64,000 bases of DNA from a virus. The DNA lies in IMG/VR virus record IMGVR_UViG_3300045988_089740, one strand, 5' to 3'. The position numbers were made by a program, and so were the translations under genes. Positions 1 to 64,000 of this stretch are shown one piece after another. How positions within the stretch are numbered: the first letter of the stretch is position 1; every line of letters starts with the position of its first letter. Under the pieces are notes generated by a model. It ran no database searches. It was not told the DNA's origin and saw only the letters and a list, made by a program, of their open reading frames with translations.

Positions 1-120
1 ATAAGATTCAGAGATTGCTATGATAATGAAAATATTGCTTATGATGTAAACAACGTAATTTGCTTATGCGAAAGATGTCACAAGATGGTACATGGAGGTG
101 GAAATTATATAAATGGCTAA
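1..120 (+). CDS. HNH endonuclease, C-terminal fragment (5' end outside window)
   Basis: Frame 1 open from base 1 to TAA 118-120; tail ...NVICLCERCHKMVHGG is an HNH-type Cys/His motif. Confidence 0.5.
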   Translation: MRFRDCYDNENIAYDVNNVICLCERCHKMVHGGGNYING

Positions 121-1009
121 AGTAAGCTGGATCAAAATTGAAACAGAGATGTTTAATAATGTTAAAATCGGTCATATCAGAAAGCTTCCAGAAGGAAACA
201 ACATAGTTCTTATTTGGGTTATGCTTCTGACGATGGCCGGAAGATGCAATGCTAATGGACTTATCTTTCTGACAGAAAACATTCCGTATAATGAAAAGCT
301 GCTGGCAGATGAACTTGGCTTTGATGAAAGTGTAATACAACTTGCATTGACTGCTTTGGAAAATTTTGGAATGATTACCAGAGATGGAAATATGCTTGCA
401 ATTCCAGGATGGGAAGAACATCAGAATATCGAAGGCATGGACAAGATCAGAGAACAGAATAGAATTAGGAAACAGAAACAGAGAGAACGGCAGAAACTTG
501 CAATTGAACAAGATATGTCACGTGACAGTTCACGTGACGTCACGCAACAGAATAAGATAAAGAATAAGAAAGAAGAATTAGATAAAGATAAAGATAATAA
601 TTTAATAGTATCTAAAGATACTATTCGTCAGACAGATGTCCGACGTGTTATTGAGGAATGGAACAAATTACAGGACGTTGGCATTGCTCCTATCAGGGAT
701 ATCAAACCAGCATCAAAGAGATGCCAGTTACTTAAAGGCCGAATAAGAGAGTATGGCATGGATGATCTCTTAAAGGCTATGGACAACATCCGCCACAGCG
801 ATTTCCTGAGAGGCGAAAACAAAAATGGATGGATGATTACTTTTGACTGGTTTGTAAAACCGAATAGTTTCTTAAAGGTTTTGGAGGGTAACTACAATGG
901 GGACAGGAAACATGGATCTGGTGCAAAAACTCAAAGAAAAGTCGAGCCACTTATCCCGTTCGGAACGCTCAGTGATGACGGAGACTCAGACACATTGCCG
1001 TTTATGTGA
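113..1009 (+). CDS. phage replisome organizer / DnaD-like replication protein
   Basis: N-terminus WIKIETEMFNN..GNNIVLIWVMLLTMAG fits replisome-organizer N-domain; ...FDWFVKPNSFLKVLEGNY fits DnaD-like C-domain; followed by DnaC-like loader. Confidence 0.7.
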   Translation: MAKVSWIKIETEMFNNVKIGHIRKLPEGNNIVLIWVMLLTMAGRCNANGLIFLTENIPYNEKLLADELGFDESVIQLALTALENFGMITRDGNMLAIPGWEEHQNIEGMDKIREQNRIRKQKQRERQKLAIEQDMSRDSSRDVTQQNKIKNKKEELDKDKDNNLIVSKDTIRQTDVRRVIEEWNKLQDVGIAPIRDIKPASKRCQLLKGRIREYGMDDLLKAMDNIRHSDFLRGENKNGWMITFDWFVKPNSFLKVLEGNYNGDRKHGSGAKTQRKVEPLIPFGTLSDDGDSDTLPFM

Positions 1010-1748
1010 TGATTCCGGATGGGTCTGGAGCCGTGATCAATATGGAGTTCCGTATTGCCAGGAGTGTTCCTGCGGTATCCGTAAAAAAACGATTCATAGA
1101 AATCAACTTAAATTTGCAGAGATTCCAGATATCTACAAGGACGCAATGTTTAATAACTTCCGGTCGGCAGTATACCAGCTGCCGGAGAGCCGGGAAACAA
1201 TAAAGCAAGCTGCAAAAGCTGTTCGATACTGGGTAGAAAATATCAATGACATGCAGAAACAGGGAATCGGACTGTATTTTTACTCTAGCACGAAAGGCTC
1301 TGGAAAAACCCGAATGGTATGCAGCCTGGCGAATGAACTGATTGAAAAGCATCAGAAACAGGTAAAATTTTCAACGTCTATGAAAATCCTTGACGAGATC
1401 AAGTCCACATGGGGGAAAAGATACAGTCCGGATAAAACGGAAGAACAGTTGATTGATGAACTTGCCAGAGCAGATATTCTAATCATTGATGATTTCGGCA
1501 CAGAAACCGAAAAGGACTGGGTAAATGAAAAATACTATGAAATTATCGACGGACGCTATACAAGCCGAAAAATCACGATTTTCACAAGTAATTACTGTAT
1601 TTCTCGGCTAAATTATGATGAACGTATCACCAACCGGATTCTGGAGCGGTCACTTGAAATCCCATTTCCGGAAGAATCTGTCCGGGAGCACATAGCGGAA
1701 ACAATGAAACAGCAAATGATAGCAGGTATCATGGGAGGGGCAAAATGA
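897..1748 (+). CDS. DnaC/IstB-like AAA+ helicase loader
   Basis: SD GGAGGG 883-888 8 nt before ATG 897 (alt. start ATG 975; 897 overlaps upstream gene by 113 nt); Walker A GSGKTR, Walker B ILIIDDFG; N-terminal Cys cluster. Confidence 0.8.
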   Translation: MGTGNMDLVQKLKEKSSHLSRSERSVMTETQTHCRLCDDSGWVWSRDQYGVPYCQECSCGIRKKTIHRNQLKFAEIPDIYKDAMFNNFRSAVYQLPESRETIKQAAKAVRYWVENINDMQKQGIGLYFYSSTKGSGKTRMVCSLANELIEKHQKQVKFSTSMKILDEIKSTWGKRYSPDKTEEQLIDELARADILIIDDFGTETEKDWVNEKYYEIIDGRYTSRKITIFTSNYCISRLNYDERITNRILERSLEIPFPEESVREHIAETMKQQMIAGIMGGAK

Positions 1749-2275
1749 ACAGCGTGGTGTTAAAAAGAAAATTCGCAGGGAAACCGGTAACTATGCCTTA
1801 TTCAGCTGCAAAGATTGAAAGAATGCAGCGGATGTTTGATGAGTCCAGAGAAAAAGTTCTGGCAGCTAGAAATGAAGAAATTGAAAAAGCGTATCAGAAA
1901 GGCAAGGAAGACGGGATCAGTAGAAGCGTGAGCGTTTTAAACAAAGTTGTAGAAAACGCAAGGGAAGAAGAAAGAGAGAAAAGCTACAACGCCGGTTTCG
2001 AACAAGGATTTACGGATGGACAGGACTGGGCGAATGTTGAGAACAGCGTAACATTGCTTTTGGCACTGCATAGAGCGTACGACTTTGAACCGGATCAGCT
2101 GATGAACGTAGTGGAAAAGAGTAACAAATATGTGCATCAGGCAAATGAAGGAAAACCAACTATCGGTACTCTTGCACGACAGTTGTACAATGAATGCCAG
2201 ATAAAGTTGTGCGAACACGAAGTGGAAATTTTAAGAAAGTACAGTTTGTTTGAAGAGGGTGATCCATATGATTAA
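1745..2275 (+). CDS. hypothetical protein
   Basis: ATGA overlap with loader stop; charged helical protein, no motif recognised. Confidence 0.5.
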   Translation: MNSVVLKRKFAGKPVTMPYSAAKIERMQRMFDESREKVLAARNEEIEKAYQKGKEDGISRSVSVLNKVVENAREEEREKSYNAGFEQGFTDGQDWANVENSVTLLLALHRAYDFEPDQLMNVVEKSNKYVHQANEGKPTIGTLARQLYNECQIKLCEHEVEILRKYSLFEEGDPYD

Positions 2276-2483
2276 GATAAGCGCAATGTACAAAGATTCC
2301 GGCGGAACAAATCCGTATCACCGATGTGAGGAATGTTTGAGGTACCGGTCTGGAAAACATCCGAGGTGCCTGAACTACAATGGAGATGTGGATTGGAAAC
2401 CAAACTACATTGCTTGCAAATTTTTCGCAGATGAAAAGAAAGATGAAATCAAAGGACAGATGGATATATTTGATTTGTTGTAA
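2268..2483 (+). CDS. small Cys-containing hypothetical protein
   Basis: SD GAGGGTG then ATG 2268; CEECLRY..HPRC cysteine pairs. Confidence 0.45.
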   Translation: MIKISAMYKDSGGTNPYHRCEECLRYRSGKHPRCLNYNGDVDWKPNYIACKFFADEKKDEIKGQMDIFDLL

Positions 2484-2604
2484 AATAAAGTAATTGATTG
2501 ACTAAAAAACGCTAGAATCCATTTTGAGTAAGCTTGCATAGAAATATATGCCTAAGATATTTTGAAAGGATTTTAGACCTTTTCAGCAAAGGAAGGAGTT
2601 TGGC

Positions 2605-2712
2605 ATGAACAAAGCGTTATTACTGGCATTGAACGAACACATATACCTTCAGGGACTAATCAGCAAAGAAATGAAAGAAAAAATTGATATTGAGATTCTT
2701 TCTGAAAATTAA
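2605..2712 (+). CDS. 35-aa ORF upstream of recombinase
   Basis: SD GGAAGGAG before ATG 2605; below ORF-track cut-off; MNKALLLALNEHIYLQGLISKEMKEKIDIEILSEN. Confidence 0.3.
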   Translation: MNKALLLALNEHIYLQGLISKEMKEKIDIEILSEN

Positions 2713-2792
2713 TTCAAAACTATTGAGCGGAGATGAGATAGAAGTTATAATAATCTTATCTCTGCTCTTCCAAACAGAAGGGAGAACGGGGC

Positions 2793-4517
2793 ATGAACGT
2801 TTATCGCACTAGAGAAATACTGAAGACTTGCAGTATTTTCGATCTAAAATTAAAGGTGGCGTTTTACGCAAGAGTAAGCACAGAATCAGAAGACCAACAA
2901 GTTTCCATCCATCACCAGGATGAATATTACAGAAACTTCATTGCTCAAAATAGAAACTGGGTATTTGTTGGGGCGTACATTGACAATGGAATATCGGGAA
3001 TACGAACTGAGAAAAGAGACGAATTTCAACGTATGATGGCAGACGCCAAAGCTGGGAAAATTGATATGATCGTAACGAAAGAAATTACCAGGTTTGCGAG
3101 AAATACCTTAGACAGCATAAAATATACAAGAGAATTACTGATGTATGGCGTATGCGTATGGTTTCAAAACGACAACATCAATACGATTGACGAAGATAGT
3201 GAATTAAGACTTACCATAATGTCCGGAATTGCCCAAGATGAATCAAGAAAACTCTCCAATCGAATAAAATTCGGACATGCGCAGTCAATAAAAAATGGGG
3301 TAGTCCTTGGATCCCGAATATACGGGTACATCAAGAAAGACGGAAAGCTTACGATCGACCCCAAAACAGCTCCGATGATAAAAGAAATATTCGAAAAGTA
3401 TTCTACGGGAGAATGGTCCACATCCGCCATTGAGAAATATCTATACAAAAAAGGATATCGAAATTACAAAGGCGGAAAACTCAGCCGAGATAATATCAAA
3501 AAGATAATCAAGAATCCGAAATACAAAGGCTATTATTGCGGCGGAAAAGTAAAAATTGTCGATATGTTCACTAAAAAGCAAGAGTTTTTGCCAGAGGACG
3601 AATGGACAATGTACAAAGATGACGGGAACCATGTTCCGCAGATTGTAGATGAATCCGTATGGGATAAGGCAAATGTCATTATGCAAACACGGAGCGATGC
3701 GATCAAATCCCACAGAACGTCTTTCAAACAAAATAATTTATTCACTGGATATATCTTTTGCGGTAATGATGGAGCACCGTACTGGATGAAGCAGCACACT
3801 ATAAGAGGGCGTGAAGATGCAAGATGGGTATGTAGCTATCGTATAAAAAACGGAGCGCAAAGCTGTAACTCTTTTGGGATACGTGAGAGAGAATTAAGGG
3901 TGATGCTTGCAGACCTTATCAATAAATCCGGGGATATCCAAACAGCTATTGAAAAATATATAAGCTTGGTTGAAAAGAACATAGACTTCAGCAACGATGG
4001 GGCTGAGATAAGCCGACTTAAAAACATGATTCTCCAGATAGAGAAAAAGAAAGACAAGCTTCTTGACCTGAATCTGGATGGAATCATAACAAACTCTGAA
4101 TACATTGAAAAAAGTGAAAAATTCAAGGATGAAATTGAAAGCATAAACAATAAACTTTCCGAACTGGAATCAAAAGAAGAAGCCAGCAAAGATTTTCATT
4201 TGAAATTAAAAGAAATCGGTATGATATTAAACGATCTACAAGGAGTTTGCCCAGAAGACATCACCAAAACGGTTCTGGGAGAATTTTTGGACAAAATATT
4301 AATAAATCCAAAGGGCCCACAGGAGTGCGAAATTTTGTTCTTTTTAAAGACCGGAGATGTAAAAAAAAAGTCAATAACCGAGCGGGATAAACCGGGCTGT
4401 TCTGAATATTTTTTTTTAAATAAGTTCTCAGAACGACACGCCGTATTTTACAGGAAAATCAACTATGTGGATGGATGCGAAAAGGAATTTAACTACACTT
4501 ACGCATTTGCAATCTAA
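2793..4517 (+). CDS. large serine recombinase (phage integrase type)
   Basis: Resolvase catalytic N-domain AFYARVSTESEDQ (catalytic Ser), recombinase domain, Cys zinc-ribbon (CGNDG..WVCSYR..SC), coiled coil; 574 aa. Confidence 0.9.
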   Translation: MNVYRTREILKTCSIFDLKLKVAFYARVSTESEDQQVSIHHQDEYYRNFIAQNRNWVFVGAYIDNGISGIRTEKRDEFQRMMADAKAGKIDMIVTKEITRFARNTLDSIKYTRELLMYGVCVWFQNDNINTIDEDSELRLTIMSGIAQDESRKLSNRIKFGHAQSIKNGVVLGSRIYGYIKKDGKLTIDPKTAPMIKEIFEKYSTGEWSTSAIEKYLYKKGYRNYKGGKLSRDNIKKIIKNPKYKGYYCGGKVKIVDMFTKKQEFLPEDEWTMYKDDGNHVPQIVDESVWDKANVIMQTRSDAIKSHRTSFKQNNLFTGYIFCGNDGAPYWMKQHTIRGREDARWVCSYRIKNGAQSCNSFGIRERELRVMLADLINKSGDIQTAIEKYISLVEKNIDFSNDGAEISRLKNMILQIEKKKDKLLDLNLDGIITNSEYIEKSEKFKDEIESINNKLSELESKEEASKDFHLKLKEIGMILNDLQGVCPEDITKTVLGEFLDKILINPKGPQECEILFFLKTGDVKKKSITERDKPGCSEYFFLNKFSERHAVFYRKINYVDGCEKEFNYTYAFAI

Positions 4518-4559
4518 ATAATATACAAAAGATGAACGGAAGAGCAGAGATGTAATTTT

Positions 4560-4642
4560 TTGACATTTAAGAGAATATCTGATAGTATGAAAACATACTA
4601 ATGACGACATCGGTTCCAATTCCCGGAACAGGATGTCTTTTT
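4560..4642 (+). promoter_or_regulatory. sigma-A-like promoter followed by leader terminator
   Basis: TTGACA 4560-4565, 17-nt spacer, TAGTAT 4583-4588; hairpin GACATC/GATGTC 4606-4637 (inner GTTCC/GGAAC) + U5 4638-4642, then SD and ATG 4665. Confidence 0.45.
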
Positions 4643-4664
4643 GTGTTTTTAAGGGGTGATAACC

Positions 4665-5333
4665 ATGAATCATACCGCATATGACGTAATGAGAGAATAT
4701 ATGATCGAGGGAGCAGAGCTGGACGGACCATACCAGTTCCCCATGATGCCACGGTATACCGGCAGACCTGGAACAGATACTGTCGACTTCAAAGACAGCT
4801 TTGACCGGCGGATAAAGAACTACAGGGACTTGACTGTCAATTTCTATATCCATGACAACGAATTTGAAAAAATCTGGAATTGTCCGGATAAATATATCGA
4901 GCATCTAAAATGCTTTAACAGTGTGATCGCACCGGATTTCAGCATGGCAGTTGGAGAAGGTGGTATGCCATTTGCTATGAACATCTGGCAGAAGTACCGC
5001 AATCATGCGATAGCGCATTATCTGCATATGAACGGAATTCGTGTGATTCCAAACGTGAACATACCACCGGAATACTGCTATGATTGGATTTTTGACGGAA
5101 TACCAAAAAAAAGCACGGTTGCCTGCTGCACCAATGGGCGAGTGAAGTCGAAAGCATCACGACTGGAATTTTGCAAGGGATTTCAAGAGATGGTCCGTAG
5201 ATTAGAACCACTGAGAGTTATCATCGTCGGACGGATGCCACAGGAACTGCAAACAGATATAGAAATTATCAACTTCAAAAGCAGAAACCAGAAGATCAAG
5301 GATAGGGAGGGAAAATATGGGATTCTCAACTGA
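4665..5333 (+). CDS. DUF4417-like phage protein
   Basis: SD AAGGGG then ATG 4665 (track ORF begins GTG 4656); NFYIHDNEFEKIWNCPDKY..VIAPDFSM..IWQKYRNHAIAHY resembles DUF4417 as I recall it; memory-based. Confidence 0.45.
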   Translation: MNHTAYDVMREYMIEGAELDGPYQFPMMPRYTGRPGTDTVDFKDSFDRRIKNYRDLTVNFYIHDNEFEKIWNCPDKYIEHLKCFNSVIAPDFSMAVGEGGMPFAMNIWQKYRNHAIAHYLHMNGIRVIPNVNIPPEYCYDWIFDGIPKKSTVACCTNGRVKSKASRLEFCKGFQEMVRRLEPLRVIIVGRMPQELQTDIEIINFKSRNQKIKDREGKYGILN

Positions 5334-5469
5334 GCGATCAGCGCACAATAAAGTTCGTAGGAAGAAAGATAAAACGGAACAGAAGGTAAAAGTTCGGAAA
5401 CAGCGGACCACATACAAAACGAAGAATACAGCAAGGAGAAAATCTGAGGGATTAAATAAATTAAATTGA
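5317..5469 (+). CDS. 50-aa highly basic protein
   Basis: Strong SD GGGAGGG before ATG 5317, overlaps end of upstream gene; MGFSTERSAHNKVRRKKDKTEQKVKVRKQRTTYKTKNTARRKSEGLNKLN. Confidence 0.35.
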   Translation: MGFSTERSAHNKVRRKKDKTEQKVKVRKQRTTYKTKNTARRKSEGLNKLN

Positions 5470-5910
5470 TTCGTGTTTTTTCATAGTCCCACGGAAGATG
5501 CTATGGATTAATATATGCAAGATAAACAAAATGGAAATCCGGAAAAGAAGTTATTTTTGAGCCGTTCCATTTTTGTGCCGGTTTTTCGGGACCTTTCTGA
5601 GTCTGAATATTGCGAATATTCAAGAGCCAGCAGAAATATTGTTCGTTTCACAACCAGTATGACCAATTCTGCAAAAGGCTGTGGATCACCTGCGGACCGG
5701 TGCCGGGGATTTTCCAGACGTCAATAACTGACGCTCTAATTTCGCCCACAACGACCACAAAACAAATAAGGCTATAACTTCTTCAACCGGAATCTAAACG
5801 TCCGTTTAAAAGCCAAATAGGACGGTTGTGCAGCACGCCCAAAACAGAACATATTTTCGTCACTGTTCGGACACTGCGTCCCAGATCGGCGCCAGCTGCA
5901 CAGAAGCACG

Positions 5911-5971
5911 ACAAAAAGAGCCGGAAACGGCTATATATAATCATAGTATCATCATGCTGGAATCCTGTCAA
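5911..5971 (-). promoter_or_regulatory. minus-strand promoter with immediate hairpin-U tract
   Basis: Minus strand TTGACA (5966-5971), 17 nt, TACTAT (5943-5948); hairpin AGCCG/CGGCT (5919-5932) then CUUUUU (5913-5918). Confidence 0.35.
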
Positions 5972-6204
5972 CTGTGAGTGTTGATTGATAGAAGCGCACA
6001 AAAACGGCTCAAAAATCCGGCAATGGTAAAAACATCAAGGAACGCCAAAAAGACGAAAAGCGACGAAAAAGCAAATCAACAACCGCATTTCTGGGCAAGC
6101 AAAAGTTAAGTTATCAAGGTACACGGCTTGTAGATAGATTTCACAAGCCTGATTCGCTCCACAGGCCGTGAACCTGGCGCCGGACTGGATACCGGAAGAG
6201 CAGC

Positions 6205-6232
6205 AGAAAAAGAGCAGTGTTTTTACTGCTCT
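6205..6232 (-). terminator. intrinsic terminator of minus-strand operon
   Basis: AGAGCAGT/ACTGCTCT 6211-6232; on minus strand followed by UUUU (6207-6210); overlaps stop of 6223-6615. Confidence 0.5.
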
Positions 6233-6615
6233 AAAAAATTAACATTAACTGACCGGGGCAAGTCCCGGAAAAACTCCGAAAAACCGCCGTCAGTGGTGTT
6301 GTACTGCCTGTCGGAAGTCGGGATGATCTGCCCGGCCTTCAGCTCCATGCAAGACAGCTGTAAAAAACCGGCTTGTTTCGTTGACCGGTGCAGGGTGTAC
6401 CGCATGACGGACACCGCCCCAGACTGACACCGCACCGGCGGAAGGTCGTACCAGATCAACGGCACAGAACCGGAAGCGACCGCATGAAAAACTTTCGCCG
6501 CTTCCTGGCGTGCTGCATTCTCTATCTTTTTGACTTCCGAAAAATCGCCGCTTTTTATAGCGGCGACGGTTTGTTTTTGCGTGGGTTTTCTAATTTCGAT
6601 TATTTTTTCACTCAT
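6223..6615 (-). CDS. hypothetical protein (accessory operon gene 6)
   Basis: ATGA start/stop overlap with upstream gene at 6615; no motif recognised. Confidence 0.55.
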   Translation of the reverse strand: MSEKIIEIRKPTQKQTVAAIKSGDFSEVKKIENAARQEAAKVFHAVASGSVPLIWYDLPPVRCQSGAVSVMRYTLHRSTKQAGFLQLSCMELKAGQIIPTSDRQYNTTDGGFSEFFRDLPRSVNVNFLEQ

Positions 6616-6845
6616 CAGCAGAACACCTCCCCGAACATATAAGAGCCATTATTTTTGAAACATTCGTTCCAGGCTGTAACAACTTCTTCAGCTTCTTTCC
6701 TGGATCCGCAAAGGTTAGCCGCTGCGATGCCTTTGATCGCCAATTTCGAAAGCAAGTTATCACTTTCAGAAACCTTGACGACATAAGCATAGTTTTTTTT
6801 GTTCTCTGTCACCTGTACGGCGATATAACTAATTTTCTTCTTCAT
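6615..6845 (-). CDS. hypothetical protein (accessory operon gene 5)
   Basis: SD GGGAAGAAAG upstream of ATG 6845; 76 aa, no motif recognised. Confidence 0.55.
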   Translation of the reverse strand: MKKKISYIAVQVTENKKNYAYVVKVSESDNLLSKLAIKGIAAANLCGSRKEAEEVVTAWNECFKNNGSYMFGEVFC

Positions 6846-6943
6846 ATTTTTTCTTTCTTCCCTGTACCCATGGGAGCGGGTATTTTTTTGCTAAATACAA
6901 AAAAAGTATTGACTATCTAAGGGGAAAATGCTATATTGTAATA

Positions 6944-7015
6944 GCTGGATGCTATTCGATTTTCGAATGCATTTTCTGGAGCGGTCTAACGTGCGTTGTT
7001 AGATCGCTTTTTTTT
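6944..7015 (+). ncRNA. candidate ~70-nt sRNA opposite the minus-strand operon
   Basis: Promoter TTGACT 6909-6914 /17 nt/ TGc-TATATT 6932-6937; 10-bp terminator GCGGTCTAAC/GTTAGATCGC 6981-7007 + U8; no SD or ORF. Confidence 0.4.
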
Positions 7016-7069
7016 ATCGGTCCGTTAATTTAACTTGACTTTTCCAGCTGCATGATGTATTATAGTTGT

Positions 7070-7217
7070 ATCAGCTAGCAACAGTTGCTGGTCCTTAACG
7101 TACCATGATTTCGTTGAGGGTCGTCTTGGTCTACGGCAAGGCGTTGAGTTGAAAAATATTATTATATATTTGCTAAAATGCAAAAAGCGGGAAGGCGTGA
7201 CAGATGTCACGCCTTTT
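7070..7217 (+). ncRNA. candidate ~145-nt sRNA opposite the minus-strand operon
   Basis: Promoter TTGACT 7035-7040 /17 nt/ TATTAT 7058-7063; ends at GGCGTGAC/GTCACGCC 7194-7213 + UUUU; no convincing ORF. Confidence 0.3.
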
Positions 7218-7219
7218 CA

Positions 7220-7576
7220 CTATTCTGAAAACCGCGGAACAAGAACCCCGTCTTTTGTTTTTCGGCTTCTGGTTACCTTATACCCGTTTTCTGATACAGT
7301 TTCGCGAATATATTCTGCTCCTTCTTCGTTCCACTCAATAACTTTATTCAATTTTTCAATATAGACTGCGTTGTTGTCTACCATTTCCGCACCGGTAGAA
7401 GCTTTTCCTTTCTGATATGCGGTGCTGATTGCCTGCATAACAAGTGCAAGCTGCGCGCCGGTTAATTCGTTAACCAGTTTTTCGGGAAGCTGGTTTTCTA
7501 CTTCGGAATATGTGCCTGCTCCCTTGAAACCTGTGTAAAGCTCCATTGCTCTGTTTAATTTTATACTGTGCTTCAT
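7220..7576 (-). CDS. hypothetical protein (accessory operon gene 4)
   Basis: SD GGAGGAAAAG then second ATG at 7576 (track start 7591); extended -10 TGGTATAAT upstream on minus strand. Confidence 0.55.
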   Translation of the reverse strand: MKHSIKLNRAMELYTGFKGAGTYSEVENQLPEKLVNELTGAQLALVMQAISTAYQKGKASTGAEMVDNNAVYIEKLNKVIEWNEEGAEYIRETVSENGYKVTRSRKTKDGVLVPRFSE

Positions 7577-7628
7577 TTTCTTTTCCTCCATTTTCTATTA
7601 TTATACCAGTTTCCCACCGGTATTTAAA

Positions 7629-7661
7629 GGGCGCTGCCGGGAATCGAACCCGGCCGGAACC
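7629..7661 (-). other. tRNA 3'-half-like element (T-arm + acceptor-like tail)
   Basis: Minus strand GGTTCCG-GCCGGG-TTCGATT-CCCGGC-AGCGCCC: 6-bp stem with canonical T-loop UUCGAUU; no matching 5' half. Confidence 0.35.
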
Positions 7662-7662
7662 A

Positions 7663-7872
7663 TTACGCCTGATTCAAACAATCATTGATTTTCTTTTTCA
7701 GATGTGGAAATGCTTCACAAATTTCCTGCACGCTGTCGGCGTAATAATCGCCCACTATTTTTCCAAAAATTGTAATATTTCCAGAATAAAAACAGCCAAG
7801 ATTATTAAACCAGATGTCAAGTCCTGTTGCCTGTTCCTTTTTGTCACCATACCACATGTCAATTTTAATCAT
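7663..7872 (-). CDS. hypothetical protein (accessory operon gene 3)
   Basis: SD AGGAGG then ATG 7872 (internal Met of track ORF 7663-7959); MIKIDMWYGDKKEQ... Confidence 0.5.
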   Translation of the reverse strand: MIKIDMWYGDKKEQATGLDIWFNNLGCFYSGNITIFGKIVGDYYADSVQEICEAFPHLKKKINDCLNQA

Positions 7873-7939
7873 TTTATTTTCCTCCTGATTTTGTTTTTTA
7901 AAGGCCGCCGGGGAAATGCTCCCCGGTACGCTTGCCGGC

Positions 7940-8896
7940 CTAATTGCATTTAACTTCAAGCGGCTTTATAATTCCGTTTCTCAATTCTTCCAGCGCGATT
8001 TTATTAACTTCATTTGTAAAATAATCCACCTCGTAAGAATCAATAATTTTGTTTTGAATGTTCATTCTTGCATAAAATTCTTGTGTATTATCTTCCCAGT
8101 ACCACACAAAATAAGTATGCAAGATGTAATTCTTATCATCATAGACACGTTTACAACGTCTTTTACTGCCGTTCATCAAGAAAATATCTTCTTGCGCGTT
8201 TAATGCGTCAAATTCTATATTAGAAAGATGATGTTCTATTTCTTTGTATGTCCAGATAACAGCACCGCCCCATGTATTTTTTTCGGTCGCAACTGCTCTT
8301 TTAGTTCTCAACCATGCTTGCATATCTTCCTCAGTTCTCCATGCATAGCTACTCATTCCAGCTTTAGAAGCAAAATATTGATAATCTCCGTTGTTTTCTG
8401 CTTTTCTATATGACAAATAATATTTATCATGTGTTTTTGTGGAAAACATTTCTTTATTATCGTTACACTCCCACAAATTAACTGTTGCAGTAAAATAAAT
8501 TCCACCATTTGCGCGAGCCCCAGCACTTCCCCAAGTCCAAAAAGTCTTGCTTGACATGCCTTTATATGCAAATTCGTTTTCTTTGTGATGGCTGAATGCA
8601 CCGCCTGAAGCGCTACCGCATAACTTACTATCGCAAATACTCAAATGCACTCCGGCGTTTTCACAAAGTTCTATATTTTCCCCGCTCTTCATTGTCGCGG
8701 TTGCTTTTGGAAAATATTCCCCGTATTCGTTTGTGTACTCTACTACATCATATTGTTGAATAACGTTTACAGAGCGTGATCTTTCAATCATTTCGATAAT
8801 GCGGTTAACTTTTTCTACATCTGATTCATCAATCACGTAATAGATGTCGAAAAGCTCGTTTTCTTTCTTTAATGTTTCAAGTGTATACTTTTTCAT
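7940..8896 (-). CDS. hypothetical protein, 318 aa (accessory operon gene 2)
   Basis: Long ORF with SD; W/Y-rich, no catalytic motif recognised. Confidence 0.6.
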   Translation of the reverse strand: MKKYTLETLKKENELFDIYYVIDESDVEKVNRIIEMIERSRSVNVIQQYDVVEYTNEYGEYFPKATATMKSGENIELCENAGVHLSICDSKLCGSASGGAFSHHKENEFAYKGMSSKTFWTWGSAGARANGGIYFTATVNLWECNDNKEMFSTKTHDKYYLSYRKAENNGDYQYFASKAGMSSYAWRTEEDMQAWLRTKRAVATEKNTWGGAVIWTYKEIEHHLSNIEFDALNAQEDIFLMNGSKRRCKRVYDDKNYILHTYFVWYWEDNTQEFYARMNIQNKIIDSYEVDYFTNEVNKIALEELRNGIIKPLEVKCN

Positions 8897-8984
8897 AGTT
8901 CATTTACCTCTCTTTTTATTTTTTTAAAGTCCGGCGGTTGCGTTGGGGCTACGGCTTGACCGCCGCCGGAAAGGTTAGAACTTT

Positions 8985-9296
8985 TTAGCAAGTTCTAATG
9001 AATCCGAAAGATACAGTATCTTCAAATCCAAAAGGCTGTTCTGCCTTATATGTTGTTTTACGAGTTAATATAATGTCGTAAAACAGTTCGTGTTCTTTGA
9101 TTGCTTCCGGCGTTTCTCGGTATAATTTCAGCGGCTGGATGGTACAAAATTCGTTTTCAACAGTTCCGCCGCTTAAAATGTCGATGCTTTCAACGTGCTG
9201 TGCTGAAAAATAATATCTTGCTATTTCTTCAAGATCGGCATTGATTTTTGTATAGAAATAATCGCCGTTAATTTCGTTTACTTTTATTTCAAACAT
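8985..9296 (-). CDS. hypothetical protein (accessory operon gene 1)
   Basis: SD GAGAGGGAA before ATG 9296; first gene downstream of divergent promoter region. Confidence 0.55.
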   Translation of the reverse strand: MFEIKVNEINGDYFYTKINADLEEIARYYFSAQHVESIDILSGGTVENEFCTIQPLKLYRETPEAIKEHELFYDIILTRKTTYKAEQPFGFEDTVSFGFIRTC

Positions 9297-9364
9297 ATTC
9301 CCTCTCTTTCTCCCGGATCAGCGTCCGGGGTGAATGTTTTTTGTTTTCCTTTGATGGTTATATA

Positions 9365-9479
9365 ATACACTAAAATTTAATGTATGTCTATTGACATTAT
9401 ACACTAAATTATGAAGTATATAAAAACAGTGCTTTGTGCATATTGTACATTGCGTTTTAGTGTATAAAAATGATATAAT
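9365..9479. promoter_or_regulatory. divergent promoter region with three TTTAGTGTAT boxes
   Basis: 10-mer TTTAGTGTAT at 9365-9374 (-), 9399-9408 (-), 9456-9465 (+), each fused to a -10-like hexamer (TATTAT, TATAAT, TATAAA); TATAAT 9474-9479. Confidence 0.45.
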
Positions 9480-9505
9480 AATCCATATAATAAGGAGGTA
9501 AGAAC

Positions 9506-9757
9506 ATGATTAAATATAAACGAAATATAATTGATATGATGACAAAAAAAGGGGTTACTACTTATATAATAAGGAAAAACAAGATATTTACGGAAAGCCA
9601 GTTGCAGCAACTCCGCAATGATCGCCTTGTGACACAGGAAACACTTGATAAATTATGTACTATATTAGAATGTCAGCCGGGTTATTTGCTGGAGTATTTG
9701 CCCGATGAAAATACAAAAGATTTTGAAGAAAAGGTATTGACATACATTAAAAATTGA
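9506..9757 (+). CDS. XRE/Cro-like HTH transcriptional regulator
   Basis: SD AAGGAGG; ...ESQLQQLRNDRLVTQETLDKLCTILECQPGYLLEY is a typical HTH_26/XRE C-terminal pattern. Confidence 0.6.
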   Translation: MIKYKRNIIDMMTKKGVTTYIIRKNKIFTESQLQQLRNDRLVTQETLDKLCTILECQPGYLLEYLPDENTKDFEEKVLTYIKN

Positions 9758-9825
9758 TGTATACTAAAGATAGTTAAAGAAGAACAGCACATAGCCCCCA
9801 GGACGGGGCGGATCAGGAGGAAAAA

Positions 9826-10071
9826 ATGATTAGAGTAAACGGATGGACCAATCACATGGAGAAAATCGGAAACAAGGAATACCATGTTTCTGTAGACAGC
9901 TATAAAAACTATCTTGTTAAGATTTACAACGGGGCGGAAATATTTCCATCCCAGACGGTTACCTTTGGGGATCTCGGCAAAGTAGAAAGCTTCCTGAATG
10001 AGGAAGCGAGAAAAAGCGGAAATGAAAGACGTTTCCGTGGTACATATGAATGGGGAGGAAGTAAGAAATGA
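9826..10071 (+). CDS. hypothetical protein
   Basis: SD AGGAGG then ATG 9826. Confidence 0.5.
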   Translation: MIRVNGWTNHMEKIGNKEYHVSVDSYKNYLVKIYNGAEIFPSQTVTFGDLGKVESFLNEEARKSGNERRFRGTYEWGGSKK

Positions 10072-10097
10072 AGAGAAGCTAAGAAATCAGAATCCTG

Positions 10098-10328
10098 ATG
10101 CAGGACTACTGCACCAGGGAAGAAGCAAAAAAGCACCTCGACAACGGCTCTATTGTGATTTCAAAAAGAGCCTTTAAAAAAGATTTCGAAAGCTATATGT
10201 CCGAATGGGACTATAGTGACGAGGAAGTTGAGGAAATCCGGGAAATGATCCGGACAGAAAAGCCGCTTCCGGACTGGGGAGTAGTTAAATATAACGGCAG
10301 TACTTACTTTATCGCTTACGTTTTGTAG
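10098..10328 (+). CDS. small acidic hypothetical protein
   Basis: ORF in operon context, weak SD; DYSDEEVEEIREMI acidic stretch. Confidence 0.4.
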   Translation: MQDYCTREEAKKHLDNGSIVISKRAFKKDFESYMSEWDYSDEEVEEIREMIRTEKPLPDWGVVKYNGSTYFIAYVL

Positions 10329-10408
10329 GTAACTGTTCACATGTGCATATTGAACTCCTTGAGGTTTGCGGCTAAAATAGTTGTATAAACTTCAAGGAGG
10401 AAAAACAC

Positions 10409-10660
10409 ATGAAAAACATTGACAAGATGAAGAACAGCATAATTGAGCAGATCAAAGGAATGGATCTGGAAGAATTTAAGGATTTCAATTATGCGATGCT
10501 TGGCGGCGAGGCAGTCCCGGACGGCTTGATAGATACATCAGAGCTTTTTGACTGCGAGCTTTGCCGCAAACACTTTAATTGCACCGGCACCGGCAACGGT
10601 GACTTTGACGAATGCAGTCGAAATTATGAAAAATACGCACTGTCAGAAACAGAAAGTTAA
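10409..10660 (+). CDS. small acidic Cys-containing hypothetical protein
   Basis: SD AAGGAGG then ATG 10409; CELCRKHFNC..C. Confidence 0.5.
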   Translation: MKNIDKMKNSIIEQIKGMDLEEFKDFNYAMLGGEAVPDGLIDTSELFDCELCRKHFNCTGTGNGDFDECSRNYEKYALSETES

Positions 10661-10861
10661 TAGTCCCATTGTGGAAAAGAAAAACCCCTGGAGATTATCC
10701 AAGGGCTTAAAATCTTTTTTTATGGCGGCTAACGAGGGGAGAACAGACCCGCCGCCGAAGTCTGTTAAATTATTCATAGCACACAAACGTTTGCTTTGTC
10801 AAGAAAAATATTTTTTGCTTTTGGCTTGACAGGTTTTTATAAAATGTGCTATCGTGTCACT

Positions 10862-10952
10862 AACGAGGAACTCAGGAGGGGCGAGCCAATCGGAAATTAA
10901 TAAAGATCATTCAGCCAGGTAACCGGATCAGACGCCGGAAACCTGGCTTTTT
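10862..10952 (+). ncRNA. candidate ~90-nt sRNA
   Basis: TTGACA 10826-10831 /18 nt/ TGc-TATCGT 10850-10855; terminator AGCCAGGT/ACCTGGCT 10913-10948 (inner CCGG/CCGG) + U4; contains AGGAGGGG but no start codon. Confidence 0.35.
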
Positions 10953-11187
10953 CTGTGTCAGAACACCCCTGTAATTATATTATATATAATCCCCTATTAA
11001 TTAATTCTATACAGTATCGTATAATAACATCTTTTAAGCCCCTCCTAGATTCTGAGTTTATTAATATATACTTAGATACACTATATTATAATATATATAG
11101 CTCTATAACACTGTATATTGAACTATAACGGATTATTTTATCAATAGGTCTTTTATTATACCTTGAGTAATAAAAATAAATTTATGC

Positions 11188-11360
11188 TTGCATTAACAGT
11201 TTATATGTGCTATTGTAAATGGCAGATAAGCAAATACATTTACGATTTTTAAACAAAGGACGATATAAAAACTGAAAAGCATTTACGGAACTTCCGGCAC
11301 TGATCGCAGCTGCTGGGTGTGTTCTTCGATTGCTGACCGGTTTATTATCGTCCTTTTTAT
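11188..11360 (+). promoter_or_regulatory. promoter plus ~135-nt structured leader upstream of terS-like gene
   Basis: TTGCAT 11188-11193 /17 nt/ TGc-TATTGT 11211-11216; long-range helix AAAGGACGATA 11255-11265 / TATCGTCCTTT 11346-11356 followed by UUAUUU. Confidence 0.35.
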
Positions 11361-11403
11361 TTCACTAAATTAATAGATTAACGTTGTAAAGTGAGGCGAT
11401 ACA

Positions 11404-11997
11404 GTGAAAGATAATACTATCAAAACGGAAAAGGAAACAGAAGTATATTTGAGCAATATTAATATATATGCTGATGAATATATTAACACAGTGTTATGTG
11501 TATCACCTGATAGTGAGAATTACAGAAAAGAAGTAGCTGATAGTTTTGTCGATATGATATTTTATATTGCTGATCACATACAGAAACCTAGCAACGATGA
11601 TATAGAATTATTAGATCATATGTTTAGCGTGTTTGTAAGGTTGTGCAGCAAGTATCATGTTTTACCGACTCTGGAAGTATTTAGCTTTCTGGTAGGGATT
11701 AACCGCTCAACGTTTAGCGATTGGATGCGCGGGGACTATAGAACCGCCACAGCACATAGCAACACGGTGAAAAAATGGTTCGATATTTGCAAAAACTGTA
11801 CGCTTAATAGATTGCATAACCAGCCCGGAACAAACGCAAACCTGATCTTCGTTGCGAAGGCTGCATACGGCATGGCAGAGACAGCACCAGTCCAGGCGGA
11901 TCATGTGCAAGGCATCCCGCAACAGTCAGCGCAGCAGATCGCGGACAAGTACAAGGACGCGCTGGAACTACCGGAGATGGAACGACCGAAACTGTGA
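11404..11997 (+). CDS. terS: terminase small subunit-like protein
   Basis: GTG start after SD GTGAGG; LEVFSFLVGINRSTFSDWMRG (HTH) ...GTNANLIFVAKAAYGMAE matches the usual TerS pattern in Firmicutes phages; by-eye call. Confidence 0.55.
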   Translation: MKDNTIKTEKETEVYLSNINIYADEYINTVLCVSPDSENYRKEVADSFVDMIFYIADHIQKPSNDDIELLDHMFSVFVRLCSKYHVLPTLEVFSFLVGINRSTFSDWMRGDYRTATAHSNTVKKWFDICKNCTLNRLHNQPGTNANLIFVAKAAYGMAETAPVQADHVQGIPQQSAQQIADKYKDALELPEMERPKL

Positions 11998-12159
11998 ACT
12001 ACCTCCCGGAAACGTCCACGAGGTGCGGACAAAAGGCGGTAGTTAGCACGAAAACAGCGATATTTATACAATGTGTATAGTTACAACACCAGTATTTGTG
12101 CATGTTGTATAGCGATCTATAAAGAAAACGAGAGTTTGTCGTATAGATGAAATGATGAG

Positions 12160-12349
12160 ACTATCACAGTGTCCTCTGACTACTGCCGAAGGCCGAACAA
12201 CGACAGCGTGATCCGGTGCAGCGGGTCCCATGGGGCGGCGGGCTGACCGGATAGCGTACGGGGGAGACGGGGACCCCCTTGGAGGGAAAGCCACCAGGAG
12301 CCGGGTGAGCCCCCAAAGCAAATGAAATAACAAAAAGGCCCTTTTCACA
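12160..12349. other. GC-rich (~65%) structured non-coding island
   Basis: Sharp GC jump versus ~40% surroundings; nested helices e.g. CCGGT-G-CAGC...GCTG-ACCGG; only RNA-like spurious ORFs. Confidence 0.35.
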
Positions 12350-12405
12350 TGGCAGAGATAGTGATTCGAACACGACAAGCCGTAAGCCTTAACGGTTTCT
12401 CTGCC
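12350..12405 (-). other. tRNA-like minihelix (acceptor stem + one hairpin + T-arm-like loop)
   Basis: Minus strand GGCAGAGA..CCGT-UAAGGCUU-ACGG..GUG-UUCGAAU-CAC..UCUCUGCC-A, then small hairpin and U-rich run. Confidence 0.35.
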
Positions 12406-12446
12406 AACACAAAATAAGGCAATACCAAGAAAGGCAGGTATATGAA

Positions 12447-12851
12447 ATGAAAATTGGATATATAAGAAAAGTAAGATTTGGAATTGACATTGATATTAAA
12501 CGTGAACTTTTGTTTTGCAAAGGGATATCTGAAATTTACACAGATTCCGAAAACAGTAGAGATGAATACCGCAAAATGATGTCAATTCTGTCTGATTCCG
12601 ATGAGTTATATATTTGGTCTATTGAAGAGCTTGGAGATGAGCAGGAATAAATTCTTGAACAATGGAGATCTATAACAAGCGGCATTGGAACAAATGTTAC
12701 AGTTATCAGTTGCCCTGCTATAAAAAGCAAAAGAGATGTGACATTAGAAGAGAAAATGGTGAGCGATATGGCGTTAAAGATTCTCTCGTATAACGCTGAA
12801 ACGTCAATTAAAGAGTTGAAAAAATTGGAGATATTTTATGACGAAGAATAG
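12447..12851 (+). pseudogene. degenerate small serine-recombinase (resolvase/invertase)-like gene with in-frame TAA
   Basis: MKIGYIRKVRF.. aligns to resolvase MxIGYxRVST but catalytic Ser is lost; TAA 12648-12650 is in frame with continuation ILEQWRSITSGIGTNVTVIS..; no HTH domain. Confidence 0.5.
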
Positions 12852-12990
12852 AGGTTGTCAAGGTGAATCCATCCGCATCCGGTTACCGTACCAATTGGAG
12901 CAAAGACTTATAGCCGAAAAGAACCGAACCGGTAAAAGCGTGTCACAGATCACCCGTGAAGCCTTGACACAGTATTTTCGGAAAAGGTAG
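12838..12990 (+). CDS. ribbon-helix-helix (CopG/Arc-like) protein, 50 aa
   Basis: ATG 12838; ..SIRIRLPYQLEQRLIAEKNRTGKSVSQITREALTQYF is a textbook RHH pattern; below ORF-track cut-off. Confidence 0.55.
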   Translation: MTKNRGCQGESIRIRLPYQLEQRLIAEKNRTGKSVSQITREALTQYFRKR

Positions 12991-13000
12991 GTAAAAGACG

Positions 13001-13429
13001 ATGCTTGAAAAAATTTTAAAAAAACAAAAAAGGTCTTCTGAATGCCATCCGCTTGAAAAGCCTTTAGCTCATGATCGGACGTACGAGTATCATCACAAGA
13101 AAGCTGTTCTGGAGGACGAAAGACTGTACGACACGGAATCGGCGAAAAAGGTTTTTACGGACAAAGCTAGTTTGGAATATATCGCACTCGGAAGAGCAGT
13201 GCAAAGAGCTTACTTCTTAACTCCGAACGGGAATTGGTTTTCAGCTGAAGAAAAAATCGAGACTGAAAGCGGAATCACTGATGTCGGCGATTATCGTATA
13301 CAGGTCACAAAAACCATTTACACATACAGTGATCTTCGGATAGAGCAAAAATGCAAGGTTAAAGACCTGATTGGAAGAAATGACTATGAGTTATACAAAG
13401 AATATTTTGGAGAGGTAAAAGAGGCATGA
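13001..13429 (+). CDS. hypothetical protein
   Basis: ORF with SD-like AAAGG; no motif. Confidence 0.5.
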   Translation: MLEKILKKQKRSSECHPLEKPLAHDRTYEYHHKKAVLEDERLYDTESAKKVFTDKASLEYIALGRAVQRAYFLTPNGNWFSAEEKIETESGITDVGDYRIQVTKTIYTYSDLRIEQKCKVKDLIGRNDYELYKEYFGEVKEA

Positions 13430-13686
13430 ATAAAGAAAAAGGAATCTATGAGCTGTTACCGTCAGAACCAGTTGATGTAGCAGCTATGCTGATAAAAGCA
13501 ACGGTTATTACAGACGCACCGGTATTCGCACTGTCCCCAATGCTTGAAGGCAAAATGGTTGCAATTCCGAAATACGATCCGGTTCAGCTTCAGGAAATCG
13601 CAGAGCATCTTCTGGTGTACTGCAATGCACAGGAAAGGGGATATGAAAATGTCTGTTGTGAAGATTGTAAATCCGAATCCGTATGA
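13426..13686 (+). CDS. hypothetical protein
   Basis: ATGA overlap with upstream stop. Confidence 0.5.
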   Translation: MNKEKGIYELLPSEPVDVAAMLIKATVITDAPVFALSPMLEGKMVAIPKYDPVQLQEIAEHLLVYCNAQERGYENVCCEDCKSESV

Positions 13687-14032
13687 CTGGAGGGGGACAC
13701 AGTACTTTATTGACGAACATAAAGTACCGAGGGTAAAATCGGTTGATTTTCATGTTTCGGTCGATGAAGTACCGACGTTTAACTTTGAAATGATGGGAAG
13801 ACCAGATATTGAAATGGAATGTCTAGCACAGATTAGTGTTAGTTCTCAATCAATTACTGATGCAATTTCAATTTTAAGACACGAACTGCTTCAACGTGGA
13901 GAAATATACCAAGGCTTCAAATCAAGCCTGAAATCGGCTCTGGAAATCTATTCTACATGTGGACTTCCATTTGAGCCTGAAGAAGAGACAGCAGAAAAGA
14001 TTCTTGATTTCATGATTGGAGAAAAACGATGA
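13643..14032 (+). CDS. hypothetical protein
   Basis: SD GAAAGGGG then ATG 13643 (internal Met of track ORF 13544-14032). Confidence 0.5.
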   Translation: MKMSVVKIVNPNPYDWRGTQYFIDEHKVPRVKSVDFHVSVDEVPTFNFEMMGRPDIEMECLAQISVSSQSITDAISILRHELLQRGEIYQGFKSSLKSALEIYSTCGLPFEPEEETAEKILDFMIGEKR

Positions 14033-14199
14033 GGACGATATTTACGATAATCGCACTTGTCATCAACATCCTGATGTTCGCTTCGGCAAGTTTTGAGATC
14101 GTGACAAATAACAACAAAGATAAATGGGAATCTGCCGCTTGTTCGATGATTTTTATTGGAACCGGAATAAGCGTGATTTTATTTTTAACATCCCTGTGA
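14029..14199 (+). CDS. 56-aa two-TM membrane protein
   Basis: ATGA overlap at 14029; MRTIFTIIALVINILMFASA...IFIGTGISVILFLTSL hydrophobic. Confidence 0.4.
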   Translation: MRTIFTIIALVINILMFASASFEIVTNNNKDKWESAACSMIFIGTGISVILFLTSL

Positions 14200-14209
14200 G
14201 GTGAAATAA

Positions 14210-14353
14210 ATGTTACTGGCATTTCCGATGGTTTTAATTCCGCTGATATTGGTCGAGTGGATTAAAATAATAAAAGCAAAGGTACAGCCCTCGCCGTGTG
14301 GACTTGGAGGAAGGTTCATCACAGACAGGACGAGGCATGAAATTCCTAGATAG
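14210..14353 (+). CDS. 47-aa membrane peptide
   Basis: SD GAGGTG then ATG 14210; MLLAFPMVLIPLILVEWIKII... Confidence 0.3.
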   Translation: MLLAFPMVLIPLILVEWIKIIKAKVQPSPCGLGGRFITDRTRHEIPR

Positions 14354-14514
14354 CCTGTATCAGTACGGATTTATGATAATGAAATAGATATCCAAAACCA
14401 AATTTCCTCCAAATGAGTTACGACTGATACAGGCGTTCCAGGATAAACATAAATATAGCAATGGTGTTTTTGAAGTATATCACGTGCGGCAGGGTTGAGC
14501 GACTGCCGCAACAT

Positions 14515-14586
14515 AGCGCATTGGCGAAGCGGTAACGCACCGGACTTTGACTCCGTTATGCGTGGGTTCGAATCCCACATGCGCCG
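14515..14586 (+). tRNA. tRNA-Gln (anticodon UUG)
   Basis: Cloverleaf by eye: acceptor 6 bp + A1-C72 mismatch, D stem GCG/CGC, anticodon stem CCGGA/TCCGT, loop CUUUGAC, T-arm GTGGG-TTCGAAT-CCCAC. Confidence 0.75.
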
Positions 14587-14802
14587 TTCTGCATCGAGTT
14601 TATATCTTTTTCTTGGTGCAGATTGGATTTTCTTTTTCCTTTTTTAACGAAATACCCTTTAACCACCTATCGCAACGGCGATGACTAAAGGAACAGTCAA
14701 ACGTTCCGGGTGGTTTTAACCTTTGTTGCGGCTGGTGGCCAAGAACTGCAACAGTAGTAAAAAGACAGATATCACATCGACCCTGTATCTTTTTGCTACT
14801 CA
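14587..14802 (+). ncRNA. structured inter-tRNA spacer
   Basis: No ORF; junction AACCACC 14661-14667 / GGTGGTT 14709-14715 enclosing hairpins ATCGC-AACG-GCGAT and GACT..AGTC; further GTTGC..GCAAC stem. Confidence 0.35.
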
Positions 14803-14876
14803 GGAAGCTTAGCTCAGTTGGTCAGAGTAACCGGCTCATAACCGGTCGGTCCTGGGTTCGAACCCCAGAGCTTCCA
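14803..14876 (+). tRNA. tRNA-Met or Ile2 (anticodon CAU), elongator type
   Basis: GGAAGCT/AGCTTCC acceptor, D GCTC/GAGT (C11-G24), anticodon stem ACCGG/CCGGT, loop CUCAUAA, T-arm CTGGG-TTCGAAC-CCCAG. Confidence 0.85.
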
Positions 14877-15410
14877 TTTCTCCCGAAGCTGTCCATCCGT
14901 TTTGTGGATAGAAAAAACTGCCGAATGTGTGTATGTGGGTTGTTTTTCAGAAGGTACGTAACGGCGTAGCCGGATTTGAAAAAGCAACTTCCCGTTCGGT
15001 TCTGTCTCTGAGTTGAATATGTCGCCAATGAGTGCACGTTGACGACAGGGAGTTTTCAAGAGGCATTTCAGGAATAATCCTCCGAAACAACTCCGTGGGA
15101 CTGGCACGGATGAAAACAGTCTAGTGGAAAGCATAACACGATAAACCTATTGCTAACCCGGGAATCCGGGTTATTCGGAATGTGCAAGTAACTGGGAACG
15201 ACCTGGTCGTAGACTAGGTCTTGATGGTTCGAATCCATCCGTTCCGCTTGTCTGGAGCCTGAAAGTTTGGCGTGGGAATAGCGCAGGGCAGCGCATGGGA
15301 ATGTAATTCCGAGTTCCGGACATGTTTGCTGCCTATCGGATTGTAAAGTGGTCTCCCTTAAAGTAGGCAATAAGTGAACGTGTTGAAATGGTTCTTCCAG
15401 ATATGTACAT
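14877..15410 (+). ncRNA. candidate large structured ncRNA between tRNAs (GOLLD/ROOL-like or novel)
   Basis: 534 nt without credible ORF, flanked by tRNAs, many hairpins (e.g. AACCCGG-GAAT-CCGGGTT 15155-15172, GGAAT-GTA-ATTCC, GAAC..GTTC); embeds a tRNA-like unit. Confidence 0.35.
15176..15247 (+). tRNA. aberrant tRNA-like gene (anticodon GUA if canonical register)
   Basis: 72 nt in canonical register: acceptor CGGAATG/CGTTCCG (one G-U), anticodon stem CCTGG/CTAGG, loop UCGUAGA (C33), perfect T-arm GATGG-TTCGAAT-CCATC, but D stem cannot pair. Confidence 0.4.
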
Positions 15411-15482
15411 CGCAGGATGGAGAAGCGGAATCTCGCAAGGTTCATACCCTTGAGAACGGCGGTTCAAATCCGTCTCCTGCAA
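15411..15482 (+). tRNA. tRNA-Met (CAU), initiator-like
   Basis: C1-A72 mismatch and A11-U24 pair (initiator hallmarks); D GAGA/TCTC, anticodon stem CAAGG/CCTTG, loop UUCAUAC, T-arm GGCGG-TTCAAAT-CCGTC. Confidence 0.75.
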
Positions 15483-15598
15483 TTAATCCGTCTATCGTTC
15501 AGCGGATTAAAGCAAATTCTCAATATACCTTCTTTCTATGAATGTGGAACTCAACCCAATTGCTCTTTCATTAGAACAATTGACCGTGACAGACGTCA

Positions 15599-15669
15599 TG
15601 GAATGTAGCTCAGTGGTAGAGCAGTGACTTACAAGTCATGTGTCGCAGGTTCGATTCCTGCCTTTCCGA
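15599..15669 (+). tRNA. aberrant tRNA (Val-like UAC) with 6-nt anticodon loop
   Basis: Good D arm GCTC-AGTGGTA-GAGC and T-arm GCAGG-TTCGATT-CCTGC; anticodon stem GTGAC/GTCAT leaves loop UUACAA (6 nt); acceptor has U1-G72 and U6-U67. Confidence 0.45.
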
Positions 15670-15732
15670 TTCCGGTAAATTGCCATTATCGGAAAGCATT
15701 TCCAAAATGCTCAAATTTACCTTCTGATTGGT

Positions 15733-15795
15733 TCCGGTGGTTCACGTTGGGTGACGATGCGTGGTTCAAGTCCACCCACCGGACTTTTTATTTTA
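15733..15795 (+). terminator. tRNA-like minihelix acting as terminator of the RNA locus
   Basis: TCCGGTG/CACCGGA 7-bp stem enclosing TCAC-GTTGG-GTGA hairpin and T-arm-like GTGG-TTCAAGT-CCAC, followed by CUUUUUAUUUU. Confidence 0.45.
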
Positions 15796-15845
15796 TAGAA
15801 AAAGGTTACTTGGTGATAGCTGTGAATGTTGGGAGGGTGTAAAAA

Positions 15846-16121
15846 ATGAAAATTCATGAAGTGATACGTCTGAGAAATGTATACGGTGGAGAAACGACTC
15901 TTAATGACCTTGTAAGTCTAATACAAGGAAATAGAATTCATAGATGCCCGAAATGCGGCGGAAGTGGAACTACTATCAAAAGAGTAAATCGTGCACAATA
16001 CTGGGAGTGTTGCGATGATTACAAAGAAGTGGAAGTCACTTGCGACCTATGCAACGGTGAAGGATACACTGAGAAAAGATACGAGCCTAGAATGGTGCAG
16101 GATGGATGGAAATGCGAATAG
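15846..16121 (+). CDS. DnaJ-type zinc-finger (CxxCxGxG x2) protein
   Basis: SD GGGAGGGTG; CPKCGGSG and CDLCNGEG motifs. Confidence 0.55.
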   Translation: MKIHEVIRLRNVYGGETTLNDLVSLIQGNRIHRCPKCGGSGTTIKRVNRAQYWECCDDYKEVEVTCDLCNGEGYTEKRYEPRMVQDGWKCE

Positions 16122-16273
16122 CAGGTAAAGAAATCAAAGATGAATGCTCCAAATGCGGAAATATCCTCGAATGCGAATTGTTCCGTCAGGGGCATGGAAT
16201 AAAACAGGAACGTGAGAATATAGCAAAGATGATCAAGTGCCAGATGAAGCACAGGGAGGAAAGAGAGAAATGA
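16112..16273 (+). CDS. 53-aa Cys-containing protein
   Basis: ATG 16112 overlapping upstream end; CSKCGNILEC; ATGA coupling to next gene at 16270. Confidence 0.35.
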   Translation: MRIAGKEIKDECSKCGNILECELFRQGHGIKQERENIAKMIKCQMKHREEREK

Positions 16274-16983
16274 ACGAATTGAAGGTATTAAATGAGCAGG
16301 AAGTGTTAGGAAAACAGTTTAAGGTTTACGGAACAGCAGAGGAACCACTGTTCCTGGCTAAAGATGTAGCGGAGTGGATTGAGTATGACACATCATCAGT
16401 GCATAAGATGCTTACCAATGTAGACGATGATGAAAAGGTTCGGAAGAATGTTCCGACCCTTGGAGGAACACAGGAATCATGGTGCCTTACCGAGAACGGA
16501 CTTTACGAAGTCCTGATGCAATCCAGAAAGCCGATCGCAAAGCAATTTAAGAAAGAAGTCAAAGAGATTTTGAAAACCATCCGTAAGCATGGCATATATG
16601 CTACAGACAATGTTATCGACAATATTCTCAATAATCCAGACTTTGGCATCGAACTTCTGACCAAACTGAAAGAGGAACGTGCTGCAAGAGTAGAAGCTGA
16701 GAGAAAGAACGCTATTCTGATGCACGTCAATAAGACGTATACCATTACTGAGATTGCTAAAGAACTGGGACTGAAATCAGCGATGCAGCTAAACCGGATT
16801 CTGGCAGAAAAGAAAATCCAGTATCAGGTGAACGGTACGTGGTTGATGTACTCCAACTACAGTGACTGCGGATATGAAGAAATCAAACAGGAAGTATTGG
16901 ATTCTGGAAAAGTAATCTACCACAGGCGAATCACACAGATGGGACGGGAGTTTATTCTTGATTTGTTTGAGAAAACAGCATAA
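16270..16983 (+). CDS. BRO-N / KilAC-type phage antirepressor
   Basis: FKVYGTAEEPLFLAKDVAEWIEY (Bro-N) and ITEIAKELGLKSAMQLNRILAEKKIQ..WLMY (KilAC-like); start at internal ATG 16270. Confidence 0.75.
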   Translation: MNELKVLNEQEVLGKQFKVYGTAEEPLFLAKDVAEWIEYDTSSVHKMLTNVDDDEKVRKNVPTLGGTQESWCLTENGLYEVLMQSRKPIAKQFKKEVKEILKTIRKHGIYATDNVIDNILNNPDFGIELLTKLKEERAARVEAERKNAILMHVNKTYTITEIAKELGLKSAMQLNRILAEKKIQYQVNGTWLMYSNYSDCGYEEIKQEVLDSGKVIYHRRITQMGREFILDLFEKTA

Positions 16984-17000
16984 TTAAAAGGAGAATCGCC

Positions 17001-17240
17001 ATGATTAAAAAACTCTGCAATCTATACATAAAACACAAGACAAAGAACCTCACAAGGATTCCACTGTTTACAATGACTTTTAACTGGCGGAAATTCCAGA
17101 AAGAAGGAAAAAAAGGCAGTTGCATAATGTGCACGATACATCCAGACATTGCAAAAGACCCAATCTTAAAAGAAAAACTCAGTGAATGTGTAGATCATAT
17201 CCGCAACAATTACGATATGGAAATATTTACCAAGATTTGA
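17001..17240 (+). CDS. hypothetical protein
   Basis: SD AAAGGAG then ATG. Confidence 0.5.
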   Translation: MIKKLCNLYIKHKTKNLTRIPLFTMTFNWRKFQKEGKKGSCIMCTIHPDIAKDPILKEKLSECVDHIRNNYDMEIFTKI

Positions 17241-17252
17241 GGGGAGGAAACC

Positions 17253-17591
17253 ATGAGGATTGAAGATATGAAGAACTGGACGGTAGATCAGCTGAAGAAA
17301 GAAGTTGTCCGACTATCTGAAGAATGTGAGAAAAGACAGCATGAAATTTTGGATTTACAAGAACACCAGATTGAGCTGGAAAGAGATTGTGATGTGATGA
17401 TGATGTATGGAGAACCTGAATTAATTAACGATGCGCAACCAGATAAAAAGGAGACAGATTTTGCTGCAAGCTTAAAAATGTATAAAGATCAGCATCAGTC
17501 TGACTGTATCACAATCAACCAGCTTCAGACCGCATTGGACGTAATGGTCGACCGATATGCAAATCTGAGAAAGATTCATGGGGTGAGTTGA
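17253..17591 (+). CDS. hypothetical coiled-coil protein
   Basis: SD GGGGAGG then ATG. Confidence 0.5.
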   Translation: MRIEDMKNWTVDQLKKEVVRLSEECEKRQHEILDLQEHQIELERDCDVMMMYGEPELINDAQPDKKETDFAASLKMYKDQHQSDCITINQLQTALDVMVDRYANLRKIHGVS

Positions 17592-17592
17592 T

Positions 17593-17754
17593 ATGGGCGT
17601 AGAAACAAAAAAGTTAGCCAGAACGAAGGGCGAGCCTGTCAAAGAAATTGCTGACTTTGCAAAAACACATCCGTACGAGTATATGAGAAAATGCTTAGAG
17701 CAATATCCGTATTGGGGAAACAAGGACAATGGTTTTAATCGACAGAAATTTTAA
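17593..17754 (+). CDS. 53-aa hypothetical protein
   Basis: ATG 2 nt after upstream stop; MGVETKKLARTKGEPVKEIADFAKTHPYEYMRK... Confidence 0.4.
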   Translation: MGVETKKLARTKGEPVKEIADFAKTHPYEYMRKCLEQYPYWGNKDNGFNRQKF

Positions 17755-17765
17755 GGAGATTTTAA

Positions 17766-17999
17766 ATGAGTATCAAATCAGCATTTGAATCTGAGGGAAT
17801 AGATTTCTCTCAGGTAATGAATCCACCGGAGCCGTGGGACGGACGGGCATTAATAAAGAACATCAATGGCAAACTGTGGTATTGTTGCCCTTTTTGCGAG
17901 AAGAAAGCACTTCTGATTAGCCCAGAGACAAAAATTCAGCATCTTAAATTGAAATGCAAGGGTAGCAACTGTAATAAAGAATTTGAGGTGAATGTATGA
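17766..17999 (+). CDS. zinc-ribbon protein (Cys-rich KTR-like)
   Basis: SD AAGGAG; CCPFCEKK...KCKGSNCNKEF, two CxxC-type pairs. Confidence 0.45.
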   Translation: MSIKSAFESEGIDFSQVMNPPEPWDGRALIKNINGKLWYCCPFCEKKALLISPETKIQHLKLKCKGSNCNKEFEVNV

Positions 18000-18517
18000 A
18001 AATTGTGGTTAAAAGGATTCCGATTGAGATCATCGAACTTGGAATAGAAACATATGCGCAGATTGATATCGAGGAAATTCTTCTTACATCTTATCCGCCA
18101 ATTACAAAGACCGTTTTAAAATTTTATACTGAGTACACTGCATTTGAATTCCAAAAGGAATATTCAGTAAAAATAAAAAATGATGATATGGTCATAAAAT
18201 GTTATATTGGAAGACTTTCAAATATTCTAATTCAAAAAGACGCAGGAGAAAGAACTGCTGTTGAATGGTATCCGGTTATATGCGATTCGGAGGTACATAA
18301 TGAAAATAATCCTTTGACTTGTTATATAAACCCACCTTATCCAGAAACAAAACTTGATAAAACTATAAAAAGAATCAATGAATCACAGAAATTTGATTCA
18401 GTATTCAAAATTGACTTTGATGAATTTTTTGAGCGACATACCAGAATGGAATTGGCACATATCGCACATGAAATTATCAATTATTTGGAGGAACCAGATG
18501 AATATAAAACGGATTAA
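17996..18517 (+). CDS. hypothetical protein
   Basis: ATGA overlap. Confidence 0.5.
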   Translation: MKIVVKRIPIEIIELGIETYAQIDIEEILLTSYPPITKTVLKFYTEYTAFEFQKEYSVKIKNDDMVIKCYIGRLSNILIQKDAGERTAVEWYPVICDSEVHNENNPLTCYINPPYPETKLDKTIKRINESQKFDSVFKIDFDEFFERHTRMELAHIAHEIINYLEEPDEYKTD

Positions 18518-18671
18518 ATGTATTTTAACAGGCGGATGTAGATTCCGGGATTCAGCTATTTCAGAGTGCGACGATAAAGAAAAGACCTGTACCATTACGG
18601 AAACTTGCTGCAAGTGTGGGAAGAAATATACAGCCGTATTTACTTACAAACAATTAGGGATTCCAGATTGA
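18498..18671 (+). CDS. 57-aa Cys-rich protein
   Basis: SD GGAGGAA then ATG 18498 (internal Met of track ORF). Confidence 0.4.
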   Translation: MNIKRIKCILTGGCRFRDSAISECDDKEKTCTITETCCKCGKKYTAVFTYKQLGIPD

Positions 18672-18680
18672 GGTGAATAT

Positions 18681-18992
18681 ATGAAATATGGTGTAGTGAA
18701 TTATCCCGTTAAGGTTATTGATGAAGAAATCATTAATGCACTGGCAGACATTGAAATACATCATGAAGAAGATAAACGAATTGTTTTGGTAGAATGCGTC
18801 ATGAATTACACTGATCTTCCGGAGGAATGCATTCTTGAAATTGGATATCTTAAAAGAAAATTCAAACTCATGCATACTGAATCTGTTGCATCAGAATCAG
18901 ATATTTATAAGTTGAAATTTATGTTCGAACGAGTAGAAGATATAAATAAAAAAGACGAGTGGTGGGATTCACTTAGAAGCATCGTGAGGTAA
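18681..18992 (+). CDS. hypothetical protein
   Basis: SD GAGGTG then ATG. Confidence 0.5.
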   Translation: MKYGVVNYPVKVIDEEIINALADIEIHHEEDKRIVLVECVMNYTDLPEECILEIGYLKRKFKLMHTESVASESDIYKLKFMFERVEDINKKDEWWDSLRSIVR

Positions 18993-18995
18993 TGT

Positions 18996-19280
18996 ATGAT
19001 ATGGAACGAAGAAATATCCTTTGATGGATTTCAAAAGAAGATTGATGAGTGGTACAAGGATAAAGACTTTGAACTGTGCGACCCACCTATCAGCGCTCAG
19101 TTTGCCTTAGACTTAATTTTCAAGACATTAGTAGATGATAGAGAAGATTATCCGTATCTCACAACTATGTCAGAAAACACAGAACAAACAAATAGCATCA
19201 TGCTTGATTTGATTCTTCGGAAATACAGTCGCAAATACAGAAAATACTTGAAATCAAAAAGAAAGATGGTAAGCAAATGA
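18996..19280 (+). CDS. hypothetical protein
   Basis: SD GTGAGG then ATG. Confidence 0.5.
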   Translation: MIWNEEISFDGFQKKIDEWYKDKDFELCDPPISAQFALDLIFKTLVDDREDYPYLTTMSENTEQTNSIMLDLILRKYSRKYRKYLKSKRKMVSK

Positions 19281-19366
19281 AAAAGATACCAACATTATTT
19301 GAGCGAGAATTCAAATACCACAATGTAAAATCAAGCGTTCAGATTTTGGCTTTGAATGGCCAGTAA
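19277..19366 (+). pseudogene. truncated remnant of a ligase-like (MKKIPTLFER...) gene
   Basis: 29-aa ORF MKKIPTLFEREFKYHNV...; a ...FGFEWPVKG segment continues in another frame, suggesting frameshift decay; family recalled from memory only. Confidence 0.25.
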
Positions 19367-19376
19367 AGGGGAATTT

Positions 19377-19541
19377 ATGAATCAAGTATTTATATTTCTA
19401 GTGATATGTGGAGCGGTAGTAGTATGGTTTCTGCTTTACAAATTATTTCAGCCACTAGGTAAATTATTGAATCACATTGGCAGAAATGCTATTGATGAGT
19501 TAAATAAAGACGAAAGTCAAAAAGAGGAGGACAAAAAATGA
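19377..19541 (+). CDS. small single-TM protein upstream of SPFH gene
   Basis: SD AAAGGGG then ATG 19377; MNQVFIFLVICGAVVVWFLLYKLF... Confidence 0.45.
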   Translation: MNQVFIFLVICGAVVVWFLLYKLFQPLGKLLNHIGRNAIDELNKDESQKEEDKK

Positions 19542-20491
19542 AGAAAGGACTTTTAGGTGGAATTGGATTAGCTGTTGCGATCATTGCAGGGCTTATATGC
19601 GTTGCGAAGTGTAGCGTAAGGGTTCCGGCTGGTTACATTGCAGTAGAGTACAAAATGAACGGAGGGATTTCCAAGAATGTACTTACACAGGGATGGCATT
19701 TGATTTCACCTACAGTAAAAACTTCACTGTATTCTGTTGGAATCGAACAGTCTTATCTTACATCTGAGGATAAAGGCGATTCTCCAAAAGACGAAAGTTT
19801 TAAGACGCCAACAGCAGATGGCAAATCTCTTTTAGTTGATTTGGAATTTTCGTACAAATTCGACCAAAACAGAGTAACCGATGTATTTACTCAGTTTAAA
19901 GGTCAATCCGGGGAATCCGTGAAAAATACCTTTATTAAACCCAAGATGAAAGCATGGACACAGGAAGTAACTGCAAAGTATCCAGTAACAGATGTTTTCG
20001 GTGATAAGCGTCAGGAACTGAATGAAGCACTTGACGAATATCTTAAACAGAAGTTTGAACCATACGGAATTATTATTGATACAGTAAACTTTACTTCTAT
20101 TTCCACCGATGATGAAACACAGGCTGCAATCCAAAAGAAAGTAAATGCACAGCAAGAGCTTGAATTGGCCAACATTGAAGCTAAAACAGCCAAAGTACAA
20201 GCCGATAAAGATAAAGAAGTTGCACTGATTGCTGCTGAACAGGAAAAAGAAAGAGCAGCTATTCAGGCAGAACAAGCCAAAATTGATGCAAAAGGCAAAG
20301 CTGAAGCTATTAAGATTAAAGCTGAAGCCGAAGCGGAAGCTAACAGAAAGATTGCAGAATCACTTACCCCTGAACTGATTGAAAAACAGAAGATTGATAA
20401 ATGGAATGGCGAGGTTCCGAAGATTCAGGGAAGCAACACTTCTACTATCGTAGACACAAGAGATATGACAGTTGATGAGAATGCTGAATAA
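19538..20491 (+). CDS. SPFH/band-7 (prohibitin-like) membrane protein
   Basis: N-terminal TM, GYIAVEYKMNGG..QGWHLISP core, long A/E/K-rich coiled-coil tail typical of SPFH proteins. Confidence 0.7.
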   Translation: MKKGLLGGIGLAVAIIAGLICVAKCSVRVPAGYIAVEYKMNGGISKNVLTQGWHLISPTVKTSLYSVGIEQSYLTSEDKGDSPKDESFKTPTADGKSLLVDLEFSYKFDQNRVTDVFTQFKGQSGESVKNTFIKPKMKAWTQEVTAKYPVTDVFGDKRQELNEALDEYLKQKFEPYGIIIDTVNFTSISTDDETQAAIQKKVNAQQELELANIEAKTAKVQADKDKEVALIAAEQEKERAAIQAEQAKIDAKGKAEAIKIKAEAEAEANRKIAESLTPELIEKQKIDKWNGEVPKIQGSNTSTIVDTRDMTVDENAE

Positions 20492-20518
20492 TAAATAAAT
20501 CAGTCAGAGAGCCACGTG

Positions 20519-20564
20519 AGAGCCAGACTAAATCCTAAAAGAAAGGAGGTCTGGCTCTATTTTT
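20519..20564 (+). terminator. hairpin-U tract abutting terL start, SD in loop
   Basis: AGAGCCAGAC/GTCTGGCTCT 20519-20558, loop carries AAAGGAG, then AUUUUU and ATG 20565. Confidence 0.4.
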
Positions 20565-22307
20565 ATGTCAAAAATTACAGAAGGCTCATTTGAATGGTAT
20601 CGGGCAGTCTTAAATCAAATCATCAGCGGAGATATGTCTGTTTACCAGAATCAGAAAGACTGCCTTGATCTGTTGTTAAACATGAACATTGATTTACCGT
20701 TTACGGAGAATCCGGAAGCACAGCAAATGGCAATAAAAGTAAGTAAGTATACTCATAACGTAGCCGCAAGACAAGCTGCACTGACGGGAAGCGGTAATTT
20801 TGATGATATCTACTGGCAGTGTTTGCTGTTGGAAGCACAGAACTATCAGGTTGACAGCGGACTCCTTTACCTTGAAAAGAACCGAATCCCGAAAGAACGA
20901 TTCTACGAACCACGAAGAAATGTGTTCTTACAACATAACATCATAGGGTCACTGCAAGACCTGATGGATGACAAATTAGATATATTTGCATTAAGCGTAC
21001 CTCCGGGTTGTGGCAAGAGTACTCTGGAAGATTTCTTTTTATCATTGGTAGGTGGATGGTTCCCGAATGACTTTAACCTGTCTTCAGCACACAGTAGCAT
21101 TTTGACACGTTCCCTTTATGATGGCGTTCTGGAAATTATCAATGATCCCGTGGAATACACGTGGCATGAAATATTCCCGAACGTAGAAATTCAAGGAACA
21201 AACGCAAAGGAAACTACAGTCAATCTCGAAAGAAACGGACGATTTAAGACATGGACATTTCGTTCTATTGATGGTTCTTTGACTGGTGCCACTAGATGCA
21301 ATAGATTTCTTACTGCCGATGACCTTGTGTCTGGTATTGAAGAAGCTTTGAATAAGAACCGACTTGATACCTTATGGACAAAAGTGGTAAATGACTTACG
21401 TTCCCGTAGACTTGAGGGATGCAAAGAGTTTTATATTGCCACCAGATGGTCAGTACATGACCCTATTGGAAAACTGCAACAACTGTATGCCGGAAACCCA
21501 CGGGCAAGGTTTATTGCAGTGCCAGCACTTGATGAAAATGGAAAGAGCAATTTTCTGTTTACGGTAAATGGATTCTCCGAGAAATATTTCAATGATGCTA
21601 AGGAATCCATGGATGAAATTTCTTACAACTGTCTTTATCAGCAACAACCGGTAGAACGTGAGGGATTATTATTACCGCCAGATAAATTAAAACGATTCTT
21701 TTTCAGTAAAGAAGACGTGCCGGATGGATGCGCGGATGAATACATCATCATTCCAGATAAAGATGCAGATGCAATATGGGCGGTATGCGATACAAAAGAT
21801 AAAGGAACTGACTTCGAATCATTACCGATTGCATACCAATACGGAGATAAATTTTTCTTTCCTGATGTGGTGTTTGATGACACTACAGACTATGACATTC
21901 TGGATAGAAAGACAGCAGATATTTTGATAAGACATAACCCACATAAGATTCGTTTCGAATCAAATAATGTCGGAAACCGCGTGGCACACAATATTCAGAA
22001 AATGATTACTGGAAAGTGCAGAGCTGAAATTGAGACAAAACCAACGTCGGCAAATAAAGAAACAAAGATTCTCGTAAATTCGGACTATATAGCAAAACAT
22101 TTTTATTTTCTGCATCCAAGTCAGTACAAAGCAAAGTCTGATTACGGATTATTTATGGCTAATGTAACTACGTACACTACTAGGGCAAAAGTACCACATG
22201 ATGATGGAATCGATTCTTTGGCTATGATGGCTGAGTACACACAAAATCCATTAGGCGGTAAAGCGACAGCAATGCAGAATCCATTATGGGGAGGGAGAAT
22301 GAGATGA
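20565..22307 (+). CDS. terL: terminase large subunit
   Basis: Walker A PPGCGKST, Walker B-like FLTADD, nuclease-domain pattern ATRWSVHDPIG; 580 aa, followed by portal. Confidence 0.85.
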   Translation: MSKITEGSFEWYRAVLNQIISGDMSVYQNQKDCLDLLLNMNIDLPFTENPEAQQMAIKVSKYTHNVAARQAALTGSGNFDDIYWQCLLLEAQNYQVDSGLLYLEKNRIPKERFYEPRRNVFLQHNIIGSLQDLMDDKLDIFALSVPPGCGKSTLEDFFLSLVGGWFPNDFNLSSAHSSILTRSLYDGVLEIINDPVEYTWHEIFPNVEIQGTNAKETTVNLERNGRFKTWTFRSIDGSLTGATRCNRFLTADDLVSGIEEALNKNRLDTLWTKVVNDLRSRRLEGCKEFYIATRWSVHDPIGKLQQLYAGNPRARFIAVPALDENGKSNFLFTVNGFSEKYFNDAKESMDEISYNCLYQQQPVEREGLLLPPDKLKRFFFSKEDVPDGCADEYIIIPDKDADAIWAVCDTKDKGTDFESLPIAYQYGDKFFFPDVVFDDTTDYDILDRKTADILIRHNPHKIRFESNNVGNRVAHNIQKMITGKCRAEIETKPTSANKETKILVNSDYIAKHFYFLHPSQYKAKSDYGLFMANVTTYTTRAKVPHDDGIDSLAMMAEYTQNPLGGKATAMQNPLWGGRMR

Positions 22308-22723
22308 ATACACGACAATATCTTGAGCAAGTGCAAGATTCTGATAGAAAAATACAGAATAAAATACAGGAAGAATACCGCTTAAGGCTTTTGGCAACCA
22401 GTATATCTTCTTTTTCAAATGGAGATAAAGTGCAGACTTCCGGCGGAAAAGACCGTGTTGGTGATGCTGTAACCAGAATTGTTGAATTGCAGCAGGAAAT
22501 AGCATCTGATGTCAAGGAACTGGCAGAATTGCAAATGAAAGTTTCCGGAGATATCAATGACATGGAAAACTCCATGTACTCATCCTTACTTCATAAGAGA
22601 TACATAGAATTTAAAAATCTGGTCACGGTCGCAGACGAGATGGGATATTCCGTACAGCATATCCGTTCCTGCCATGGAAAAGCCATTGAAGCTTTGCGGA
22701 AACAAAAGCATTTTGAAAGTTAA
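22304..22723 (+). CDS. putative late-gene regulator with sigma-70 region-4-like HTH
   Basis: ATGA overlap with terL; C-terminus YIEFKNLVTVADEMGYSVQHIRSCHGKAIEAL resembles sigma r4 / ArpU-RinA-like regulators. Confidence 0.45.
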   Translation: MNTRQYLEQVQDSDRKIQNKIQEEYRLRLLATSISSFSNGDKVQTSGGKDRVGDAVTRIVELQQEIASDVKELAELQMKVSGDINDMENSMYSSLLHKRYIEFKNLVTVADEMGYSVQHIRSCHGKAIEALRKQKHFES

Positions 22724-22731
22724 TATGTTTT

Positions 22732-22820
22732 AATATGGAATCATATGTTCTATGTATAATATAATGTAACCTGTAAAACGAGCATCGGAGAGTAATCCGG
22801 TGCTTTTTTAATGCCCAAAA
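22732..22820 (+). promoter_or_regulatory. late-operon cassette copy 1 (box, -10, hairpin, U6)
   Basis: AATATGGAATCATAT 22732-22746; TATAAT 22755-22760; hairpin GCATCGG/CCGGTGC 22782-22803; U6 22804-22809; AATGCCCAAAAAT. Confidence 0.55.
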
Positions 22821-22836
22821 ATGGGAGGTGTAGGCA

Positions 22837-24330
22837 GTGGGCAGAAATAAAATGAATTTCATTGACTTATGCCGGGGCGAATTTGGCCGCAAAATTGCCT
22901 ATACCGGTGTAAGCCAGATCACAACAGCAAATGTCATAAAAGTTATTTCTAATACAATCGGCATTCATAATAGAAACAGAACTTTGATCGATTACTTGTA
23001 CCGGTACTACAAAGGAGATCAGCCGATCCTTTATAGAGAGAAGTTGGTTCGTCCGGAAATTAATAACCGAGTGTGTGAAAATCATGCACTTGAAGTTGTT
23101 CGCTTTAAATCATCTCAGACATATGGAGAACCTATTCAGTATGTATGTAAAAAGAGCAGGGCTACAGAACGGGTGAATAAACAGGTCGATTTATTCAATG
23201 ATTACTTAAAAGAAGCAAATGCAGAAGCACGTAACATTGAACTTGGAACCTATCAGAGTGCCGTAGGAACTGCATATAAAGCTATTCTAAAAGAGGATGA
23301 TTGGACGAGCGACAGTGATATTTCTCCATTCAACATTTTTATACCATATCCTAGCGATTGCTATATTGTTTACTCTCGTAAGAACGGAAAGCCAATGCTC
23401 TCAGTGCAGATTCTTAAGGATGAAAACGAACAGCAGTATTATTTATGCTTTTCAGCAAAACAATATTTCGAGATTCAGAATGGACAGATTACAAAAACCG
23501 GCATCAATGGTTTTGGTGGCATCCCGGTAGTTGAGTACCCGAATAACCACGATCGTCTTTCTGATATCGAGATTGCGATAACCATGTTTGACACTATGAA
23601 CAACATGCAGTCAAACAGGATGGATGGCGTAGAACAGTTCGTGCAAGCCCTTATGAAGTTTAAGAACTGTGAGATTGATGAAAGCGAATTTTTGAAAATG
23701 ATCAAGCTCGGCGCTATCTCTGTAAAGGATACTGGAAATGGTTGCCAGTCAGATGTTGACCTGATGACCGCTGAACTGAATCAAACAGAAAGCCAAGTTG
23801 CAAAAGACGATATCTACAGCAACATGCTTATTGTTGAAGGTATGCCGGACAGGCAGCAACAATCTTCTGGCGATACCGGCCAAGCTGTATATCTCAGAAA
23901 TGGATGGGATTTTGCAGAACGTAGAGCAAAACTGGATGAACCATTTATCCGGGAAGCTGAGAAAGCAAGTGCCAGAATCATTCTGAATATCATCCGACAG
24001 ACCACAAAGGATATTTCAATCTCAACAAGAGATTTTGATGTAAAGATAACCAGAAACCCGACAGATAACATGCTTGTCAAAGCACAGGCTCTTGACTATC
24101 TGTTTAAGAATAAAATTCATCCGCTGATTGCACTGATTACTTGCGGATTATTTAGTGATCCACAAAAGGTATATGAAATGAGTTTGCCTTACTTGGGAAC
24201 TGTATATCCCGAACTGGCAGACCCGGACGCGGAAATGCAGAAAGCACAACAATTGATTGATAAAAACGGTAAGAATTCGGCTGAAATTGATTCAACGGTA
24301 AATTCTTCGGCTATCAATCAAAACTCGTAA
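22837..24330 (+). CDS. portal protein (SPP1 gp6-like)
   Basis: GTG start after GGGAGGTG (alt ATG 22852); LIDYLYRYYKGDQPIL..RPEINNRV..N.A..VVRFK pattern of SPP1-type portals; position after terL. Confidence 0.8.
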   Translation: MGRNKMNFIDLCRGEFGRKIAYTGVSQITTANVIKVISNTIGIHNRNRTLIDYLYRYYKGDQPILYREKLVRPEINNRVCENHALEVVRFKSSQTYGEPIQYVCKKSRATERVNKQVDLFNDYLKEANAEARNIELGTYQSAVGTAYKAILKEDDWTSDSDISPFNIFIPYPSDCYIVYSRKNGKPMLSVQILKDENEQQYYLCFSAKQYFEIQNGQITKTGINGFGGIPVVEYPNNHDRLSDIEIAITMFDTMNNMQSNRMDGVEQFVQALMKFKNCEIDESEFLKMIKLGAISVKDTGNGCQSDVDLMTAELNQTESQVAKDDIYSNMLIVEGMPDRQQQSSGDTGQAVYLRNGWDFAERRAKLDEPFIREAEKASARIILNIIRQTTKDISISTRDFDVKITRNPTDNMLVKAQALDYLFKNKIHPLIALITCGLFSDPQKVYEMSLPYLGTVYPELADPDAEMQKAQQLIDKNGKNSAEIDSTVNSSAINQNS

Positions 24331-24344
24331 ATTCAATTATCAAA

Positions 24345-24378
24345 GGAACCAAGGAATAACATCCAAGGTTCCTTTTTT
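24345..24378 (+). terminator. intrinsic terminator after portal
   Basis: GGAACC-AA-GG / CC-AA-GGTTCC hairpin then U6. Confidence 0.5.
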
Positions 24379-24486
24379 AATACAAAAAAAATAATGCAAC
24401 AGCCCGTGAGCGTAAATCGGGTACAGATCATGTGCGGAGCGAACCGTGTGAAAAAAGTGTGATGGTCTGAAAGAAAGGAGATTTCT

Positions 24487-25146
24487 ATGACAAGAGAACA
24501 GGCAAAACAGGTACTTATCGGCTTTGGAATCGAGGAACCGTCTGAAGATCAGGTGACTAAATATCTTGATTCTGTTGAAACAGAGACAAAAAAAGTGAAG
24601 GAAAAAAACACTTCTCTGAAAGAAAGAGCTGATAAAGCAGATTCCCTTCAAAAGGAACTGGATGATTTGAAAGCCCAGAATATGACGGATGCCGAAAGGC
24701 AGGAAGCAGAGCGACAGAAGGAAAAAGCAGAAAACGAAAAGAGGATTTCCGACCTGGAAAAAGCACTTGCTGAATCTAACAGGAAAGCACTTTCCAGTGA
24801 GATTACGTCTGCTTTCGCTAATGCGGGCCTTTCTACAGAAACGTATGCAAGCGCTATCAAAGCATTTGCGTCTATGCCAGCAGACAAATCTGAAGACGTA
24901 ATGAAGGAAGTCAAAACTTTTGTTGATGGAATTTCCGAAGCAAATAAAGCGGCTCTGGATAACGCAAAATCTGAATGGGAGAAAGCAGTTCTTAACGATA
25001 CTCCGAATCCAGGTGGCGGAAATTCAGACAAGGGACAGAAAAAAGATGATAACGATAGTCCAGCAGCTAAGTACGCAAAAGCTTACTCAGCACGCATGAA
25101 CCCCAAAACAGAACCGGCAGACGATAACGCACCGGTTAATTTTTAA
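24487..25146 (+). CDS. scaffolding protein (GP20-like)
   Basis: SD AAAGGAG; E/K-rich coiled coil, position between portal and capsid. Confidence 0.65.
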   Translation: MTREQAKQVLIGFGIEEPSEDQVTKYLDSVETETKKVKEKNTSLKERADKADSLQKELDDLKAQNMTDAERQEAERQKEKAENEKRISDLEKALAESNRKALSSEITSAFANAGLSTETYASAIKAFASMPADKSEDVMKEVKTFVDGISEANKAALDNAKSEWEKAVLNDTPNPGGGNSDKGQKKDDNDSPAAKYAKAYSARMNPKTEPADDNAPVNF

Positions 25147-25168
25147 GTAAGTAAAGGAGATTTAGATT

Positions 25169-25513
25169 ATGGCTTTTATGAAAACAAAACAGTATGAGTC
25201 AACTCCTAACATTCTCGAATCCGAGGTTGGGCTTGTACTGAAAACTTACACAGCAGACGCAACAAATGCAACGGCAGTAAATGATAAAAAAATCATCAAA
25301 GCAGGTTCCGTGTATCCGACAAATGGGACTGGTGCAAAAGGAATCGTATTTGAAGATGTTGATATGACAGATGATGCTAAAAGACCGATTTCCGTGATTG
25401 TAGCAGGACGTGTCCTTGAGAAAAGACTACCAGTTACAGTCGACGAAACTGCAAAAACAGAGCTTACCGCGCAGGGAATTGTTTTTGTAACCACAACAGA
25501 CCCAGTATTTTAA
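25169..25513 (+). CDS. capsid-associated (decoration-like) protein
   Basis: Small beta-rich protein between scaffold and major capsid genes; positional inference. Confidence 0.4.
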   Translation: MAFMKTKQYESTPNILESEVGLVLKTYTADATNATAVNDKKIIKAGSVYPTNGTGAKGIVFEDVDMTDDAKRPISVIVAGRVLEKRLPVTVDETAKTELTAQGIVFVTTTDPVF

Positions 25514-25528
25514 GGAGGTATAGCCAAT

Positions 25529-26563
25529 ATGCCATACAATGTATTAGAAGCTATCACAGCAGAAGAAAGATTGAATTTTGCTCAGAATTTTTCTGTGGCA
25601 AGACCTGGTATTCTCGATACCATTTTCCCGGATGTAAAGACACCGTTTTGGAAAGCCGAATATTACAGACTTATGGCTGGACAACGACTGCCGGAGGTAG
25701 CGTTCGTTCATGCACTCGATACTGAAGCAGAGATCGGCTCCAGACCAGGATTTGAGAAAGTTCTGACTGAAAAACTCTTTATCAAGAGGAAAATCAATCA
25801 GTCAGAGCGTCTCCAGGAAGCTATCGAAAATGGTGTTCCGGATGATGAAACTCTTACAAACTTTGTTTTTGACGATGCGACAAACCTGTTTGAAGGTGTT
25901 GTTGGAAGGGCAAACATCATGAAAGGCCAATTCCTTTCAACCGGTATGGTAAAAATTGATGAAAACAATGTGAAAATGAATATCGATTATGGCGTACCAA
26001 GTAATGCAAAGGTTGATCTTACCGACTGGTCCGCAGCAGACGCAGATATCATGGGCGATATTCAGAAGATGGTAACTGTAGCCGAGGATTCTGGATATGT
26101 AGTGACAAATGCAGTCACATCTCTGAAGATGATCAACTATATGAGAAACAACACAGCTATGCAGACGGCTGTTCTGGGAGCTGCGAATAAACGTCTCCTT
26201 ACCAGACAGGAGCTTGCAAATCTGCTCATGCAGGAGTACGGAATCACCATTGGTCGTTGCGATGAGAAATTCTGTTACAGAAAAGCAGACGGAACTCGGT
26301 CAACTGGAAGATACTTTAAGGAGGATGTATTTACTCTTTACGAAGCTGATGCAGGCGGTTCTTTCGGTACTGGACTTTGGGGACCAACACCGGAAGAGAA
26401 TGAATACAGACAGTTCATCCAGGAAGAGAACCGTTCTTTCGTTACTCTTTCCATGTGGGCTACACAGGATCCAGTTGCCGTATGGACAAAAGCATCCGGT
26501 ATGTTCATCCCGGTAGCACCGAAAGCCAACGGCGGTATCGTTATCGGTACAAAGGGGGAATAA
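25529..26563 (+). CDS. major capsid protein (protein E-like family)
   Basis: 344 aa, position and overall pattern of E-like capsid proteins; SD AAGGAGG. Confidence 0.75.
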   Translation: MPYNVLEAITAEERLNFAQNFSVARPGILDTIFPDVKTPFWKAEYYRLMAGQRLPEVAFVHALDTEAEIGSRPGFEKVLTEKLFIKRKINQSERLQEAIENGVPDDETLTNFVFDDATNLFEGVVGRANIMKGQFLSTGMVKIDENNVKMNIDYGVPSNAKVDLTDWSAADADIMGDIQKMVTVAEDSGYVVTNAVTSLKMINYMRNNTAMQTAVLGAANKRLLTRQELANLLMQEYGITIGRCDEKFCYRKADGTRSTGRYFKEDVFTLYEADAGGSFGTGLWGPTPEENEYRQFIQEENRSFVTLSMWATQDPVAVWTKASGMFIPVAPKANGGIVIGTKGE

Positions 26564-26751
26564 GCGGGCATAGCCTTGATGAAAACAGCCAGTCACCGTC
26601 TGTAGCTAGTGTTACACATAAGTATACAGAAAGCGAGCTGTCCAGTATGACAGTGGCTCAACTGAGACAGCTTGCAAGTGACAATGGTTATGCCCTGACT
26701 TCCACAAACAAGGCTGGTATCATATCAGAGATTATAGCACAGCAAGGGTAG
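26551..26751 (+). CDS. candidate -1 frameshift extension of capsid protein (HeH/Rho-N-like tail)
   Basis: Slippery A_AAG_GGG 26551-26557 in capsid frame; -1 frame open to TAG 26749-26751; ..MTVAQLRQLASDNGYALTSTNKAGIISEI resembles HeH/Rho-N motif; no SD or ATG for an independent gene before 26647. Confidence 0.4.
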   Translation, partial: KGGISGHSLDENSQSPSVASVTHKYTESELSSMTVAQLRQLASDNGYALTSTNKAGIISEIIAQQG

Positions 26752-26761
26752 GTGAAATGGC

Positions 26762-27085
26762 ATGGACGAACAGCTTACAAGTGATCTAGCAATGTATCTG
26801 GAAGGTGATGAACAGACTGCAAGGATGATTCCTTTGGCAGTCAAAAGAGCTATTCGGTCATTCCAGAAAAAACGCAATTATCCTGAGAGTTATACGGAAG
26901 AAAACATCAATAAAGATATGGACAAATGCTATGATTGTATTTTCGATTTGGCTCTTTATTTTCTTGTGAAACAGGGAGTTGAGTTTGAAACATCTCATTC
27001 GGAAAATTCTGTAAATGCAGGATGGAACTCCGAAACAGAGATATTTGTCAATCATGGCGTTTTTCCATTTGCCAGAGGAATCTGA
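26762..27085 (+). CDS. head-tail connector (gp6-like) protein
   Basis: ~107 aa directly after capsid gene; positional and size inference. Confidence 0.45.
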   Translation: MDEQLTSDLAMYLEGDEQTARMIPLAVKRAIRSFQKKRNYPESYTEENINKDMDKCYDCIFDLALYFLVKQGVEFETSHSENSVNAGWNSETEIFVNHGVFPFARGI

Positions 27086-27197
27086 CAAGAAAAGTCGGTT
27101 GAGAACGTGGCACATTTCCTCCCGTGTGCCGCAGGGATGTTCTATTATGAGGTGGGAAAGAACATATAGTACAAAATGGGAGTGAAGGAGAGCAGCG

Positions 27198-27509
27198 ATG
27201 GGATGTGAACAGAATTGCTTTAACGAACACCGCTTAGAAGAATTGGAAAAAGTTGTTCACGAAATGAAAGAGAAACATTCTAAACGTGACGGAATTTTTT
27301 TTGAACGTATCAATGCGCTTGAGACCAAAATCGTTCTTTACAACAATAATCTCGGACACATAAAAAAAACGGTAGATGAAATGAATGATAATTTAAAATC
27401 CCTTATGGAAGCCCCGGCAAAACGCTACGATACGATTGTTGTTTGCGTTATCACAGCAGTAATCGGGGCTATTGTAGGGTTTGCGTTAAGCGGTATTTTT
27501 CCGGTATAA
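27198..27509 (+). CDS. XhlA-like (haemolysin XhlA family) membrane protein
   Basis: N-terminal coiled coil (LEELEKVVHEMKEK..) and C-terminal TM IVVCVITAVIGAIVGFALSGIF, typical XhlA architecture. Confidence 0.5.
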   Translation: MGCEQNCFNEHRLEELEKVVHEMKEKHSKRDGIFFERINALETKIVLYNNNLGHIKKTVDEMNDNLKSLMEAPAKRYDTIVVCVITAVIGAIVGFALSGIFPV

Positions 27510-27547
27510 CAAGCAATTCCACTTGTAAGGGAGGATGGTGGAATTAT

Positions 27548-27802
27548 ATGAATTATACAGACTTTTCAGAAGATGAAAGAAAGTTTTATCTAAGTGAATC
27601 CGGGTTTGATTCCCGAGAAAAAGAGTTTTTCCGGTTGAGAGTTTATGAGGAAAAGACGTTGTTTGAAACAGCAGAGATTATGGGGTATAGTCCTAGAACC
27701 ATTGACCGTATAAACCGAAAAGTAAAAAAGAAGATTGTTAAAGTTGCCCCGATGTACTATCGGGGCTTTTCTTTGTATCATGGCGAAAACATGGCGAAAT
27801 AG
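27548..27802 (+). CDS. small sigma-70 region-4 / LuxR-type HTH protein
   Basis: SD GGGAGGATGGTGG; REKEFFRLRVYEEKTLFETAEIMGYSPRTIDRINRKVKKKI. Confidence 0.5.
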   Translation: MNYTDFSEDERKFYLSESGFDSREKEFFRLRVYEEKTLFETAEIMGYSPRTIDRINRKVKKKIVKVAPMYYRGFSLYHGENMAK

Positions 27803-27878
27803 TGTCGTTTAAATACTTAAGTTTCTCCCCTATAATATAAGTATAGAGAAAAGCTTACAGAGATGGGAGGAACACACT

Positions 27879-28379
27879 ATGGCATTTTATCCATATTATC
27901 CACAACCATTGAACCCATATCCACAAACACCGGTACAACCGTATCAAGATAGATTGGCACAGTTGCAGAACAACTACCAACAGGCAATGCCTTATGGACA
28001 GACACAAATACAACAACCGGTACAACAGATGCCACAGGTTGCCATGCTTCCGGGACAGATGGTTGATGGTATTGACACTGTAAAAGCAAAGGATGTGGAT
28101 ATGACCGGGAATCCTGTCTATTATCCAAAAACAGATGGTACAGAAATATATAAAAAGCAACTACAGGCAGACGGAAAAAGCAGAATTTTTGTTTACCGGA
28201 TTATTGATCCAGACGAACAGCAGCAACCAAAGCCCGAAGAAAAACCGATTGACATAGAAGCTATGTTTAATCAGCTGCGGAACGATGTTTGTTCTGAGAT
28301 TTCTGAAATAAAGAGCATGTTCCCAACGCAGATGCCGGGAACACCGGAACCCAAACAGAATGGAGGGAAACAGAGATGA
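27879..28379 (+). CDS. Gln/Pro/Tyr-rich low-complexity protein
   Basis: Promoter TTTAAA 27808-27813 /17/ TATAAT 27831-27836; MAFYPYYPQPLNPYPQTPVQPYQ... Confidence 0.55.
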   Translation: MAFYPYYPQPLNPYPQTPVQPYQDRLAQLQNNYQQAMPYGQTQIQQPVQQMPQVAMLPGQMVDGIDTVKAKDVDMTGNPVYYPKTDGTEIYKKQLQADGKSRIFVYRIIDPDEQQQPKPEEKPIDIEAMFNQLRNDVCSEISEIKSMFPTQMPGTPEPKQNGGKQR

Positions 28380-28621
28380 GCTTCAACCCAAACGCCATGA
28401 TGAAAATGCAAGTTGAAAGAATGATTTCTCAGAGGTTCGGAAGTGTTGATAACATGATGAACGATATGAGTAAATTTGCAGGAAATAATCCAACATTGAA
28501 AAATGCTTTGGATTTGTATAAAAAAGGTGACACAAACCAGTTACATCAAATACAGCAAAATGTATTTAATGAAAAACACTTATCACCAGACGGAATTATC
28601 CAGAAATTCCTTGGATTATAA
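28376..28621 (+). CDS. hypothetical protein, 81 aa
   Basis: ATGA coupling to upstream gene. Confidence 0.5.
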   Translation: MSFNPNAMMKMQVERMISQRFGSVDNMMNDMSKFAGNNPTLKNALDLYKKGDTNQLHQIQQNVFNEKHLSPDGIIQKFLGL

Positions 28622-28717
28622 CACTTCCCCATGATTGGGTGATTTAAAATCGCTACAATTTGGGATGACAGCCGCGGATGTCTCCTATTGTAAATAATAT
28701 TTAAGGAGACTAAAAAC

Positions 28718-29530
28718 ATGATGAATGGTTCTAATTACAGTCTTAGCGACATTGCAGCTGCTACAGGCTCTAATAACCGTGCCAATGACATGTGGGGCGG
28801 CGATGGTTTTTCACTTATTTGGCTCGTGCTGATCTTCGCAATCTTCGGATGGGGAGGTTTCGGCGGCTGGGGCGGTGGCTTCGGCGGTAATGGTGGAAAT
28901 GGTGCAAACGGTGCCGGTTTCCAAGGATGGGCTACACGTGCCGATATCAATGAGAGCTTTGCTCTTAACGATATCCAGAACGGTATCAGAGGTATTCAGC
29001 AGGGTATCTGCGACAGCACATATGCGCTCAACAATACCATGCAGAGCGGTTTCAACGGCATGAACGTTGGAATGCTTCAGGGCTTCAATGGCGTTCAGCA
29101 GGCAATCAATGCTGATACTGTAGCCGGTATGCAGAATACCAATGCATTACAGTCTCAGTTAGCAAACTGCTGTTGTGAAACCAGGGAAGCTATCCAGGGC
29201 ATCAACTACAACCTGGCTACCAACACTTGTGCTCTTCAGAACACAATGAACAACAACACCAGAGATCTTCTGGAAAATCAGAACAGCAACACGAGAGCAA
29301 TCCTTGATTTCCTGACAAATGATAAGATTGCAACATTACAGGCAGAGAACTCTGACCTGAAACGTGCTGCATCTCAGGATCGCCAGAGTGCACTGCTTAC
29401 AACTGCAATGGCTTCTCAGACACAGCAGCTCATTAATGCAATCAATCCGGCAGCTATCCCGGCATACGTTGTTCCGAATCCAAACACCTACTACGGTGGA
29501 TGCAACGGATACAGCAACGGTTGCTGCTAA
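28718..29530 (+). CDS. TM + Gly/Trp-rich, Asn/Gln-rich, Cys-terminated protein
   Basis: SD AAGGAG; FSLIWLVLIFAIFGW TM, WGGFGGWGGGFGGNGGNGANGAGFQGW, CCC motif, C-terminal GGCNGYSNGCC. Confidence 0.55.
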   Translation: MMNGSNYSLSDIAAATGSNNRANDMWGGDGFSLIWLVLIFAIFGWGGFGGWGGGFGGNGGNGANGAGFQGWATRADINESFALNDIQNGIRGIQQGICDSTYALNNTMQSGFNGMNVGMLQGFNGVQQAINADTVAGMQNTNALQSQLANCCCETREAIQGINYNLATNTCALQNTMNNNTRDLLENQNSNTRAILDFLTNDKIATLQAENSDLKRAASQDRQSALLTTAMASQTQQLINAINPAAIPAYVVPNPNTYYGGCNGYSNGCC

Positions 29531-29607
29531 GTAACTCACCCTTAGAGGTTGACTAATTCTAAGAGGTGGGTTGTGGCTCACCTCTTATTTGATTGAGAGG
29601 TAGAAGT

Positions 29608-30033
29608 ATGAGTTGTAAAAACGTTTGTAAGCTCTGCAATCGTCTTGTGATAAGCCAAGCTGTTGCATTTACTGGTGGTAATCTTGTGATTACACTTCCA
29701 GCAGGTAGTTATAACAATGGTGAAAAATATTGCATTGTGATTGCACAGAGCATACCAGAAACCACTACGATTAACGCTCCGGTGATGATTCAAATAGGAA
29801 CGGGAACAACCCTGTATCCATTACAGAATCGTTGCTGTGCACAGGTTACGGCTTGTGGCGTAAGAACCAGAACGAAGTACGCAACCAGAGTAGCCACAAA
29901 TGCAACCGGTGGAGTGTTCAAGATGTTAGGGAATCCGGCTTGTAGTCCGAGTAACAATTTGACAGCAATTAATGGTACAGCCCCAACAGCAGATACACCT
30001 GTTACACAGGCTGTTAGAAAGGGGGCACTGTAA
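29608..30033 (+). CDS. Cys-rich beta-type protein, 141 aa
   Basis: SD GAGAGG then ATG 29608; MSCKNVCKLCNR.. and RCCAQVTAC. Confidence 0.5.
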   Translation: MSCKNVCKLCNRLVISQAVAFTGGNLVITLPAGSYNNGEKYCIVIAQSIPETTTINAPVMIQIGTGTTLYPLQNRCCAQVTACGVRTRTKYATRVATNATGGVFKMLGNPACSPSNNLTAINGTAPTADTPVTQAVRKGAL

Positions 30034-30659
30034 TGCATAAAGTTGCAATGGAAATGGGAAAATGGGCTATGGAAAAAGCCAAGACACATGGCTTCGATAA
30101 TCTCAGTGCTCAAGACTGGGACGATCTGAAGGACTGCATGGAATCCGTAAAGTGTGCGATTTGTGCAGATAAAGATTACAGAATCGTAGAAGCTATGGAC
30201 GAATGCGAACAGGAAGAGAAGTATCTTGGACGCATGGGATATGACAGGTATCGTTACGCAAACGGCAGATTCGCCCCGAAAGGCAAAGGAAGTCGTATGG
30301 GATATAAACCATATCTGTACATGGAAGATGATGACTGGATGGACGAGTATCTGAACAATCCAGAGTTCGAACGTAATATATACCGCATGGGTTATCATCC
30401 AGACCGTAGTGATATGAGGATGGATGGAATGAACCATAAGCAGTCCAGATACGGTGAAACCTACGACAGATACAGTGAAAATCGCAGGCATTACCACGAT
30501 TCCAATGATACAGAATCCAAGAGAAAAATGGACGAGTCCATGAAAGAGTATACACAAGATGTCATCCGCACGATGTCTGAAATGTGGTCGGATGCAGACG
30601 CGAATCTCAAACAGCAGATAAGAACTGATCTGACCCGTCTGATACAGCAGATGAATTAA
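30033..30659 (+). CDS. Tyr/His/Asp-rich protein with three RMGY repeats
   Basis: TAATG overlap at 30033; LGRMGYDRY, GSRMGYKPY, IYRMGYHPD. Confidence 0.55.
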   Translation: MHKVAMEMGKWAMEKAKTHGFDNLSAQDWDDLKDCMESVKCAICADKDYRIVEAMDECEQEEKYLGRMGYDRYRYANGRFAPKGKGSRMGYKPYLYMEDDDWMDEYLNNPEFERNIYRMGYHPDRSDMRMDGMNHKQSRYGETYDRYSENRRHYHDSNDTESKRKMDESMKEYTQDVIRTMSEMWSDADANLKQQIRTDLTRLIQQMN

Positions 30660-30677
30660 CAAATAAGAATTAAATTT

Positions 30678-30711
30678 AGTCCTTGTTGCAGAAATGTGAC
30701 AGGGACTTTTT
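30678..30711 (+). terminator. intrinsic terminator
   Basis: AGTCCTTGT/ACAGGGACT 9-bp stem (one U-G) + U5. Confidence 0.55.
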
Positions 30712-30728
30712 AATTACGGAGATTGATT

Positions 30729-31055
30729 ATGGAGAAATGCAAAATAAATGTTCTTGGAACGGATTACAGAATTATTCCGAAAGAATTAAAAAATGCAGAT
30801 GTTGATGGTTATACAGACAATACATCAAAAGAAATTGTCATTAGAATAGACAATGCGAATAATGTTGGAGATTTTGATTTCTTACAGAAAAAACAGTTGA
30901 GGCATGAAATTATTCATGCATTCTTGTCGGAAAGCGGATTGCAGTGTAATTGGCAACATACAGAACAGTTCGGACATGACGAAACTACTGTTGACTGGTT
31001 TGCAATTCAATCTCCAAAGATTTTTGAAGTATTCAAAGAGCTTGATTTAATTTGA
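30729..31055 (+). CDS. small HExxH metallopeptidase-like protein
   Basis: RHEIIHAF motif; ATG 30729 after GGAG (track start TTG 30723). Confidence 0.45.
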   Translation: MEKCKINVLGTDYRIIPKELKNADVDGYTDNTSKEIVIRIDNANNVGDFDFLQKKQLRHEIIHAFLSESGLQCNWQHTEQFGHDETTVDWFAIQSPKIFEVFKELDLI

Positions 31056-31073
31056 AAAGGATGGTGATAAACC

Positions 31074-31460
31074 ATGCTAAGACAATTTTACATGAACGGG
31101 GACTTATGGCGAGTTCACTTTGTTTCGCCTCATGATAGTGTTTTGTTTGACCGTACAGGGCAGAGGACACTTGCGGTATCAGATTATTCTACAATGACAA
31201 TTTCGATCGCAAATAATTTGTACGGAGAACTTCTGAACCGTGTGTTTATCCATGAATTAGGGCATTGCGTGATGTTCAGTTACGGCCTATTGCCAGAACT
31301 TCACCGCATGGTTAAGAAACGGTATTGGGTGGATGCAGAGGAATTTGTGTGCAATATGCTTGCCGATTACGGATGCTTTGTAATTGGCGTTGCAAAAGAT
31401 GTTTTAGGAAACCGGTTCACATATGTAGCTCCTGTTGGGGCAGAAAGGATGATTGCATAG
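31074..31460 (+). CDS. small HExxH metallopeptidase-like protein
   Basis: FIHELGHCVMF motif; SD AAGGATGGTG. Confidence 0.45.
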   Translation: MLRQFYMNGDLWRVHFVSPHDSVLFDRTGQRTLAVSDYSTMTISIANNLYGELLNRVFIHELGHCVMFSYGLLPELHRMVKKRYWVDAEEFVCNMLADYGCFVIGVAKDVLGNRFTYVAPVGAERMIA

Positions 31461-31703
31461 ATGGCAAAAGCAGAAAACACAGTTATTTTTGATGGAATCA
31501 AGTACAATCCCGGTGATGAATTGCCAGATTTAGGCAGCTGGGTATGTACAGGGGCAAAAGGCATGGTTCGTGATTACGAAGGCCTGTCAAAGGACGTATC
31601 AAAGCTCCCACATTATGTACAGAGCGGTTCTTCGGCGTTGTGCCTTGATACTTCTGAATTATACGAATATCACAAACCTACCGACACATGGTACAAACTG
31701 TAA
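31461..31703 (+). CDS. hypothetical protein, 80 aa
   Basis: ATG directly after upstream stop. Confidence 0.5.
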   Translation: MAKAENTVIFDGIKYNPGDELPDLGSWVCTGAKGMVRDYEGLSKDVSKLPHYVQSGSSALCLDTSELYEYHKPTDTWYKL

Positions 31704-31714
31704 AGGAGAAACGC

Positions 31715-33337
31715 ATGGCATTAACAGCAAAAAAAGTATATGCAATTTTAAAACGCCAGATTTCTGATATGGAAGCAAAGTTAAACAGCCCTGTAAGGTA
31801 CAGAGGTACAGTCGCAACCGCTGATTTGCTTCCATTAAACCCGGATATCGGAGATATGTACAATATCGAGTCTAAATCTATTTACGGCGAAGCAGGAATG
31901 AATGTGGCATGGAACGGCGTAGTTTGGGACACTATGGGCGCTCCGATTGATATGTCGCTGTATTTCACAAAAGAAGAAGCAGAGGCGGTAATACAAAGAT
32001 TAGTTACGGAATATTTTGAAAAGAATCCGGTCAAGCCCGGAGCCACGGCAGAACAGGTACAGCAGATCGAGCAGAACAAGACAGACATTGCTTCACTGAA
32101 AACGGAAACTGGTTCACTAAAGGAAGATATATCCAACAAAATTACAAAGTTCTATGCATCGAATCAGGGTGAAACTCACATCACTGATTCCGACAATGGA
32201 AAGATTCAAGATATGATGCTGTATGGAAAGAGTGAGCAGAACCAATACAAAGGGATAAATTTACTTCCTACTGGCATTAGTTATGGGGAAATAATAGAAG
32301 TTTCGATTCCAAAAGGAACACGCATTTTTTGGGCTACAGACGGTACACCTGCTATAGGCGGTAATTTCAAGTTCTATAATGAAGATAAAACTCAAGTGAT
32401 GTGGTTCGGAGTTGATGCTGGCAAGACTGCAATGACAATGACAACATATATTGATGCTAAATATATGGAGTTCCTTATTAACGAAACCAGCTTAGTTAAA
32501 ATATGTTTAGGCATTGGAGATGATCCAGTATATGAACCCTACACAGGCGGTCAGCCGTCACCCTCTCCTGATTATCCACAGGAGATTAAGAGTGTGGTGA
32601 ATCCGACAGTGAAGGTGTCAAACGAAGATGGAACAAAATCTCAGACCGTCACTCTCCTAGATACATTGAATGCAATCCCTGTAAGTTCAGGTGGTAACGT
32701 CACAATCGATGGACAGCAGTATGTTGCGGATTATGTGGATGTGGAGCGTGGGAAAATAGTTAGAAACGTTGAAAATGTAACATTTAATGGCGCAGAGAAT
32801 GAAAACTGGGAACTGTGGAATGCGGACAAAGAAAAAATATGGTCATTTATGTTTGTAAATTCATTAAAAACATTTACAAACGAAAGTGTTTCAAAATGCA
32901 ACAGATTTGAGTTTAATGTTAATGAAAGCATTGATAGAACGTTTTGGCTATGTAATCCTAGTGGAATGCCATCATTACAGATTAAAAATAGAATAATTGG
33001 AAAAGACATAACTGCATTTAAATCGTGGTTATCAAACAATCCAATCAACGTAATTTATCCTTTGCGAATACCGATTGAAGAAGAACTTACAGCAGAACAT
33101 GCGCAAGCGTTGAAAGAACTTGCTACTTACTATCCAGTAACGAATATTTCAATTGGTTCAGAACAGCTTGACGGATATACAGTATTCAACTATCCGATTT
33201 CAATGAAAAACGGATGGGATTATGTTAAGAAACAGCTCAATGACAATCGTGATTACATCTATGACATGGATATACAATCAGCAGAAGCCTATGTCAACAG
33301 TGAATATGCAGTAGCATTAACAGAATTGGAGGTATGA
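31715..33337 (+). CDS. tail fibre / receptor-binding-like structural protein
   Basis: SD AAAGGAG then ATG 31715; coiled-coil segment then beta-rich C-terminus; followed by XkdX-like gene. Confidence 0.5.
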   Translation: MALTAKKVYAILKRQISDMEAKLNSPVRYRGTVATADLLPLNPDIGDMYNIESKSIYGEAGMNVAWNGVVWDTMGAPIDMSLYFTKEEAEAVIQRLVTEYFEKNPVKPGATAEQVQQIEQNKTDIASLKTETGSLKEDISNKITKFYASNQGETHITDSDNGKIQDMMLYGKSEQNQYKGINLLPTGISYGEIIEVSIPKGTRIFWATDGTPAIGGNFKFYNEDKTQVMWFGVDAGKTAMTMTTYIDAKYMEFLINETSLVKICLGIGDDPVYEPYTGGQPSPSPDYPQEIKSVVNPTVKVSNEDGTKSQTVTLLDTLNAIPVSSGGNVTIDGQQYVADYVDVERGKIVRNVENVTFNGAENENWELWNADKEKIWSFMFVNSLKTFTNESVSKCNRFEFNVNESIDRTFWLCNPSGMPSLQIKNRIIGKDITAFKSWLSNNPINVIYPLRIPIEEELTAEHAQALKELATYYPVTNISIGSEQLDGYTVFNYPISMKNGWDYVKKQLNDNRDYIYDMDIQSAEAYVNSEYAVALTELEV

Positions 33338-33339
33338 TT

Positions 33340-33504
33340 ATGTTATATAGAACATTACTGAAACTTAAAGAAAGAAATGGACTTACAGATGATTTAAAGA
33401 ATAAGATTGATATTTTCTTTGCAACTGGCAGGATTACCGAGGAACAGTATAATGAGCTGATGGATGTTAATAAGGAAGAAGAACCGAAAGCAGAAAATAA
33501 TTAA
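33340..33504 (+). CDS. XkdX-like small protein
   Basis: 54 aa; ..IDIFFATGRITEEQYNELM matches XkdX pattern (G.IT.E.Y..l); below ORF-track cut-off. Confidence 0.45.
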   Translation: MLYRTLLKLKERNGLTDDLKNKIDIFFATGRITEEQYNELMDVNKEEEPKAENN

Positions 33505-33796
33505 CTAAAGCAGATGGCTCTGGCAATAGCAATAGATATAAGGAAATCCCTGTATTTACAAGGGTTTACGGCTCATGGACTTTTGGGACGAAAGCTTTAG
33601 TGAATTAATTTTAAGCAAAAATCGAATAAAAGATACCCATTTCACATGGGGCGTGTTATAATAAACACAACACAATAAAAAGGGAGCTGAACTCCCACCT
33701 ACCAAGTAAAAAGTTCAGCTCCAAGCACCACGAAGGGTACGGGTATATTATAGCACAGTACCTTCCCTTTGTGAACCCAAAAGGAGGGTATTTTTT

Positions 33797-33943
33797 ATGA
33801 GAGAACAGTTTATTGACGGGTTCATGGCAGAGCTGAACGGAGAAGTGCCAGATGAATATTTGCGAAAAATCACAAAAGAAAAAGTTGAAAATATGAAGGT
33901 TTTAACAGATGCTGAAAAACAGTATATTTTAAGAAGTGAATAA
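33797..33943 (+). CDS. 48-aa hypothetical protein
   Basis: SD AAAGGAGGG then ATG 33797; preceded by TGtTATAAT promoter 33654-33662 and two leader hairpins. Confidence 0.4.
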   Translation: MREQFIDGFMAELNGEVPDEYLRKITKEKVENMKVLTDAEKQYILRSE

Positions 33944-33984
33944 AAAAAGAAGGGGAGTTTTCTCTCTCCCTTCTTTAGTACGGA

Positions 33985-34224
33985 TTACAGATACTCACCA
34001 GATTCAGCATCGGTGATCTCGATTGGATTCTCAATGTCGTAGGATTCCAGATCGTTACTATCAAACAGCTTGTAAACCAGGACTACCTCTTTTCCATCCT
34101 CACGTGTTGCAATTCCTGAAAGTGTTTGTGTATCAGGATCGTGTGTGAGCTGATGAGCAATAGTATACTTGATGCCTTTGATAGCTACAGTTTCATTGAG
34201 TAAATCGTTAAGCTGATTATTCAT
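33985..34224 (-). CDS. hypothetical protein, 79 aa
   Basis: Minus-strand SD AAAGGAGG then ATG 34224; lone reverse gene in late region. Confidence 0.5.
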   Translation of the reverse strand: MNNQLNDLLNETVAIKGIKYTIAHQLTHDPDTQTLSGIATREDGKEVVLVYKLFDSNDLESYDIENPIEITDAESGEYL

Positions 34225-34411
34225 ATAAAAACCTCCTTTTATAATATAGCTTAAATTATACATCATAGATTACCAACACACAATAAAAAAGCCCCCAGAA
34301 TCTGAGGAAAAACTGGGTACTGGAAGATTTGAAATCTGGGGCTATGCCGTTCCCAAATTTCTATATAAAAATAACACAAAAAAAATAATCTTGTCAATGG
34401 AGGAAGAATAT

Positions 34412-34804
34412 ATGAGAGGTAGAACACGGCAAAAACAGCCTATATGGATTTCAACAATAACAGAAAAAAACAATGGAATCGACAAAGCTCTTGTCTACTC
34501 AAATCCACAAAAGAAGGACATTTCAGTGTCAGCAACAGCAGGTACACCGGAAGAATTATCCGCCGGAATTGTTCCCGACTATGACCGATATATCACGGTT
34601 TTTGACCGAACATTTCAGCCAAAAGAGTGTGATGTTCTGTGGATTGATACTGTGCCGGAAGTTGGGAAAGATGGAACATTAGTTCTCGATGAAGACAACA
34701 GTCCAACGGTTCTTCCTGATTACAGACTTAAAAGAATCCTTGATACTCAAAAAGGGCAAGTTGCCAGATATGGCATAGCAAAGATAGGCGGAAATAATGA
34801 GTAG
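34412..34804 (+). CDS. head closure / head-tail adaptor-like protein
   Basis: SD GGAGG then ATG 34412 (track start TTG 34391); size and position before tail genes. Confidence 0.45.
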   Translation: MRGRTRQKQPIWISTITEKNNGIDKALVYSNPQKKDISVSATAGTPEELSAGIVPDYDRYITVFDRTFQPKECDVLWIDTVPEVGKDGTLVLDEDNSPTVLPDYRLKRILDTQKGQVARYGIAKIGGNNE

Positions 34805-35309
34805 GAAAACGATCCAGTGTAGTTTGAACCACGATTCTTTGCAGTCAGCGATTCAACGGTTAGAAGCATACCAGAAAGATATTCAAAGGAAGAACCAGAT
34901 TTTCATTGACAAATTGGCTCAAGAGGGGATACAGGTTATTCAAACTACGATGGAATCTGTTCCGGCTGAGGAAAAAGGTTCTTACTACACGGAAGTTATC
35001 AATAACGGACACGGTGATATTGTTGGCGCAGCAATCCGATTGTCTGGCGATAAAGTCCTTTTTCTTGAATTTAGCGCAGGCATTACTTACGGGACAGACA
35101 GTTATCCATTGCCGTCCGGTACGGACTATGGAGTTGGAACTTATCCGGAGCAGAAACATGCTTACGACCCGAATGGATGGTGGTACGTAGATGAAAGCGG
35201 TCAGAAACACCATTCTTATGGAAACAGATCTTATATGCCGATGTATCACGCAGAAGAAGCTATTATTATGCAGTTACGACATATCGCAAAAGAAGTGTTT
35301 GGAAGATAG
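34797..35309 (+). CDS. HK97 gp10-like tail-component protein
   Basis: Overlapping start; size/position inference. Confidence 0.4.
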   Translation: MSRKTIQCSLNHDSLQSAIQRLEAYQKDIQRKNQIFIDKLAQEGIQVIQTTMESVPAEEKGSYYTEVINNGHGDIVGAAIRLSGDKVLFLEFSAGITYGTDSYPLPSGTDYGVGTYPEQKHAYDPNGWWYVDESGQKHHSYGNRSYMPMYHAEEAIIMQLRHIAKEVFGR

Positions 35310-35314
35310 AACGG

Positions 35315-35345
35315 AGCCCGGGATTTTCCGGGCTTCTATTTTTTT
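35315..35345 (+). terminator. intrinsic terminator
   Basis: AGCCCGG/CCGGGCT + UCUAUUUUUUU. Confidence 0.55.
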
Positions 35346-35399
35346 ACCTTAAAACTAGATAAAAATAATCTAGTTTATTATACGATTTGCCTATGCAAA

Positions 35400-35480
35400 A
35401 ATATGGAATCATATGGCTTGTTTTTTGTACAATTAAGATGCGAAGCATCTACCGGAAAGGTAGGTGCTTTTTTCATGCCA
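35400..35480 (+). promoter_or_regulatory. late-operon cassette copy 2
   Basis: AATATGGAATCATAT 35400-35414; TACAAT 35428-35433; hairpin GCATCTACC/GGTAGGTGC 35445-35467; U6; CATGCCAAAAAAA. Confidence 0.55.
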
Positions 35481-35524
35481 AAAAAATAAATCATAAAAGA
35501 TAATTGAACAGGCAAGGTGATTAA

Positions 35525-35932
35525 ATGCCGGAAATATTAAAAAACCCAATATCCGAGATATATGAACGTTGGAATAAAGCTATCGCGCCTGTAGTTGGCA
35601 AGGGGAATTTCTCTATGGACAGAAGCCAAACCCTTGCGTCTGGAAAGAAAACCTATGCAAGGCTCTACATGTTGGGAAACGTTCTGACAGAAGGAGACCT
35701 TGAAGGCGATGAATGCGCTACGGTTCCAACTATCCAGATTGAGTGCTTTGCCACAGGTACGGCTCCGCTTGCAAAAGTATATCAGATTGACGAAAAAAGT
35801 CATCAGTCCATGATCGATATGGGATTTCGTAGAACCTACGGCCCCGAACTCATGGGGAACGCTGATGACAGTATTAAACGGCTTGTTAGCCGATACACAA
35901 GAATTTATGCCGGGCAGTTGCTCGGCGAGTGA
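35525..35932 (+). CDS. tail completion / tail terminator-like protein
   Basis: 135 aa upstream of major tail gene; positional inference. Confidence 0.4.
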   Translation: MPEILKNPISEIYERWNKAIAPVVGKGNFSMDRSQTLASGKKTYARLYMLGNVLTEGDLEGDECATVPTIQIECFATGTAPLAKVYQIDEKSHQSMIDMGFRRTYGPELMGNADDSIKRLVSRYTRIYAGQLLGE

Positions 35933-35947
35933 AAGGGGTGAGATAGA

Positions 35948-36241
35948 ATGGATCAGATCATGAACTATGTGAAACCGGAACTTCTGGTTGTAGCTGTAGT
36001 CCTGTATTTTGTAGGCGTATTTCTCAAACAGGCTGAAACCGTAGCTGACAAATACATTCCTGGAATCCTTGGACTTCTGGGTGTGGTTATTTGTGGAATC
36101 TATGTTTTCGCTACATCTACAGTCACAGGCGGTCAGGAAGTTGCAATGGCAATCTTTACCGCAATCACACAAGGTATTCTTGTTGCAGGGCTGAGCACTT
36201 ATGTGAATCAGGTCATTAAACAAGTAAGCAAAGAAGAGTAG
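35948..36241 (+). CDS. holin-like membrane protein (phi-LC3/LL-H holin type)
   Basis: NYVKPELLVVAVVLYFVGVFLKQ..IPGILGLLGVVICGIYV..AIFTAITQGILVAGLSTYVNQ matches this holin family as I recall it. Confidence 0.55.
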   Translation: MDQIMNYVKPELLVVAVVLYFVGVFLKQAETVADKYIPGILGLLGVVICGIYVFATSTVTGGQEVAMAIFTAITQGILVAGLSTYVNQVIKQVSKEE

Positions 36242-36346
36242 AAGGAGGTGATCCTTTTATCTCCCGGGCACAGGGTTACGTGTCAGAGCCATTACGGCTC
36301 TTTTTTATTGCAATAATTTATAGCCGAAAGGCGGAAAGGAGCCAAT

Positions 36347-36835
36347 ATGGCATCAGGAAATATCGCAGGAATCAGTACCGTTGGTGCTCTTACCGGTTAT
36401 GCAGTAGAAACGGTGGCGGGAACAAAACCGACAAAATTTAAACAGCTTCACAGAATAAACGCTTCTGATGAAATTAATATCGACGTTGAGACTATCGATG
36501 CATCTGCTCTCGAAGACGAAATCGAGAGAACTATCGCAGGTCGTGGTTCAACCGGCGGTACGTTTAATGTAACCGTAAACGTTACAGATGAAACAATCAA
36601 AGAGTGGGAAGACCTTATCTCCGCTTACAAAACAGCTCACGCGAGCGGTCTGTCTATGTGGTATGAGGAATATTACCCTGCACTTCAGAAAGCATTCTTC
36701 ACCAAAATCGAGCCGCCGACTATCATTCCAAAACCGGCAAGAGACCAGAACGGTCTTCTTACTGTTGACATGTCCCTGACTATCAATGAGTATGTCGGCC
36801 CAGACACAGCAATCAAGCCAACTGAAGGCGAATAA
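36347..36835 (+). CDS. major tail protein
   Basis: 162 aa, upstream of chaperone pair and tape measure. Confidence 0.6.
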   Translation: MASGNIAGISTVGALTGYAVETVAGTKPTKFKQLHRINASDEINIDVETIDASALEDEIERTIAGRGSTGGTFNVTVNVTDETIKEWEDLISAYKTAHASGLSMWYEEYYPALQKAFFTKIEPPTIIPKPARDQNGLLTVDMSLTINEYVGPDTAIKPTEGE

Positions 36836-36868
36836 CAAATATATCTAAAACTGGGAGGAAAAGATATC

Positions 36869-37345
36869 ATGTATAAACTTTTAAAGATTGGTAGCAAAGA
36901 GTATAAACTGGAATACGGCATTGAAGCATCTTTGTATGATGATTGTGTCAAGAGTGTAATGAACACACTTCTGGCAACAAGCGGTGGTGTGGACAAAACG
37001 CCGGAAGAAATGATTTCCGGCATGGCAAATATTCCGAGCACAGCATTAACCGTGTTTTATGCAGGACTTCTTCAGTATCATGGCGACAACCCGGATGCAG
37101 ACGGTTCTGTTCCGACTCTTGCAACTGCGAAGAAACTTGCAGCACAATTTATTCAGGAACATAAGGACGATGAGCAGGGTAACTTTTACGGTATCTTTAC
37201 CATGTGTCTTGACCAGATGGAGGAAGACGGTTTTTTCAAACTGACCGGTCTGGAGACGTTCATGGGCGATCTGAACGTAGCAGCCAAACCGAAGAAAACT
37301 CCGAAGAAGCCGACAGATCACCAGAAAAAAGCTACAGCGAAATAA
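36869..37345 (+). CDS. tail assembly chaperone (gpG-like)
   Basis: Position before tape measure; basic C-terminus. Confidence 0.6.
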   Translation: MYKLLKIGSKEYKLEYGIEASLYDDCVKSVMNTLLATSGGVDKTPEEMISGMANIPSTALTVFYAGLLQYHGDNPDADGSVPTLATAKKLAAQFIQEHKDDEQGNFYGIFTMCLDQMEEDGFFKLTGLETFMGDLNVAAKPKKTPKKPTDHQKKATAK

Positions 37346-37743
37346 TCTGGACAGAGTTATATCCGGCGGCAGTTCGCATCGGAATGAGCCGGAAAGAATT
37401 TCTCAGAAGTACCATACGTGACCTTCAAGTAAGGATACGTGAGTACGAGAAAGGTAAACGTGATGAAATAGAAACTCAGGTAAAACTGATTGAATATCAG
37501 TCATGGCTTTCCGGCTTATATGTGAAATCTGCGGTATCAAGTGCACTTTCTGGCAAAGCAAAATATCCAGATAAACCAATCACAGAAAAAACAAAGAAAC
37601 CACAGCTTGAAGAAAAAACAGATGTTCCGAAACGGTCTGAAGCTGAATTGAAGCAGGAAGAACGTTACTACGAACTTCTGATAAAAAAGGCAAATGCGAA
37701 TATCGCTGAGATAGGAAGTGAAGAGGGCAGACAGGATGAATAA
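37329..37743 (+). CDS. -1 frameshift extension of tail chaperone (gpGT-like)
   Basis: A6 run CAG_AAA_AAA_GCT 37322-37333; -1 frame open from upstream of slip site through 37743; internal ATG 37384. Confidence 0.5.
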
Positions 37744-37791
37744 AAAGTCTTGTCTGCCCTTATTTTTTTTTGATTAAAAGGAGGTGTTTTT

Positions 37792-40700
37792 ATGGCTGAT
37801 AATACCATTGATACCCTTGATATACAAATAAATAGTAGTACCAGGAACGCTACAAAAGCATTGGGAAATCTGGCTAAAAAGTTAAAGGATGTTGACACAG
37901 CACTGGGAAACGTCAATACCGGCGGGCTTAGAAACTATGCTCGTGAAATCGGAAGAGTATCAGCGGCTTTACAGACATTAAGCAGGACAAATGTTAGTGT
38001 GCCTAATTTGTCTGGATTAACCGGACAACTTCGTAGTTTATCGAAAGTTAATTTTTCGGAATTGGAAACAAGTGCAAAAAGCTTTCAAGAATTAGCTGTA
38101 GGATTGGGCTCTTTGAAAAATGTTTCTAGTGTTTCTATACCTAAAATAGATGCTAAAAACATCAATTCTGTGATTAATGTTATAAATAAGTTTCAAACAA
38201 TTGATACTGCAAAAATTCAACCATCCATAAATGCTATTAAAGAAATATCAAGAAGCATGTCGTTGCTGGGTAATTTGAATTTCAAAGAAAATGGTCTGAT
38301 AAATGCGGCAAATGCATTAAGACGTTTATCACAATCAGACATTAAAAACTTTGATACAGACAAATTAATTTCCATATTCAGAAGTCTTCAGGCTTTTTCA
38401 ACGCTTCCAGATATTTCATCAGGCATAAACAGATTGGTTTCATCTCTTGCAAAATTAGTGGCCGCAGGAGATAAATCGAATCAAGCGGCTAAAGGATTAG
38501 AATTACTTGGAATAAAATTAAACGGAGTCATAAGAAATATTTCATACGCAGGCGAAGTCTCTGATTCCATTAATTCGTTGATACAAGCCCTTGCAAAATT
38601 GGCATCAGCAGGAAATAAAACAGGCCAGACGGCATCGCAGTTAGCAAATCTTGCAGTAGAATTAAAGAAGTTTTTTGCAGCTATGAAAAACGCACCACAA
38701 ATCAGTCAGAGCACTGTGCGCGTTATAGTTGCACTGGGACAGTTAGCGGCGGCTGGTGGTAAGGCTAGTGCATCAATGAATTCTGTATCCAGATCCCTTG
38801 AAGGACTTTCTATGATAAGTTCTAGTTTATCAAGCGCCATGAGCTCACTTGCTAATATGGCAAAATCGGGATTTGGTACTTTAACATCATCTATTTCAGG
38901 GCTGGTAAATAAGGGAAAAGAATTAAAAAGTACATCATTCAATATCAGCTCTTTGCTTAAAACCGTTCTTGGCTTCAAAGCGGCTTCGGCCGTGATGAGC
39001 AAATTCAGCGAAGCCATGGGTGGAAAAGGAATCCTTGAGATCGGTTCCGATATCGCTGAGGTCGAGAACGTTGTAGACGTTGCTTTTGGAAGCATGGCAG
39101 ATCAGGCATACAAGTTTGCGTCCACGGCGACGAAACAGTTCGGACTGTCGGAACTGGCAGCAAAGAACTATTCCGGAACCATGATGGCAATGCTGAATGC
39201 TTCTGGTGTAGCACAGGAATCCGCTGCGAAGATGTCAACAACTCTTGCAGGATTAGCCGGAGATTTGGCATCTTTTTATAACATTGATACTGATACCGCC
39301 TTCTACAAAATAAGGGCGGGCATTTCAGGTGAAATCGAGCCTTTAAAACAGCTCGGAATAAATCTTTCGATCGCAAATTTACAAGAGTATGCGTTGTCAC
39401 AAGGAATTACGACAGCCTATAATTCCATGACGCAGGCTCAAAAAACGATGCTGCGCTATAACTACATCATGTCAGTTACAAGTGCGCAGCAGGGGGACTT
39501 CGCCAGGACCGCCGGATCTTGGGCCAATCAAGTACGTCTCCTTACTTTGAACATCCAGTCCCTTGCATCCGCCATAGGGCAGGGCTTAATCGCAGCGGTT
39601 CTTCCGGGAATCAAAGCTCTTAATGCCCTGATGTCCAAACTTATGCAGGCAGCAGAAACATTCAGAAACTTTATGTATGTTTTAATGGGTAAAAAAATCA
39701 AAGGATCTACCAGCGGAGTTGTGAATGATCTTGCCGGACTTGATAACGCAGCAACAGATCTTAGCAATATGGAAAATGCCGGAGATGACGCAGCATCCGG
39801 ACTTGATAACGCCACTTCATCAGCAAAAGCATTAAAGAAAGCCCTTTCAGTACTTCCTTTTGATGAATTAAATCAGCTTACTGATAATTCGAGTAGTTCT
39901 GGATCAACGCCGAGTACCGGAACAAAGAAAACCAGTACCGGTGCAACACCTGACCTTGGGCTTGGTGGCATCACGGATCAGATTGATGATGCGCTGAACA
40001 AAGAAGAAACCCCTATCAATAAATGGGCTGAAAAAATCCGCAAAGCTTTTCTTAACCATGACTGGAAAGGACTTGGAAAGACCATTGCAGATATGCTTAA
40101 TATCGGAATCCGGAAGATTTATGATGTTATAAGTTGGAAAAATGTTGGCCCTAAAATCACGGCTTTCACAGACGCTTTTACAGAAACATTTAACAGTCTT
40201 GTTGATAATATTGACTGGAACCTGATGGGACGCACTTTGGGGGCTGGTCTTAACACCATCGTTAACACTATGAACCAGCTCCTTGATGGAATTGATTGGT
40301 ATAACTTAGGAGCCAAATTTGGAACCGGAATTACAGGACTTGTAAAAGAAGTAAATTGGACTAATCTTGGAAACCTTATTGGAAATTCATTTATGAAAGC
40401 CTGGGACATGTTCGCTGGCTTGGTAAATCATCTGCCCTATGCAGATATCGGAAAAGCATTTGCTGATTTATTAAATGGAGTTTTCGAAAAAATTAACTTC
40501 ACAAACATAGCACACGTATTAGCTACTGGTTTAAACGGTGCGTTTGATTCTCTTAAATCATTTACTGTAAATTTCAAATGGGATGATCTTGTCGATAACA
40601 TTACTGGCGGCATCACCACATTCATGCAGCAATTTAAGTGGAAAGAAAACGGTCAGAAGCTTGAGGAATTTATAGATAACCTTTTGACATCCCTTGTCGA

Positions 40701-42633
40701 CATTGCGAACGGTGTAGATTGGGAAGCTTTTGGACATAATATAGGTGTTTTCCTTAGCGAAATAGACTGGTCGAAACACTTGTCACAAATCACAACAGTT
40801 ATCAGCGAGGTTCTGGGCGGAATTTGGAATGGTCTTGGTACCACATCGGCAGGAACTTTTATTCAGGCTATAGCAACATTTGCCATTGGTATGAAATTAA
40901 TGCCATTTGTCGATGGAATCGTAAAATTTTTCACAGGTGATACTGTAATTGGTTTGCTGTATTCAGCTGTTCGGAACATGTTAGGCCCAGCATTGGCTTC
41001 AGCAGCATCTACTACGATTCCAGCGTTTGGCTCATCACTCGCAGCTCTTGTAGGAACCGGTGGCGGAATAGCTATTGCTGCCGCAGGAGCAGTAATTCTT
41101 ACCAAAAAACTTGTAGGGTTGTTTGAAACTATGCAAGGTGGAAATGGAATGTCTACTCAGTACGGCGGTTATCTGCATGACTATGCTGCAAAACTGAATG
41201 AATTAACCACAATCACAAATGATCAATCAGAAGCCCTGTGGAAAATGATTGAAAAAGATGAAGAGCTTGGTAAATCTCATGATGAAATGTATTCTGATAT
41301 GATTGAAAAGCTTAAAGAATACGGAGTTTCGACAGAACAAGCCAGAAGTGCTCTTGAACAATATGGTGCACAGGCTGGCGTTTCTGCTGAGTTTATCGAT
41401 AGTATGACAGATAAGATTCAGGCATTAGGAAACGGCTTTTCTGAAAGTACGGGCCAGATTGATATGTCTTCTCTTAGTGCAAAAGAAGCTATTAGCACGC
41501 TTTCTGACACTTTGTACCTTTTAAGCTTAAAAGGTGATGAATTTAGTGGTACATATATCGGCGTAAGAGATCAGTTACAGAACACCGGAGGAAGCGTGCA
41601 AAGTGCAAACGAAGCGTTAAAAATAGTATACAATGCATTACAAAATGCAGGAGTACCTCTCGATGATTTGAATAAAAAATTATCGAAAGATTTTCCAAAC
41701 GCTACCGGAGCTGTTACTACTGCGGTTAAAAATAATATTGTTGGTGCGCAACAAAAAATTTCCTCAACTATGATGACAGCAAGTGTTGATACAAAAAATG
41801 CAACAAATAAAATGGTAAGCACTACTACAAGCGATCTCGCTGAAATCCAGAAGCAAGCAGATGGCTATATGAAAGGTGTTGACACCAGCACGACAACTCA
41901 CTGGGGAAATTCTTCCCGTGAAGTAACCAAAAATGTCCGTCAGATGAAGATTGATGCAAGTACAGAGCTTGGCAGAATGGACGAAACCGTCCGCAGCCAC
42001 TTTGGAAGCCAGTACAGGATTGCCTTAAGTAAATGGCAAGATCTTGGAAGAGATATTTCTTCCTACATCCGCGGAACTATGAACACAAGTATTGGAAGTG
42101 GAATTAATACTGTAGTTGATACGATTAAAAGAAATTTCAGTGATATGTACAGTGTTGGCCAGAATGCTATGCAGAATCTCCGAAACGGCATGGAGTCAAT
42201 CAACATCAGAACTCCACATATTTCCATGGATTACACTGATTGGCAAGAGGGACGGACCCACAAGTGGCGGTACAATTCGAGAGTTGACTGGTATGCCAAA
42301 GGCGGTCTTTTCAATGCAGCATCCGTGATCGGTGTCGGTGAAGCCGGAAAGGAAGCAGTCCTTCCGCTGACCAACAAACAGGCCATGAAGAGCATTGCTG
42401 ACAGCATTACCGGAAACATGCCGGAAGGAAGCGTTGGACTGAGCAAGGAAGAAATGACACAGGCAGTGACACAGGGTGTTGCCATGGCAATGATGAACAT
42501 GAACACCGGCGGAAGCACATCTCCGCAGTACATTTCCAACACGATCAATCTGGACGGCCGGGCGTTTGCGAAAGCTATCACAAAAGCCCAGCAGGACAAC
42601 AACCGGCGTAAAAATCCGAGTCCGGCATGGTAG
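37792..42633 (+). CDS. tape measure protein
   Basis: 1613 aa, helical/Ala-Ser-rich with hydrophobic central segments, after chaperone pair. Confidence 0.9.
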   Translation: MADNTIDTLDIQINSSTRNATKALGNLAKKLKDVDTALGNVNTGGLRNYAREIGRVSAALQTLSRTNVSVPNLSGLTGQLRSLSKVNFSELETSAKSFQELAVGLGSLKNVSSVSIPKIDAKNINSVINVINKFQTIDTAKIQPSINAIKEISRSMSLLGNLNFKENGLINAANALRRLSQSDIKNFDTDKLISIFRSLQAFSTLPDISSGINRLVSSLAKLVAAGDKSNQAAKGLELLGIKLNGVIRNISYAGEVSDSINSLIQALAKLASAGNKTGQTASQLANLAVELKKFFAAMKNAPQISQSTVRVIVALGQLAAAGGKASASMNSVSRSLEGLSMISSSLSSAMSSLANMAKSGFGTLTSSISGLVNKGKELKSTSFNISSLLKTVLGFKAASAVMSKFSEAMGGKGILEIGSDIAEVENVVDVAFGSMADQAYKFASTATKQFGLSELAAKNYSGTMMAMLNASGVAQESAAKMSTTLAGLAGDLASFYNIDTDTAFYKIRAGISGEIEPLKQLGINLSIANLQEYALSQGITTAYNSMTQAQKTMLRYNYIMSVTSAQQGDFARTAGSWANQVRLLTLNIQSLASAIGQGLIAAVLPGIKALNALMSKLMQAAETFRNFMYVLMGKKIKGSTSGVVNDLAGLDNAATDLSNMENAGDDAASGLDNATSSAKALKKALSVLPFDELNQLTDNSSSSGSTPSTGTKKTSTGATPDLGLGGITDQIDDALNKEETPINKWAEKIRKAFLNHDWKGLGKTIADMLNIGIRKIYDVISWKNVGPKITAFTDAFTETFNSLVDNIDWNLMGRTLGAGLNTIVNTMNQLLDGIDWYNLGAKFGTGITGLVKEVNWTNLGNLIGNSFMKAWDMFAGLVNHLPYADIGKAFADLLNGVFEKINFTNIAHVLATGLNGAFDSLKSFTVNFKWDDLVDNITGGITTFMQQFKWKENGQKLEEFIDNLLTSLVDIANGVDWEAFGHNIGVFLSEIDWSKHLSQITTVISEVLGGIWNGLGTTSAGTFIQAIATFAIGMKLMPFVDGIVKFFTGDTVIGLLYSAVRNMLGPALASAASTTIPAFGSSLAALVGTGGGIAIAAAGAVILTKKLVGLFETMQGGNGMSTQYGGYLHDYAAKLNELTTITNDQSEALWKMIEKDEELGKSHDEMYSDMIEKLKEYGVSTEQARSALEQYGAQAGVSAEFIDSMTDKIQALGNGFSESTGQIDMSSLSAKEAISTLSDTLYLLSLKGDEFSGTYIGVRDQLQNTGGSVQSANEALKIVYNALQNAGVPLDDLNKKLSKDFPNATGAVTTAVKNNIVGAQQKISSTMMTASVDTKNATNKMVSTTTSDLAEIQKQADGYMKGVDTSTTTHWGNSSREVTKNVRQMKIDASTELGRMDETVRSHFGSQYRIALSKWQDLGRDISSYIRGTMNTSIGSGINTVVDTIKRNFSDMYSVGQNAMQNLRNGMESINIRTPHISMDYTDWQEGRTHKWRYNSRVDWYAKGGLFNAASVIGVGEAGKEAVLPLTNKQAMKSIADSITGNMPEGSVGLSKEEMTQAVTQGVAMAMMNMNTGGSTSPQYISNTINLDGRAFAKAITKAQQDNNRRKNPSPAW

Positions 42634-42640
42634 AAAATCA

Positions 42641-42809
42641 TTGCTATTCCTGCTAGATTGCGGTATAATGAATGAGTAACAAGTAGCACCTATATCTTGT
42701 TATATTGTGCGAAAAACAAAATATTGAGCAGACTTTTAAGATGATATTTACTTGGGTTGAAACAATGACCCGTTTCCCGTGATACCGTCTTGGAGTCTGC
42801 TCTTTTTTT
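42641..42809 (+). promoter_or_regulatory. promoter plus ~130-nt leader closed by terminator helix
   Basis: TTGCTA 42641-42646 /17/ TATAAT 42664-42669; GAGCAGACT 42726-42734 / AGTCTGCTC 42794-42802 + U7. Confidence 0.4.
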
Positions 42810-42833
42810 GTTTTATAGAAGGGAATGAAGCAA

Positions 42834-43043
42834 ATGAAGCCATATGGATTAGTTGACAGAAATATTATACTCAACAATAGTCTATCGTTGGAAGCAAAAG
42901 GAATATACGGCATATTGATGAGCCTTGATGGAACAGACTTTGAACTGGATGAAATCTGCGAATATGTTTCAGAGAGCAAATCAGTTGTCGAAAAAGCTTT
43001 AAACGAATTGGTAAATCATGGATTTATTTCATTCGAAAAATAA
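42834..43043 (+). CDS. small winged-helix DNA-binding protein
   Basis: LSLEAKGIYGILMSL..ELDEICEYVSESKSVVEKALNELVNHGFI; second ATG has better SD spacing. Confidence 0.45.
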   Translation: MKPYGLVDRNIILNNSLSLEAKGIYGILMSLDGTDFELDEICEYVSESKSVVEKALNELVNHGFISFEK

Positions 43044-43055
43044 TACGGTAAAACC

Positions 43056-43107
43056 AACAGGCTTACCCGACGGGGGACAAGCGGAAATGCCTTGCCGCCT
43101 GCCTGTT
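43056..43107 (+). repeat. hairpin repeat X1 flanking HNH gene
   Basis: AACAGGC/GCCTGTT stem; shares AGGCT...CCTGCCT frame and loop words with X2. Confidence 0.4.
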
Positions 43108-43158
43108 GATTTACATACATTTCAAGGCATCTTATATACGAAAGGCAGGTATTTTTCT

Positions 43159-43524
43159 ATGGCAAAATCTTTTAATTACCGTAAATATTACAAAGACTAT
43201 TATGGGATTGATTTCGACAGTAGCTATGTAATCCACCATATTGACTTTGACAGAAGCAACAATGATATTAATAATTTAATTTTATTACCTTCGAAGTTAC
43301 ATAGCCGATATCACTTTTTGTTAACTGGATTTAATCCTGATAAAAACAATAAAGGAATTGCAAGTCTTGATTTTAAAATCGTCTCAGAATGCGGGAGCAT
43401 CCCTATGTTTGGAATAAACATGATGAAAAATTTGTGTGAAACAATGGTAGAAATTGATAAATGGGTAAGAATAAAATCCGACATGGATAAAGAAAAATAC
43501 AATAAAGAAAAGTACGGTATTTAA
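43159..43524 (+). CDS. HNH endonuclease
   Basis: VIHHIDFDRSNNDINNLILLPSKLHSRYH = HNH motif; internal ATG 43159. Confidence 0.7.
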   Translation: MAKSFNYRKYYKDYYGIDFDSSYVIHHIDFDRSNNDINNLILLPSKLHSRYHFLLTGFNPDKNNKGIASLDFKIVSECGSIPMFGINMMKNLCETMVEIDKWVRIKSDMDKEKYNKEKYGI

Positions 43525-43538
43525 TATTTAGTTAAATT

Positions 43539-43597
43539 CAGTAGGCTAGGTTGGCCGCCGAAAAGTGTAAACCTTGATGCACCTGCCTACTGTTTTT
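43539..43597 (+). repeat. hairpin repeat X2 flanking HNH gene (terminator-like)
   Basis: CAGTAGGC/GCCTACTG stem + U5. Confidence 0.4.
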
Positions 43598-43657
43598 ATA
43601 AATCAAGGATTCTGGCATATTATGGAGATGCCAACGACCAACAAGGAGGTTATCATT

Positions 43658-44635
43658 ATGAACAAAGAGTTTAATTATCCAAGAGATTTTAAAGGAGTAT
43701 GGATCCCGAAACAGGTTTTTCTTGATGAAAGATTAAATGCGATTGAAAAATTGATTCTGGCAGAAGTCGACAGTCTTGATGTAGAAGGAAGCGAAGGATG
43801 CTTTGCGAGCAATGAATATTTAGCAAATTTCTGTCAATGCAGTGTAACAAAAGTTTCTACTTCTGTTTCCAAGTTAATAAAGCTTGGATATCTTTATGTG
43901 CTTAAAAATGACGGAAGAAAAAGGTACTTAAAGAGTAGGCTTTCAAATTTTGAAAGCCAGGAATTTAAAAACAGTAATTCAGACACGCCAAATATGAAAC
44001 ATAGTAATAATAGTTATGAATACAGTGTAGATGATATAGATAAAGACTTTATTTTATCAAATAAAGAGAAAAAGACTTTACCAAAGAATGGTAAAGGTTC
44101 AAAGACTTCTGCTCCTAATAATATTAATATACTAGATATAAATAATATACCCTCACGGACAACTGAGCAGAAGGAAGTGTACCGCAAGCAAAAACAGAAA
44201 AATCGTTCTGAGAAATACCGGGACGAAGATGTACCACAGATTCTGTATAATGAGTTTGATTCACTGTATGGTGAACAGGAGAATATTCTGGAAGATCATG
44301 ACATCTGTCTGACCATGGCAGTTATCGCTTATTACTTCAAGCAGTACCGGGAGCACATGGGCGAACAGCATATAATGATTTCAACCAAATACGCAAATCA
44401 GTTCATGGGAGTTATCATTGGCGATGATTCGCCACTTCTGAAAGCGGACGTGGAAGAAAAAGATGAACTCCGGTTCTATCAGGACATGATAGACGAGTTT
44501 TTTAAATCAGACCTTGGTCAGCGAAATGGAAAAGACTTCGATCGTCATATCTGGCTGTTCTTCACTGAAGAGAATCAGAGAATCTTGTGTGAACGGGTAA
44601 AGCAGAAATGGGATAACCAAGAATACATTGACTAA
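43658..44635 (+). CDS. wHTH (DnaD/replisome-organizer N-like) domain protein
   Basis: SD AAGGAGG then ATG 43658; FKGVWIPKQVFLDERLNAIEKLILAEVDSL...SKLIKLGYLYV. Confidence 0.45.
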   Translation: MNKEFNYPRDFKGVWIPKQVFLDERLNAIEKLILAEVDSLDVEGSEGCFASNEYLANFCQCSVTKVSTSVSKLIKLGYLYVLKNDGRKRYLKSRLSNFESQEFKNSNSDTPNMKHSNNSYEYSVDDIDKDFILSNKEKKTLPKNGKGSKTSAPNNINILDINNIPSRTTEQKEVYRKQKQKNRSEKYRDEDVPQILYNEFDSLYGEQENILEDHDICLTMAVIAYYFKQYREHMGEQHIMISTKYANQFMGVIIGDDSPLLKADVEEKDELRFYQDMIDEFFKSDLGQRNGKDFDRHIWLFFTEENQRILCERVKQKWDNQEYID

Positions 44636-44746
44636 ATCAATCCAAAATCCGTTTGAAATACCGTAGGTGATAATTTCCTCACGCAAACGATTCAAATTGA
44701 TTCTGGCTTAAAATAATACAGTAATTAATTAGAAAGTGAGAAAGAA

Positions 44747-45601
44747 ATGAGTAGACTTGGAAAAGAAATGCCGGCAGAATATTCTGATCAGTTTGATGAA
44801 CTGAGACAAAACCGGTGCGAAACAAGCTTTTACAAATACGGCACTGCAAAAGATAATTTCGGCGAGAAATTGGTAAATGCCATAGAATCTCATGATATGT
44901 GCATCAAAAAATATCTTAAAACCGGCAACACGGAGTATCTTTGCGATGCTGCAAATTATCTGATGTTCGAATTTATGTACCCACAAAAAGACGGTGCTTA
45001 TTTCAAGGCTACTGATAGTGGTGAAAGTGCCGGATGCGCTCTGATGGACGATGCAGTTAATGACATCAAAGGCGATCTGGTTGGAAATGGATATACAATC
45101 CGCACCTATAATAACTACGGTCAAAAGGTCATGACCACGGTCGGCGACAAGATCAATGTTCAAGGGAATCCGATTGAGACAACTTCTTACAACAGTGATG
45201 GAACTGTGATCAGCGGATATGAGCTGTCATCCGTGATCACGATCAATATTGATGGCAATGAAATCCAGAGCTGCGGCGACACCTGCATATTTGAGCAAGA
45301 TGGTCTGGAACCGGACGTGGATTTTGAGCAGACTGATATTTACAGTCAATCTACAGGAAAGCTTTCTGACAATACTTACGTTGCCGGGATCGTAAATCAG
45401 TACAAGAATTATTTTGGAAAATCCAGAGTTGTTGTGATTAAATCTCAGCTGGGGCAGCCTATTACAGCATATTCTGGTGACGAAGTATACTGGAAGATTC
45501 CGAAGAAGTTGCCGAAAATGACAAAACTCATGATTGACGGGAAAGCCCTTTACATCCACCGGGCGAACTTTCAGATCATTGACACAGCCTTGCTCAAATA
45601 A
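44747..45601 (+). CDS. hypothetical protein, 284 aa
   Basis: ORF with weak SD; N-terminal helical segment ..TGNTEYLCDAANYLMFEF, beta-rich C-terminus. Confidence 0.5.
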   Translation: MSRLGKEMPAEYSDQFDELRQNRCETSFYKYGTAKDNFGEKLVNAIESHDMCIKKYLKTGNTEYLCDAANYLMFEFMYPQKDGAYFKATDSGESAGCALMDDAVNDIKGDLVGNGYTIRTYNNYGQKVMTTVGDKINVQGNPIETTSYNSDGTVISGYELSSVITINIDGNEIQSCGDTCIFEQDGLEPDVDFEQTDIYSQSTGKLSDNTYVAGIVNQYKNYFGKSRVVVIKSQLGQPITAYSGDEVYWKIPKKLPKMTKLMIDGKALYIHRANFQIIDTALLK

Positions 45602-45764
45602 AACGGCTTAAATACGGGCACGATTTTTTTAAACGATAAAACTCCACAGAAACACAAAAAATGGATTCTGCATGATTTTGCCTAATCAATTACTGCGATT
45701 CTCATTGTAGTTTCTCTTTATCAGATGTATAATTGGATTATCAATTAAAGGGAGGAAAAAGAAA

Positions 45765-46652
45765 ATGAAAAAGTGGAAAAAGTTTACAGTGATTTTGCTG
45801 GCAATGATTATGGCACTTGCCATGGCGGTTCCGGCATCGGCGGCAACAGTTAAAATTAACAAAACAAAGGTGACGATTTGCACAGGACAGACATTGCAGC
45901 TGAAGATGGTCGGAACGAAAGCGAAGCCAAAATGGTCTAGTAATTCAAGAAATGCAGTTGTGAACAGTACTGGGAAAGTTACCGCAAAGGCCCGGGGAAA
46001 AGCCACGATTACTGCTAAAATCGGGAAAAAGAGTTATAGATGCATGATAATAATAGAATCACCCAAAATTAGCAGCACAAGTGTTTCACTGTACAAAGGA
46101 AAAACGGCGCAGCTTAAAATGCTGAATACGAAACAGAAATACAGATGGACATCTTCAAACGCCAAAGTTGCGACAGTTTCGTCAACCGGTAAGATTAGAG
46201 GAAAAAGTGCCGGGACTGCTTATGTTTCCGCCAGAAGTGCGTCTGGTAAAACATTTAAGTGCAAAGTCACGGTCAAGAACACACCTAGCAAACTTAAAAT
46301 GCTTTTACCAAACCAAAAAGAGTGTGGAGATGCAGATTTCTTTATTGAATATAATTCTCAAAGAAGTACAAATGGTAAAACCGTACTTATGCAGTTATAT
46401 AAACAATTCCCGATGGGGTATATTAACTTTTCGGCCAGTAATGTCGATCGTGGCTTAACGACATATATCTATATTGATGGAAAACTTTGGGATCAGAACA
46501 GAGGTACTTCTGTTAGCGGCGGGGGATCATTGGATGACATTTATATAAAACCTGGAACACATGTTGTTGAAATGGTGCAATTTGCGAATAATAATCGTTA
46601 TGGAAAAGTGAAGTCGTATCGTAGAGCGATGTACAAAGTGATTTACAAATAA
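45765..46652 (+). CDS. secreted protein with three Big_2-like Ig repeats
   Basis: Signal peptide MKKWKKFTVILLAMIMALAMAVPASA; repeats ..L.L....KPKWSSSN..VA.V...GK..AK..G.A.I.A. Confidence 0.65.
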   Translation: MKKWKKFTVILLAMIMALAMAVPASAATVKINKTKVTICTGQTLQLKMVGTKAKPKWSSNSRNAVVNSTGKVTAKARGKATITAKIGKKSYRCMIIIESPKISSTSVSLYKGKTAQLKMLNTKQKYRWTSSNAKVATVSSTGKIRGKSAGTAYVSARSASGKTFKCKVTVKNTPSKLKMLLPNQKECGDADFFIEYNSQRSTNGKTVLMQLYKQFPMGYINFSASNVDRGLTTYIYIDGKLWDQNRGTSVSGGGSLDDIYIKPGTHVVEMVQFANNNRYGKVKSYRRAMYKVIYK

Positions 46653-46712
46653 AGCTATGGACCGGGGAGAAATCTCCGGTTCTTTCTTTTTTGCTTGAAT
46701 GCCATATGTAAA

Positions 46713-46800
46713 AATATGGAATCATATTATATTAAAAACGTATAATGAATAATCATAAAGCGTCTATCTTTTGATAGGCGCTTTTTTCATGTACAAAAAT
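46713..46800 (+). promoter_or_regulatory. late-operon cassette copy 3
   Basis: AATATGGAATCATAT 46713-46727; TATAAT 46741-46746; hairpin GCGTCTATC/GATAGGCGC 46760-46781; U6; CATGTACAAAAAT. Confidence 0.55.
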
Positions 46801-46815
46801 GAGGTGATTATTCAT

Positions 46816-47181
46816 ATGGCAGACGTTTTTATAAAAATCAATGGTGCAGCGATGCCTTGCCCATCTTCTTTTACCTGGGGGCTGCAAGATATTTCAGCAT
46901 CAGAATCTGGACGTACTGATGATACGATCATGCATAAAAACCGCGTTGGCCAGAAACGGAAACTGGCTGTTGGATGGAATGCACCGGATTGGGATACTGC
47001 TTGCAAGATCGTACAGGCTGTAAACCCAGAGTATTTTTCCGTTGAATATCCTGATCTTTTATCTGGAAATAAACATGAAGTAAGAACTTTTTATGTCGGT
47101 GACCGGTCTGCCCCGTTCAAATATTGGTGGGTAGGAAATCAGCGGATGGAAGGTTTGCAGTTTGATTTGATTGAAAAGTAG
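46816..47181 (+). CDS. small distal-tail (Dit-like) protein
   Basis: SD GAGGTG then ATG 46816; first gene after tape measure/moron block, before Tal. Confidence 0.4.
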   Translation: MADVFIKINGAAMPCPSSFTWGLQDISASESGRTDDTIMHKNRVGQKRKLAVGWNAPDWDTACKIVQAVNPEYFSVEYPDLLSGNKHEVRTFYVGDRSAPFKYWWVGNQRMEGLQFDLIEK

Positions 47182-47192
47182 GAGGTGAGAAT

Positions 47193-50100
47193 TTGAGGTA
47201 TGTTTCCAGCAGATTTAAAACTGAACAGAATAACGACAATAGGAACTATCTGAAATATGCGGATATCACATTGACAGATGGAACGGTTCTCAATCTTACC
47301 AATACGGATTTTTGGTCAAATGGAATGAAATTTGAAGATTCAGTATCCGATGATAGCGCTTTTACAATTGGATCTGCGAATATAAACACAGTAAATCTGT
47401 CAATTAATAACTTTGATGAAAAGTATACGGATTACGATTTCACAAATGCAGAAGTGATCTGTTATGTTGGACTTGAAGTGGAACCAACATCCGGAACTGA
47501 AAAAGAAATAGAAAAAATCCGAATTTGCACCATGACCGTGGTTGATACACCATATCAGGATACTACGATCATTGAACTAACATGCGAGGATAATATGCGA
47601 AAATTTGATCGTGATTATTCTGAGAGTAAGCTCAAGTATCCGGCGACACGTCGGCAAATAATCCAAGACGCATGTAATGTATGTGGAGTAACACTGGATA
47701 CATTATCGTTCGATCAAGATTCTTATCAAATCGTAACAAGGCCGGATGATGATGCATTAACTTTTCGTCAGGTGTTAGCATGGGTATGCCAGATCGGATG
47801 TCAGTATGCCAGATGCGATAGATATGGCAGACTGACTATAAAATGGTACGATACGGAAATTGTTGATGCGAATAGAATTGAAATTAATTCTACGAGCAAA
47901 TTTACCCCAAATTTAGATGATGTGGTTATAACTGGCGTAAGGGTAACAGAATATATTGAGGCTACATCCGATGATAAAACCGCAAGTTCATACTTGTATG
48001 GAAATGAAGGATACGTCCTGGAAATCAGCGAAAATAAACTGATCCCACAGGGAACCGGTGAGACTGTAGCTGCAATGATCGGCGAAAAATGCGTTGGAAT
48101 GTCGTTTCGCCCATTTGAAACGCAGTGCTTAACAGACATATCTATTGAAGCCGGGGACGCTGTTTTAATAACGGACAGAAAAGGTAATAAATATAAAAGC
48201 TTTTTAACGAATGTTGTACTACAACCCGGAGTATTCGAACAAATTTCTTGCAATGCTGAGAGCGCAGCTAGAAACAGTTCAAAACAATATTCTTTGATTA
48301 CGCAAACAGTTGTTGATGCTAGAAAGTCAGTGCAAAAGGAAAAAGCGCAACGAGAGCTTGCACTTGAAGAATTTGAGAAAAGGCTTGACAAATCATCAGG
48401 GGTTTTTACCACTATCGAAACTCAAGAGGACGGGAGTAAAATTTTTTATTTGCATGATAAGCCCAAATTAAGTGAATCGCAGGGAATATGGCGGATGACG
48501 GCGGAAGCCTGGGGCGTATCAAACGACGGCGGAAATACCTGGAACGGCGGAATGACTGTTGATGGAGACGCTATAGTTCGTATTTTGGAAGCGGTTGGAG
48601 TTAACGCAAATTGGATCAATGCCGGAGCCATTACCGTAAAAGACGCAGAAGGGAATCTTCTATTCTCTGTTGACATGGATACAAAATCGGTATATATCAG
48701 CGGAAATGTGCAGATTGGCGGCGGAAAAACATTTGACGATACATTGAAAGAGTTTGCTGCATCTGCAAAAAATATGACCATTCAGCTGAGCAATGAATAT
48801 CAGGGCATTCCTGTTAATTCTGATGGGAATTATATCAACTTTCCAGAATGCTCAACTCAGGTTACGGTGATGTACGGCGCACAGGATATCACGGAGAACT
48901 GTTCGTACACTATAACCGAATCTCAGAATATCTCGGGATCCTGGGACGAAGTTGAACACACGTATACAGTTGAAAGCTTAACTGCCGACAGTGGCTGGAT
49001 TGATATAAGAGCTACTTATCTTGAGAACCTGTCAGTATCGAAACGATTCACGATAGCTAAGCAGTATGCCGGAGAACAGGGTACAGCCGGAAGAACATAT
49101 TTTATAAATGCCGATGCTGACATTTTGCTGATGGGGGCTGACAAGAAGATCACTCCGAATGTTCTGAACTTGAGGCCTTACTATAGAGATGGTCAGGAAG
49201 ATGCTAAAAACTTTTATGCCTGGTGGACTATCGAAAAAAGCGTTGATAACGGCTCTTCCTGGGAAGATATAAGCACATACAGCACCTCGATGAAGCTGAT
49301 CCAGATTCAGCTGAACGCGCTGTCTCTTGAAGCACATGACATGATAAGGGCCAGCGCTTATGCCGATAAAGAAAAAACTATACTATGTGATCAGCAGACG
49401 TTCCCGGTAGCACTTGACGTTTCTGCTCTGTCTCAGAAAGATATTGTAGAAATTCTGTCTAATAACGGAGCTTGGAAAGGACTATACTATCTGAACAATG
49501 AGCTGTATGTTTCTTTCAATGCGGCGCTCGGAGGAATACTGACACTCGGTGGACAGAACAACGGGAACGGGCTTCTGATCCTTCTTGACGACGAAGGGTC
49601 GGAGATAGGCCGGATGTCGTCCGGAGGAATGTCATTTCGAAATTCTGATAACAACATAGTCATAAGAATTAATAAGAGCGGAATGTTCTTCTATGATTCG
49701 ACCGGTCAAAAAAGAAAAGTGCTTACTGACAGTTCCGGCATCACTATGTATACGGATTATACAGACGCAAACAACTGGAAAGCCATAAAAATCGGTAAGT
49801 ACGGAATTTATGCAGCAGAAAAGAGCGGCGGAGCGGAAGATCTCTGGATGGAGGGTGATACCAGCCACCAATGGGATGGATATATTCTAAGATTTTTAAA
49901 TGGTGCAGTTCGTTTAAATGCAAATGCAGTATATACAGACGGTTGTTCGATGGGAAAGAACCTGACTACTTCGGGAACTCTTTCAGTATCTGGTGACACT
50001 GGCCTTAAAGGAGATGCTTACGTAGCTGGAAACTTTTCGTTCAGAGACTATAAAGAAGAAGAAGCCAATACAAGCACAAGAAGAAGACCCGTATCATCGG

Positions 50101-50561
50101 CAAGCGCCGCATTGAACAGGGTAGCTTATCTGTCATCGGCAACACGATCAAATAAAGCCGCATTGACGGTATCGGCCCAGTGGGGTTCGAGTAACTATAC
50201 TACAAACACTTTATATAACGATTCTGCTTCCGATATCCGATTAAAAGAGAATGTTTTAGACTGCGAAATTAATGCTCTTGATGCGGTCTGCAAAATGCCG
50301 GTATGCTCATTCGACTGGAAAGAAACTGGCGTCCATCAGCCGCTCGGACTTGTTGCAGATGATATTGAAAAAATAGATCCGTTACTGGCACTAGGCGGTG
50401 GTGAGAACGAAGACGGAAGCATGAATGTTAAGCAGATTGACAGGCTTCTTCTGACCGAATATGCAATTAAAGCAATCCAGGAACTGTCAGCTACAGTAAA
50501 AGAGCAGAGCTGCAAGATTAGAAAATTGGAGGGAAAATTGGATGGAATTAAAGGGAATTGA
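47193..50561 (+). CDS. tail-associated lysin/fibre (Tal-like) with C-terminal S74 intramolecular chaperone domain
   Basis: TTG start after GGAGGTG; 1122 aa; C-terminus SDIRLKENV..DAV..MPV..F.WKE....LGLVADDIEKI matches peptidase S74 auto-cleaving chaperone. Confidence 0.7.
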   Translation: MRYVSSRFKTEQNNDNRNYLKYADITLTDGTVLNLTNTDFWSNGMKFEDSVSDDSAFTIGSANINTVNLSINNFDEKYTDYDFTNAEVICYVGLEVEPTSGTEKEIEKIRICTMTVVDTPYQDTTIIELTCEDNMRKFDRDYSESKLKYPATRRQIIQDACNVCGVTLDTLSFDQDSYQIVTRPDDDALTFRQVLAWVCQIGCQYARCDRYGRLTIKWYDTEIVDANRIEINSTSKFTPNLDDVVITGVRVTEYIEATSDDKTASSYLYGNEGYVLEISENKLIPQGTGETVAAMIGEKCVGMSFRPFETQCLTDISIEAGDAVLITDRKGNKYKSFLTNVVLQPGVFEQISCNAESAARNSSKQYSLITQTVVDARKSVQKEKAQRELALEEFEKRLDKSSGVFTTIETQEDGSKIFYLHDKPKLSESQGIWRMTAEAWGVSNDGGNTWNGGMTVDGDAIVRILEAVGVNANWINAGAITVKDAEGNLLFSVDMDTKSVYISGNVQIGGGKTFDDTLKEFAASAKNMTIQLSNEYQGIPVNSDGNYINFPECSTQVTVMYGAQDITENCSYTITESQNISGSWDEVEHTYTVESLTADSGWIDIRATYLENLSVSKRFTIAKQYAGEQGTAGRTYFINADADILLMGADKKITPNVLNLRPYYRDGQEDAKNFYAWWTIEKSVDNGSSWEDISTYSTSMKLIQIQLNALSLEAHDMIRASAYADKEKTILCDQQTFPVALDVSALSQKDIVEILSNNGAWKGLYYLNNELYVSFNAALGGILTLGGQNNGNGLLILLDDEGSEIGRMSSGGMSFRNSDNNIVIRINKSGMFFYDSTGQKRKVLTDSSGITMYTDYTDANNWKAIKIGKYGIYAAEKSGGAEDLWMEGDTSHQWDGYILRFLNGAVRLNANAVYTDGCSMGKNLTTSGTLSVSGDTGLKGDAYVAGNFSFRDYKEEEANTSTRRRPVSSASAALNRVAYLSSATRSNKAALTVSAQWGSSNYTTNTLYNDSASDIRLKENVLDCEINALDAVCKMPVCSFDWKETGVHQPLGLVADDIEKIDPLLALGGGENEDGSMNVKQIDRLLLTEYAIKAIQELSATVKEQSCKIRKLEGKLDGIKGN

Positions 50562-52182
50562 CGTATCATCTAATCAGGGGAAACCGGACTGGGCGAAAGT
50601 GGCTAAATCCGGCATTAAATTCGCCATTTTAAGAATCCATCAGAAAACAGGTGTTGACAGCTCATTCGAGTACAACTACAAGGGATGCAAGAGCAACGGA
50701 ATTCTTGTCGGTGGATACAAATATTCTTACGCTCTGACACCGGCACAGGCGATTGACGAAGCAGAAGATGTGATTGCCGCACTGAACGGGCGGGGACTGG
50801 ACTTCCCAGTGTTCTATGACCTCGAGTGGTCTAATCAACGAAAGCTCGGCAAACAGGCAGTTGAAAACATTGCGGTCGCATTTCTGACAAGGATGAAAAA
50901 AGCCGGTTATAAGGTCGGCATCTACTGCAATCTGGACTGGTATAATAACGTTCTGACTGATGCACTCAGAAAGTATGAGTGCTGGATTGCTCATTACCCA
51001 GACCCCGACAATGGGACAATGCAAACAAGAGTAAAACCAAAAGCAGGAATTGGCTGGCAGTATTCCAGCAAAGGAAAAGTATCCGGTATCAGCGGAAATG
51101 TCGATATGGATGTGTTCTACAAAGACTATAGAGGAACGACACAGAAAGGAGAAACAACAGTGGTTAAAACAAAATTACAGAAATTTCTTGAACTTGGTGA
51201 TTATTATGCTTCAAACGGCGGATATCTAGAAAAGAAGAGCGATGCTTATCTGGATGATTTCAAAAAGAACGCCGGTTATAACAACTACACCAGATTTGCC
51301 CGTGATGTAAATTCCTGGGGGCAGCCGGGTTGCCAGGCTCAGCCATGGTGTGCAGAGTACCAGTTCTGGAAGCTGGTGAATGTTCTGGGAATCACAAGAA
51401 CATTGCAGATTATGGGCGGTGGATTCTATAACTGCAAGAGCATCACAAATCACGCCAAAAGCAATGGAACATGGCACAAATCACCAAAAGTAGGTGCGTT
51501 GATTATATTTCGTAACGGTTCCCATGTTGGCTCTGTCCGCAGTTTCAATGGTAGTGCCGTATATACTAACGAGGGAAATACTTCCAGTGCTGCCGGTGTG
51601 GTTGCAAATGGCGGAGCTGTACGCAACAAATCCTACGCTATCAACGATTCTGCAATCGACGGATATGTTTGGATTGACTGGGGAAGCGAGGGACAGACTG
51701 CGACTTGGAAAGCAACCGGTACAGCTACTTCCACAGCAGACGATTTATATGTCCGTGAAAGCCCGAACGGATATGTTCTCGGAAAAATTAACAAAGGAAA
51801 CCGTGTTGAGATCAATGGAGAAAAGTCCGGTGCATGGACTAAGATCAAGGTCGCTGGAATCGGAATCGGCTGGGCTGCTACGAAGTATCTTGCTGTTGAT
51901 GGGGCAAAAAATGTGGCTGCAACTGCAACAACAATCGCCAAAAAGCAAGACAAGAACCAGAGGTTGTACACTGGACAGGTTACGGCTTCCAGCCTGAACG
52001 TCCGCACATGGGCTGGAGCAGAGTATCCGAACATCAAAAAATATCCGACATTGAACAAAGGAAACAAGGTTGATGTTATGAACTTCACTCAGAAAGCAAG
52101 TGACGGTAACTCTTGGTACTACATCCGCATTGCTGGAAAGTACTTTGGATTCGTTTCCGCAAAATATATCAAAAAGGTATAA
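50542..52182 (+). CDS. endolysin: GH25 muramidase + CHAP + two SH3 domains
   Basis: GIDVSSNQG..FAILRI..DLEW (GH25); QPWCAEY..GSHVGSV (CHAP Cys/His); two SH3-like C-terminal repeats. Confidence 0.8.
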   Translation: MELKGIDVSSNQGKPDWAKVAKSGIKFAILRIHQKTGVDSSFEYNYKGCKSNGILVGGYKYSYALTPAQAIDEAEDVIAALNGRGLDFPVFYDLEWSNQRKLGKQAVENIAVAFLTRMKKAGYKVGIYCNLDWYNNVLTDALRKYECWIAHYPDPDNGTMQTRVKPKAGIGWQYSSKGKVSGISGNVDMDVFYKDYRGTTQKGETTVVKTKLQKFLELGDYYASNGGYLEKKSDAYLDDFKKNAGYNNYTRFARDVNSWGQPGCQAQPWCAEYQFWKLVNVLGITRTLQIMGGGFYNCKSITNHAKSNGTWHKSPKVGALIIFRNGSHVGSVRSFNGSAVYTNEGNTSSAAGVVANGGAVRNKSYAINDSAIDGYVWIDWGSEGQTATWKATGTATSTADDLYVRESPNGYVLGKINKGNRVEINGEKSGAWTKIKVAGIGIGWAATKYLAVDGAKNVAATATTIAKKQDKNQRLYTGQVTASSLNVRTWAGAEYPNIKKYPTLNKGNKVDVMNFTQKASDGNSWYYIRIAGKYFGFVSAKYIKKV

Positions 52183-52189
52183 GATTTAA

Positions 52190-52220
52190 GCCCCTTGGAG
52201 TTAATCCTTGGGGCTTTTTT
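52190..52220 (+). terminator. intrinsic terminator after endolysin
   Basis: GCCCC-TT-GG / CC-TT-GGGGC hairpin + U6. Confidence 0.55.
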
Positions 52221-52460
52221 CCTTTAAACCAAATTTATGTTCTGATTGATTTTTCCTTCAGAACAAGGTATACTATCAACAGCCGCACAGGGGTTGAACT
52301 TATGATGTAAAGTTTCCTGTGTGGCTAGCACAAGTTGATAGTGCAGATTGATTCCACCGTGCATGAACGGAAGAGTTGTATGTCCCAATTCGGGGGCTGT
52401 TAGCAGCGGCACGAGTGGACAGTCAGGAAAAGAGTTGGGCCTAAAAACCCGACTCTTTTC

Positions 52461-53162
52461 TTATTCTTCGAGATATTCTTGATATATCTGTTCTATTTCT
52501 CTTTTTCGATTCTGGGATATTGAAACGATATCACCGGAAATCATTTTGATGTCAGATTCAATGTTTGCGATGTAATCCATGTTTACGATATAACTGCGGT
52601 GGCACCGTACAAAACGCCGATCCAGAACTTTTTCTATCTCATGCAGACGCCGGTAAAAGCCATACTGATGCCTGTCCGTGCAATGGATGATGCACATTTG
52701 ACCACGGCTTTCTATATATTCGATGTTTCGGAAGAAAACCCTGTGGAAATCACCTTTGAATTTTACAGTAAGCATCCGTTCTTTCAATCTTCCGAGCGTA
52801 GTATCAATTACGGAAAACATCCTTCCATCTTCATGTCCTTTGATAACATACTGTGTTGCTCGAACATCAAAAGCATCACGCATGTAGCCGGCATGAGCTG
52901 TCCAGAACATCAGACTTCCGGAATAACCAGAGCCACGTAACTTATATGCTACATCAACACCACTTTCACCATCTTTTAAAATGATGTCCAACACGATCAA
53001 GTCAAACCATTCACCGTCTTTCACATCATCCACAAGAGGGACACCAGAAGTGTATTCTGAAATCTGATACGAACGGTCGCCCTTTTTCTTCAAAAATGAC
53101 TCAGCCCTTGTCTTGAAATAATCAATATCAAGCTGGTTATCGTCAAGTATCGCTATTCGCAT
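52461..53162 (-). CDS. LytTR-family response regulator (orphan)
   Basis: REC domain MRIAILDDN..DLIVLDIIL; LytTR domain FFRNIEYIESRGQMCIIH..FVRCHRSYIVNMDYI; no kinase gene nearby. Confidence 0.8.
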   Translation of the reverse strand: MRIAILDDNQLDIDYFKTRAESFLKKKGDRSYQISEYTSGVPLVDDVKDGEWFDLIVLDIILKDGESGVDVAYKLRGSGYSGSLMFWTAHAGYMRDAFDVRATQYVIKGHEDGRMFSVIDTTLGRLKERMLTVKFKGDFHRVFFRNIEYIESRGQMCIIHCTDRHQYGFYRRLHEIEKVLDRRFVRCHRSYIVNMDYIANIESDIKMISGDIVSISQNRKREIEQIYQEYLEE

Positions 53163-53404
53163 TTATATCACACCCTTTTTATTATGCGAAAACCCACTAT
53201 TTATTCAATTTACCAATTTTTACGGTGAAATGTTGTATAATTTACAATGCAGATAGTATTTATACAGATATTATACTACAGCAGTTTAATACTGTAAATG
53301 GGCTGAATTGCCGGAAATTTACCAAAGCTGCTCTCCTGTGATAAAAAAAGTGCTTAAATATCCGGCAGTCAGTCCATAAATAAAAGATATGAGAAAATTA
53401 TATT

Positions 53405-54235
53405 TTACTTCTGATATGATATTAAATCTGTAGTATATTCACCTTCATATTCAGCCAACGGTCTGATTGTTAATGCGAAATCTACTTTTGATATTTCAGA
53501 AATCTCGTTCATTGAAAGGAAATCGTCAGTTGGAGTTAAGGTTATAATTGTTTTACAATTATTCAGCAAATATTTGTTGCACAGTTCATAATTCACATCG
53601 GAAGTTGTAAAGTCATTATAAGTTTCAGAAACTACATCGTAAACAAAATACTGACCAGTTGTATTCGTGATGCAAAACGTGAAACTGTTCTCTTTTGATG
53701 ATACAAAATCAACGCTAATACCATCTTTATCATATATGTTTTGAACGTTACTTAACACAGGTGAAGATGTTTCCGTGGCTCCAGTTACATCAACATGCAC
53801 CTGACCACTATCGAAAGCTTTAAAGCTTTTTGAATTATCATAAGCCCACAGCAAAATATCGAAGCTGCTCAATTCATCCATTTGATAATCTTTATAAAAA
53901 TTGGTTTTTTCCCAAGCACTGGTAAGTTCTATAGTAGAATTTGCTTTTTTACCTGGTGCAACATCGGCAGAATTAAGACCATATTGGTCACCACCAGCCA
54001 TGATGCCGTTTATGGCATATGCGTAAGGTGCAATACCTAAATTCAGATCAGAATTGTTTTCGATATACAAACCAATGGTTCCTTTTGATGGCGACTCTGT
54101 TAAGCCTTTTGTTTCGACGTGTACTCCGTTTTCATCATATAAAACAAAGTCTTCTGCAAACGTCGGGATAGAAGTGGATGAAACCAAAATGCTTGTGACA
54201 CCAAGTGCCACTAATAATTTTAAATGCTTTTTCAT
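53405..54235 (-). CDS. secreted hypothetical protein
   Basis: Signal peptide MKKHLKLLVALGVTSILVSSTSIPTFA; beta-rich. Confidence 0.6.
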   Translation of the reverse strand: MKKHLKLLVALGVTSILVSSTSIPTFAEDFVLYDENGVHVETKGLTESPSKGTIGLYIENNSDLNLGIAPYAYAINGIMAGGDQYGLNSADVAPGKKANSTIELTSAWEKTNFYKDYQMDELSSFDILLWAYDNSKSFKAFDSGQVHVDVTGATETSSPVLSNVQNIYDKDGISVDFVSSKENSFTFCITNTTGQYFVYDVVSETYNDFTTSDVNYELCNKYLLNNCKTIITLTPTDDFLSMNEISEISKVDFALTIRPLAEYEGEYTTDLISYQK

Positions 54236-54325
54236 AGTAAATCCTCCTTAGTAAAATTTGTATATATTATATCATTTAAAGCACAAGTAGCATAGTGAAA
54301 TATAATAAAATTCGAGGTGTTATCA

Positions 54326-54706
54326 ATGAAAACATTCAAACAAATTCTAGCCATTATCGGAATTATATTATACGTCAATTACATCATCAGTTCACCGGTA
54401 TGCGTAGAAGAATATGCAAACAGAGGTACTAGCATTTGTTCCGAACAACATATGCACAGACAACCAACAGTCAAAAGAAATGTCACGAAACAGATGCAGC
54501 ATATTCCTATGCTTGTATTTTATTTTGCTCCAAAGAGGAATGATTTTACCTTTGCTATCACGAATAATTTCTATGCAATTGTAAATATTCCGGTATACCA
54601 TTGGCAATTACCTCGTGGAAATATCATTTCATCCCACTTATTCCGTTTTATTAGACATATTATAGGATATAATGCAAACATAAGTTTGTGGTATGCCATC
54701 TGCTAA
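54326..54706 (+). CDS. hypothetical membrane-anchored protein
   Basis: SD GAGGTG then ATG 54326; N-terminal TM; odd composition, AT-rich region. Confidence 0.35.
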   Translation: MKTFKQILAIIGIILYVNYIISSPVCVEEYANRGTSICSEQHMHRQPTVKRNVTKQMQHIPMLVFYFAPKRNDFTFAITNNFYAIVNIPVYHWQLPRGNIISSHLFRFIRHIIGYNANISLWYAIC

Positions 54707-54757
54707 TCGAACATATACTTTAATGTAGACAGTAGTTTGCAAACGGAGAGGGTTTTT

Positions 54758-54874
54758 ATGGATTATAAGAAAGAGATTATTGAAATGATACAAAAAATAC
54801 ATAATGAATCAATAATAAAGTTTATTTATGGATGCGTAAAAAGAGCATATGACGAAGAAAGGGCAGGAAGATAA
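54758..54874 (+). CDS. 38-aa hypothetical protein
   Basis: SD GGAGAGGG then ATG 54758; convergent with repressor gene, shared hairpin. Confidence 0.35.
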   Translation: MDYKKEIIEMIQKIHNESIIKFIYGCVKRAYDEERAGR

Positions 54875-54890
54875 TTCCCGCCCTTGCATC

Positions 54891-55259
54891 TTAAAAAACA
54901 AATTTTTCAAAAAAATCACACAGCAAATCTTTTTTATCGGGTGGCAGATTATCGTATTCAAGAATAATTCTTTTGAAACGAGGGTCTGACTGCTCGATTT
55001 TTGTAATCACATCTCCGAATTCAATATCAGGATCGTGATTCTCTTTCATATCTGTTAAATCTGACATTCCTATACGGAAATAATCTGCTAAAGCCCTAAT
55101 CTTTCCAGTACCTGGCATAGAATTACCTTTGCACCACATATTAAATGTAGACGTGTTTGCACCAATAGCTTCAGCAACTTCTTTTTGCTGTTTTCCACTT
55201 TTCAAAATATACCTATTAAGGTTGTTTGAAAATATCCTCTTTTGTTCTTCGTCTGTCAT
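54891..55259 (-). CDS. cI-like XRE-family repressor
   Basis: HTH_3 pattern NLNRYILKSGKQQKEVAEAIGANTSTFNMWCKG; divergent from cro-like gene. Confidence 0.8.
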   Translation of the reverse strand: MTDEEQKRIFSNNLNRYILKSGKQQKEVAEAIGANTSTFNMWCKGNSMPGTGKIRALADYFRIGMSDLTDMKENHDPDIEFGDVITKIEQSDPRFKRIILEYDNLPPDKKDLLCDFFEKFVF

Positions 55260-55307
55260 AATTCTATTATCCTCCTCATACCTAGTATTTTACACCATAA
55301 TTAAATT

Positions 55308-55374
55308 AAATTCAATAGCAAATTCAATTAATTTGAATTTTGGTGTTGACAATTCAATTTGATTGAATTATAAT
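55308..55374. promoter_or_regulatory. lysis-lysogeny switch: operators and PR-like promoter
   Basis: AAATTCAA-N5-TTGAATTT 55320-55340; AATTCAA-N5-TTGAATT 55351-55369 between TTGACA 55346-55351 and TATAAT 55369-55374; half-site 55308-55316. Confidence 0.65.
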
Positions 55375-55405
55375 AAGTCCATGAGTTAAGAAAGGAGATG
55401 AGCAA

Positions 55406-55609
55406 ATGCCAAAAATTTCGTTAGAAGCAGTTCGTGTTAATGCTGGATACAATCAGAAAGAATGGGCTGAAATATTCGGTATTTCCAATGTCACAGTGGT
55501 TAACTGGGAGAAAGGAAAAACTGAACCTACATTATCTCAGCTCAGAAAAATGAGTGAACTTTCTGGAATCCCTATGGATTTTATTTTTGTGCCTAATAAA
55601 TTCAATTAA
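55406..55609 (+). CDS. Cro-like XRE HTH protein
   Basis: GYNQKEWAEIFGISNVTVVNWEKGKTEP. Confidence 0.75.
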   Translation: MPKISLEAVRVNAGYNQKEWAEIFGISNVTVVNWEKGKTEPTLSQLRKMSELSGIPMDFIFVPNKFN

Positions 55610-55617
55610 ATTGAATT
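55598..55617. promoter_or_regulatory. fourth operator between cro and antirepressor gene
   Basis: AAATTCAA-TTAAA-TTGAATT overlapping cro stop codon. Confidence 0.5.
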
Positions 55618-55630
55618 AGAAAGGAGCAGT

Positions 55631-56353
55631 ATGAACGAATTACATATTTTCAATTCAGAGGAGTTCGGAGATATTCGAACAGTAACAATTGACAATGAAC
55701 CTTGGTTTGTTGGAAAGGATGTAGCAACAGCATTGGGATATAAAAATACCGCTGATGCTATTGGAAAGCATATAGATACTGACGATAAGCTGACATCGCA
55801 AATCGCGATTGCAGGTCAGAGAAGAGACGTAGTAGTAATCAACGAATCCGGATTATACGCTTTAATCCTCGGGAGCAAGCTTGAATCAGCTAAGAGATTC
55901 AAACGTTGGGTAACAAGTGAGGTTCTTCCAGCAATCCGTAAGACAGGTTCTTATCAGAAACCAATGACCACAGCAGAGCAGATTCAGTTGTTGGCACAGG
56001 GAAACATCGAGCTTAAAGAAAAGATTGATGCTGTCAATGATGACTTGCAGGAGTTCAAAAGAGACATGCCTTTACTTGCACTGGAATGTCAGAAAATCAC
56101 AAAGGCAAAGAACCAGAAAGTAGTTCCGATACTGGGTGGAAAGAATGCACCGGCATACAAAGATAATTCATTGCGTCAGCTCGTGTACAGTGATATTGAC
56201 GCGCAGCTTCGCAGGGAATTTGGCGTGAATACCTACAAGGCAATCAAGAGAAACCAGTGCGATATGGCAATAAAAATCATAAACGAATATGAGCTGCCGA
56301 TGTATTTGAAAGATCGCATTGATGATGCGAATGCTCAGAGTAGTTTCTTATGA
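55631..56353 (+). CDS. BRO-N / ORF6C-type antirepressor-like protein
   Basis: FGDIRTVTIDNEPWFVGKDVATALGY (Bro-N); C-terminal ORF6C-like segment. Confidence 0.7.
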   Translation: MNELHIFNSEEFGDIRTVTIDNEPWFVGKDVATALGYKNTADAIGKHIDTDDKLTSQIAIAGQRRDVVVINESGLYALILGSKLESAKRFKRWVTSEVLPAIRKTGSYQKPMTTAEQIQLLAQGNIELKEKIDAVNDDLQEFKRDMPLLALECQKITKAKNQKVVPILGGKNAPAYKDNSLRQLVYSDIDAQLRREFGVNTYKAIKRNQCDMAIKIINEYELPMYLKDRIDDANAQSSFL

Positions 56354-56368
56354 GAAAGAGAGAAGATT

Positions 56369-56740
56369 ATGAAAAGTATTGAAAGTTATATGTTTTATGG
56401 CGATAACGCAGAAGTATTTCGACCACTTATCGGATTTAAAATCGAGGACATAGAATTCACAAATACGAATGAAGAAAAAGAACCGGTAATTATTCTTGGT
56501 TGTGTCAATGAACACCATGTAAGAATAGATCTCCTGCTTCAGGAAGATGGAGTATTTATTTCCGAACCATATGCGGTTAATGAAGATCTCAGTGCTATTC
56601 GTTCAGAAAATCCTTCTGTGAGCAGAAAGAAAGCAACGCACACGGGAAAAATTGGAGAGAAAACAATTTCCGAATGCGTTGCAAGTGGAATTAATTCTGC
56701 TGTTCAGAACTCCATTCGTGATATTGACGAAGAAGATTAA
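56369..56740 (+). CDS. hypothetical protein
   Basis: ORF in early operon. Confidence 0.5.
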   Translation: MKSIESYMFYGDNAEVFRPLIGFKIEDIEFTNTNEEKEPVIILGCVNEHHVRIDLLLQEDGVFISEPYAVNEDLSAIRSENPSVSRKKATHTGKIGEKTISECVASGINSAVQNSIRDIDEED

Positions 56741-56759
56741 TTGTAAAGGAGCGAATTTT

Positions 56760-56879
56760 ATGAGTAAAAAAAAGAAAAAGAAAAAGGCTTCTAAGATGGT
56801 ACGAACATCAAAGAAACCTATTTCCTTAACATGTTTGATTAATAAGAAACCTATTTGCCAGATGGATATTTTTCGTTGA
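56760..56879 (+). CDS. 39-aa Lys-rich ORF
   Basis: SD AAGGAG then ATG 56760; poly-Lys from A-run; overlaps convergent gene end. Confidence 0.3.
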   Translation: MSKKKKKKKASKMVRTSKKPISLTCLINKKPICQMDIFR

Positions 56880-57039
56880 ATGCTTCTAACGCAGATTCAT
56901 AAGCGTTCATGTATTCTTCGAAATAATCGACAGTGACATGGACTTTGCCTGAATCAATTTGAGCTTGACGTTTTAAATGGCACGCGTCAATGCAAACTGC
57001 AACGGCTAAATCATGTGCACGTTTTTCATTATCGGTCAT
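56851..57039 (-). CDS. hypothetical protein, 62 aa
   Basis: Minus-strand SD GGGAGGTG then ATG 57039. Confidence 0.5.
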   Translation of the reverse strand: MTDNEKRAHDLAVAVCIDACHLKRQAQIDSGKVHVTVDYFEEYMNAYESALEAFNEKYPSGK

Positions 57040-57128
57040 TTTTACACCTCCCTTCGGAGAATATTATATCACATCGCAAAAAGGAAATGGCAAACTAAAA
57101 AAAGAAACAATCAGGAGGTAAAAATCAG

Positions 57129-57305
57129 ATGATTAAATGCGAAAAAGGAAACGTATCAATCAACGGTGCGGGAAATGAAGTTATCCATGATCTTTCGGAA
57201 ATCGTATCTCGTACCTACAGTTCCTTTTCCAAAGCGTTCGGAGAGGAAAAAACAAAACAGATGATTTTTAAGGCGGTAAACGCCGGGATGGGAGCGAACA
57301 AATGA
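57129..57305 (+). CDS. 58-aa hypothetical protein
   Basis: SD AGGAGG then ATG 57129; ATGA coupling to next gene. Confidence 0.4.
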   Translation: MIKCEKGNVSINGAGNEVIHDLSEIVSRTYSSFSKAFGEEKTKQMIFKAVNAGMGANK

Positions 57306-57604
57306 CAAAAGCAGAGAAATTTAACCTTTATGCTGATACCTTATACGGAATGTGCCGGAAAGCACAGGACGCAGTTCCAGAAGCGCTTGTGTGTTTTGAA
57401 TGTAAGGTTTTCAGCAGTGAAAAGTTGGGGACATATCGTGCAATATGCGTCGGTATCAAAACGTCTGGTGGAAGCAGAAAATATTACGATGTGTGCGAAG
57501 CATTACATGATATGGAGGAAAACTTTGAATCCGTAAAGACAATACTGAACAACCTGTTACTTGATGCTCCGTGTCCGTACTGCGAAAAGGAGAAAGAAAA
57601 TTGA
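57302..57604 (+). CDS. hypothetical Cys-containing protein
   Basis: ORF track; CFECKV..CPYC. Confidence 0.5.
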   Translation: MTKAEKFNLYADTLYGMCRKAQDAVPEALVCFECKVFSSEKLGTYRAICVGIKTSGGSRKYYDVCEALHDMEENFESVKTILNNLLLDAPCPYCEKEKEN

Positions 57605-57765
57605 TGGCTGTAGAAAAAGAAAGCTCCGTGGATTTTATCCCGGAGACCGTTGAAGAAGAATATGCCATGCTGGCAGGCAGATTGAAAGCTGTTGAAGCTT
57701 ATCTTGATGCTTCAGATAGCGATTACGTAGACAAAAACGTTCTGGCTGCCATGTTAGGCATTTAA
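57604..57765 (+). CDS. 53-aa acidic protein
   Basis: ATG 57604 overlapping upstream stop. Confidence 0.4.
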   Translation: MAVEKESSVDFIPETVEEEYAMLAGRLKAVEAYLDASDSDYVDKNVLAAMLGI

Positions 57766-57899
57766 GTTGTAAGCAGCCCCGGCGGTGCAGGAACACCAAC
57801 CGGAGCACGTATCTAACTTAGCTTGAGTAAGTTAAATACAGGTTGATTATATCACACCTTCCTGTATTTGACAAATAAAAACACAGGAGGGCATTTTTA

Positions 57900-58046
57900 A
57901 TGTCTAAAATCACTAAGGAAACTGGCAAAACACTTGCTTCTGAGATCATCAAAGATCTTGAGAAGGAAGCAAGGAACAAAGATCTGGCAATCATTGCTCT
58001 GCTGACTACAGTGCTGGCAATGGGATTGCTGGGGAAAGGAAAATAA
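57900..58046 (+). CDS. 48-aa C-terminal-TM protein
   Basis: SD AGGAGGG then ATG 57900. Confidence 0.4.
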   Translation: MSKITKETGKTLASEIIKDLEKEARNKDLAIIALLTTVLAMGLLGKGK

Positions 58047-58297
58047 TGAGAACTTACTTAGAGGGGCTTGCAGTGTTCGGAGTTTCTGGTCTGGCTATCG
58101 TGTTCTTTGCCGTATGCTGGGCTGTGACTGATTTAGACGCACTCACAATTCTGGCGTTGGATTACATCTTAATGAGTACAGTCGGGATGGCGGTGATGCT
58201 AAAAATCAATGACTTCGTACATGACATTAAAAGGAAGGAAAAAGAAAACAAAAATGCAAGATTTAAACAGAGCAACACTGACCGGATTCGTAACTGA
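58046..58297 (+). CDS. small two-TM membrane protein
   Basis: TAATG overlap; hydrophobic. Confidence 0.5.
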   Translation: MRTYLEGLAVFGVSGLAIVFFAVCWAVTDLDALTILALDYILMSTVGMAVMLKINDFVHDIKRKEKENKNARFKQSNTDRIRN

Positions 58298-58877
58298 TTC
58301 GGCAGAAGTCAAATTTAAGCCAAGAAAGGGAAAGAGCTTTTTAGTCGTCAGAAGTGACCGCTTCAGTGGAACACCAGACGATATCATTGTTGAGATCCCG
58401 AACAGACTCAAAGGTACGTTCCGGGAATGGAATTGGATAAAGGTTTCGGGAAGAATCCGTTCTAAATGGGTCAGAGCAGACCACCAAGAGAAAAAGTATA
58501 TGTATCTGGAAGCATATGATGTCAGCACGGAAGGAACGCTTCTTGTGAATACAGTAGAAATGACTGCGAATATTTGCAAGAAGCCGGTGCTGAGAGAAAC
58601 GCCGTTAGGAAAAACAATCTGCGAAGTTTGCGTGGCAATCAATGGATACAGACGTTCAGAATATATCTCCTGTATTTCTTGGAGAGACTTGGCGGTGAAA
58701 GCTTCTGAATGGAAAGTAGGGACAAAAGTTAGATTAAAGGGACGTATGCAGAGCCGTGACTATTGGAAGAAGCAGTCAGATGGTTCTTATGTTAGAAAAA
58801 CAGCATACGAAGTTTCAGTAATAGAGATGGAGGAAATCAAAGATGAAAAAGGTAACTTTGAAAAAACTGAGCGTTGA
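58254..58877 (+). CDS. tandem OB-fold ssDNA-binding-like protein
   Basis: MQDLNRATLTGFV..(SSB-like start) and a second ..NTVEMTANICKKPVLRETP.. OB-like repeat. Confidence 0.5.
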   Translation: MQDLNRATLTGFVTDSAEVKFKPRKGKSFLVVRSDRFSGTPDDIIVEIPNRLKGTFREWNWIKVSGRIRSKWVRADHQEKKYMYLEAYDVSTEGTLLVNTVEMTANICKKPVLRETPLGKTICEVCVAINGYRRSEYISCISWRDLAVKASEWKVGTKVRLKGRMQSRDYWKKQSDGSYVRKTAYEVSVIEMEEIKDEKGNFEKTER

Positions 58878-60837
58878 AAATTATAAGAAATTTGAAGCAA
58901 AAGAATTTGATTTCACAGGAAGAACAGAAGTTTCCGGAAGAAACAGACAGGGTAAAACTTCTCTGATGGACGCATATTTTGATGTTCTGACCGGGAAGCT
59001 GGCAGATGGAACGCTTCCGAACAATATCCGCCGGAAGGTTGACGGTGAAGAAGTTGACGATCCAGTGGTGAGAGAACTGGTTATTGACGTTGACGGAACA
59101 GAATATGTTATCCAGAAAAAGACAAAGAAAGGAAAATCATCAAATACGGTTGAATATTACGTCAACGGAATTAAGCGGAACAAAACAGAGTATATGGAGA
59201 TTCTTAAAAGGATTGCCGATCCTGATACGATTGCTATGTGCAGCAACGCCAGAGTGTTTTTGAATGAAATCCAGAAAGCAACAGCAAAAGCAAGGGAAAC
59301 ACTGGGAGGAATAGCAGGATTCAGTGAAACACAGTTCAGAGCAGAGCATCCGGAATATGAATGGATAAAGAATGAAGGTGTGGAAGGAGATTCTATTGAA
59401 GAGATCTTAAAGGCCCGCAGAAGAGAACTGAGAAAAGCTAAGTCAGATGTTTATGATATCGCAAAGCAGATCAGAAAAGAGCAGGGCCGACAGGTTGAGT
59501 GTGATGAAACACTTCCGGCGCAGAGGGACGAACTTCTTGATCTGTTGAAAGAAAACGAGAAGCAGGAAAAAGCACTCTGCGATGCTTCAAAGGAATACGA
59601 CCGGATTTCTATTGAACTGGCAGGGCTGAAGCGTTCACGTGACGCACTGGTTGAGAAAGCTGGTAAAACAGTCAGAGAAAAACACGACAGAATAACTTCC
59701 TTATTATATATGCTGAAATCCGACAAGAAAAACGCCGAGAACAAATTAAGGCTTGCTGAAATGGATCTGGAACACGCCAACAAAGGAATTGAACGCCACA
59801 AAGCAGCATTGGCACAGGCTAAAAAGAAATATACGGAAGCGTTAAAAGAGAAGTGGGACGGCGATACCGAACTTACTGCAATCCGTGGAGCAGAGTTTGA
59901 TCTGGCAGCAGCTATTTGCCCGACATGCGGACAGGCACTTCCAGAAGAACAGGTAGAAACTGCGAAACGCAAGTTTGAGTTTAATAAGCAGTCCAGAATT
60001 GCTAAAAAGTTAGAAGAGAAAGAGCAGTTCGAGAAAAATAAACGCACCAAGTTGGAACGGATCACTGAGGACGGCAACGAAGCTTCCGAGGGACTGAAAA
60101 CGGCGAATAAAACTAAGAAAGAAGCAGAAGCAGCTATTGAAGATACAAAGAAAAAGCTTGCATCTCTGGCACTTGAAATCGCAGAAACGGAAAAGGAAGC
60201 AGAGAAACCGATTCCAGAACCGGATATGTCTGGCGATGAAGAATACAAGGCAGTTTGCGACAAAATCTCAGCACTGGAAGAAAGTCTCAATGGCATCGGA
60301 AACGGTGAAAATGACAGGATTTTATTAAGCAACAACAGTCATTCTCTGGAAGTAAAACTCAGAGATGTTGAAGCAAAGATTAAGACTCAGACCGCAAGGC
60401 TTGAGGAAAAAGCCAACAACCTTGAAGCGTTGCAGGAAGAACAGAAAAAGTTTTCACAGAAGCAGGCGAACATTCAGCAGAAAGTAGATCAGCTGACCGA
60501 GTATTCCATTGAGAAGAATAAGGCACTGGCAGCAGTGATTAATCCGCACTTCAAACATTTTCAGTTCCAGTTCCTTGATTACACGCAGGATGGAGAACCG
60601 TTGGAAACTTGCCGGATGATCTGCAACGGTATTGATTATGCAAACGGCCTGAACCATAGCGACCGGATTCTTTGCGACATTGACCTTGTGATGGGATTGC
60701 AGGAGATGAACGACTTACGACTTCCGGTTTGGGTTGATGATACCGAAAGCGTAAATTCGGACAGGATTCCAGGTTTAGATACACAGATGATCCTGTTGAA
60801 AGTTTCGGACGGGGAGTTAAGTGTGAAAAATATTTAA
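58843..60837 (+). CDS. Rad50/SbcC-like AAA ATPase
   Basis: Walker A GRNRQGKTS, long coiled coil with CPTCGQ zinc-hook-like motif, C-terminal LPVWVDDTES Walker B-like. Confidence 0.75.
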   Translation: MKKVTLKKLSVENYKKFEAKEFDFTGRTEVSGRNRQGKTSLMDAYFDVLTGKLADGTLPNNIRRKVDGEEVDDPVVRELVIDVDGTEYVIQKKTKKGKSSNTVEYYVNGIKRNKTEYMEILKRIADPDTIAMCSNARVFLNEIQKATAKARETLGGIAGFSETQFRAEHPEYEWIKNEGVEGDSIEEILKARRRELRKAKSDVYDIAKQIRKEQGRQVECDETLPAQRDELLDLLKENEKQEKALCDASKEYDRISIELAGLKRSRDALVEKAGKTVREKHDRITSLLYMLKSDKKNAENKLRLAEMDLEHANKGIERHKAALAQAKKKYTEALKEKWDGDTELTAIRGAEFDLAAAICPTCGQALPEEQVETAKRKFEFNKQSRIAKKLEEKEQFEKNKRTKLERITEDGNEASEGLKTANKTKKEAEAAIEDTKKKLASLALEIAETEKEAEKPIPEPDMSGDEEYKAVCDKISALEESLNGIGNGENDRILLSNNSHSLEVKLRDVEAKIKTQTARLEEKANNLEALQEEQKKFSQKQANIQQKVDQLTEYSIEKNKALAAVINPHFKHFQFQFLDYTQDGEPLETCRMICNGIDYANGLNHSDRILCDIDLVMGLQEMNDLRLPVWVDDTESVNSDRIPGLDTQMILLKVSDGELSVKNI

Positions 60838-61058
60838 AAATAATTCGAACAGATTTGCAAAGGAAGAGCTTCGATAGGCGTAGCGGTGGAGGAGCTTAGC
60901 TAGGAACGGCAGCGGAATAGAAGCGCATTGATGAGAATCGCAATGGAAAATCAGAGAACGGCTGTGGAAGGGCAGGGCGAGGTGTAGCAATGTAACGGCA
61001 TAGAATCGAACAGCTAGGAAAAGCACCAAATACTATAAAAAAAGAGAGGTAAAAGAAA
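60838..61058 (+). repeat. purine-rich degenerate repeat tract (left)
   Basis: Strongly G+A-biased on + strand by eye; recurring words GCTAGGAA, AACGGC, CGCAATGGAA, GGCGAGG shared with right tract. Confidence 0.5.
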
Positions 61059-61655
61059 ATGAAAGAATTAAAGGTAAGATTAACATTTTTAGAGGAAATT
61101 TTAGGGACAGCAAGCGCAGACCCGGAAATTCATGAAAAGTTTATTGCTTCAAATGCACCAGATGCACCAACAAGAAAAGAAGAGGTGGAAGCTATTGGAG
61201 TAGAAGAAGTTGTGGAGAAATCCATGACAGTATTTCCGAGAGACAACGGAGTTCCAATTTACTGGGATTATCAGATCAAAGGCTTCTTCAAAGATGCTTG
61301 TGGTATGCTCAGAAAAGTCACCGGTTCAAAATCATCTAAAATCAAGGCTTATAAGAAAGAAATTGATGGTCTGATTTTTGTTGAAGAAAGAAAAATTCCG
61401 ATTCATTTTGACGGCGAAATGGGAACTTGTCAGAGACCATTAAGAGGGCAGACAGCACAGGGTGAAAGAATTGCATTGGCAAACAGTGAAAGCATTCCAG
61501 CTGGAAGTCATATTGAATTTACGATTAAATGTTTATGCGATAGTCATGAAGCTGTAGTAAGAGAATGGCTTGATTACGGGGAATTGAGAGGCATCGGACA
61601 GTGGAGAAATTCAGGCAAAGGTCGCTTCAAGTGGGAAGAGTTGAAAGTGAAATGA
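61059..61655 (+). CDS. hypothetical protein, 198 aa (recombination module)
   Basis: SD AGAGAGG; beta-rich, Gly loop GIGQWRNSGKGRF; no family recognised. Confidence 0.55.
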   Translation: MKELKVRLTFLEEILGTASADPEIHEKFIASNAPDAPTRKEEVEAIGVEEVVEKSMTVFPRDNGVPIYWDYQIKGFFKDACGMLRKVTGSKSSKIKAYKKEIDGLIFVEERKIPIHFDGEMGTCQRPLRGQTAQGERIALANSESIPAGSHIEFTIKCLCDSHEAVVREWLDYGELRGIGQWRNSGKGRFKWEELKVK

Positions 61656-62080
61656 TATGAAATGGAAAAGCATAGCCAAGACCTGATTGGAAAAGAGAAA
61701 ATAAACATAGCAAACGGAATAACAGTGCCGCAAGGCGCTTTACGAAGGTACTGAGTAGAGAAGAATTGAAGAGCTATGGAGAGGCTGAGCTACGAGGAGC
61801 AACGGAAGCGGGGCTGCGAATCGAATTGCAATGGAACAGCGCAGCTTGAATATGCGCTGCATTGAATAGAGAAGAATTTCAAAACATCGCAAAGGAATGG
61901 CAAAGAAAAGTATCGCAAAGGTAAGGCGAGGAAATGAAAAGCAAAGGCTAGGAACAGAATTGAGAAGATTGGCTAAGGCATTGCCTTGTGAGGAGGAGCG
62001 AAGCACAGAAACGCTATGGAAAAGTGTGGCAAAGCAACGAAAAGTGATAAAAATAAAATATTTCAAAAAGGAGAATTAAA
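61656..62080 (+). repeat. purine-rich degenerate repeat tract (right)
   Basis: Same word set as left tract (GCTAGGAA, ATTGCAATGGAA, ATCGCAAAGG x2, GGCGAGG). Confidence 0.5.
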
Positions 62081-63025
62081 ATGGCAAACAAAACACAGGT
62101 AGCAACAGTAGGAGAACAGCAGGCGGCAGTTGTGATTAACAATCAGTTTATTGACGGATTGACAAAACAGCTTGAAGAAAAATGTAAATATGGTCTTTCT
62201 TTTCCAAAAGACTACAATCTCAGCAATGCACTTATGGGAGCGTATTTGGTGCTCAAAGAAACAAAAGACAGGAATAACAAACCAATTCTGGAATCTTGTA
62301 GCCAGATTAGCATTGCAAACAGTCTTATGAACATGGCGACACTGGGACTTTCAGTGCAGAAGAAACAGGGATATTTCATCGCTTACAGCGGTCAGTGTCA
62401 GTTTCAGAGATCATATTTCGGAAACATGACGATTGCCAGAAGATACGGAATGAAAGATATTCACGCGGAGATCATCTACCAGGGAGATAAATTCAAATAT
62501 CATATTGAAGATGGAAATAAGGTTTTGGATTCTCACGAACAGGATTTTATGAACATTGATAATGAAAAAATCCTTGGAGCGTACGCAGTTGTGCTGATGG
62601 AAGATGGAACAAAGCATCTGGAAGTAATGAATATCAAACAGATTAAACAAGCTTGGTCGCAGGGGTTCGGATACAAGGAAAATGGGAATGGCACACACCA
62701 GAAATTCACCGATCAGATGGCAAAGAAAACCGTTGTCAATCGTGCCTTAAAGCAGATCATCAACACTCATGGTGATGTTTTTGTACAGGAAGCAGACAAT
62801 GATACAGAAACAGTTTCAAAAGATGACGCTTTTGCAGCTGATGTTGCATATGATATCGAAACACATGCTAACACCGAAGAATTTATCCCAGAGCCAATGC
62901 CAATCGAAGAACAGCCGAAGCATCCAACGGTTGCAGAAACCGTCCAGACGGTAGAGAAAGAACCGGTCCCGGCAGCAGGTAAAGAACCAGAGATTCCAGA
63001 TTTTATGAAGCAGGAGGAAATGTGA
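62081..63025 (+). CDS. recT: RecT-family single-strand annealing protein
   Basis: ..LGLSVQKKQGYFIAYSGQCQFQRSYFG..AYAVV..KFTDQMAKKTVVNRALK pattern of RecT. Confidence 0.8.
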   Translation: MANKTQVATVGEQQAAVVINNQFIDGLTKQLEEKCKYGLSFPKDYNLSNALMGAYLVLKETKDRNNKPILESCSQISIANSLMNMATLGLSVQKKQGYFIAYSGQCQFQRSYFGNMTIARRYGMKDIHAEIIYQGDKFKYHIEDGNKVLDSHEQDFMNIDNEKILGAYAVVLMEDGTKHLEVMNIKQIKQAWSQGFGYKENGNGTHQKFTDQMAKKTVVNRALKQIINTHGDVFVQEADNDTETVSKDDAFAADVAYDIETHANTEEFIPEPMPIEEQPKHPTVAETVQTVEKEPVPAAGKEPEIPDFMKQEEM

Positions 63026-63026
63026 T

Positions 63027-63221
63027 ATGAAAAATATGGATATCCGCCAGGAAATTATTGAAAGACGTCTGAGGTCATATGAGGTTGCTGCTCAGATGAA
63101 TATTTCTGCAGCTAGCTTCTGCCGGTGGTTGCAAACTGATCTGACACCGGAAAGACGAAAACGAATCAGAACAGCAATTCAAGAACTTAGTAGTAAATAT
63201 CCAGTTAAGGAGGAAATGTGA
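63027..63221 (+). CDS. small HTH-like protein
   Basis: SYEVAAQMNISAASFCRWL. Confidence 0.45.
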   Translation: MKNMDIRQEIIERRLRSYEVAAQMNISAASFCRWLQTDLTPERRKRIRTAIQELSSKYPVKEEM

Positions 63222-63222
63222 T

Positions 63223-63384
63223 ATGAGTTTACATGATGTATTTACAGTATTGTGTGTGATTGCTTATATCGTTTTTGTTGCATTAGCGATATACGCCGCT
63301 AAGAAGAAAAACAGTTTACCGATGCTGGTCGCGCTGGTAATTTCCAGTTTCTTTAACTTGATGGTTTCGCTTACAGCAAAATAA
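63223..63384 (+). CDS. 53-aa two-TM membrane protein
   Basis: ATG 63223; below ORF-track cut-off. Confidence 0.4.
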   Translation: MSLHDVFTVLCVIAYIVFVALAIYAAKKKNSLPMLVALVISSFFNLMVSLTAK

Positions 63385-63397
63385 GGAGGTGCTAAAA

Positions 63398-64000
63398 ATG
63401 AGCAATAGTGAAATTTTAAAGAAAGCAAAGGAACTGGTTGAACTTCTGGAAAAACAGGAAAAATCTGGCAAGGTGGGATTATTCGAACTGAAGCCAGGAG
63501 ATATCTTCCAGACTACCGGAAAGCGTAAATACAAAGTTCTGGAACAGTACACAGAGCATACCAAGATCATTTCTCTTGGATTTGTGAAAGATAATGTGAA
63601 ATTTGATGATGGTACAACTGACTATAATAAATCATCCTTGAAGAAACTCTGTGATACTGAAATTCTGAAAGATTTTGAAGAAGAGTTTGGAGAAGAGAAT
63701 ATCGAAACTGACATATCAGATCTGATTAATGTAGATGGACAGAAAATCGGAGAAACGGAATGCAAAGTTCGACCGTTGACATTTGATGAAGCGCGTAAAT
63801 ACACAGAACTGATGCCAAATGATGAATTGGATGATTCCTATTGGACTTGCTCCGCATGGAGCACAGTGGAAAGAGGATGGAAATATGCGCTGGCCGTTGT
63901 TTCGCCTTCCGGCTACTTCTACATCAATTACTTCAACTGCAGTGGCGGTGTTCGCCCAGTTTGTATCTTAAAATCCAATCTCTTTGTATCTAAAACGGAG
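63398..64000 (+). CDS. DUF6273-like protein (3' end outside window)
   Basis: SD AAGGAGG then ATG 63398, frame open to window end; ..SYWTCSAWS..GGVRPVCILK resembles DUF6273 C-terminal pattern (memory-based). Confidence 0.45.
   Translation, partial: MSNSEILKKAKELVELLEKQEKSGKVGLFELKPGDIFQTTGKRKYKVLEQYTEHTKIISLGFVKDNVKFDDGTTDYNKSSLKKLCDTEILKDFEEEFGEENIETDISDLINVDGQKIGETECKVRPLTFDEARKYTELMPNDELDDSYWTCSAWSTVERGWKYALAVVSPSGYFYINYFNCSGGVRPVCILKSNLFVSKTE

Follow-up and report, generated by a model that had tools for sequence, protein, structure and literature searches.

Positions 14877–15410 of a 64,000-nt stretch of viral DNA (IMG/VR record IMGVR_UViG_3300045988_089740; the whole stretch is called the window below) hold a conserved composite, in which two structured non-coding RNAs are split by a crippled tRNA look-alike. 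The two RNAs, which we call module A and module C, form a family that is absent from Rfam. The core at the 3' end of module A is carried by at least 120 IMG/VR gut-phage contigs and by one Blautia prophage, while the parts around it change from phage to phage. The features of the locus are collected in Table 1.

The composite lies in a tRNA array of about 1.5 kb, whose further members are a tRNA-Gln (14514–14587) and an odd tRNA (15599–15669). The tRNA genes that the initial annotation had placed on both flanks are real, and both are read on the + strand by ARAGORN and by the Rfam tRNA model. The 3' end of the upstream tRNA-Met, which has no encoded CCA, marks the 5' end of module A, and the 5' end of the downstream tRNA-Met marks the 3' end of module C; in the latter tRNA the 1–72 pair is mismatched (C15411 x A15481), as is typical of an initiator, and was flagged as non-standard in the Rfam tRNA search. 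On the 3' side of the cassette there are two further tRNA-shaped units, then a U-run terminator-like site (15768–15795) and then a small ORF. Other spacers of the array likewise finish in hairpins adjoining tRNAs.

The interval was described as 534 nt of non-coding sequence, and this holds, since no credible ORF was found within 14877–15410 and the minus-strand frames are not conserved as protein. Those frames are long and free of stops, but frameshifting indels between lineages alter the peptide entirely and stops appear in some homologues, so that minus-strand coding was discarded.

Table 1. Position, strand and basis of the features of the composite and of its flanking tRNA genes
Feature	Position	Strand	Basis or remark
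tRNA-Met(CAU), elongator type	14803-14876	+	ARAGORN; Rfam tRNA 69.4 bits
Module A, 299 nt	14877-15175	+	5' domain and conserved 3' core; comparative
Hairpin P1	14889-14896/14904-14911	+	double-sided changes in 5/8 pairs; 96.6% of cells paired
Long-range helix P2	14921-14929/14991-14999	+	6/8 pairs double-changed
Long-range helix P2b	14937-14944/14983-14990	+	6/8 pairs double-changed
Small hairpin inside P2/P2b	14955-14958/14965-14968	+	3/4 pairs double-changed
Helix P3, encloses P4	15003-15009/15059-15065	+	6/7 pairs double-changed
Hairpin P4	15021-15030/15037-15046	+	stem varies between lineages
P4 apical loop	15031-15037	+	self-complementary GUGCAC at 15032-15037; candidate kissing-loop dimerisation site
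H-type pseudoknot helix a	15093-15097/15105-15109	+	lineage variants; interleaved with helix b
H-type pseudoknot helix b	15099-15103/15117-15121	+	lineage variants; interleaved with helix a
Nearly invariant core, UAGUGGAAAGCAUAACACGAUAAACCUAUUGCUAACCCGG-GAAU-CCGGGUU	15122-15172	+	at least 120 IMG/VR contigs
Core pairing AGCA/UGCU	15130-15133/15151-15154	+	no variation in the sample
Core terminal hairpin	15155-15161/15166-15172	+	hairpin variants
tRNA-like unit	15176-15247	+	acceptor and T arm intact; D arm and anticodon loop aberrant
Acceptor stem of the unit, 7 bp	15176-15182/15240-15246	+	fold, relatives
T arm of the unit	15223-15227, loop UUCGAAU, 15235-15239	+	fold, relatives
'Anticodon-like' arm of the unit	15200-15220	+	loop UCGUAGA, C at position 33
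Module C, 163 nt, seven nested helices	15248-15410	+	comparative
C-P1	15249-15256/15396-15403	+	
C-P2	15257-15261/15364-15368	+	
C-P3	15274-15277/15354-15357	+	
C-P4	15282-15284/15348-15350	+	
C-P5	15287-15297/15321-15333	+	
C-P6	15298-15302/15313-15317	+	
C-P7	15376-15379/15391-15394	+	
tRNA-Met(CAU), initiator-like	15411-15482; 15410-15483 in the tRNA searches	+	ARAGORN; Rfam tRNA 55.4 bits

Covariation in modules A and C

The interval had also been called hairpin-dense. Thermodynamics lends this little weight: the 534 nt as a whole fold with a z-score of −2.2, module A with −2.1 and module C with −0.8, values too weak for stability to be used as evidence. It is the comparative evidence, drawn from more than 120 phage contigs and from covariation, that rises above chance and upholds the description.

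Module A folds into several helices with an H-type pseudoknot, and its 3' end is formed by the core of about 55 nt with a terminal hairpin. In an alignment of 26 non-redundant homologues, RNAalifold proposed 51 pairs, 26 of them with compensatory changes. For the 70 pairs that we specified, 89.9% of the cells are paired, against 37–43% in slid controls, 31 pairs show double changes (9–13 in the slid controls), and none of 500 shuffles reaches the observed value; these counts are not independent events, because the related gut phages that supply the homologues make up few lineages. The many G.U pairs, including those of P2 and P2b, assign the RNA to the + strand.

Variation between lineages is seen in P4, whose stem reads GUCGCCAAUG/CGUUGACGAC, UAUUAACG/CGUUAAUA or CCAUCAC/..UGAUGAC, and in the two interleaved helices of the pseudoknot. 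Helix a occurs as CCGUG/CACGG, CUGUG/CACAG and AGUG/CACU, and helix b as GACUG/CAGUC, GGCUG/CAGCC, AUCUACA/UGUAGAU, GGCAA/UUGCC and CCAGU/ACUGG; the formal covariation counts are too low for the pseudoknot because MAFFT misaligns part of this region. The UCUAC...GUAGAU of one lineage recalls a Cas12a repeat, but such mimicry was rejected, since the helix covaries freely between lineages. A putative helix closing the module (14877–14882/15124–15129) shows one-sided changes only.

Module C was found in 89 IMG/VR contigs. Across 42 pairs in 16 non-redundant sequences, paired cells make up 98.8%, compared with 36–46% after sliding, and double changes affect 10 pairs, compared with 0–2; here as well, G.U pairs assign the RNA to the + strand.

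These substitutions bear on the reading that the interval is functionless debris, i.e., decayed tRNA genes or spacers conserved merely through close kinship of the phages. The unit between the modules is plainly tRNA-derived and the folding z-scores are modest, as debris would have it. Nevertheless, pairing is kept at 90–99% through double substitutions in 31 pairs of module A and 10 of module C, and the identity of the 5' domain drops to about 60–80% between lineages while the core stays nearly invariant throughout, so we regard debris as very improbable.

The core is also present in five GenBank gut-phage scaffolds and one Blautia prophage. Its pairings AGCA/UGCU and GUG/CAC show no variation across the sample, and the apparent invariance of the core is due in part to the pattern by which the homologues were ascertained. 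Outside that pattern, the terminal hairpin was met as AACCUGG/CCAGGUU, a double change, and in one G.U variant, and its loop ranges from 3 to 6 nt. Within the window there is no second copy of the core, and candidate pairing targets for the conserved 17-nt loop occur there at chance level only. A likeness of the core to a hammerhead, judged by eye, was dropped: the CUGANGA consensus is lacking and Rfam finds no ribozyme.

The tRNA-like unit and the arrangement of the modules

An embedded tRNA-like unit had been proposed at 15176–15247 and it is present at exactly these coordinates. It is not among the four tRNAs that ARAGORN calls, and the Rfam tRNA model (RF00005) gives no match to it at E<=10. 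The predicted fold comprises the acceptor stem, a long hairpin and the T arm (z = −2.6). In its 7-bp acceptor, which stacks on a T stem of 5 bp and a UUCRANY loop, the unit is like a tRNA. It differs in having no D stem, the 17 nt from 15183 to 15199 being unpaired in the fold, and in the loop UCGUAGA, where C takes the place of U33. The unit ends at the discriminator C15247 without CCA, and no CCA is encoded in any such unit.

The relatives of the unit show the same division. It is precisely the acceptor stem and the T arm that the tRNA-like units keep; their D and anticodon arms are variable and aberrant, and the anticodon-like loops differ in sequence. Thirty-nine of the 40 unique non-tRNA units that follow a core keep 6–7 of the 7 acceptor pairs and a canonical T stem-loop. 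Within the subfamily of the window there are compensatory changes in the acceptor (U.G to A-U; CGGAAUG/CGUUCCG vs CGGAAAG/CUUUCCG) and in the T stem (G-C to A-U; GAUGG/CCAUC vs AAUGG/CCAUU).

The abutment of the modules on tRNA-shaped elements is strict. In all 43 window-like loci, module A begins at the first base past a tRNA-Met, which sits 265–351 nt upstream of the core. The core in turn stops 2–5 nt before a tRNA or tRNA-like unit in 126 of 126 occurrences. In other phages a genuine tRNA occupies the position of the unit: the 126 elements are 56 tRNAs called by ARAGORN, with seven identities (Met, Tyr, Asn, Gln, Arg, Val and Ile), 69 tRNA-like units and one mutated tRNA-Tyr-like gene. Module C is followed by the initiator-like tRNA-Met in every locus, at a gap of about 8 nt.

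The modules recombine independently. Of the first 125 loci, each has the core, 22 have part A1, 10 have module C and 9 have the tRNA-like unit of the window type. The view of the interval as a single RNA of 534 nt therefore has to be given up, as its parts are separable modules found in varying combinations. The related idea of one long unprocessed RNA, 534 nt or more, with the tRNA-like unit as an internal domain in the manner of GOLLD, appears to us distinctly unlikely. Co-inheritance of the order core, tRNA or tRNA-like unit, module C and tRNA-Met in 87 of 87 module C loci, with the core always upstream, would suit it, and Weinberg et al. reportedly described in 2009 that GOLLD can embed tRNAs. 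However, most core loci lack module C, genuine tRNAs of seven identities stand in for the tRNA-like unit, and no helix joins module A to module C either in the alignments or in the fold.

The same abutment could mean that the modules are not products in themselves but cis-acting leaders of the adjoining tRNA, whose maturation or folding they would control, order or insulate; RNase P might, for instance, reach the 5' end of that tRNA only as the core hairpin or the pseudoknot allows, perhaps depending on a ligand or a protein. Each module adjoins a tRNA 5' end, module C is always found with a single tRNA family, and the hairpins that end other spacers of the array fit as well. Engineered leader riboswitches are able to gate RNase P (PMC8925977). 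Against this stands the fact that the core is followed 69 times out of 126 by a tRNA-like unit that cannot decode, its anticodon arm being aberrant; there, no useful tRNA is left to regulate. Moreover, the identity of the downstream tRNA is freely swapped while the core is nearly invariant, and a multi-helix, pseudoknotted RNA of 299 nt far exceeds what a leader needs. We think that a leader function is rather unlikely.

Known RNA families and related loci

With Rfam 15, only tRNA reaches the gathering score within the array when the 64-kb window is searched, and at E<=10 the region 14300–15900 gives no match to GOLLD, ROOL or any other large RNA. The initial annotation had suggested GOLLD, ROOL or something undescribed. 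The covariance models of the first two (RF01998 and RF03087) matched neither the window, nor the interval at E<=10, nor any of 20 related loci, in which only tRNA and RAGATH-21 were found. The undescribed option is the one that agrees with the data, as the interval is without a match in Rfam 15 and is conserved in homologous phage regions, with abundant compensatory base-pair changes. No tmRNA was detected by ARAGORN or by Rfam.

The likeness to GOLLD and ROOL is one of kind. They are borne by Firmicutes phages, adjoin tRNA genes and have multiple helices with pseudoknots, as the modules do. There is no match in sequence or structure, and the modules are far shorter, modular and obligatorily adjoin a tRNA-shaped element. 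GOLLD is a multi-domain RNA of roughly 800 nt, whereas the conserved units here measure 299 and 163 nt and are separable. At the sensitivity of the Rfam covariance models, a diverged GOLLD or ROOL member is a negligible prospect in our opinion: the context of a Firmicutes phage with tRNAs nearby fits, but no model matched, and sizes of 299 and 163 nt stand against roughly 800 and 580 nt.

Blautia phages contribute highly expressed candidates to a catalogue of 10,006 viral candidate RNAs, which also has entries upstream of GP20 genes (PMC10690425); it may or may not overlap with the present family. The literature search returned no paper that mentions RAGATH-21 by name and none with the core sequence. 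A search of GTDB genomes for the host gave one real match, the prophage of Blautia sp. MSJ-19; a match in Desulfomonilaceae was put down to chance, as the terminal hairpin of the core does not follow downstream.

RAGATH-21 (RF03097) is an orphan Rfam motif whose model covers 76 nt only and does not include the core. In relatives of about 44 kb and in the Blautia sp. MSJ-19 prophage, it lies (75–93 bits) 95–150 nt upstream of the same core, hairpin and tRNA; the model matched upstream of the core in eight loci (L001, L003, L004, L005, L029, L071, L122 and L126). Since the core downstream is the same as that of module A, RAGATH-21 would seem to represent an alternative 5' domain within a single class of RNA. 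The window itself has no match to it even at E<=10 over 14300–15900, and its 5' domain (14877–15090) has a different, larger fold. A junction strand GGAG(G)UU occurs in both 5' domains and, as read from the invariant sequence, is a candidate for pairing with the conserved GAAACAACUC that precedes the core. The putative closing helix of module A is not supported in the RAGATH-21-type relatives, where the core segment varies but the 5'-flanking CCUCCUUUCU does not, and a shared closing helix was rejected.

The block of RAGATH-21, core and tRNA has, in the ~44-kb relatives, a TATAAT-type promoter and a terminator-like hairpin on one side and the start of a scaffold-like gene on the other. Upstream of a strong AGGAGG site there are two stretches, CCUCCUUUCU and CACCUCCUU, that agree fully with the 3' end of the 16S rRNA of Firmicutes. 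Such an arrangement would suit a leader that regulates downstream protein genes in cis, through processive antitermination or control of translation, the tRNAs being passengers. The window lineage, however, has neither RAGATH-21 nor the paired 16S-like motifs, and its cassette sits inside the tRNA array, where two tRNA-shaped units and the terminator-like site come before the small ORF. We therefore judge control of protein genes a shade less likely even than the single long RNA.

Possible maturation and self-association of the RNAs

The reading that we prefer, with belief and doubt in about equal measure, is that of a cassette of a Lachnospiraceae (Blautia-type) phage, in the order tRNA-Met, module A, tRNA-like unit, module C and initiator-like tRNA-Met, which yields processed, trans-acting RNAs. 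The whole array would be transcribed as a single precursor. Host RNase Z would then cut past the discriminator of every tRNA and tRNA-like unit devoid of CCA and RNase P at each tRNA-shaped 5' end, and both cuts would free modules A and C as discrete, stable RNAs with defined ends. The modules would fold independently, with the pseudoknotted core of about 55 nt as the probable functional heart of module A, and the decoding-incompetent unit would be retained as a processing handle. On this reading, two copies of module A would probably pair through the palindromic P4 loop, and the module would act in trans during infection as a structured RNA particle. Against this scheme, a stable hairpin 2–5 nt from position +1 of the tRNA could impede RNase P, and the z-scores of single-sequence folding, −2.1 (module A) and −0.8 (module C), are nothing out of the ordinary.

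The unit has the features of a substrate for such processing, namely acceptor and T arm, no CCA and exact abutment. McClain, Guerrier-Takada and Altman are said to have defined the acceptor and T arm as the minimal RNase P substrate in 1987, and Pellegrini et al. reportedly identified the absence of CCA in 2003 as what directs transcripts into the RNase Z pathway of Bacillus subtilis. Comparable handles reportedly exist elsewhere: a decoding-incompetent tRNA-like structure that serves RNase P or RNase Z and sets the end of a neighbouring non-coding RNA in MALAT1-mascRNA and MEN-beta (Wilusz et al. in 2008), and the tRNA-like units of the TMERs of the gammaherpesvirus MHV68 (Bogerd et al. in 2010). 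Those systems are eukaryotic or herpesviral and their cleavage was shown experimentally, whereas that of the phage unit is inferred. In phage T4, the stable RNAs species 1 and 2 (rnaC and rnaD) are said, in the 2003 review of Miller et al., to lie in the tRNA gene cluster. They resemble the modules as non-tRNA RNAs among phage tRNA genes, and are matured from shared precursors; they differ in being smaller, unrelated in sequence and from another phage and host.

The P4 loop suggests, from its letters, that module A dimerises. In 91 loci the loop contains GUGCAC, GCGCGC or GCGC, and the double change between GCGCGC and GUGCAC preserves the palindrome within two stem lineages (L015/L048 and L033/L133). 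The dimerisation initiation site of HIV-1 is a hairpin loop flanked by purines that contains GCGCGC or GUGCAC. The same two hexamers thus alternate in both systems, e.g., in AAGCGCGC and AGGUGCAC of the relatives, but the contexts are unrelated and dimerisation through P4 is a prediction. Against the dimer step, the commonest lineage has a palindrome of just 4 nt, GCGC, in a 7-nt loop. GOLLD, ROOL and OLE are homo-oligomers (PMC12286853); a possible counterpart in module A is the conserved self-complementary loop.

A wider proposal, which we put forward only tentatively, is that of a new class of phage non-coding RNA, with swappable 5' domains, RAGATH-21 being one, on an invariant pseudoknotted core, a 3' end made by RNase P at a tRNA or its decoding-dead mimic, and self-association by an HIV-DIS-like kissing loop. 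If true, this class would be a small cousin of the GOLLD and ROOL assemblies with a built-in tRNA-type processing handle. In a bolder variant, the core would be a natural sensor that gates the access of RNase P to the adjoining tRNA.

Large phage RNAs of the GOLLD/ROOL type that adjoin tRNAs are a standing puzzle, and cryo-EM has recently shown their self-assembly. What this locus adds is a relative in kind that is smaller, modular and abundant, and that comes from Lachnospiraceae phages of the human gut; its testable handles are predicted ends at tRNA-shaped elements, an almost invariant 55-nt core and a palindromic loop that predicts dimerisation. Experiments are feasible, since a cultured host exists for the Blautia sp. 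MSJ-19 prophage. RAGATH-21 gains a context as apparently one of two alternative 5' domains before the same core. Finally, the decoding-dead look-alikes suggest that phages retain tRNA shapes for RNA processing and not for translation, and such a role would matter when phage 'tRNA genes' are counted or interpreted.

A modular non-coding interval between two tRNA-Met genes

The window is a tailed-phage genome that holds nearly all of its genes on the + strand, and the same strand carries a non-coding tRNA array of ~1.5 kb with the terminase ~5 kb downstream of it. The 534-nt gap at 14877-15410 is bounded by two tRNA-Met genes, in agreement with the tRNA flanks proposed in the initial annotation. 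Its description as non-coding also stands, since there is no credible ORF in the gap, and the peptides of the long, stop-free minus-strand frames are not kept between lineages: they diverge completely through frame-shifting indels, with stops in some homologues.

The 5' part of the gap, module A, closes with a core ending in a terminal hairpin. An exact-pattern scan found the 3' part of this core in at least 120 IMG/VR contigs. Together with the window and five unannotated human-faecal phage scaffolds, retrieved by blastn against GenBank phages and each matching a different part of the query, this makes at least 126 occurrences and at least 106 unique sequences, all drawn from gut phages of a few related lineages, and the apparent invariance of the core is partly imposed by the search patterns. 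Species-representative genomes yielded a single core match, in a prophage of Blautia sp. MSJ-19, pointing to Lachnospiraceae as hosts. In blastn of window pieces against the core-bearing loci, the core-bearing segment was found in 125 loci, sub-segment 14877-15030 in 22, sub-segment 15248-15409 in 10 and the window's tRNA-like unit in 9. The sub-segments are separable, and given these unequal counts the interval is treated as three parts: module A, the tRNA-like unit and module C.

Coordinates of the gap, the tRNA array and other features of the window
Feature	Position	Strand	Details
tRNA-Gln	14514-14587	+	
Spacer hairpin	14718-14757		38-40 nt, UUGUUGCGGCUGGUGGCCAAGAACUGCAACAG
tRNA-Met	14803-14876	+	
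Module A	14877-15175		
P4 apical loop	15031-15037	+	self-complementary G/C-rich tract
H-type pseudoknot	15093-15121		
Core, ~55 nt	15122-15172	+	UAGUGGAAAGCAUAACACGAUAAACCUAUUGCUAACCCGG-GAAU-CCGGGUU
tRNA-like unit	15176-15247		acceptor stem 15176-15182/15240-15246; T arm 15223-15239; discriminator C15247
Module C	15248-15410		
tRNA-Met after module C	15410-15483 or 15411-15482	+	mismatched 1-72 pair, C x A (N x A in relatives)
Odd tRNA	15599-15669	+	6-nt anticodon loop, GUGAC-UUACAA-GUCAU; ARAGORN gives no identity
Miniature tRNA-like unit	15733-15795		acceptor UCCGGUG/CACCGGA; T arm GUGG-UUCAAGU-CCAC; single middle hairpin
First ORF after array	15846-16121		91 aa; two DnaJ-type CxxCxGxG zinc-finger repeats
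Terminase	20565		
SPP1-type portal	22837		
Major capsid protein	25529		
int-alpA RNA (RF02996)	43055-43127	+	42.6 bits
int-alpA RNA (RF02996)	43539-43608	+	55.2 bits

The choice between a GOLLD/ROOL-like RNA and something undescribed had been left open. At the gathering thresholds of Rfam 15 the array gives four tRNAs only, and two int-alpA RNAs, ~480 nt apart and above the gathering score, lie far away. No GOLLD or ROOL match appears in 14300-15900 at E<=10, the extra matches being noise around tRNAs, and 20 related loci return only tRNA and RAGATH-21. Membership in GOLLD or ROOL thus fails in the covariance-model search of the window and these loci, and even a diverged form of either is effectively excluded by the searches at both thresholds. 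The other option is supported: no Rfam family covers module A or module C, and both are conserved and covarying. The core sequence was not found in papers of the literature searched; the 10,006 uncurated viral candidates of PMC10690425 may already include parts of the modules.

tRNA-shaped elements and their neighbours

The embedded tRNA-like unit is indeed present at 15176-15247, with acceptor stem, T arm and discriminator located; ARAGORN and the Rfam tRNA model both reject it. Among the matches listed, the terminal hairpin of the core ends 2-5 nt 5' of a tRNA-shaped element in 126/126 occurrences. ARAGORN calls this element a tRNA in 56 of the 126 listed (Met 21, Tyr 15, Asn 8, Gln 6, Arg 3, Val 2, Ile 1) and rejects the remainder. 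Of the 40 unique rejected units among these matches, 39 have an acceptor stem with 6-7 of 7 positions paired, a 5-bp T stem, a T loop reading UUCGAUU, UUCGAAU or UUCGACU, and no encoded CCA; the 40th resembles a tRNA-Tyr gene but has a mutated T loop. The middle 35-40 nt of the rejected units are aberrant, with D stems absent or odd and "anticodon" loops that carry C33 and are variable in sequence or shortened, so that the non-decoding units keep just the acceptor and T arms. Both stems show compensatory changes within the window's subfamily: U.G to A-U in the acceptor stem, G-C to A-U in the T stem.

A mismatched 1-72 pair is a hallmark of bacterial initiator tRNA, and the tRNA-Met after module C is initiator-like. 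Three related phage loci (L002, L040, L098) have a sister gene in which this body bears anticodon CCU (Arg). Another tRNA body (acceptor UGGAAUG, D arm GCUCAGUGGUAGAGC) bears very different anticodon arms, called Met, Val, Gln, Ile or uncallable, in the window's odd tRNA and in the units after the core in L003, L005, L006, L019, L046, L071 and L082; relatives with this body (e.g. L082) have a normal CUUACAA loop and are read as tRNA-Val(UAC). The pattern suggests that anticodon arms turn over rapidly, or that non-decoding variants are kept on purpose, possibly as decoys for anticodon nucleases.

Rfam tRNA matches of 113-121 nt (L002 1570-1690; L102 2723-2836; L100 718-832; L040 11133-11246) are tRNA genes of the same phage arrays that have gained ~40 nt close to the anticodon loop. 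The miniature tRNA-like unit is 95-97% conserved in L058, L083, L090, L105 and L111, and 3' of it lies UUUUUAUUUU, also flagged by the terminator scan. The hairpin in the tRNA-Gln/tRNA-Met spacer keeps 92-97% identity in 27 loci despite the diverged spacer around it. The first ORF after the array matches Pfam DnaJ_CXXCXGXG and Anti-TRAP with scores below the curated cut-offs.

Covarying structure of modules A and C

In 43 "window-like" loci module A is 265-351 nt long and its first base directly follows tRNA-Met. RNAalifold of 26 non-redundant sequences predicted 51 pairs and found compensatory changes in 26; the 70-pair count for this module adds helices recognised by inspecting the alignment (P3 extension, P4, pseudoknot). 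Observed pairing reaches 89.9% of cells, against 37-43% when the partner is slid by 1-3 columns, with 31 pairs changed on both sides (9-13 slid) and a covariation score of 0.323 (<=0.111 slid), values attained by 0/500 shuffles. In P1, P2, P2b, the small hairpin and P3 the majority of pairs covary. Module C, from a separate scan, is present in 89 IMG/VR contigs, with 87 usable occurrences (39 unique sequences, three lineages). In all 87 it begins right after a tRNA or tRNA-like 3' end and ends ~8 nt 5' of the initiator-like tRNA-Met or of its Arg-CCU counterpart, which shares the body. Exact pattern matching places the core <=420 nt upstream in 82 of these loci, and the other five have a near-exact variant of it. 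Over 16 non-redundant sequences, the 42 pairs that make up the seven nested helices of module C reach 98.8% pairing (36-46% slid), with 10 double changes (0-2 slid). Covariation against slid controls in both modules effectively excludes functionless debris, and both are, as judged from their alignments, structured RNAs. Both modules are on the + strand; in module A the abundant G.U pairs decide this, as the opposite strand would have C.A in their place.

Both helices of the pseudoknot differ in sequence between lineages (helix a: CCGUG/CACGG, CUGUG/CACAG, AGUG/CACU; helix b: GACUG/CAGUC, GGCUG/CAGCC, AUCUACA/UGUAGAU, GGCAA/UUGCC, CCAGU/ACUGG), and their formal counts are depressed because MAFFT misaligns one lineage there. 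The putative core pairings AGCA/UGCU and GUG/CAC vary in no sequence. The core's terminal hairpin has a compensatory variant, AACCUGG/CCAGGUU, and one G.U variant, both from loci chosen via module C, independently of the hairpin pattern. The claim of hairpin density is weakly supported by folding energies: folding is modestly better than in shuffles (z of -2.2 for the whole interval, -2.1 for module A, -0.8 for module C), so that density is not strong evidence by itself.

Proposed processing, possible pairing and kinship of the RNAs

The whole array would be transcribed as one precursor, which RNase Z would cleave 3' of each discriminator and RNase P at every tRNA-shaped 5' end, releasing RNAs of ~299 and ~163 nt with defined ends. 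CCA-less tRNAs in Bacillus subtilis follow the RNase Z pathway, and an acceptor plus T arm is the minimal RNase P substrate. Since the core is often followed by a decoding-dead unit, the arrangement argues that the tRNA shape may serve the module RNA, not the reverse. The main rival explanation casts the modules as cis-acting leaders gating or ordering tRNA maturation; RNase P could be impeded by a hairpin lying 2-5 nt from position +1, and one tRNA family always accompanies module C. A single unprocessed giant RNA and a leader for downstream genes are lesser rivals. No complementary target was found within the window.

The P4 loop has a palindromic tract in 91 loci, either GUGCAC, GCGCGC or, in the commonest lineage, GCGC within CAGCGCA. 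Both hexamers occur with the same stem in two lineages (L015 vs L048; L033 vs L133), and they differ at both position 2 and position 5, a double change that leaves the palindrome intact. Since these positions are unable to pair inside a single loop, the pattern argues that the P4 loops of two module A copies may pair with each other. The HIV-1 dimerisation site is formed by these two hexamers, flanked by purines. GOLLD, ROOL and OLE are homo-oligomers (PMC12286853), and small phage-associated motifs assemble via kissing loops (bioRxiv 10.64898/2026.07.01.735769).

RAGATH-21 lies 95-150 nt upstream of the same core and tRNA in ~44-kb phages and the Blautia prophage, in a block with a head-morphogenesis gene on one side and a scaffold-like gene on the other; in another sublineage it is replaced by a related unit with a T-loop-like hairpin. 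It has no match in the window (Rfam 15; 14300-15900 at E<=10), and no paper on it was found in the literature searched; RAGATH-18, a motif of the same series, is a TnpB guide RNA (PMC11061315). RAGATH-21 has flanks identical to the Firmicutes 16S rRNA 3' end, CCUCCUUUCU upstream and CACCUCCUU downstream (L003 1325-1340 and 1461-1470; likewise L010, L029, L071, L122, L126), and the scaffold-like gene downstream has a strong AGGAGG site. These flanks could pair internally with GGAGG inside RAGATH-21 or mimic the 16S rRNA 3' end (anti-Shine-Dalgarno sequence). On the simplest reading, the core defines one RNA class whose 5' domain is either RAGATH-21 or the one seen in the window, and we rate modules A and C as belonging with the structured phage RNAs that live among tRNAs, a kind already known.

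Follow-up and report, generated by a model that had tools for sequence, protein, structure and literature searches.

The window analysed here is a 64-kb stretch of phage DNA in which the late genes are preceded, at three places, by one compact cassette consisting of a repeat-type operator, a -10 hexamer and a hairpin followed by a U-run. Around the first copy the gene order is terL (20565-22307), ltr, cassette 1 and the portal gene. As a preliminary description of this DNA had claimed, each copy stands directly 5' of a late block: cassette 1 before the portal and major head genes, cassette 2 before the tape-measure tail block, and cassette 3 before a block encoding a DUF6711 protein, a 1122-aa tail protein and the endolysin. 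The features discussed below are the following, with promoter and operator parts named as predicted from the sequence.

22304-22723, plus strand: ltr, late transcriptional regulator gene of the DUF1492 / LtrB family (139 aa, taking Met7 of the longest ORF as the first residue)
22722-22746, plus strand: putative operator of cassette 1, NATATG repeats starting at 22722, 22732 and 22742 (the third ends at 22747), with the 15-mer at 22732-22746
22760-22765, plus strand: predicted -10 hexamer of cassette 1, TATAAT, 13 nt 3' of the box; predicted start at ~22772
22782-22821, plus strand: predicted leader terminator of cassette 1 (stem dG -12.3 kcal/mol, d-score 16.8, model match 54.5 bits)
24345-24391, plus strand: fourth copy of the tail, box-less, behind a different hairpin (GGAACC../..GGUUCC), with U6 and AAUACAAAAAAAA
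27548-27802, plus strand: second small sigma-region-4-like ORF (84 aa, pI 9.2), inside the head block
35313-35345, plus strand: predicted operon-end terminator 5' of cassette 2 (d-score 15.7)
35390-35414, plus strand: putative operator of cassette 2, half-repeat CCTATG at 35390-35395 and the 15-mer at 35400-35414
35428-35433, plus strand: predicted -10 hexamer of cassette 2, TACAAT; predicted start at ~35440
35445-35486, plus strand: predicted leader terminator of cassette 2 (dG -13.9 kcal/mol, d-score 21.2, model match 55.1 bits)
46659-46692, plus strand: predicted operon-end terminator 5' of cassette 3, of ordinary type
46703-46727, plus strand: putative operator of cassette 3, CATATG at 46703-46708 and the 15-mer at 46713-46727
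46741-46746, plus strand: predicted -10 hexamer of cassette 3, TATAAT; predicted start at ~46753
46760-46799, plus strand: predicted leader terminator of cassette 3 (dG -13.2 kcal/mol, d-score 22.5, model match 59.1 bits)

The 15-mer box AATATGGAATCATAT occurs in the window in exactly three copies, at 22732, 35400 and 46713 and all on the plus strand, in agreement with the earlier observation; the next-best matches carry three mismatches and are as frequent as expected by chance. The proposal that the three sites share one order of parts also held, since we could read the same order at all three: an NATATG-type half-repeat 10 bp 5' of the box, the box itself, a 13-nt spacer, the -10 hexamer, a leader of 11-16 nt, an 8-9-bp hairpin, T6, the motif (A/C)ATG..CAAAAA, a ribosome-binding site and the start codon. 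A covariance model of hairpin and tail, run over the 64 kb, gave strong matches at these three places only (54-59 bits, the next reaching at most 22.7 bits), and repeat finding in the window independently recovered the box family (D2) and the tail family (D1). Some details were revised. The box had been described as palindromic, which stands, but it can equally be read as phased direct NATATG repeats with a 10-bp period; and the -10 hexamer is present as described, yet at 13 nt from the box in every copy rather than at 8-13 nt. The three 13-nt spacers share their length while their sequences are unrelated.

In cassette 1 the first NATATG repeat overlaps the ltr stop codon (gene end 22723), and GGAATC within the box is placed as the -35 hexamer. 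This site contains an overlapping pair of TATAAT hexamers, TATAATATAAT, the other of which lies at 22755-22760; we take 22760-22765 as the -10 element because the second hexamer restores the common 13-nt spacing. Relative to the predicted start, the box would thus occupy -40 to -26, with GGAATC at -35 to -30 and 17 bp 5' of TATAAT, and the terminator would end at about +34 to +38 of the predicted transcript in the three cassettes. TAnnnT-like hexamers, candidates for a promoter-proximal pause element of the sigma-dependent kind used with lambda Q, also occur just past the -10 element (TATAATATAAT, TACAATTAAGAT and TATAATGAATAAT); chance would supply about one per site in such A+T-rich leaders. 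With its coordinates corrected, the hairpin of cassette 1 spans 22782-22803 with arms GCAUCGGA/UCCGGUGC and a U.G at pair 4, and is followed by U6 (22804-22809), the tail AAUGCCCAAAAA (22810-22821) and the portal start codon GTG at 22837. The corresponding elements are found at 35445-35467 (U6 35468-35473, tail CAUGCCAAAAAAA, first tail-block gene from 35525) and at 46760-46781 (U6 46782-46787, tail CAUGUACAAAAA, next gene from 46816). U6 and tail were correctly described for the three cassettes, but the tail is not exclusive to the box, as the fourth copy at 24345-24391 demonstrates.

Next, we compared the operator and promoter with those of related phages, in which the absence of the element would have spoken against it. 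The element does occur there, with box, -10 and hairpin either conserved or covarying. Close IMG/VR relatives (~80-kb phages) keep the box, the -10 element and the stem and vary in spacers, loops and tail; for example, variants of cassette 2 within the species change the spacer and not the box. In more distant relatives the box differs along with the regulator, reading AATATGaaatCATATAgaatGATATG / AGAATGATATG in L054 (Ltr 71% identical), GACACCtgatAGCACTgaatAACACT / TGAATAACACT in L058 (45%) and ATGATACC, repeated at a 20-bp period, / TGAATGATACC in L001 (41%). The lineage with the ATGATACC box carries its own box before a hairpin and U-run at three places, namely 5' of the portal gene, of the site-2 gene homolog and of the site-3 genes. 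Changes in operator and activator thus go together at several sites; in the L058 lineage the box is matched exactly at the portal cassette only. More generally, 10 of the 15 lineages compared, with Ltr identities as low as 25%, have the pattern GAAT-N17/18-TAnnnT at most 15 nt from the ltr stop, against a chance expectation of 0.027 per 110 nt (L001 was read by eye). The pattern often comes with an extended TGn, several relatives carrying an extended TGnTAnnnT -10, and it is kept together with the hairpin and U-run as far as a Streptococcus phage. Judged by these sequence comparisons, the box serves the late activator Ltr as operator, or putative binding site, and at the same time as -35 element. 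We consider it unlikely that the promoter is constitutive in the manner of lambda pR', because the operator stands where the -35 element should be.

These spacings also bear on where late transcription would begin. In an alternative arrangement, the late start would lie downstream of the hairpin, with the box acting from ~75-90 bp upstream and the hairpin merely ending the upstream operon. RACE in phi11 and 80alpha placed the late 5' end 23 bp upstream of terS, past the terminator (PMC3152322, PMC3753634), in keeping with such a start, and TTT(A/C)AT within the U-run and tail constitutes a weak -10-like hexamer. However, the spacing between box and TATAAT is exact in all copies and lineages, whereas the distance from box to tail varies by more than 15 bp; the tail hexamers are poor -10 matches with no -35 element or operator at a working distance; and sites 2 and 3 already have upstream terminators of their own. 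Moreover, the start codon follows U6 at a distance of just 27 nt at site 1 and 28 nt at site 3, and we therefore place no promoter downstream, so that late transcripts must cross the terminator. A start beyond the hairpin thus appears very improbable.

The presumed activator is encoded by ltr, whose product the preliminary description had rightly picked as a candidate factor: it is a DUF1492 / sigma-region-4-like protein. Its Pfam match to DUF1492 (PF07374) scores 27.1 bits against a cutoff of 21.5, a match to Sigma70_r4 is also found, and the protein falls into PHROG 36, 'transcriptional regulator'. The family comprises 4314 representatives at E <= 0.001, and the gene most likely starts at 22304 because most family members align from query residue 7. 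A search of representative genomes for a prophage in a host yielded only distant homologs (25-35% identity), in Clostridia and Lachnospiraceae MAGs. In the AF2 (AlphaFold) model (pLDDT 89.7), Ltr has a long helical hairpin at its N terminus and three helices that form the C-terminal domain. The C-terminal 50-60 residues of the model superpose on ECF sigma region 4 with an rmsd of 1-3 A, and structure superposition of the N-terminal part on sigma factors revealed no sigma-2 counterpart. BFVD models of DUF1492 proteins match the Ltr model over its full length (TM 0.88), and a PDB sequence search with Ltr returned nothing meaningful. ECF sigma region 4 is the domain that binds GGAAC-type -35 elements, and the modelled C-terminal domain of Ltr is a sigma-region-4-like HTH of this type. 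The computed pI of Ltr is 6.4, with 20 K+R and 21 D+E residues.

The hairpin was proposed to be a covarying structure with a conserved base, and this is borne out. The stems alone fold with -12.3 to -13.9 kcal/mol in the three cassettes, and with flanks included the z-scores are -3.2 to -5.8. Across nine hand-picked hairpins, 96% of cells were paired and 7 of 9 pairs showed compensatory change (slid controls 30-47%); across 28 distinct model-aligned hairpins the figures were 98.4% and 6 of 9 pairs (slid controls 36-52%). In the latter set pair 1 is G-C throughout, pair 2 is C-G in 27 of 28 hairpins, pair 3 covaries, and pair 4, described earlier as U-G in every copy of the window, is U.G in 25. 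In natural variants of cassette 3, pair 2 has turned from C-G into U-A, a compensatory change, and pair 3 from G-C into G.U. We regard the hairpin as a structure of the plus-strand RNA because G.U wobbles are mismatches on the other strand. A double-stranded DNA site for a dimer was considered at the same place and rejected, given that the half-site spacing is 10-14 bp, that the apical sequences differ and that G.U pairs are mismatches in DNA.

With U6 at its 3' side, the hairpin has every sequence feature of a terminator, as expected from the earlier reading of a promoter and an intrinsic terminator within ~35-45 nt, and by these features it rates as an intrinsic terminator. The d-scores of the three cassettes (16.8-22.5) lie in the same range as those of the operon-end terminators at 35313 and 46659. 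Taken on their own, the identities of promoter and terminator, as read from the sequence, are highly probable. Hairpin and U-run follow the -10 element at 10-31 nt in 12 cassettes (nine distinct loci and the three of the window), including those of the Heliusvirales-type gut phage L053 and the Streptococcus uberis phage Javan630, whose stems begin G-C, C-G, C-G, U.G and continue into U5-CUAUGCCC. In other lineages the terminator lies 63-118 nt downstream, and a simple scan of up to 260 nt found none in three DUF1492 lineages with long, structured and conserved leaders (L186, L045 and L187); Ltr function thus does not strictly require the terminator.

Several other readings of the leader were set aside. 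With Rfam 15 at gathering and E-value thresholds, no family was found at any cassette, the best match being SpF25 (23 bits against a 48-bit cutoff). The matches to SpF25, sraA and ncr1015 are sub-threshold terminator look-alikes; for SpF25 this is a chance terminator resemblance because it is a chromosomal pneumococcal sRNA outside any phage, located in TIGR4 between SP0649 and SP0650. Pairing of the terminator 3' arm with the AUGCC tail was seen by eye in the L053 and L310 group and not in the window. A mini-ORF from the tail AUG (MPK...) is without a Shine-Dalgarno sequence and inconsistent in frame and length, and GATGC-gaa-GCATC at site 2, a possible competitor of the terminator 5' arm, lacks an equivalent at the other two sites.

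A hairpin so close to the predicted 5' end might also be a stem-loop that stabilises the mRNA against a 5'-exonuclease, such as RNase J1 in Firmicutes, or a cleavage mark, termination being incidental. In Bacillus, stem-loops near the 5' end are well known to stabilise mRNAs, the hairpins of the window begin ~6-11 nt from the predicted start, and the late 5' ends of 80alpha and phi11, just past the leader terminator, could be processed ends. Nevertheless, the U-run, which a stabiliser would not need, is kept in every copy and lineage; the -10-to-hairpin distance of 10-31 nt often leaves the hairpin far from the 5' end; and a like tail stands behind the box-less terminator that closes the portal gene. 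We therefore regard stabilisation or processing as improbable.

The position of the hairpins among other terminators further suggests how they might work. The cassette 1 hairpin is the sole terminator between the terL-ltr operon and the portal gene, and must therefore insulate the late genes from upstream transcription. Cassettes 2 and 3 are preceded by the operon-end terminators listed above; some relatives have no equivalent of the one at 46659-46692, the upstream ORF reaching the box there, and in some relatives the leader terminator of site 3 is the sole terminator at that place. The box-less terminator at 24345-24391 lies 3' of the portal gene and 5' of the scaffold and capsid genes, and its hairpin is kept, with altered stem sequences, in L058, L001 and L054. 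No promoter was recognised after it, and this conserved terminator between portal and capsid hints at terminator-resistant late transcription. In reporter assays with the related RinA system, the rinA-terS terminator blocks transcription from an upstream promoter, and Ltr alone turns on a downstream reporter; among the proteins so assayed in S. aureus was a DUF1492 member from Streptococcus suis, published as both necessary and sufficient for activation of the late operon (PMC3152322, PMC3753634). By analogy, these published data suggest that the activator alone may suffice for late activation, and for a terminator that blocks upstream transcription together with activation by Ltr alone, a gate is the simplest model.

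We propose the following mechanism. The sigma-region-4-like domain of Ltr would bind the phased repeats, whose core GGAATC takes the place of the -35 element, while the -10 element would be recognised by the host sigma-A polymerase, with a start ~7 nt past it. The nascent RNA would fold at once into the GC-based hairpin, followed by U6. This terminator would halt polymerases coming from upstream and would also damp leaky starts that are independent of the activator, whereas polymerases started by Ltr would cross it; most likely, Ltr would leave the promoter with the polymerase and hinder the action of the hairpin at the RNA exit channel. The logic of the gate would be that of lambda Q, achieved by an unrelated sigma-4-like protein. 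We infer the start of transcription, actual termination and a read-through conferred by Ltr, as well as the requirement for an antitermination factor in that read-through that the preliminary description had drawn from the arrangement. As a whole, the model of an Ltr-dependent late promoter with a built-in terminator that Ltr-started polymerase passes is tentative, and we give it somewhat less than an even chance. Several observations count against it: if read-through were processive, strong terminators just 5' of cassettes 2 and 3, and indeed three promoters, would be difficult to account for; no antiterminator homolog (Q, N, NusG/LoaP or others) was found among the ~40 ORFs scanned; the late 5' end of 80alpha and phi11 was mapped downstream of the terminator; the simple scan showed no leader terminator in three DUF1492 lineages; and this Ltr, unlike the family as published, is not basic.

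The same promoter and terminator evidence would be accommodated by a leaky attenuator and insulator, in which the terminator stops most polymerases of any origin and Ltr boosts initiation so far that a small read-through is enough. Before Ltr is made, the terminator would silence both upstream read-through and basal starts at the near-consensus -10. An unmodified, non-processive polymerase would fit the three re-initiations and the ordinary terminators before cassettes 2 and 3, the lack of an antiterminator homolog among the scanned ORFs agrees with it, and the wobble conserved close to the foot of the stem might set termination to an efficiency below 100%. On the other hand, such a design would be wasteful for genes needed in large amounts, and the terminator at the portal end would yield less capsid than portal mRNA, the opposite of virion stoichiometry. 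It also leaves unexplained why the first four stem pairs are conserved from Streptococcus to gut phages. We consider it rather unlikely, but a serious competitor.

As an observation in its own right, conservation across lineages is wide both for the stem base, including the U.G of pair 4, and for the (U)AUGCC(C) tail. One might also imagine that a protein other than Ltr reads the stem base, the AUGCC tail or both, and either prevents or enforces termination; candidates would be the 84-aa sigma-4-like product of 27548-27802 and host NusA or NusG. It would account for the retention of U.G at pair 4 in 25 of 28 hairpins while the apical pairs covary freely, and for the recurrence of the same stem base and UAUGCCC tail in Heliusvirales-like and Streptococcus cassettes; in addition, the small sigma-4-like ORF is syntenic in relatives, among them L058. 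However, the published reporters needed Ltr only, the tail varies more than the stem within species, and the two hairpin groups may merely share ancestry. The 84-aa product, which the preliminary description had put forward as a second candidate, fares poorly in that role, as the reporters did not need it and its ORF lies downstream of cassette 1, so that it comes too late for the first round of transcription; it is retained here as a candidate accessory factor. Gating by a separate factor is, on balance, quite unlikely.

Returning to the proposed gate operated by Ltr itself, we believe that the cassette is of wider interest. A very large group of Gram-positive phages relies on Ltr regulators for the control of packaging and lysis, and RinA, a regulator of the Ltr type, also controls the transfer of staphylococcal pathogenicity islands. 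The cassette unit, which Streptococcus prophages and abundant human-gut phages alike have kept, provides a compact test case, with an operator at -35, a near-consensus -10 and a strong predicted terminator within 40 nt. If it is true that only Ltr-initiated polymerase passes, Gram-positive phages would possess a Q-like late switch based on a sigma-4-like protein. Should the terminator simply be leaky, the GAAT-N17/18-TAnnnT rule should still be useful for annotating uncultured gut phages, and the design of a promoter with a terminator as insulator for tightly off, phage-inducible expression parts.

Comparison with known phage regulators places the cassette among several partly similar systems. 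P2 Ogr is a zinc-finger protein and the Mu activators are Mor/C; their operators centre near -55, the proteins contact the alpha subunit, and leader terminators are not known to be part of these promoters. Similar to P2 Ogr and Mu C, one small activator would here serve several late operons, each of which has the identical operator at a set distance from its promoter, but the protein families are unrelated to Ltr. As in ECF sigma factors and T4 MotA-AsiA, a sigma-4-like HTH would act on a GGAA(C/T)-type -35 element while the host sigma reads the -10; in contrast to these, the Ltr model has no sigma-2 domain but a long helical hairpin instead, and its putative site consists of tandem phased repeats. 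To our knowledge, no AsiA-like partner of Ltr has been described. Xp10 p7 is a small phage protein that both switches promoter use and antiterminates. P23-45 gp39 likewise binds polymerase, switches promoter use and antiterminates (PMC3351154). Both set a precedent for one small protein at the flap and RNA-exit region that combines a change of initiation with suppression of termination; unlike what is proposed for Ltr, they are not known to bind DNA or to have a dedicated promoter-terminator cassette, and no similarity of Ltr to either was detected.

A parallel in logic is lambda Q (pR'-qut-tR'). There too, the late promoter is closely followed by an intrinsic terminator, an element for the regulator lies within the promoter, a short terminated RNA is the default product (predicted here at 34-38 nt), and the terminator blocks polymerases that skipped the loading site. 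The cassette differs in that an operator replaces the -35 element, that there are three loading sites rather than one, and that no Q-family protein was found by Pfam or PHROG among the ORFs scanned; the Ltr fold matches ECF sigma region 4, and neither sequence nor fold similarity to Q families was found for Ltr.

Finally, the preliminary description knew of no equivalent, but one exists: the Ltr superfamily of Gram-positive phage late activators, comprising RinA, ArpU, LtrA, LtrB/DUF1492 and LtrC (Ferrer 2011, PMC3152322; Quiles-Puchalt 2013, PMC3753634), was already known, including its repeats and terminator (PMC3753634). The cassette system belongs to this late-activation system. DUF1492 represents family III (LtrB), and the sites to which Ltr regulators bind are direct repeats located right behind the regulator gene (PMC3753634). 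In accordance with this, the window has a small DUF1492-family protein encoded just 5' of the late genes, direct repeats at the ltr stop, which run at a 10-bp period, change with the protein and would act as the specificity element, and a predicted terminator that parts ltr from the first late gene. What differs here is the presence of three operator-promoter copies per genome, compared with one promoter before terS, the position of ltr after terL and before the portal gene, still directly 5' of a late block, the terminator immediately after the promoter, and the regulator itself, since the family was described as small basic proteins (PMC3152322, PMC3753634) whereas this Ltr is small and not basic. 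In the literature searched, we found neither an account of a leader terminator belonging to Ltr promoters nor later work on the structure or mechanism of Ltr proteins.

The position of the start sets the cassette apart from RinA phages, in which it was mapped downstream of the terminator and more than 155 bp from the RinA binding site (PMC3152322, PMC3753634); here, the terminator sits 10-16 nt past the -10 element, and the start must therefore lie 5' of it. The rinA-terS region of 80alpha shares the geometry of the cassette, with two TGGCAGT repeats, 10 nt, TAAAAT, a 77-nt leader, a hairpin, T6 and AATTTTAAAAAG. A 59-nt block is necessary and sufficient for RinA specificity (PMC3753634), and this block contains the TAAAAT hexamer of 80alpha. 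It is conceivable, if doubtful, that DUF1492 proteins, and perhaps all Ltr-type regulators, are promoter-loaded sigma-4-like antiterminators analogous to lambda Q. Ltr would then nucleate initiation at a GAAT-type -35 operator and escort the polymerase through a leader terminator with a conserved stem base (G-C, C-G, N-N', U.G), and in 80alpha-like RinA phages the true start would adjoin the repeats, 5' of the rinA-terS terminator. If this were true for RinA, a start next to the repeats would resolve the gap to the mapped start, and the geometry of 80alpha thus offers a testable alternative that could explain the long-distance activation problem of RinA.

Ahead of the scaffold and capsid genes, the box-less terminator of the portal gene (portal-gene terminator) is followed by an intergenic leader that recurs in related loci:

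Window 24392-24486: leader of ~90 nt, with the portal-gene terminator on its 5' side and the scaffold gene on its 3' side
L058 12079-12183; L001 3905-4007; L054 12670-12765: its counterparts

The leader is near-identical in relatives whose late regulator Ltr (DUF1492 family) shares just 41-45% identity with that of the window, and the copy in L054 carries a few compensatory changes (GCGG/CCGU to GCUG/CAGC). It has no match in Rfam and could represent a structured RNA that controls expression of the scaffold and capsid genes. Another conserved structured leader lies 3' of distant DUF1492 genes:

L186 10393-10520; L189 10393-10560; L045 1800-1960; also L052 and L048: structured leader of other Ltr lineages

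Here the leader is located after a GAAT-N18-TAnnnT promoter, its conserved parts occur in the order AGGAAGGUUG..ACCUCC..GCUGCCAGGUG..CCUGGUGGCUG, and it includes one covarying hairpin (GCCGG/CCGGC versus CCAGGU/ACCUGG), with a terminator further 3' in some lineages. Rfam yielded no match at E ≤ 1, and we propose that this element may act in cis as a leader RNA of late operons.

Several further features of the window lie in or near its structural and packaging genes:

20518-20567: 10-bp hairpin (GAGAGCCAGAC..GUCUGGCUCU) around the terL translation start
Within 27548-27836: second small sigma-region-4-like ORF (84 aa, pI 9.2), head block
33340-34390: ~1-kb island within the late region, with minus-strand promoter-like and terminator-like sites
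43055-43127 and 43539-43608, plus strand: two Rfam int-alpA RNA motif matches (42.6 and 55.2 bits; cutoff 35.8)

The terL hairpin, which carries the Shine-Dalgarno sequence in its loop and 3' arm, is followed by AUUUUU and then by the terL ATG at 20565, an arrangement that may represent a terminator or translational control of terminase. A strong terminator-like hairpin (27746-27766) is contained in the 3' end of the 84-aa ORF, directly after which comes a good match to a sigma-A-type promoter (TTTAAA-17-TATAAT, 27808-27836). The island, flanked by a tail-fiber-like gene and by the genes ahead of the second cassette (operator box, -10, hairpin and U6), has minus-strand promoter-like sites at 33775 and 34397 and terminator-like sites at 33696 and 34308, and is probably a reverse-oriented moron. 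Both int-alpA matches fall within the tail region, shortly 3' of the tape-measure gene.

Elsewhere, the window encodes anti-defence, tRNA and recombinase functions:

2793-4517: large serine recombinase
14514-15669: four clustered tRNA genes, of which one has an abnormal anticodon loop
18996-19280: homolog of the anti-Thoeris protein Tad8 (E = 1e-31)

The recombinase suggests that the phage is temperate, although the representative genomes yielded no prophage copy of it.

Finally, the cassette layout is matched in a Staphylococcus phage:

L184 1720-1880 (record positions about 16220-16380): rinA-terS intergenic region of Staphylococcus phage 80alpha

In 80alpha, two TGGCAGT repeats stand directly 3' of the rinA stop, with TAAAAT 10 nt further on, and terS is preceded by a hairpin that carries T6 and AATTTTAAAAAG. 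Published mapping placed the start site 3' of this hairpin/T6 terminator.

Follow-up and report, generated by a model that had tools for sequence, protein, structure and literature searches.

Results

Organization of the capsid gene and the overlapping reading frame

The DNA analysed is a 64,000-nucleotide stretch from a virus, hereafter called the window, and the locus consists of a major capsid protein gene, a −1 reading frame that overlaps its 3′ end, and a small gene downstream. The following features, all on the plus strand, were located:

25529–26563, plus strand: major capsid protein ORF, zero frame, 344 aa, ending with TAA at 26561–26563
26551–26557, plus strand: slippery heptamer A_AAG_GGG in the capsid phase X_XXY_YYZ, including the family-wide core G_GGG (26554–26557)
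26554–26563, plus strand: conserved junction motif G GGG GAA TAA (five G, then AA, then the stop)
26557–26751, plus strand: −1 frame extension, 64 sense codons and TAG (26749–26751), for a predicted 407-aa capsid-HeH fusion
26557–26613, plus strand: linker part of the extension, GISGHSLDENSQSPSVASV, predicted to be disordered
26614–26748, plus strand: HeH/SAP-like domain, THKYTESELSS-MTVAQLRQLASDNGYALTSTNKAGIISEIIAQQG, the fold starting about 10 residues before the Met
26647–26649, plus strand: internal ATG, the start of a 34-aa ORF in public annotation, with a weak Shine–Dalgarno (SD) site and in the loop of RNA hairpin P4
26762–27085, plus strand: next gene, 107 aa, in head-tail adaptor position and with its own SD site

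In profile searches, the capsid ORF matched Pfam Phage_cap_E (E=2.4e-12) and phrog_29 (E=2.9e-37), and the predicted structure of a homolog (P0001) has an HK97-like fold. The 3′ codons of the gene are ACA (26549–51), AAG (26552–54), GGG (26555–57), GAA (26558–60), and TAA (26561–63). A preliminary description of this DNA had placed A_AAG_GGG at 26551–26557 as a slippery sequence in the capsid frame, two codons before the stop, and its coordinates, phase, and position were confirmed, with GAA and then TAA following the heptamer. The zero frame of the capsid gene therefore holds a motif that permits −1 re-pairing (X_XXY_YYZ or Z_ZZN). The −1 frame, reported earlier as open for 65 more codons, was found to have 64 sense codons followed by TAG, and the extension ends in ...MTVAQLRQLASDNGYALTSTNKAGIISEIIAQQG as described. 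The −1 codon ATA (26560–26562) overlaps the capsid stop, and the reading at the junction after a shift is GGA ATA AGC ....

In-frame heptamers of the form XXXYYYZ occupy 59 of the 11215 codon positions in the 41 ORFs of the window, and the capsid heptamer is the only one at five codons or fewer from a stop. Only three heptamers in the window precede a −1 ORF that runs at least 30 codons beyond the zero-frame stop, and one other of these is the tail-chaperone site. GGG makes up 10% of Gly codons, yet it is maintained at the junction. As separate observations, a tail-chaperone frameshift site, T_TTT_TTC at 37231, is apparently present in this phage, and a connection between the frameshift and a tRNA with a 6-nt anticodon loop was considered and not adopted.

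The slip motif in relatives of the window

The comparison covered about 160 related contigs that keep the −1 frame open; of 107 distinct sequences, 102 require a shift and 5 are fused in frame. An unbroken A_AAG_GGG heptamer was confined to the clade of the window itself (about 45 of the 102 distinct shift-requiring sequences), and other relatives had ACG AAG GGG, GCG GGG, or ACG GGG. The family-wide element is G_GGG followed by GAA and the stop, or occasionally G_GGA_AAA or G_GGA_AAC. The base before GGG was G whatever the amino acid encoded (Lys AAG, Ala GCG, Thr ACG, Pro CCG, Val GTG, Leu CTG, or Ser TCG). The last sense codon was GAA or AAA, and never GAG, in the 102 distinct sequences, and the base preceding the stop was A almost everywhere; therefore, the overlapping −1 codon is ATA or ATG, which would suit reinitiation too. 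G_GGG_GAA is not a canonical X_XXY_YYZ heptamer. In E. coli, A_AA.G_GG.G was among the most efficient heptamers, and Z_ZZN tetramers were barely shifty without a stimulator (Sharma 2014, PMC4066793). The preliminary description had proposed conservation of the heptamer and of the overlap as a check: the overlap was conserved, with 159 of 159 related loci that require a shift keeping the −1 frame uninterrupted between the junction and the HeH stop, whereas A_AAG_GGG was limited to the window's clade and G_GGG was the more widely shared element.

Conservation and coding signal of the extension

Under neutrality, about 10.8 stop-creating changes would be expected in the linker, and none was seen. 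Tail lengths in the relatives were 61, 62, 65, 66, or 67 codons, and therefore all indels were in frame; the linkers contain a length-variable block in which the differences are multiples of three. When changes were counted by codon position on a tree (Fitch), the HeH domain gave [56,38,179], and the ten codons before ATG 26647 (HKYTESELSS) gave [14,16,44] (p=1e-5). On the same tree, capsid third positions had changed about 6.8 times per site. Pairwise pN/pS was 0.20 for the linker, 0.12 for the capsid, and 0.12 for the HeH domain. The residues T, E, and L before the Met/Leu position were invariant across the aligned sequences of the window family and of a second capsid family, that of L169, described below.

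The first 17 linker codons showed a weak codon-position pattern (Fitch [31,52,57]), which we attribute to overlap with the RNA helices and to disorder, and which is not a proof of translation. For the linker, simply tallying variable sites per codon position gave no useful signal ([17,17,19]), so tree-based counts were required.

The predicted HeH domain

An AlphaFold model of the tail gave a helix-extended-helix fold with pLDDT values of 92–97 and helices at extension residues 25–29, 33–43, and 52–63, the last two being joined by an extended connector. The tail matched phrog_3281 (E=1.4e-6) over the C-terminal 50 positions of the profile. In Pfam, the SAP (E=0.032; 14.3 bits against a cut-off of 23.9) and Rho_N (E=0.076; 13.4 against 24.9) families stayed below threshold. 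The HeH/Rho-N-like character that the preliminary description had given to this tail is predicted by the model and was not confirmed by Pfam assignment. A PDB sequence profile search with the tail returned no relevant match. The best Foldseek matches were of SAP/HeH type: the Tho1 SAP domain (target-normalised TM-score 0.63, rmsd 1.3 Å), the T4 endonuclease VII C-terminal domain, the Rho N-terminus, MANF/CDNF, and PIAS1, all with E>1; the top entry, B. subtilis YqbF (PDB 2HJQ), was likewise non-significant. Such values are expected for so small a domain, and the matches fell in the anticipated fold class without reaching significance.

Initiation sites in the −1 frame

From the −1 frame stop at 26401 up to 26647, canonical starts are limited to GTG 26455, with an SD duplex of +1.2 kcal/mol, and ATG 26482, with one of −4.1 kcal/mol, in agreement with the earlier statement that this frame has no SD-backed start before 26647, and no ATG, GTG, or TTG lies between the junction and 26647 in the window. 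Some gene callers start 98-aa and 89-aa ORFs at GTG 26455 and ATG 26482; these candidates were rejected, having no SD site and lying in a frame that is closed in relatives: 54 of the 102 distinct sequences have a −1 frame stop 10–11 codons before the capsid stop, and therefore in half of the relatives there is no start codon for the linker. Stop-codon readthrough and an alternative genetic code were also rejected because the tail and the capsid are in different frames.

The SD duplex of ATG 26647 was −4.4 kcal/mol, compared to a median of −9.0 kcal/mol for the 41 window genes, and its SD score was equalled or bettered by 21% of all window ATGs. This ATG was invariant (alignment column M31) in the window-family sequences examined, with one exception, ACG in L103. 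Gene callers pick inconsistent starts for the tail ORF, and public records show a 34-aa 'HeH/LEM domain' ORF, a 50-aa 'Rho termination factor N-terminal domain' ORF, and ORFs of 43–67 aa at the equivalent place.

At the capsid stop of the window, the −1 codon is ATA 26560, separated by 1 nt from the G-run; translation starts very poorly at AUA. A canonical start was found at the capsid stop only where the stop is TGA (L251, L252, L266–281, L318, and L323), and ATG and ATA alternate there between the close relatives L318 and L319. Because of this alternation, and because the overlapping codon was ATA in 102 of 102 distinct window-family sequences (as in 80 of 80 of the L169 family), a canonical start is not under selection. 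The −1 ORF is therefore conserved as coding and without an initiation site of its own, and the window lacks the arrangement of coupled genes, namely a canonical start near the upstream stop with an SD sequence at functional spacing.

Predicted RNA structure downstream of the slip site

The RNA downstream of the heptamer is predicted to form the following elements:

26558–26565, plus strand: spacer of 8 nt between the heptamer and helix P1
26566–26575, plus strand: 5′ arm of helix P1, GGGCAUAGCC, pairing with 26686–26695
26592–26596, plus strand: 5′ arm of helix P2, GUCAC, with its partner at 26678–26682 (GUGAC)
26633–26675, plus strand: hairpin P4, GCGAGCUGUC ... GACAGCUUGC, enclosing ATG 26647
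26686–26695, plus strand: 3′ arm of helix P1, GGUUAUGCCC, inside the HeH coding region

Helix P1 has 10 bp, begins 8 nt after the heptamer, and closes a multi-branched domain. The window fold had an MFE of −56.3 kcal/mol (z=−4.4), none of 200 shuffled sequences was as stable, and the same architecture was obtained for the relatives L038 and L091. In an alignment of 80 distinct sequences, P1 was 100% paired, and for all helices 99.6% of cells were paired, with 31 both-sided changes compared to 10.6 in shuffles, although this covariation was drawn from closely related sequences and represents few independent events. The pair types in P2 were GC (52), GU (15), and AU (12), with one mismatch, and in P4 a C-G to U-A covariation, synonymous on both arms, was present in 18 of the 80 sequences.

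Long-range helices equivalent to P1, different in sequence and starting 6–9 nt after the slip site, were found in L250, L252, and L254; in L254 the canonical heptamer G_GGA_AAC is followed by a 6-nt spacer and an 11-bp helix. The structures of L251 and L169 vary with the folding window chosen. In the window, structure thus falls within the 5–9 nt after the slip site that marks frameshift signals, and its stimulatory role is putative. No intrinsic terminator or known RNA family was found in 26300–26900. An earlier RNA model in which AGCCA paired with UGGYU was replaced by P1 once the full region was folded, because its 3′ arm is shared with P1. The conserved structure 8 nt downstream was absent from the preliminary description.

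Natural in-frame fusions

Four kinds of in-frame capsid-tail fusion occur among the relatives: an added G in AAG-G6 (L085/86), an added G in GCG-G6 (L087), an added A (L081–84, which come from four different samples), and the loss of 10 nt (L065). These fusions are independent of one another, and they indicate only that fusion is tolerated. Fused variants are rare (5/107 distinct sequences) and may be mutants with a mild fitness cost.

Recurrence on other capsid families

Two overlapping scans of IMG/VR gave 505 and 379 hits for the window's family, and 106 hits were obtained for a second family. Phages carrying the motif and the tail were recovered mainly from human faecal/gut samples, plus other metagenomes. 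In a search of genome contigs for a host, there was one distant match, at 43% identity, to a contig of an uncultured Clostridiales that lacks the tail.

The L169 capsid (MT835516.1) belongs to phrog_544 and has a BLASTP E value of 3.6 against the window capsid. Its gene ends CCG GGG GAA TAG and is followed by a −1 HeH tail, and the gene at the equivalent downstream position matches phrog_541, a head-tail adaptor. The tail was free of ATG, GTG, and TTG in 77 of 80 L169-family relatives, with the −1 frame closed 5–9 codons upstream, and the residue equivalent to ATG 26647 was Leu in 77/80 contigs of this family, as well as in L320 and L327.

In a set of 98 additional capsid loci from two families, each of the 22 that carry a −1 HeH tail terminates with NNG GGG GAA stop, G_GGA_AAA, or G_GGG_GGA, whereas the junction motif was present in 0 of the 76 loci without a tail (Fisher test for association of motif and tail, p=2e-20, computed before L340 was recognised as having a divergent tail). 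At least three capsid families that are unrelated to one another carry the junction motif together with a −1 linker-HeH tail, so that the arrangement is not peculiar to the window phage. In distant homologs of the window capsid, a Big_2, cadherin-like, or SbsC_C domain is joined in frame at the same point of the C-terminus.

Discussion

A proposed mechanism for a longer capsid protein

On the evidence of these comparisons, we consider it probable that the capsid gene uses a programmed −1 frameshift before its stop and yields a minor, longer capsid protein with a linker and an HeH domain. The preliminary description had suggested such a fusion, and every comparative test that could be run favours it. 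In this model, most ribosomes would terminate at TAA 26561 and produce the 344-aa capsid protein, and a minority would slip back one base on the G-run, by tandem slippage on A_AAG_GGG in the window phage and by tRNA-Gly slippage on G_GGG in the wider family. Shifted ribosomes would read GGA ATA AGC ... to 26751, giving a 407-aa capsid protein with a C-terminus composed of a disordered linker of about 20–25 residues and an HeH/SAP-like domain of 40–45 residues. Slippage is probably aided by the rare GGG codon, the nearby stop, and the stable multi-branched RNA with its 10-bp closing helix. The long form would presumably be co-assembled as a minor shell species with the HeH domain tethered outside; the Ig-like domains that distant homologs bear in frame at this C-terminal position lend indirect support to the presence of both forms in the virion. 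The slippage itself, the exact codon, the efficiency, the incorporation into virions, the exterior location, and the ligand of the HeH domain are points that we infer. The predicted peptides are as follows:

GGISGHSLDENSQSPSVASVTHK: trans-frame junction peptide, corresponding to a shift on AAG/GGG
GEISGHSLDENSQSPSVASVTHK: trans-frame junction peptide, expected from slippage on the GAA codon at the stop
YTESELSSMTVAQLR: tail peptide, encoded upstream of ATG 26647

Alternative explanations

The main rival to frameshifting is termination-reinitiation at the −1 AUA 26560–26562 (AUG where the stop is UGA), whose product, a linker-HeH protein of about 63 aa, would have no covalent bond to the capsid, and we regard this as unlikely. 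It would account for the ATA or ATG that overlaps the stop in almost all lineages and for the exclusion of GAG as the last sense codon, the ATGA and TGATG overlaps in L251–L254 are classic coupling arrangements, and coupled genes typically have a structure that conceals the start as long as the upstream ORF has not been translated. The G-run is also SD-like, and the above-background signal of G_GG.G constructs has been explained by SD-like initiation from a −1 AUA close by (Sharma 2014, PMC4066793). However, an AUG is one neutral TAA-to-TGA change away, and yet ATA is kept throughout both families; the G-run ends 1 nt before the ATA and is therefore too close for SD function; and L254 has CTG at this place but a canonical G_GGA_AAC heptamer. 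Reinitiation also leaves unexplained the selected G before GGG and the helix 6–9 nt from the slip site. The four independent fusions speak against it as well, and a segment that is long, disordered, and variable in length makes better sense as a tether than as the N-terminus of a free protein.

That the tail is an independent 34-aa HeH gene starting at ATG 26647, with the preceding 84 nt an untranslated spacer kept for RNA reasons, seems very improbable. Gene callers and GenBank MAG records do annotate the 34-aa and 43–67-aa ORFs, the ATG is nearly invariant in the window family, and the spacer contains conserved RNA helices. Nevertheless, the SD site is weak, the ATG is enclosed by hairpin P4, and the start choice is inconsistent. 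The HKYTESELSS segment upstream of the ATG has a coding signature, lies in the confidently predicted fold, and aligns with conserved residues of the L169 family, in which Leu replaces the Met and the tail has no start. A separately initiated small protein, the outcome that the preliminary description had set against the fusion, is contradicted by the coding upstream of the ATG, by the ATG/GTG/TTG-free tails, and by the in-frame fusions.

A non-ribosomal route, in which RNA polymerase slips on the G5A2 run or G5 and G6 alleles coexist in the phage population, is equally doubtful. The run is a homopolymer, and both +G and +A alleles exist in metagenomes. Productive transcriptional slippage in bacteria requires longer A/T runs, of about 8–9 nt or more (reviewed in PMC5009743), G5 makes a short tract for phase variation, the fused alleles are as rare as stated above, and a conserved downstream structure at a spacing like that of programmed frameshifting (PRF) sites is left unexplained.

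Finally, the reading of the tail as the decaying, unexpressed remnant of an ancestral in-frame capsid-HeH fusion that lost its frame by a 1-nt deletion in the G/A run, to which the single-base differences of in-frame versions in G5A2 and the in-frame C-terminal domains of distant homologs might point, is effectively refuted by the conservation data, namely purifying selection on the tail comparable to that on the capsid, the lack of stops or frame-breaking indels in 159 loci despite the many third-position changes in the capsid, and the predominance of the shifted state across several deep lineages as well as unrelated capsid families.

Comparison with known systems

In T7, the shift occurs a few codons before the capsid stop, at a U/C-rich slip site unlike that of the window, and the C-terminal extension is dispensable in length. 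Gene 10 of T7 and T3 (10A/10B) likewise has a −1 PRF near the capsid 3′ end that gives a minor, C-terminally extended form (PMC5009743). The window capsid, a Phage_cap_E protein with the site two codons before the stop, would be placed among capsid isoforms made by recoding. The T7 and T3 capsid families are unrelated to the window capsid, and the appended module differs, being a peptide in T7, an Ig-like domain in T3, and a linker with an HeH/SAP-like domain in the window. In the window, moreover, the stop is one codon after the slip codon, and the predicted stimulator is a long-range multibranch helix.

Further cases are Lactobacillus casei phage A2 (gp5A/gp5B, −1 PRF), in which 3′ recoding in the major head gene gives a second, longer head protein as proposed here, and the Listeria phages A118 and A500 (−1) and PSA (+1), whose capsid genes have 3′ recoding sites for a longer head protein; the hosts of all are Firmicutes, and a downstream RNA structure stimulates the shift (PMC5009743). 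In contrast to the window, their extensions are Ig-like or other, with none reported to have an HeH tail, and their slip sites are of the C_CCA_AAA type or CCC rather than G_GGG; the window cassette recurs on at least three unrelated capsid families. It has been noted that phages appear indifferent as to whether capsid extensions are reached in frame or by frameshift (PMC5009743), which matches the window family. Ig-like domains on phage structural proteins, so far as the account of Fraser et al. given in PMC5009743 describes them, are mobile C-terminal display modules, attached in frame or via PRF as proposed here, whereas the window module is predicted to be α-helical and HeH/SAP-like, of about 40–45 residues on a disordered tether. 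The tail assembly chaperone gpG/gpGT has a conserved −1 PRF in the virion-structure module with a fixed ratio of short to long product, but the gene, the function, and the slip position (well inside the ORF) are others, and the heptamers are canonical.

Stand-alone HeH/Rho_N-like ORFs in public MAG annotations belong to the same predicted fold class and lie between the capsid gene and the head-tail adaptor; in contrast, the window and several lineages have no credible start, and the domain already starts ahead of the annotated ATG. YqbF of B. subtilis is presumably also encoded beside a capsid gene. No description of an HeH or Rho_N capsid frameshift was found in literature searches.

Significance

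We lean towards the view that the junction motif, G_GGG_GAA-stop or G_GGA_AAN-stop, belongs with the structured RNA, the acidic/Ser-rich linker, and the HeH domain to one mobile and self-contained cassette for −1 recoding, which has been grafted onto at least three unrelated capsid families (Phage_cap_E, HK97-type Phage_capsid, and phrog_544) and which would give many phages a minor capsid subunit with a tethered domain of nucleic-acid-binding type. Such cassettes, with a non-canonical slip site just before the stop, would be a widespread class that has been read as tiny 'Rho_N/HeH' ORFs or missed.

Capsid extension by frameshifting has so far come from a handful of cultured phages, and here it is proposed for uncultivated phages on hundreds of contigs. 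What would be new is the HeH/SAP-type payload instead of an Ig-like one, the unusual slip motif, G_GGG adjoining the stop, and the joint recurrence of motif and tail on unrelated capsids. If this interpretation is true, it would raise the question of the role of a DNA/polyanion-binding-type domain outside the phage head, and the natural series of shifted, +G, +A, and 10-nt deletion forms would serve for studying the stoichiometry of capsid decoration. A new recoding signal would also become available to gene finders, the 34–67-aa ORFs annotated as 'HeH/LEM' or 'Rho N-terminal' would be capsid C-termini, and many phage annotations would be corrected.

The Capsid Gene and the −1 Frame Beyond It

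The 344-aa major capsid protein is encoded by the ORF 25529..26563 (Pfam Phage_cap_E, E=2.4e-12; phrog_29, E=2.9e-37), and its neighbors are as follows:

22837..24330, SPP1-type portal of a standard head module
24487..25146, scaffold-like ORF of the same module
25169..25513, decoration-like ORF of the same module, directly before the capsid gene
directly after the capsid gene, a 107-aa ORF placed where a head-tail adaptor would be

The capsid ORF ends with ACA AAG GGG GAA TAA, in which AAAGGGG (26551-26557) has the X_XXY_YYZ phase relative to the capsid frame. A −1 shift at this heptamer would lead into GGA ATA AGC ..., with 64 sense codons to the TAG at 26749-51 and a product of 407 aa. No ATG, GTG or TTG is present in the −1 frame from the junction to the ATG at 26647, and both canonical starts farther upstream (GTG 26455 and ATG 26482) lack a Shine-Dalgarno (SD) site. 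The preliminary description had claimed the phase and coordinates of A_AAG_GGG, a −1 frame open beyond the capsid stop, and the lack of an SD-supported start before 26647; it was found to be accurate in all details.

Of 11215 codon positions in the window ORFs, 59 carry an in-frame XXXYYYZ heptamer, and the one in the capsid gene is the sole case within 5 codons of a stop. In E. coli measurements, A_AA.G_GG.G ranks among the −1 heptamers with the highest efficiency (Sharma et al. 2014, PMC4066793). Codon usage in the window shows that the five-G run is held at synonymous sites: GGG supplies the smallest share of Gly codons (10%), and neither AAG (30% of Lys) nor GCG (13% of Ala) is the majority choice.

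Variants of the Proposed Slip Site and Natural Fusions

Two IMG/VR scans yielded ~160 related loci (107 distinct sequences, with capsids 79-99% identical) on metagenome-derived contigs, the genomes being ~75-85 kb where assembled near full length and the stated sources, where given, human faecal only. In all 102 distinct sequences that have the capsid and tail in different frames (shift-requiring), the −1 frame was open through to the HeH stop, with tails of 61, 62, 65, 66 or 67 codons that always differed by multiples of three nucleotides.

Table. Capsid-end junctions of the 102 shift-requiring sequences
Junction; distinct sequences
ACA AAG GGG GAA TAA; 43
AAA/AAG GCG GGG GAA TAA; 50
ACG AAG GGG GAA TAA; 4
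AAA ACG GGG GAA TAA; 2
AAG GGA AAA TAA; 1
AAG AGG GAA TAA; 1
GCG GGG AAA TAA; 1

Therefore, of the heptamer and the overlap, whose conservation in related phages had been proposed as a check, the overlap was open in 102/102, but A_AAG_GGG was clade-specific; the part kept in the relatives is G_GGG, then GAA and a stop.

When the hypothetical fusion was used as a protein query, most matches were 344/345-aa capsids, and others were 411-412-aa proteins that covered 100% of it. The DNA of the latter revealed four independent events placing capsid and tail in one frame: G5 to G6 in an AAG background (L085/86), G5 to G6 in a GCG background (L087), GGGGGAA to GGGGGAAA by +A (L081-84, four separate samples), and a 10-nt deletion (L065). 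The recovered IMG/VR members of the +A variant's clade (~34 contigs) otherwise all had the unfused junction, and so the fusions are sporadic derivatives of the shift-requiring majority.

Coding Signature of the Tail

Of the 107 distinct sequences, 101 were usable for a neighbor-joining tree, on which the linker had 303 parsimony changes. About 10.8 of these would be expected to create stops if neutral, and none did. A clear coding signature was found in the changes by codon position for the HeH part ([56,38,179]) and for the ten codons before the ATG (HKYTESELSS; [14,16,44], p=1e-5). The capsid and HeH both had a pairwise pN/pS of 0.12, and the linker had 0.20. In linker codons 1-17 the codon-position pattern was weak ([31,52,57]) and variability was far below that of third positions in the capsid, as would fit their overlap with RNA helices. 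In 54/102 shift-requiring sequences the −1 frame is interrupted by a stop 10-11 codons ahead of the capsid stop, and so the linker in these can be translated solely by ribosomes coming in the capsid frame.

RNA Structure Downstream of the Junction

The consensus fold of 80 distinct sequences was a multibranched domain with the following helices:

26566-26575 (GGGCAUAGCC) with 26686-26695 (GGUUAUGCCC), P1
26592-96 with 26678-82, P2
26599-604 with 26625-30, a hairpin
26633-42 with 26666-75, P4, enclosing the ATG at 26647

Across the 80 sequences 99.6% of cells were paired, a level matched by 0/500 shuffles. Both-side changes were found in 31 cells compared to 10.6 ± 2.5 in shuffles, counts that reflect few independent events because the sequences are closely related. 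Four P1 pairs vary, yet pairing was kept in 100% of cells, and a C-G to U-A covariation in P4 (18 sequences) is synonymous on both arms. Folded singly, this region of the window (−56.3 kcal/mol, z=−4.4) and its counterparts in two divergent relatives showed the architecture of the consensus. P1 starts 8 nt past the heptamer, the canonical spacing of a stimulator of −1 programmed ribosomal frameshifting (PRF); a search of the region for a terminator and an Rfam family found neither.

The two arms of P1 encode the linker-start motif G-(H/Y)-S and the HeH motif G-Y-(A/S) (26557-26613 and relatives). In the L252 capsid locus, H to Y and S to T in the former are matched by A to S in the latter, which looks like protein sequence co-varying owing to an RNA helix.

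The Predicted Tail Domain

AlphaFold predicted the first ~20 residues of the 64-aa extension to be disordered (pLDDT about 53). The domain predicted after them (pLDDT 92-97) has its helices at residues 25-29, 33-43 and 52-63 of the extension. The full-length natural fusion P0001 was predicted as a capsid fold, a low-confidence linker (residues 344-369) and the same domain. The best Foldseek matches were of SAP/HeH type (Tho1 SAP, T4 endonuclease VII C-terminal domain, Rho N-terminus, MANF/CDNF and PIAS1), none being significant for this very small query, and Pfam SAP and Rho_N matches were sub-threshold. Thus "HeH-like", close to the HeH/Rho-N-like motif proposed from the sequence, describes the predicted fold here rather than demonstrated membership of a family. 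Public records list the tail as tiny ORFs whose starts are inconsistent, named 'HeH/LEM domain' or 'Rho termination factor N-terminal domain'.

Other Features of the Window

The following were also noticed:

37231-37237, T_TTT_TTC in ORF 36869..37345 (phrog_36112, no assigned function), 38 codons ahead of its stop; a candidate −1 frameshift of the tail-assembly-chaperone type, so assigned by position only, with the −1 frame open 170 codons to about 37743, spanning ORF 37384..37743, directly upstream of the 1613-aa tape-measure ORF 37792..42633
27198..27509, XhlA-like 'hemolysin' ORF (phrog_937) inside the head-tail module
27443..27802, sigma-70 region-4-like regulator ORF, also inside that module; it is the 136-codon −1 ORF following T_TTA_AAA at 27392, probably by chance because relatives call it from its own ATG
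28718-29530 (+), 270-aa ORF, Gly/Trp/Phe-rich and low-complexity in its N-terminal part (GWGGFGGWGGGFGGNGGNGANG), Cys-rich at its C-terminal end (GGCNGYSNGCC)
15599-15669 (+), tRNA-like gene (Rfam tRNA, 54.6 bits; ARAGORN 'tRNA-???'), near tRNAs Gln(TTG) 14514-14587 and Met(CAT) 14803-14876 and 15410-15483

Only six nt (UUACAA) form the anticodon loop of the tRNA-like gene, flanked by the stem arms GUGAC and GUCAU. A sequencing error does not account for this, because the loop recurs unchanged in 22/23 related IMG/VR contigs (TTAAAA in the remaining one).

Recurrence on Unrelated Capsids

A tblastn search of GenBank phages with the HeH domain matched MT835516.1 (L169), a 43-kb human faecal phage whose 310-aa capsid (phrog_544) has no detectable similarity to that of the window (BLASTP E=3.6). 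Its capsid ends ACA CCG GGG GAA TAG, with GGIVPTTQAVNASGELTEEYLNSLTVAEIKALAESKGYSLTATKKADIISEILSQQ* in the −1 frame (locus 2447-2621) and a predicted hairpin 5 nt past GGG. The motif was invariant in 80/80 of its IMG/VR relatives, in which the −1 frame is closed 5-9 codons upstream; in 77/80 the tail lacks any ATG, GTG or TTG and has Leu at the Met position. Four further lineages were found via small called ORFs.

Table. Capsid ends and −1 tails of four further lineages
Locus; capsid end; start of −1 tail
L250; CCT GTG GGG GAA TAA; GGITGYSL...
L251 (Pfam Phage_capsid); ACG GGG GAA TGA; GGMITAAEADTD...
L252 (distant Phage_cap_E); GCG GGG GAA TGA; GGMMGYTL...
L254 (Phage_capsid); TCG GGA AAC TGA, canonical G_GGA_AAC; GKLMMAGANNEDN...

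Long-range helices of differing sequence, starting 6-9 nt past the slip site, were predicted for L250, L252 and L254; some predicted folds among L169 and L250-L254 vary with the folding window chosen. Both strands of P1 in L252 (GGGCUAUACCC with GGGUAUAGCCU) differ from those of the window, and the helix is kept.

Association was evaluated in 98 Phage_cap_E and Phage_capsid loci from two scans (42-99% identity to queries). An HeH-like tail was identified in 21 by HMM and in L340 (divergent tail) by inspection, always in the −1 frame. Tailed loci end NNG GGG GAA plus TAA, TAG or TGA, CTG GGA AAA TAA, or GTG GGG GGA TAA. The motif was present in 0/76 tailless loci, which have other final codons and lead into the next gene through an ordinary SD site (tabulated Fisher test of motif versus tail, p=2e-20). 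The motif (G_GGG_GAA-stop, G_GGA_AAA or G_GGA_AAC) with a −1 linker-HeH tail is found on at least three unrelated capsid families.

Discussion

We consider −1 PRF on the capsid-end G-run to be the best-supported reading of these sequences, and a likely one. In the window this would be tandem slippage on A_AAG_GGG, and in the wider family either slippage of tRNA-Gly on G_GGG or a tandem, near-cognate slip on G_GGG_GAA. The rarity of the GGG codon, the stop close by and the RNA structure downstream would probably help. The product would be a minor capsid-linker-HeH species. The exact codon at which slippage occurs, how efficient it is, the entry of the product into virions and the ligand of HeH are inferred.

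The serious rival is that ribosomes terminate and then reinitiate at the AUR codon that overlaps the capsid stop. The −1 codon there is ATG if the stop is TGA and ATA if it is TAA or TAG, switching between the close relatives L318 and L319. Reinitiation is favored by the A that precedes the stop almost everywhere and by the ATGA overlaps of some lineages. However, ATA is kept in 102/102 and 80/80 sequences although one neutral mutation would give ATG, the gap from the SD-like G-run to ATA is only 1 nt, and L254 has CTG at this position yet a canonical heptamer. Selection on the G before GGG and the existence of in-frame capsid-tail fusions also argue against reinitiation.

Initiation at ATG 26647, the separately initiated small protein that the preliminary description named as its refutation, is contradicted by the weak SD duplex (−4.4 kcal/mol, whereas 41 genes of the window have a median of −9.0), by the coding signature upstream, and by start-less tails, including the Leu-bearing MT835516.1 relatives; L320 and L327 likewise have no canonical start in the entire tail. 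The predicted domain begins ~10 residues upstream of the Met. A 34-aa peptide from this ATG would miss the first helix. Decay of a former capsid-HeH fusion and transcriptional slippage are contradicted by specific data, including, for the former, the tree-based coding signature.

Recoded C-terminal extensions of major capsid proteins are established in T7/T3, Lactobacillus phage A2 and Listeria phages A118, A500 and PSA, and are reachable in frame or by either shift direction (Atkins et al. review, PMC5009743). With −1 PRF, the capsid gene described here would work like these, a parallel already suggested with the T7 isoforms, but it differs in its HeH/SAP-like module on a disordered tether, its family's conserved G_GGG slip motif adjoining the stop, its long-range closing helix, and its recurrence on unrelated capsid families. 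No description of this capsid-tail arrangement was found in full-text literature searches.

Distant Phage_cap_E homologs (30-56% identity; P0143, P0148, P0162 and others) carry in-frame Big_2, cadherin-like or SbsC_C beta-sandwich domains that start right after the capsid fold, where the window's capsid stops. The capsid C terminus is evidently an attachment site for display modules, presumably on the outside, and the tail and motif recurring on unrelated capsids look like a cassette.
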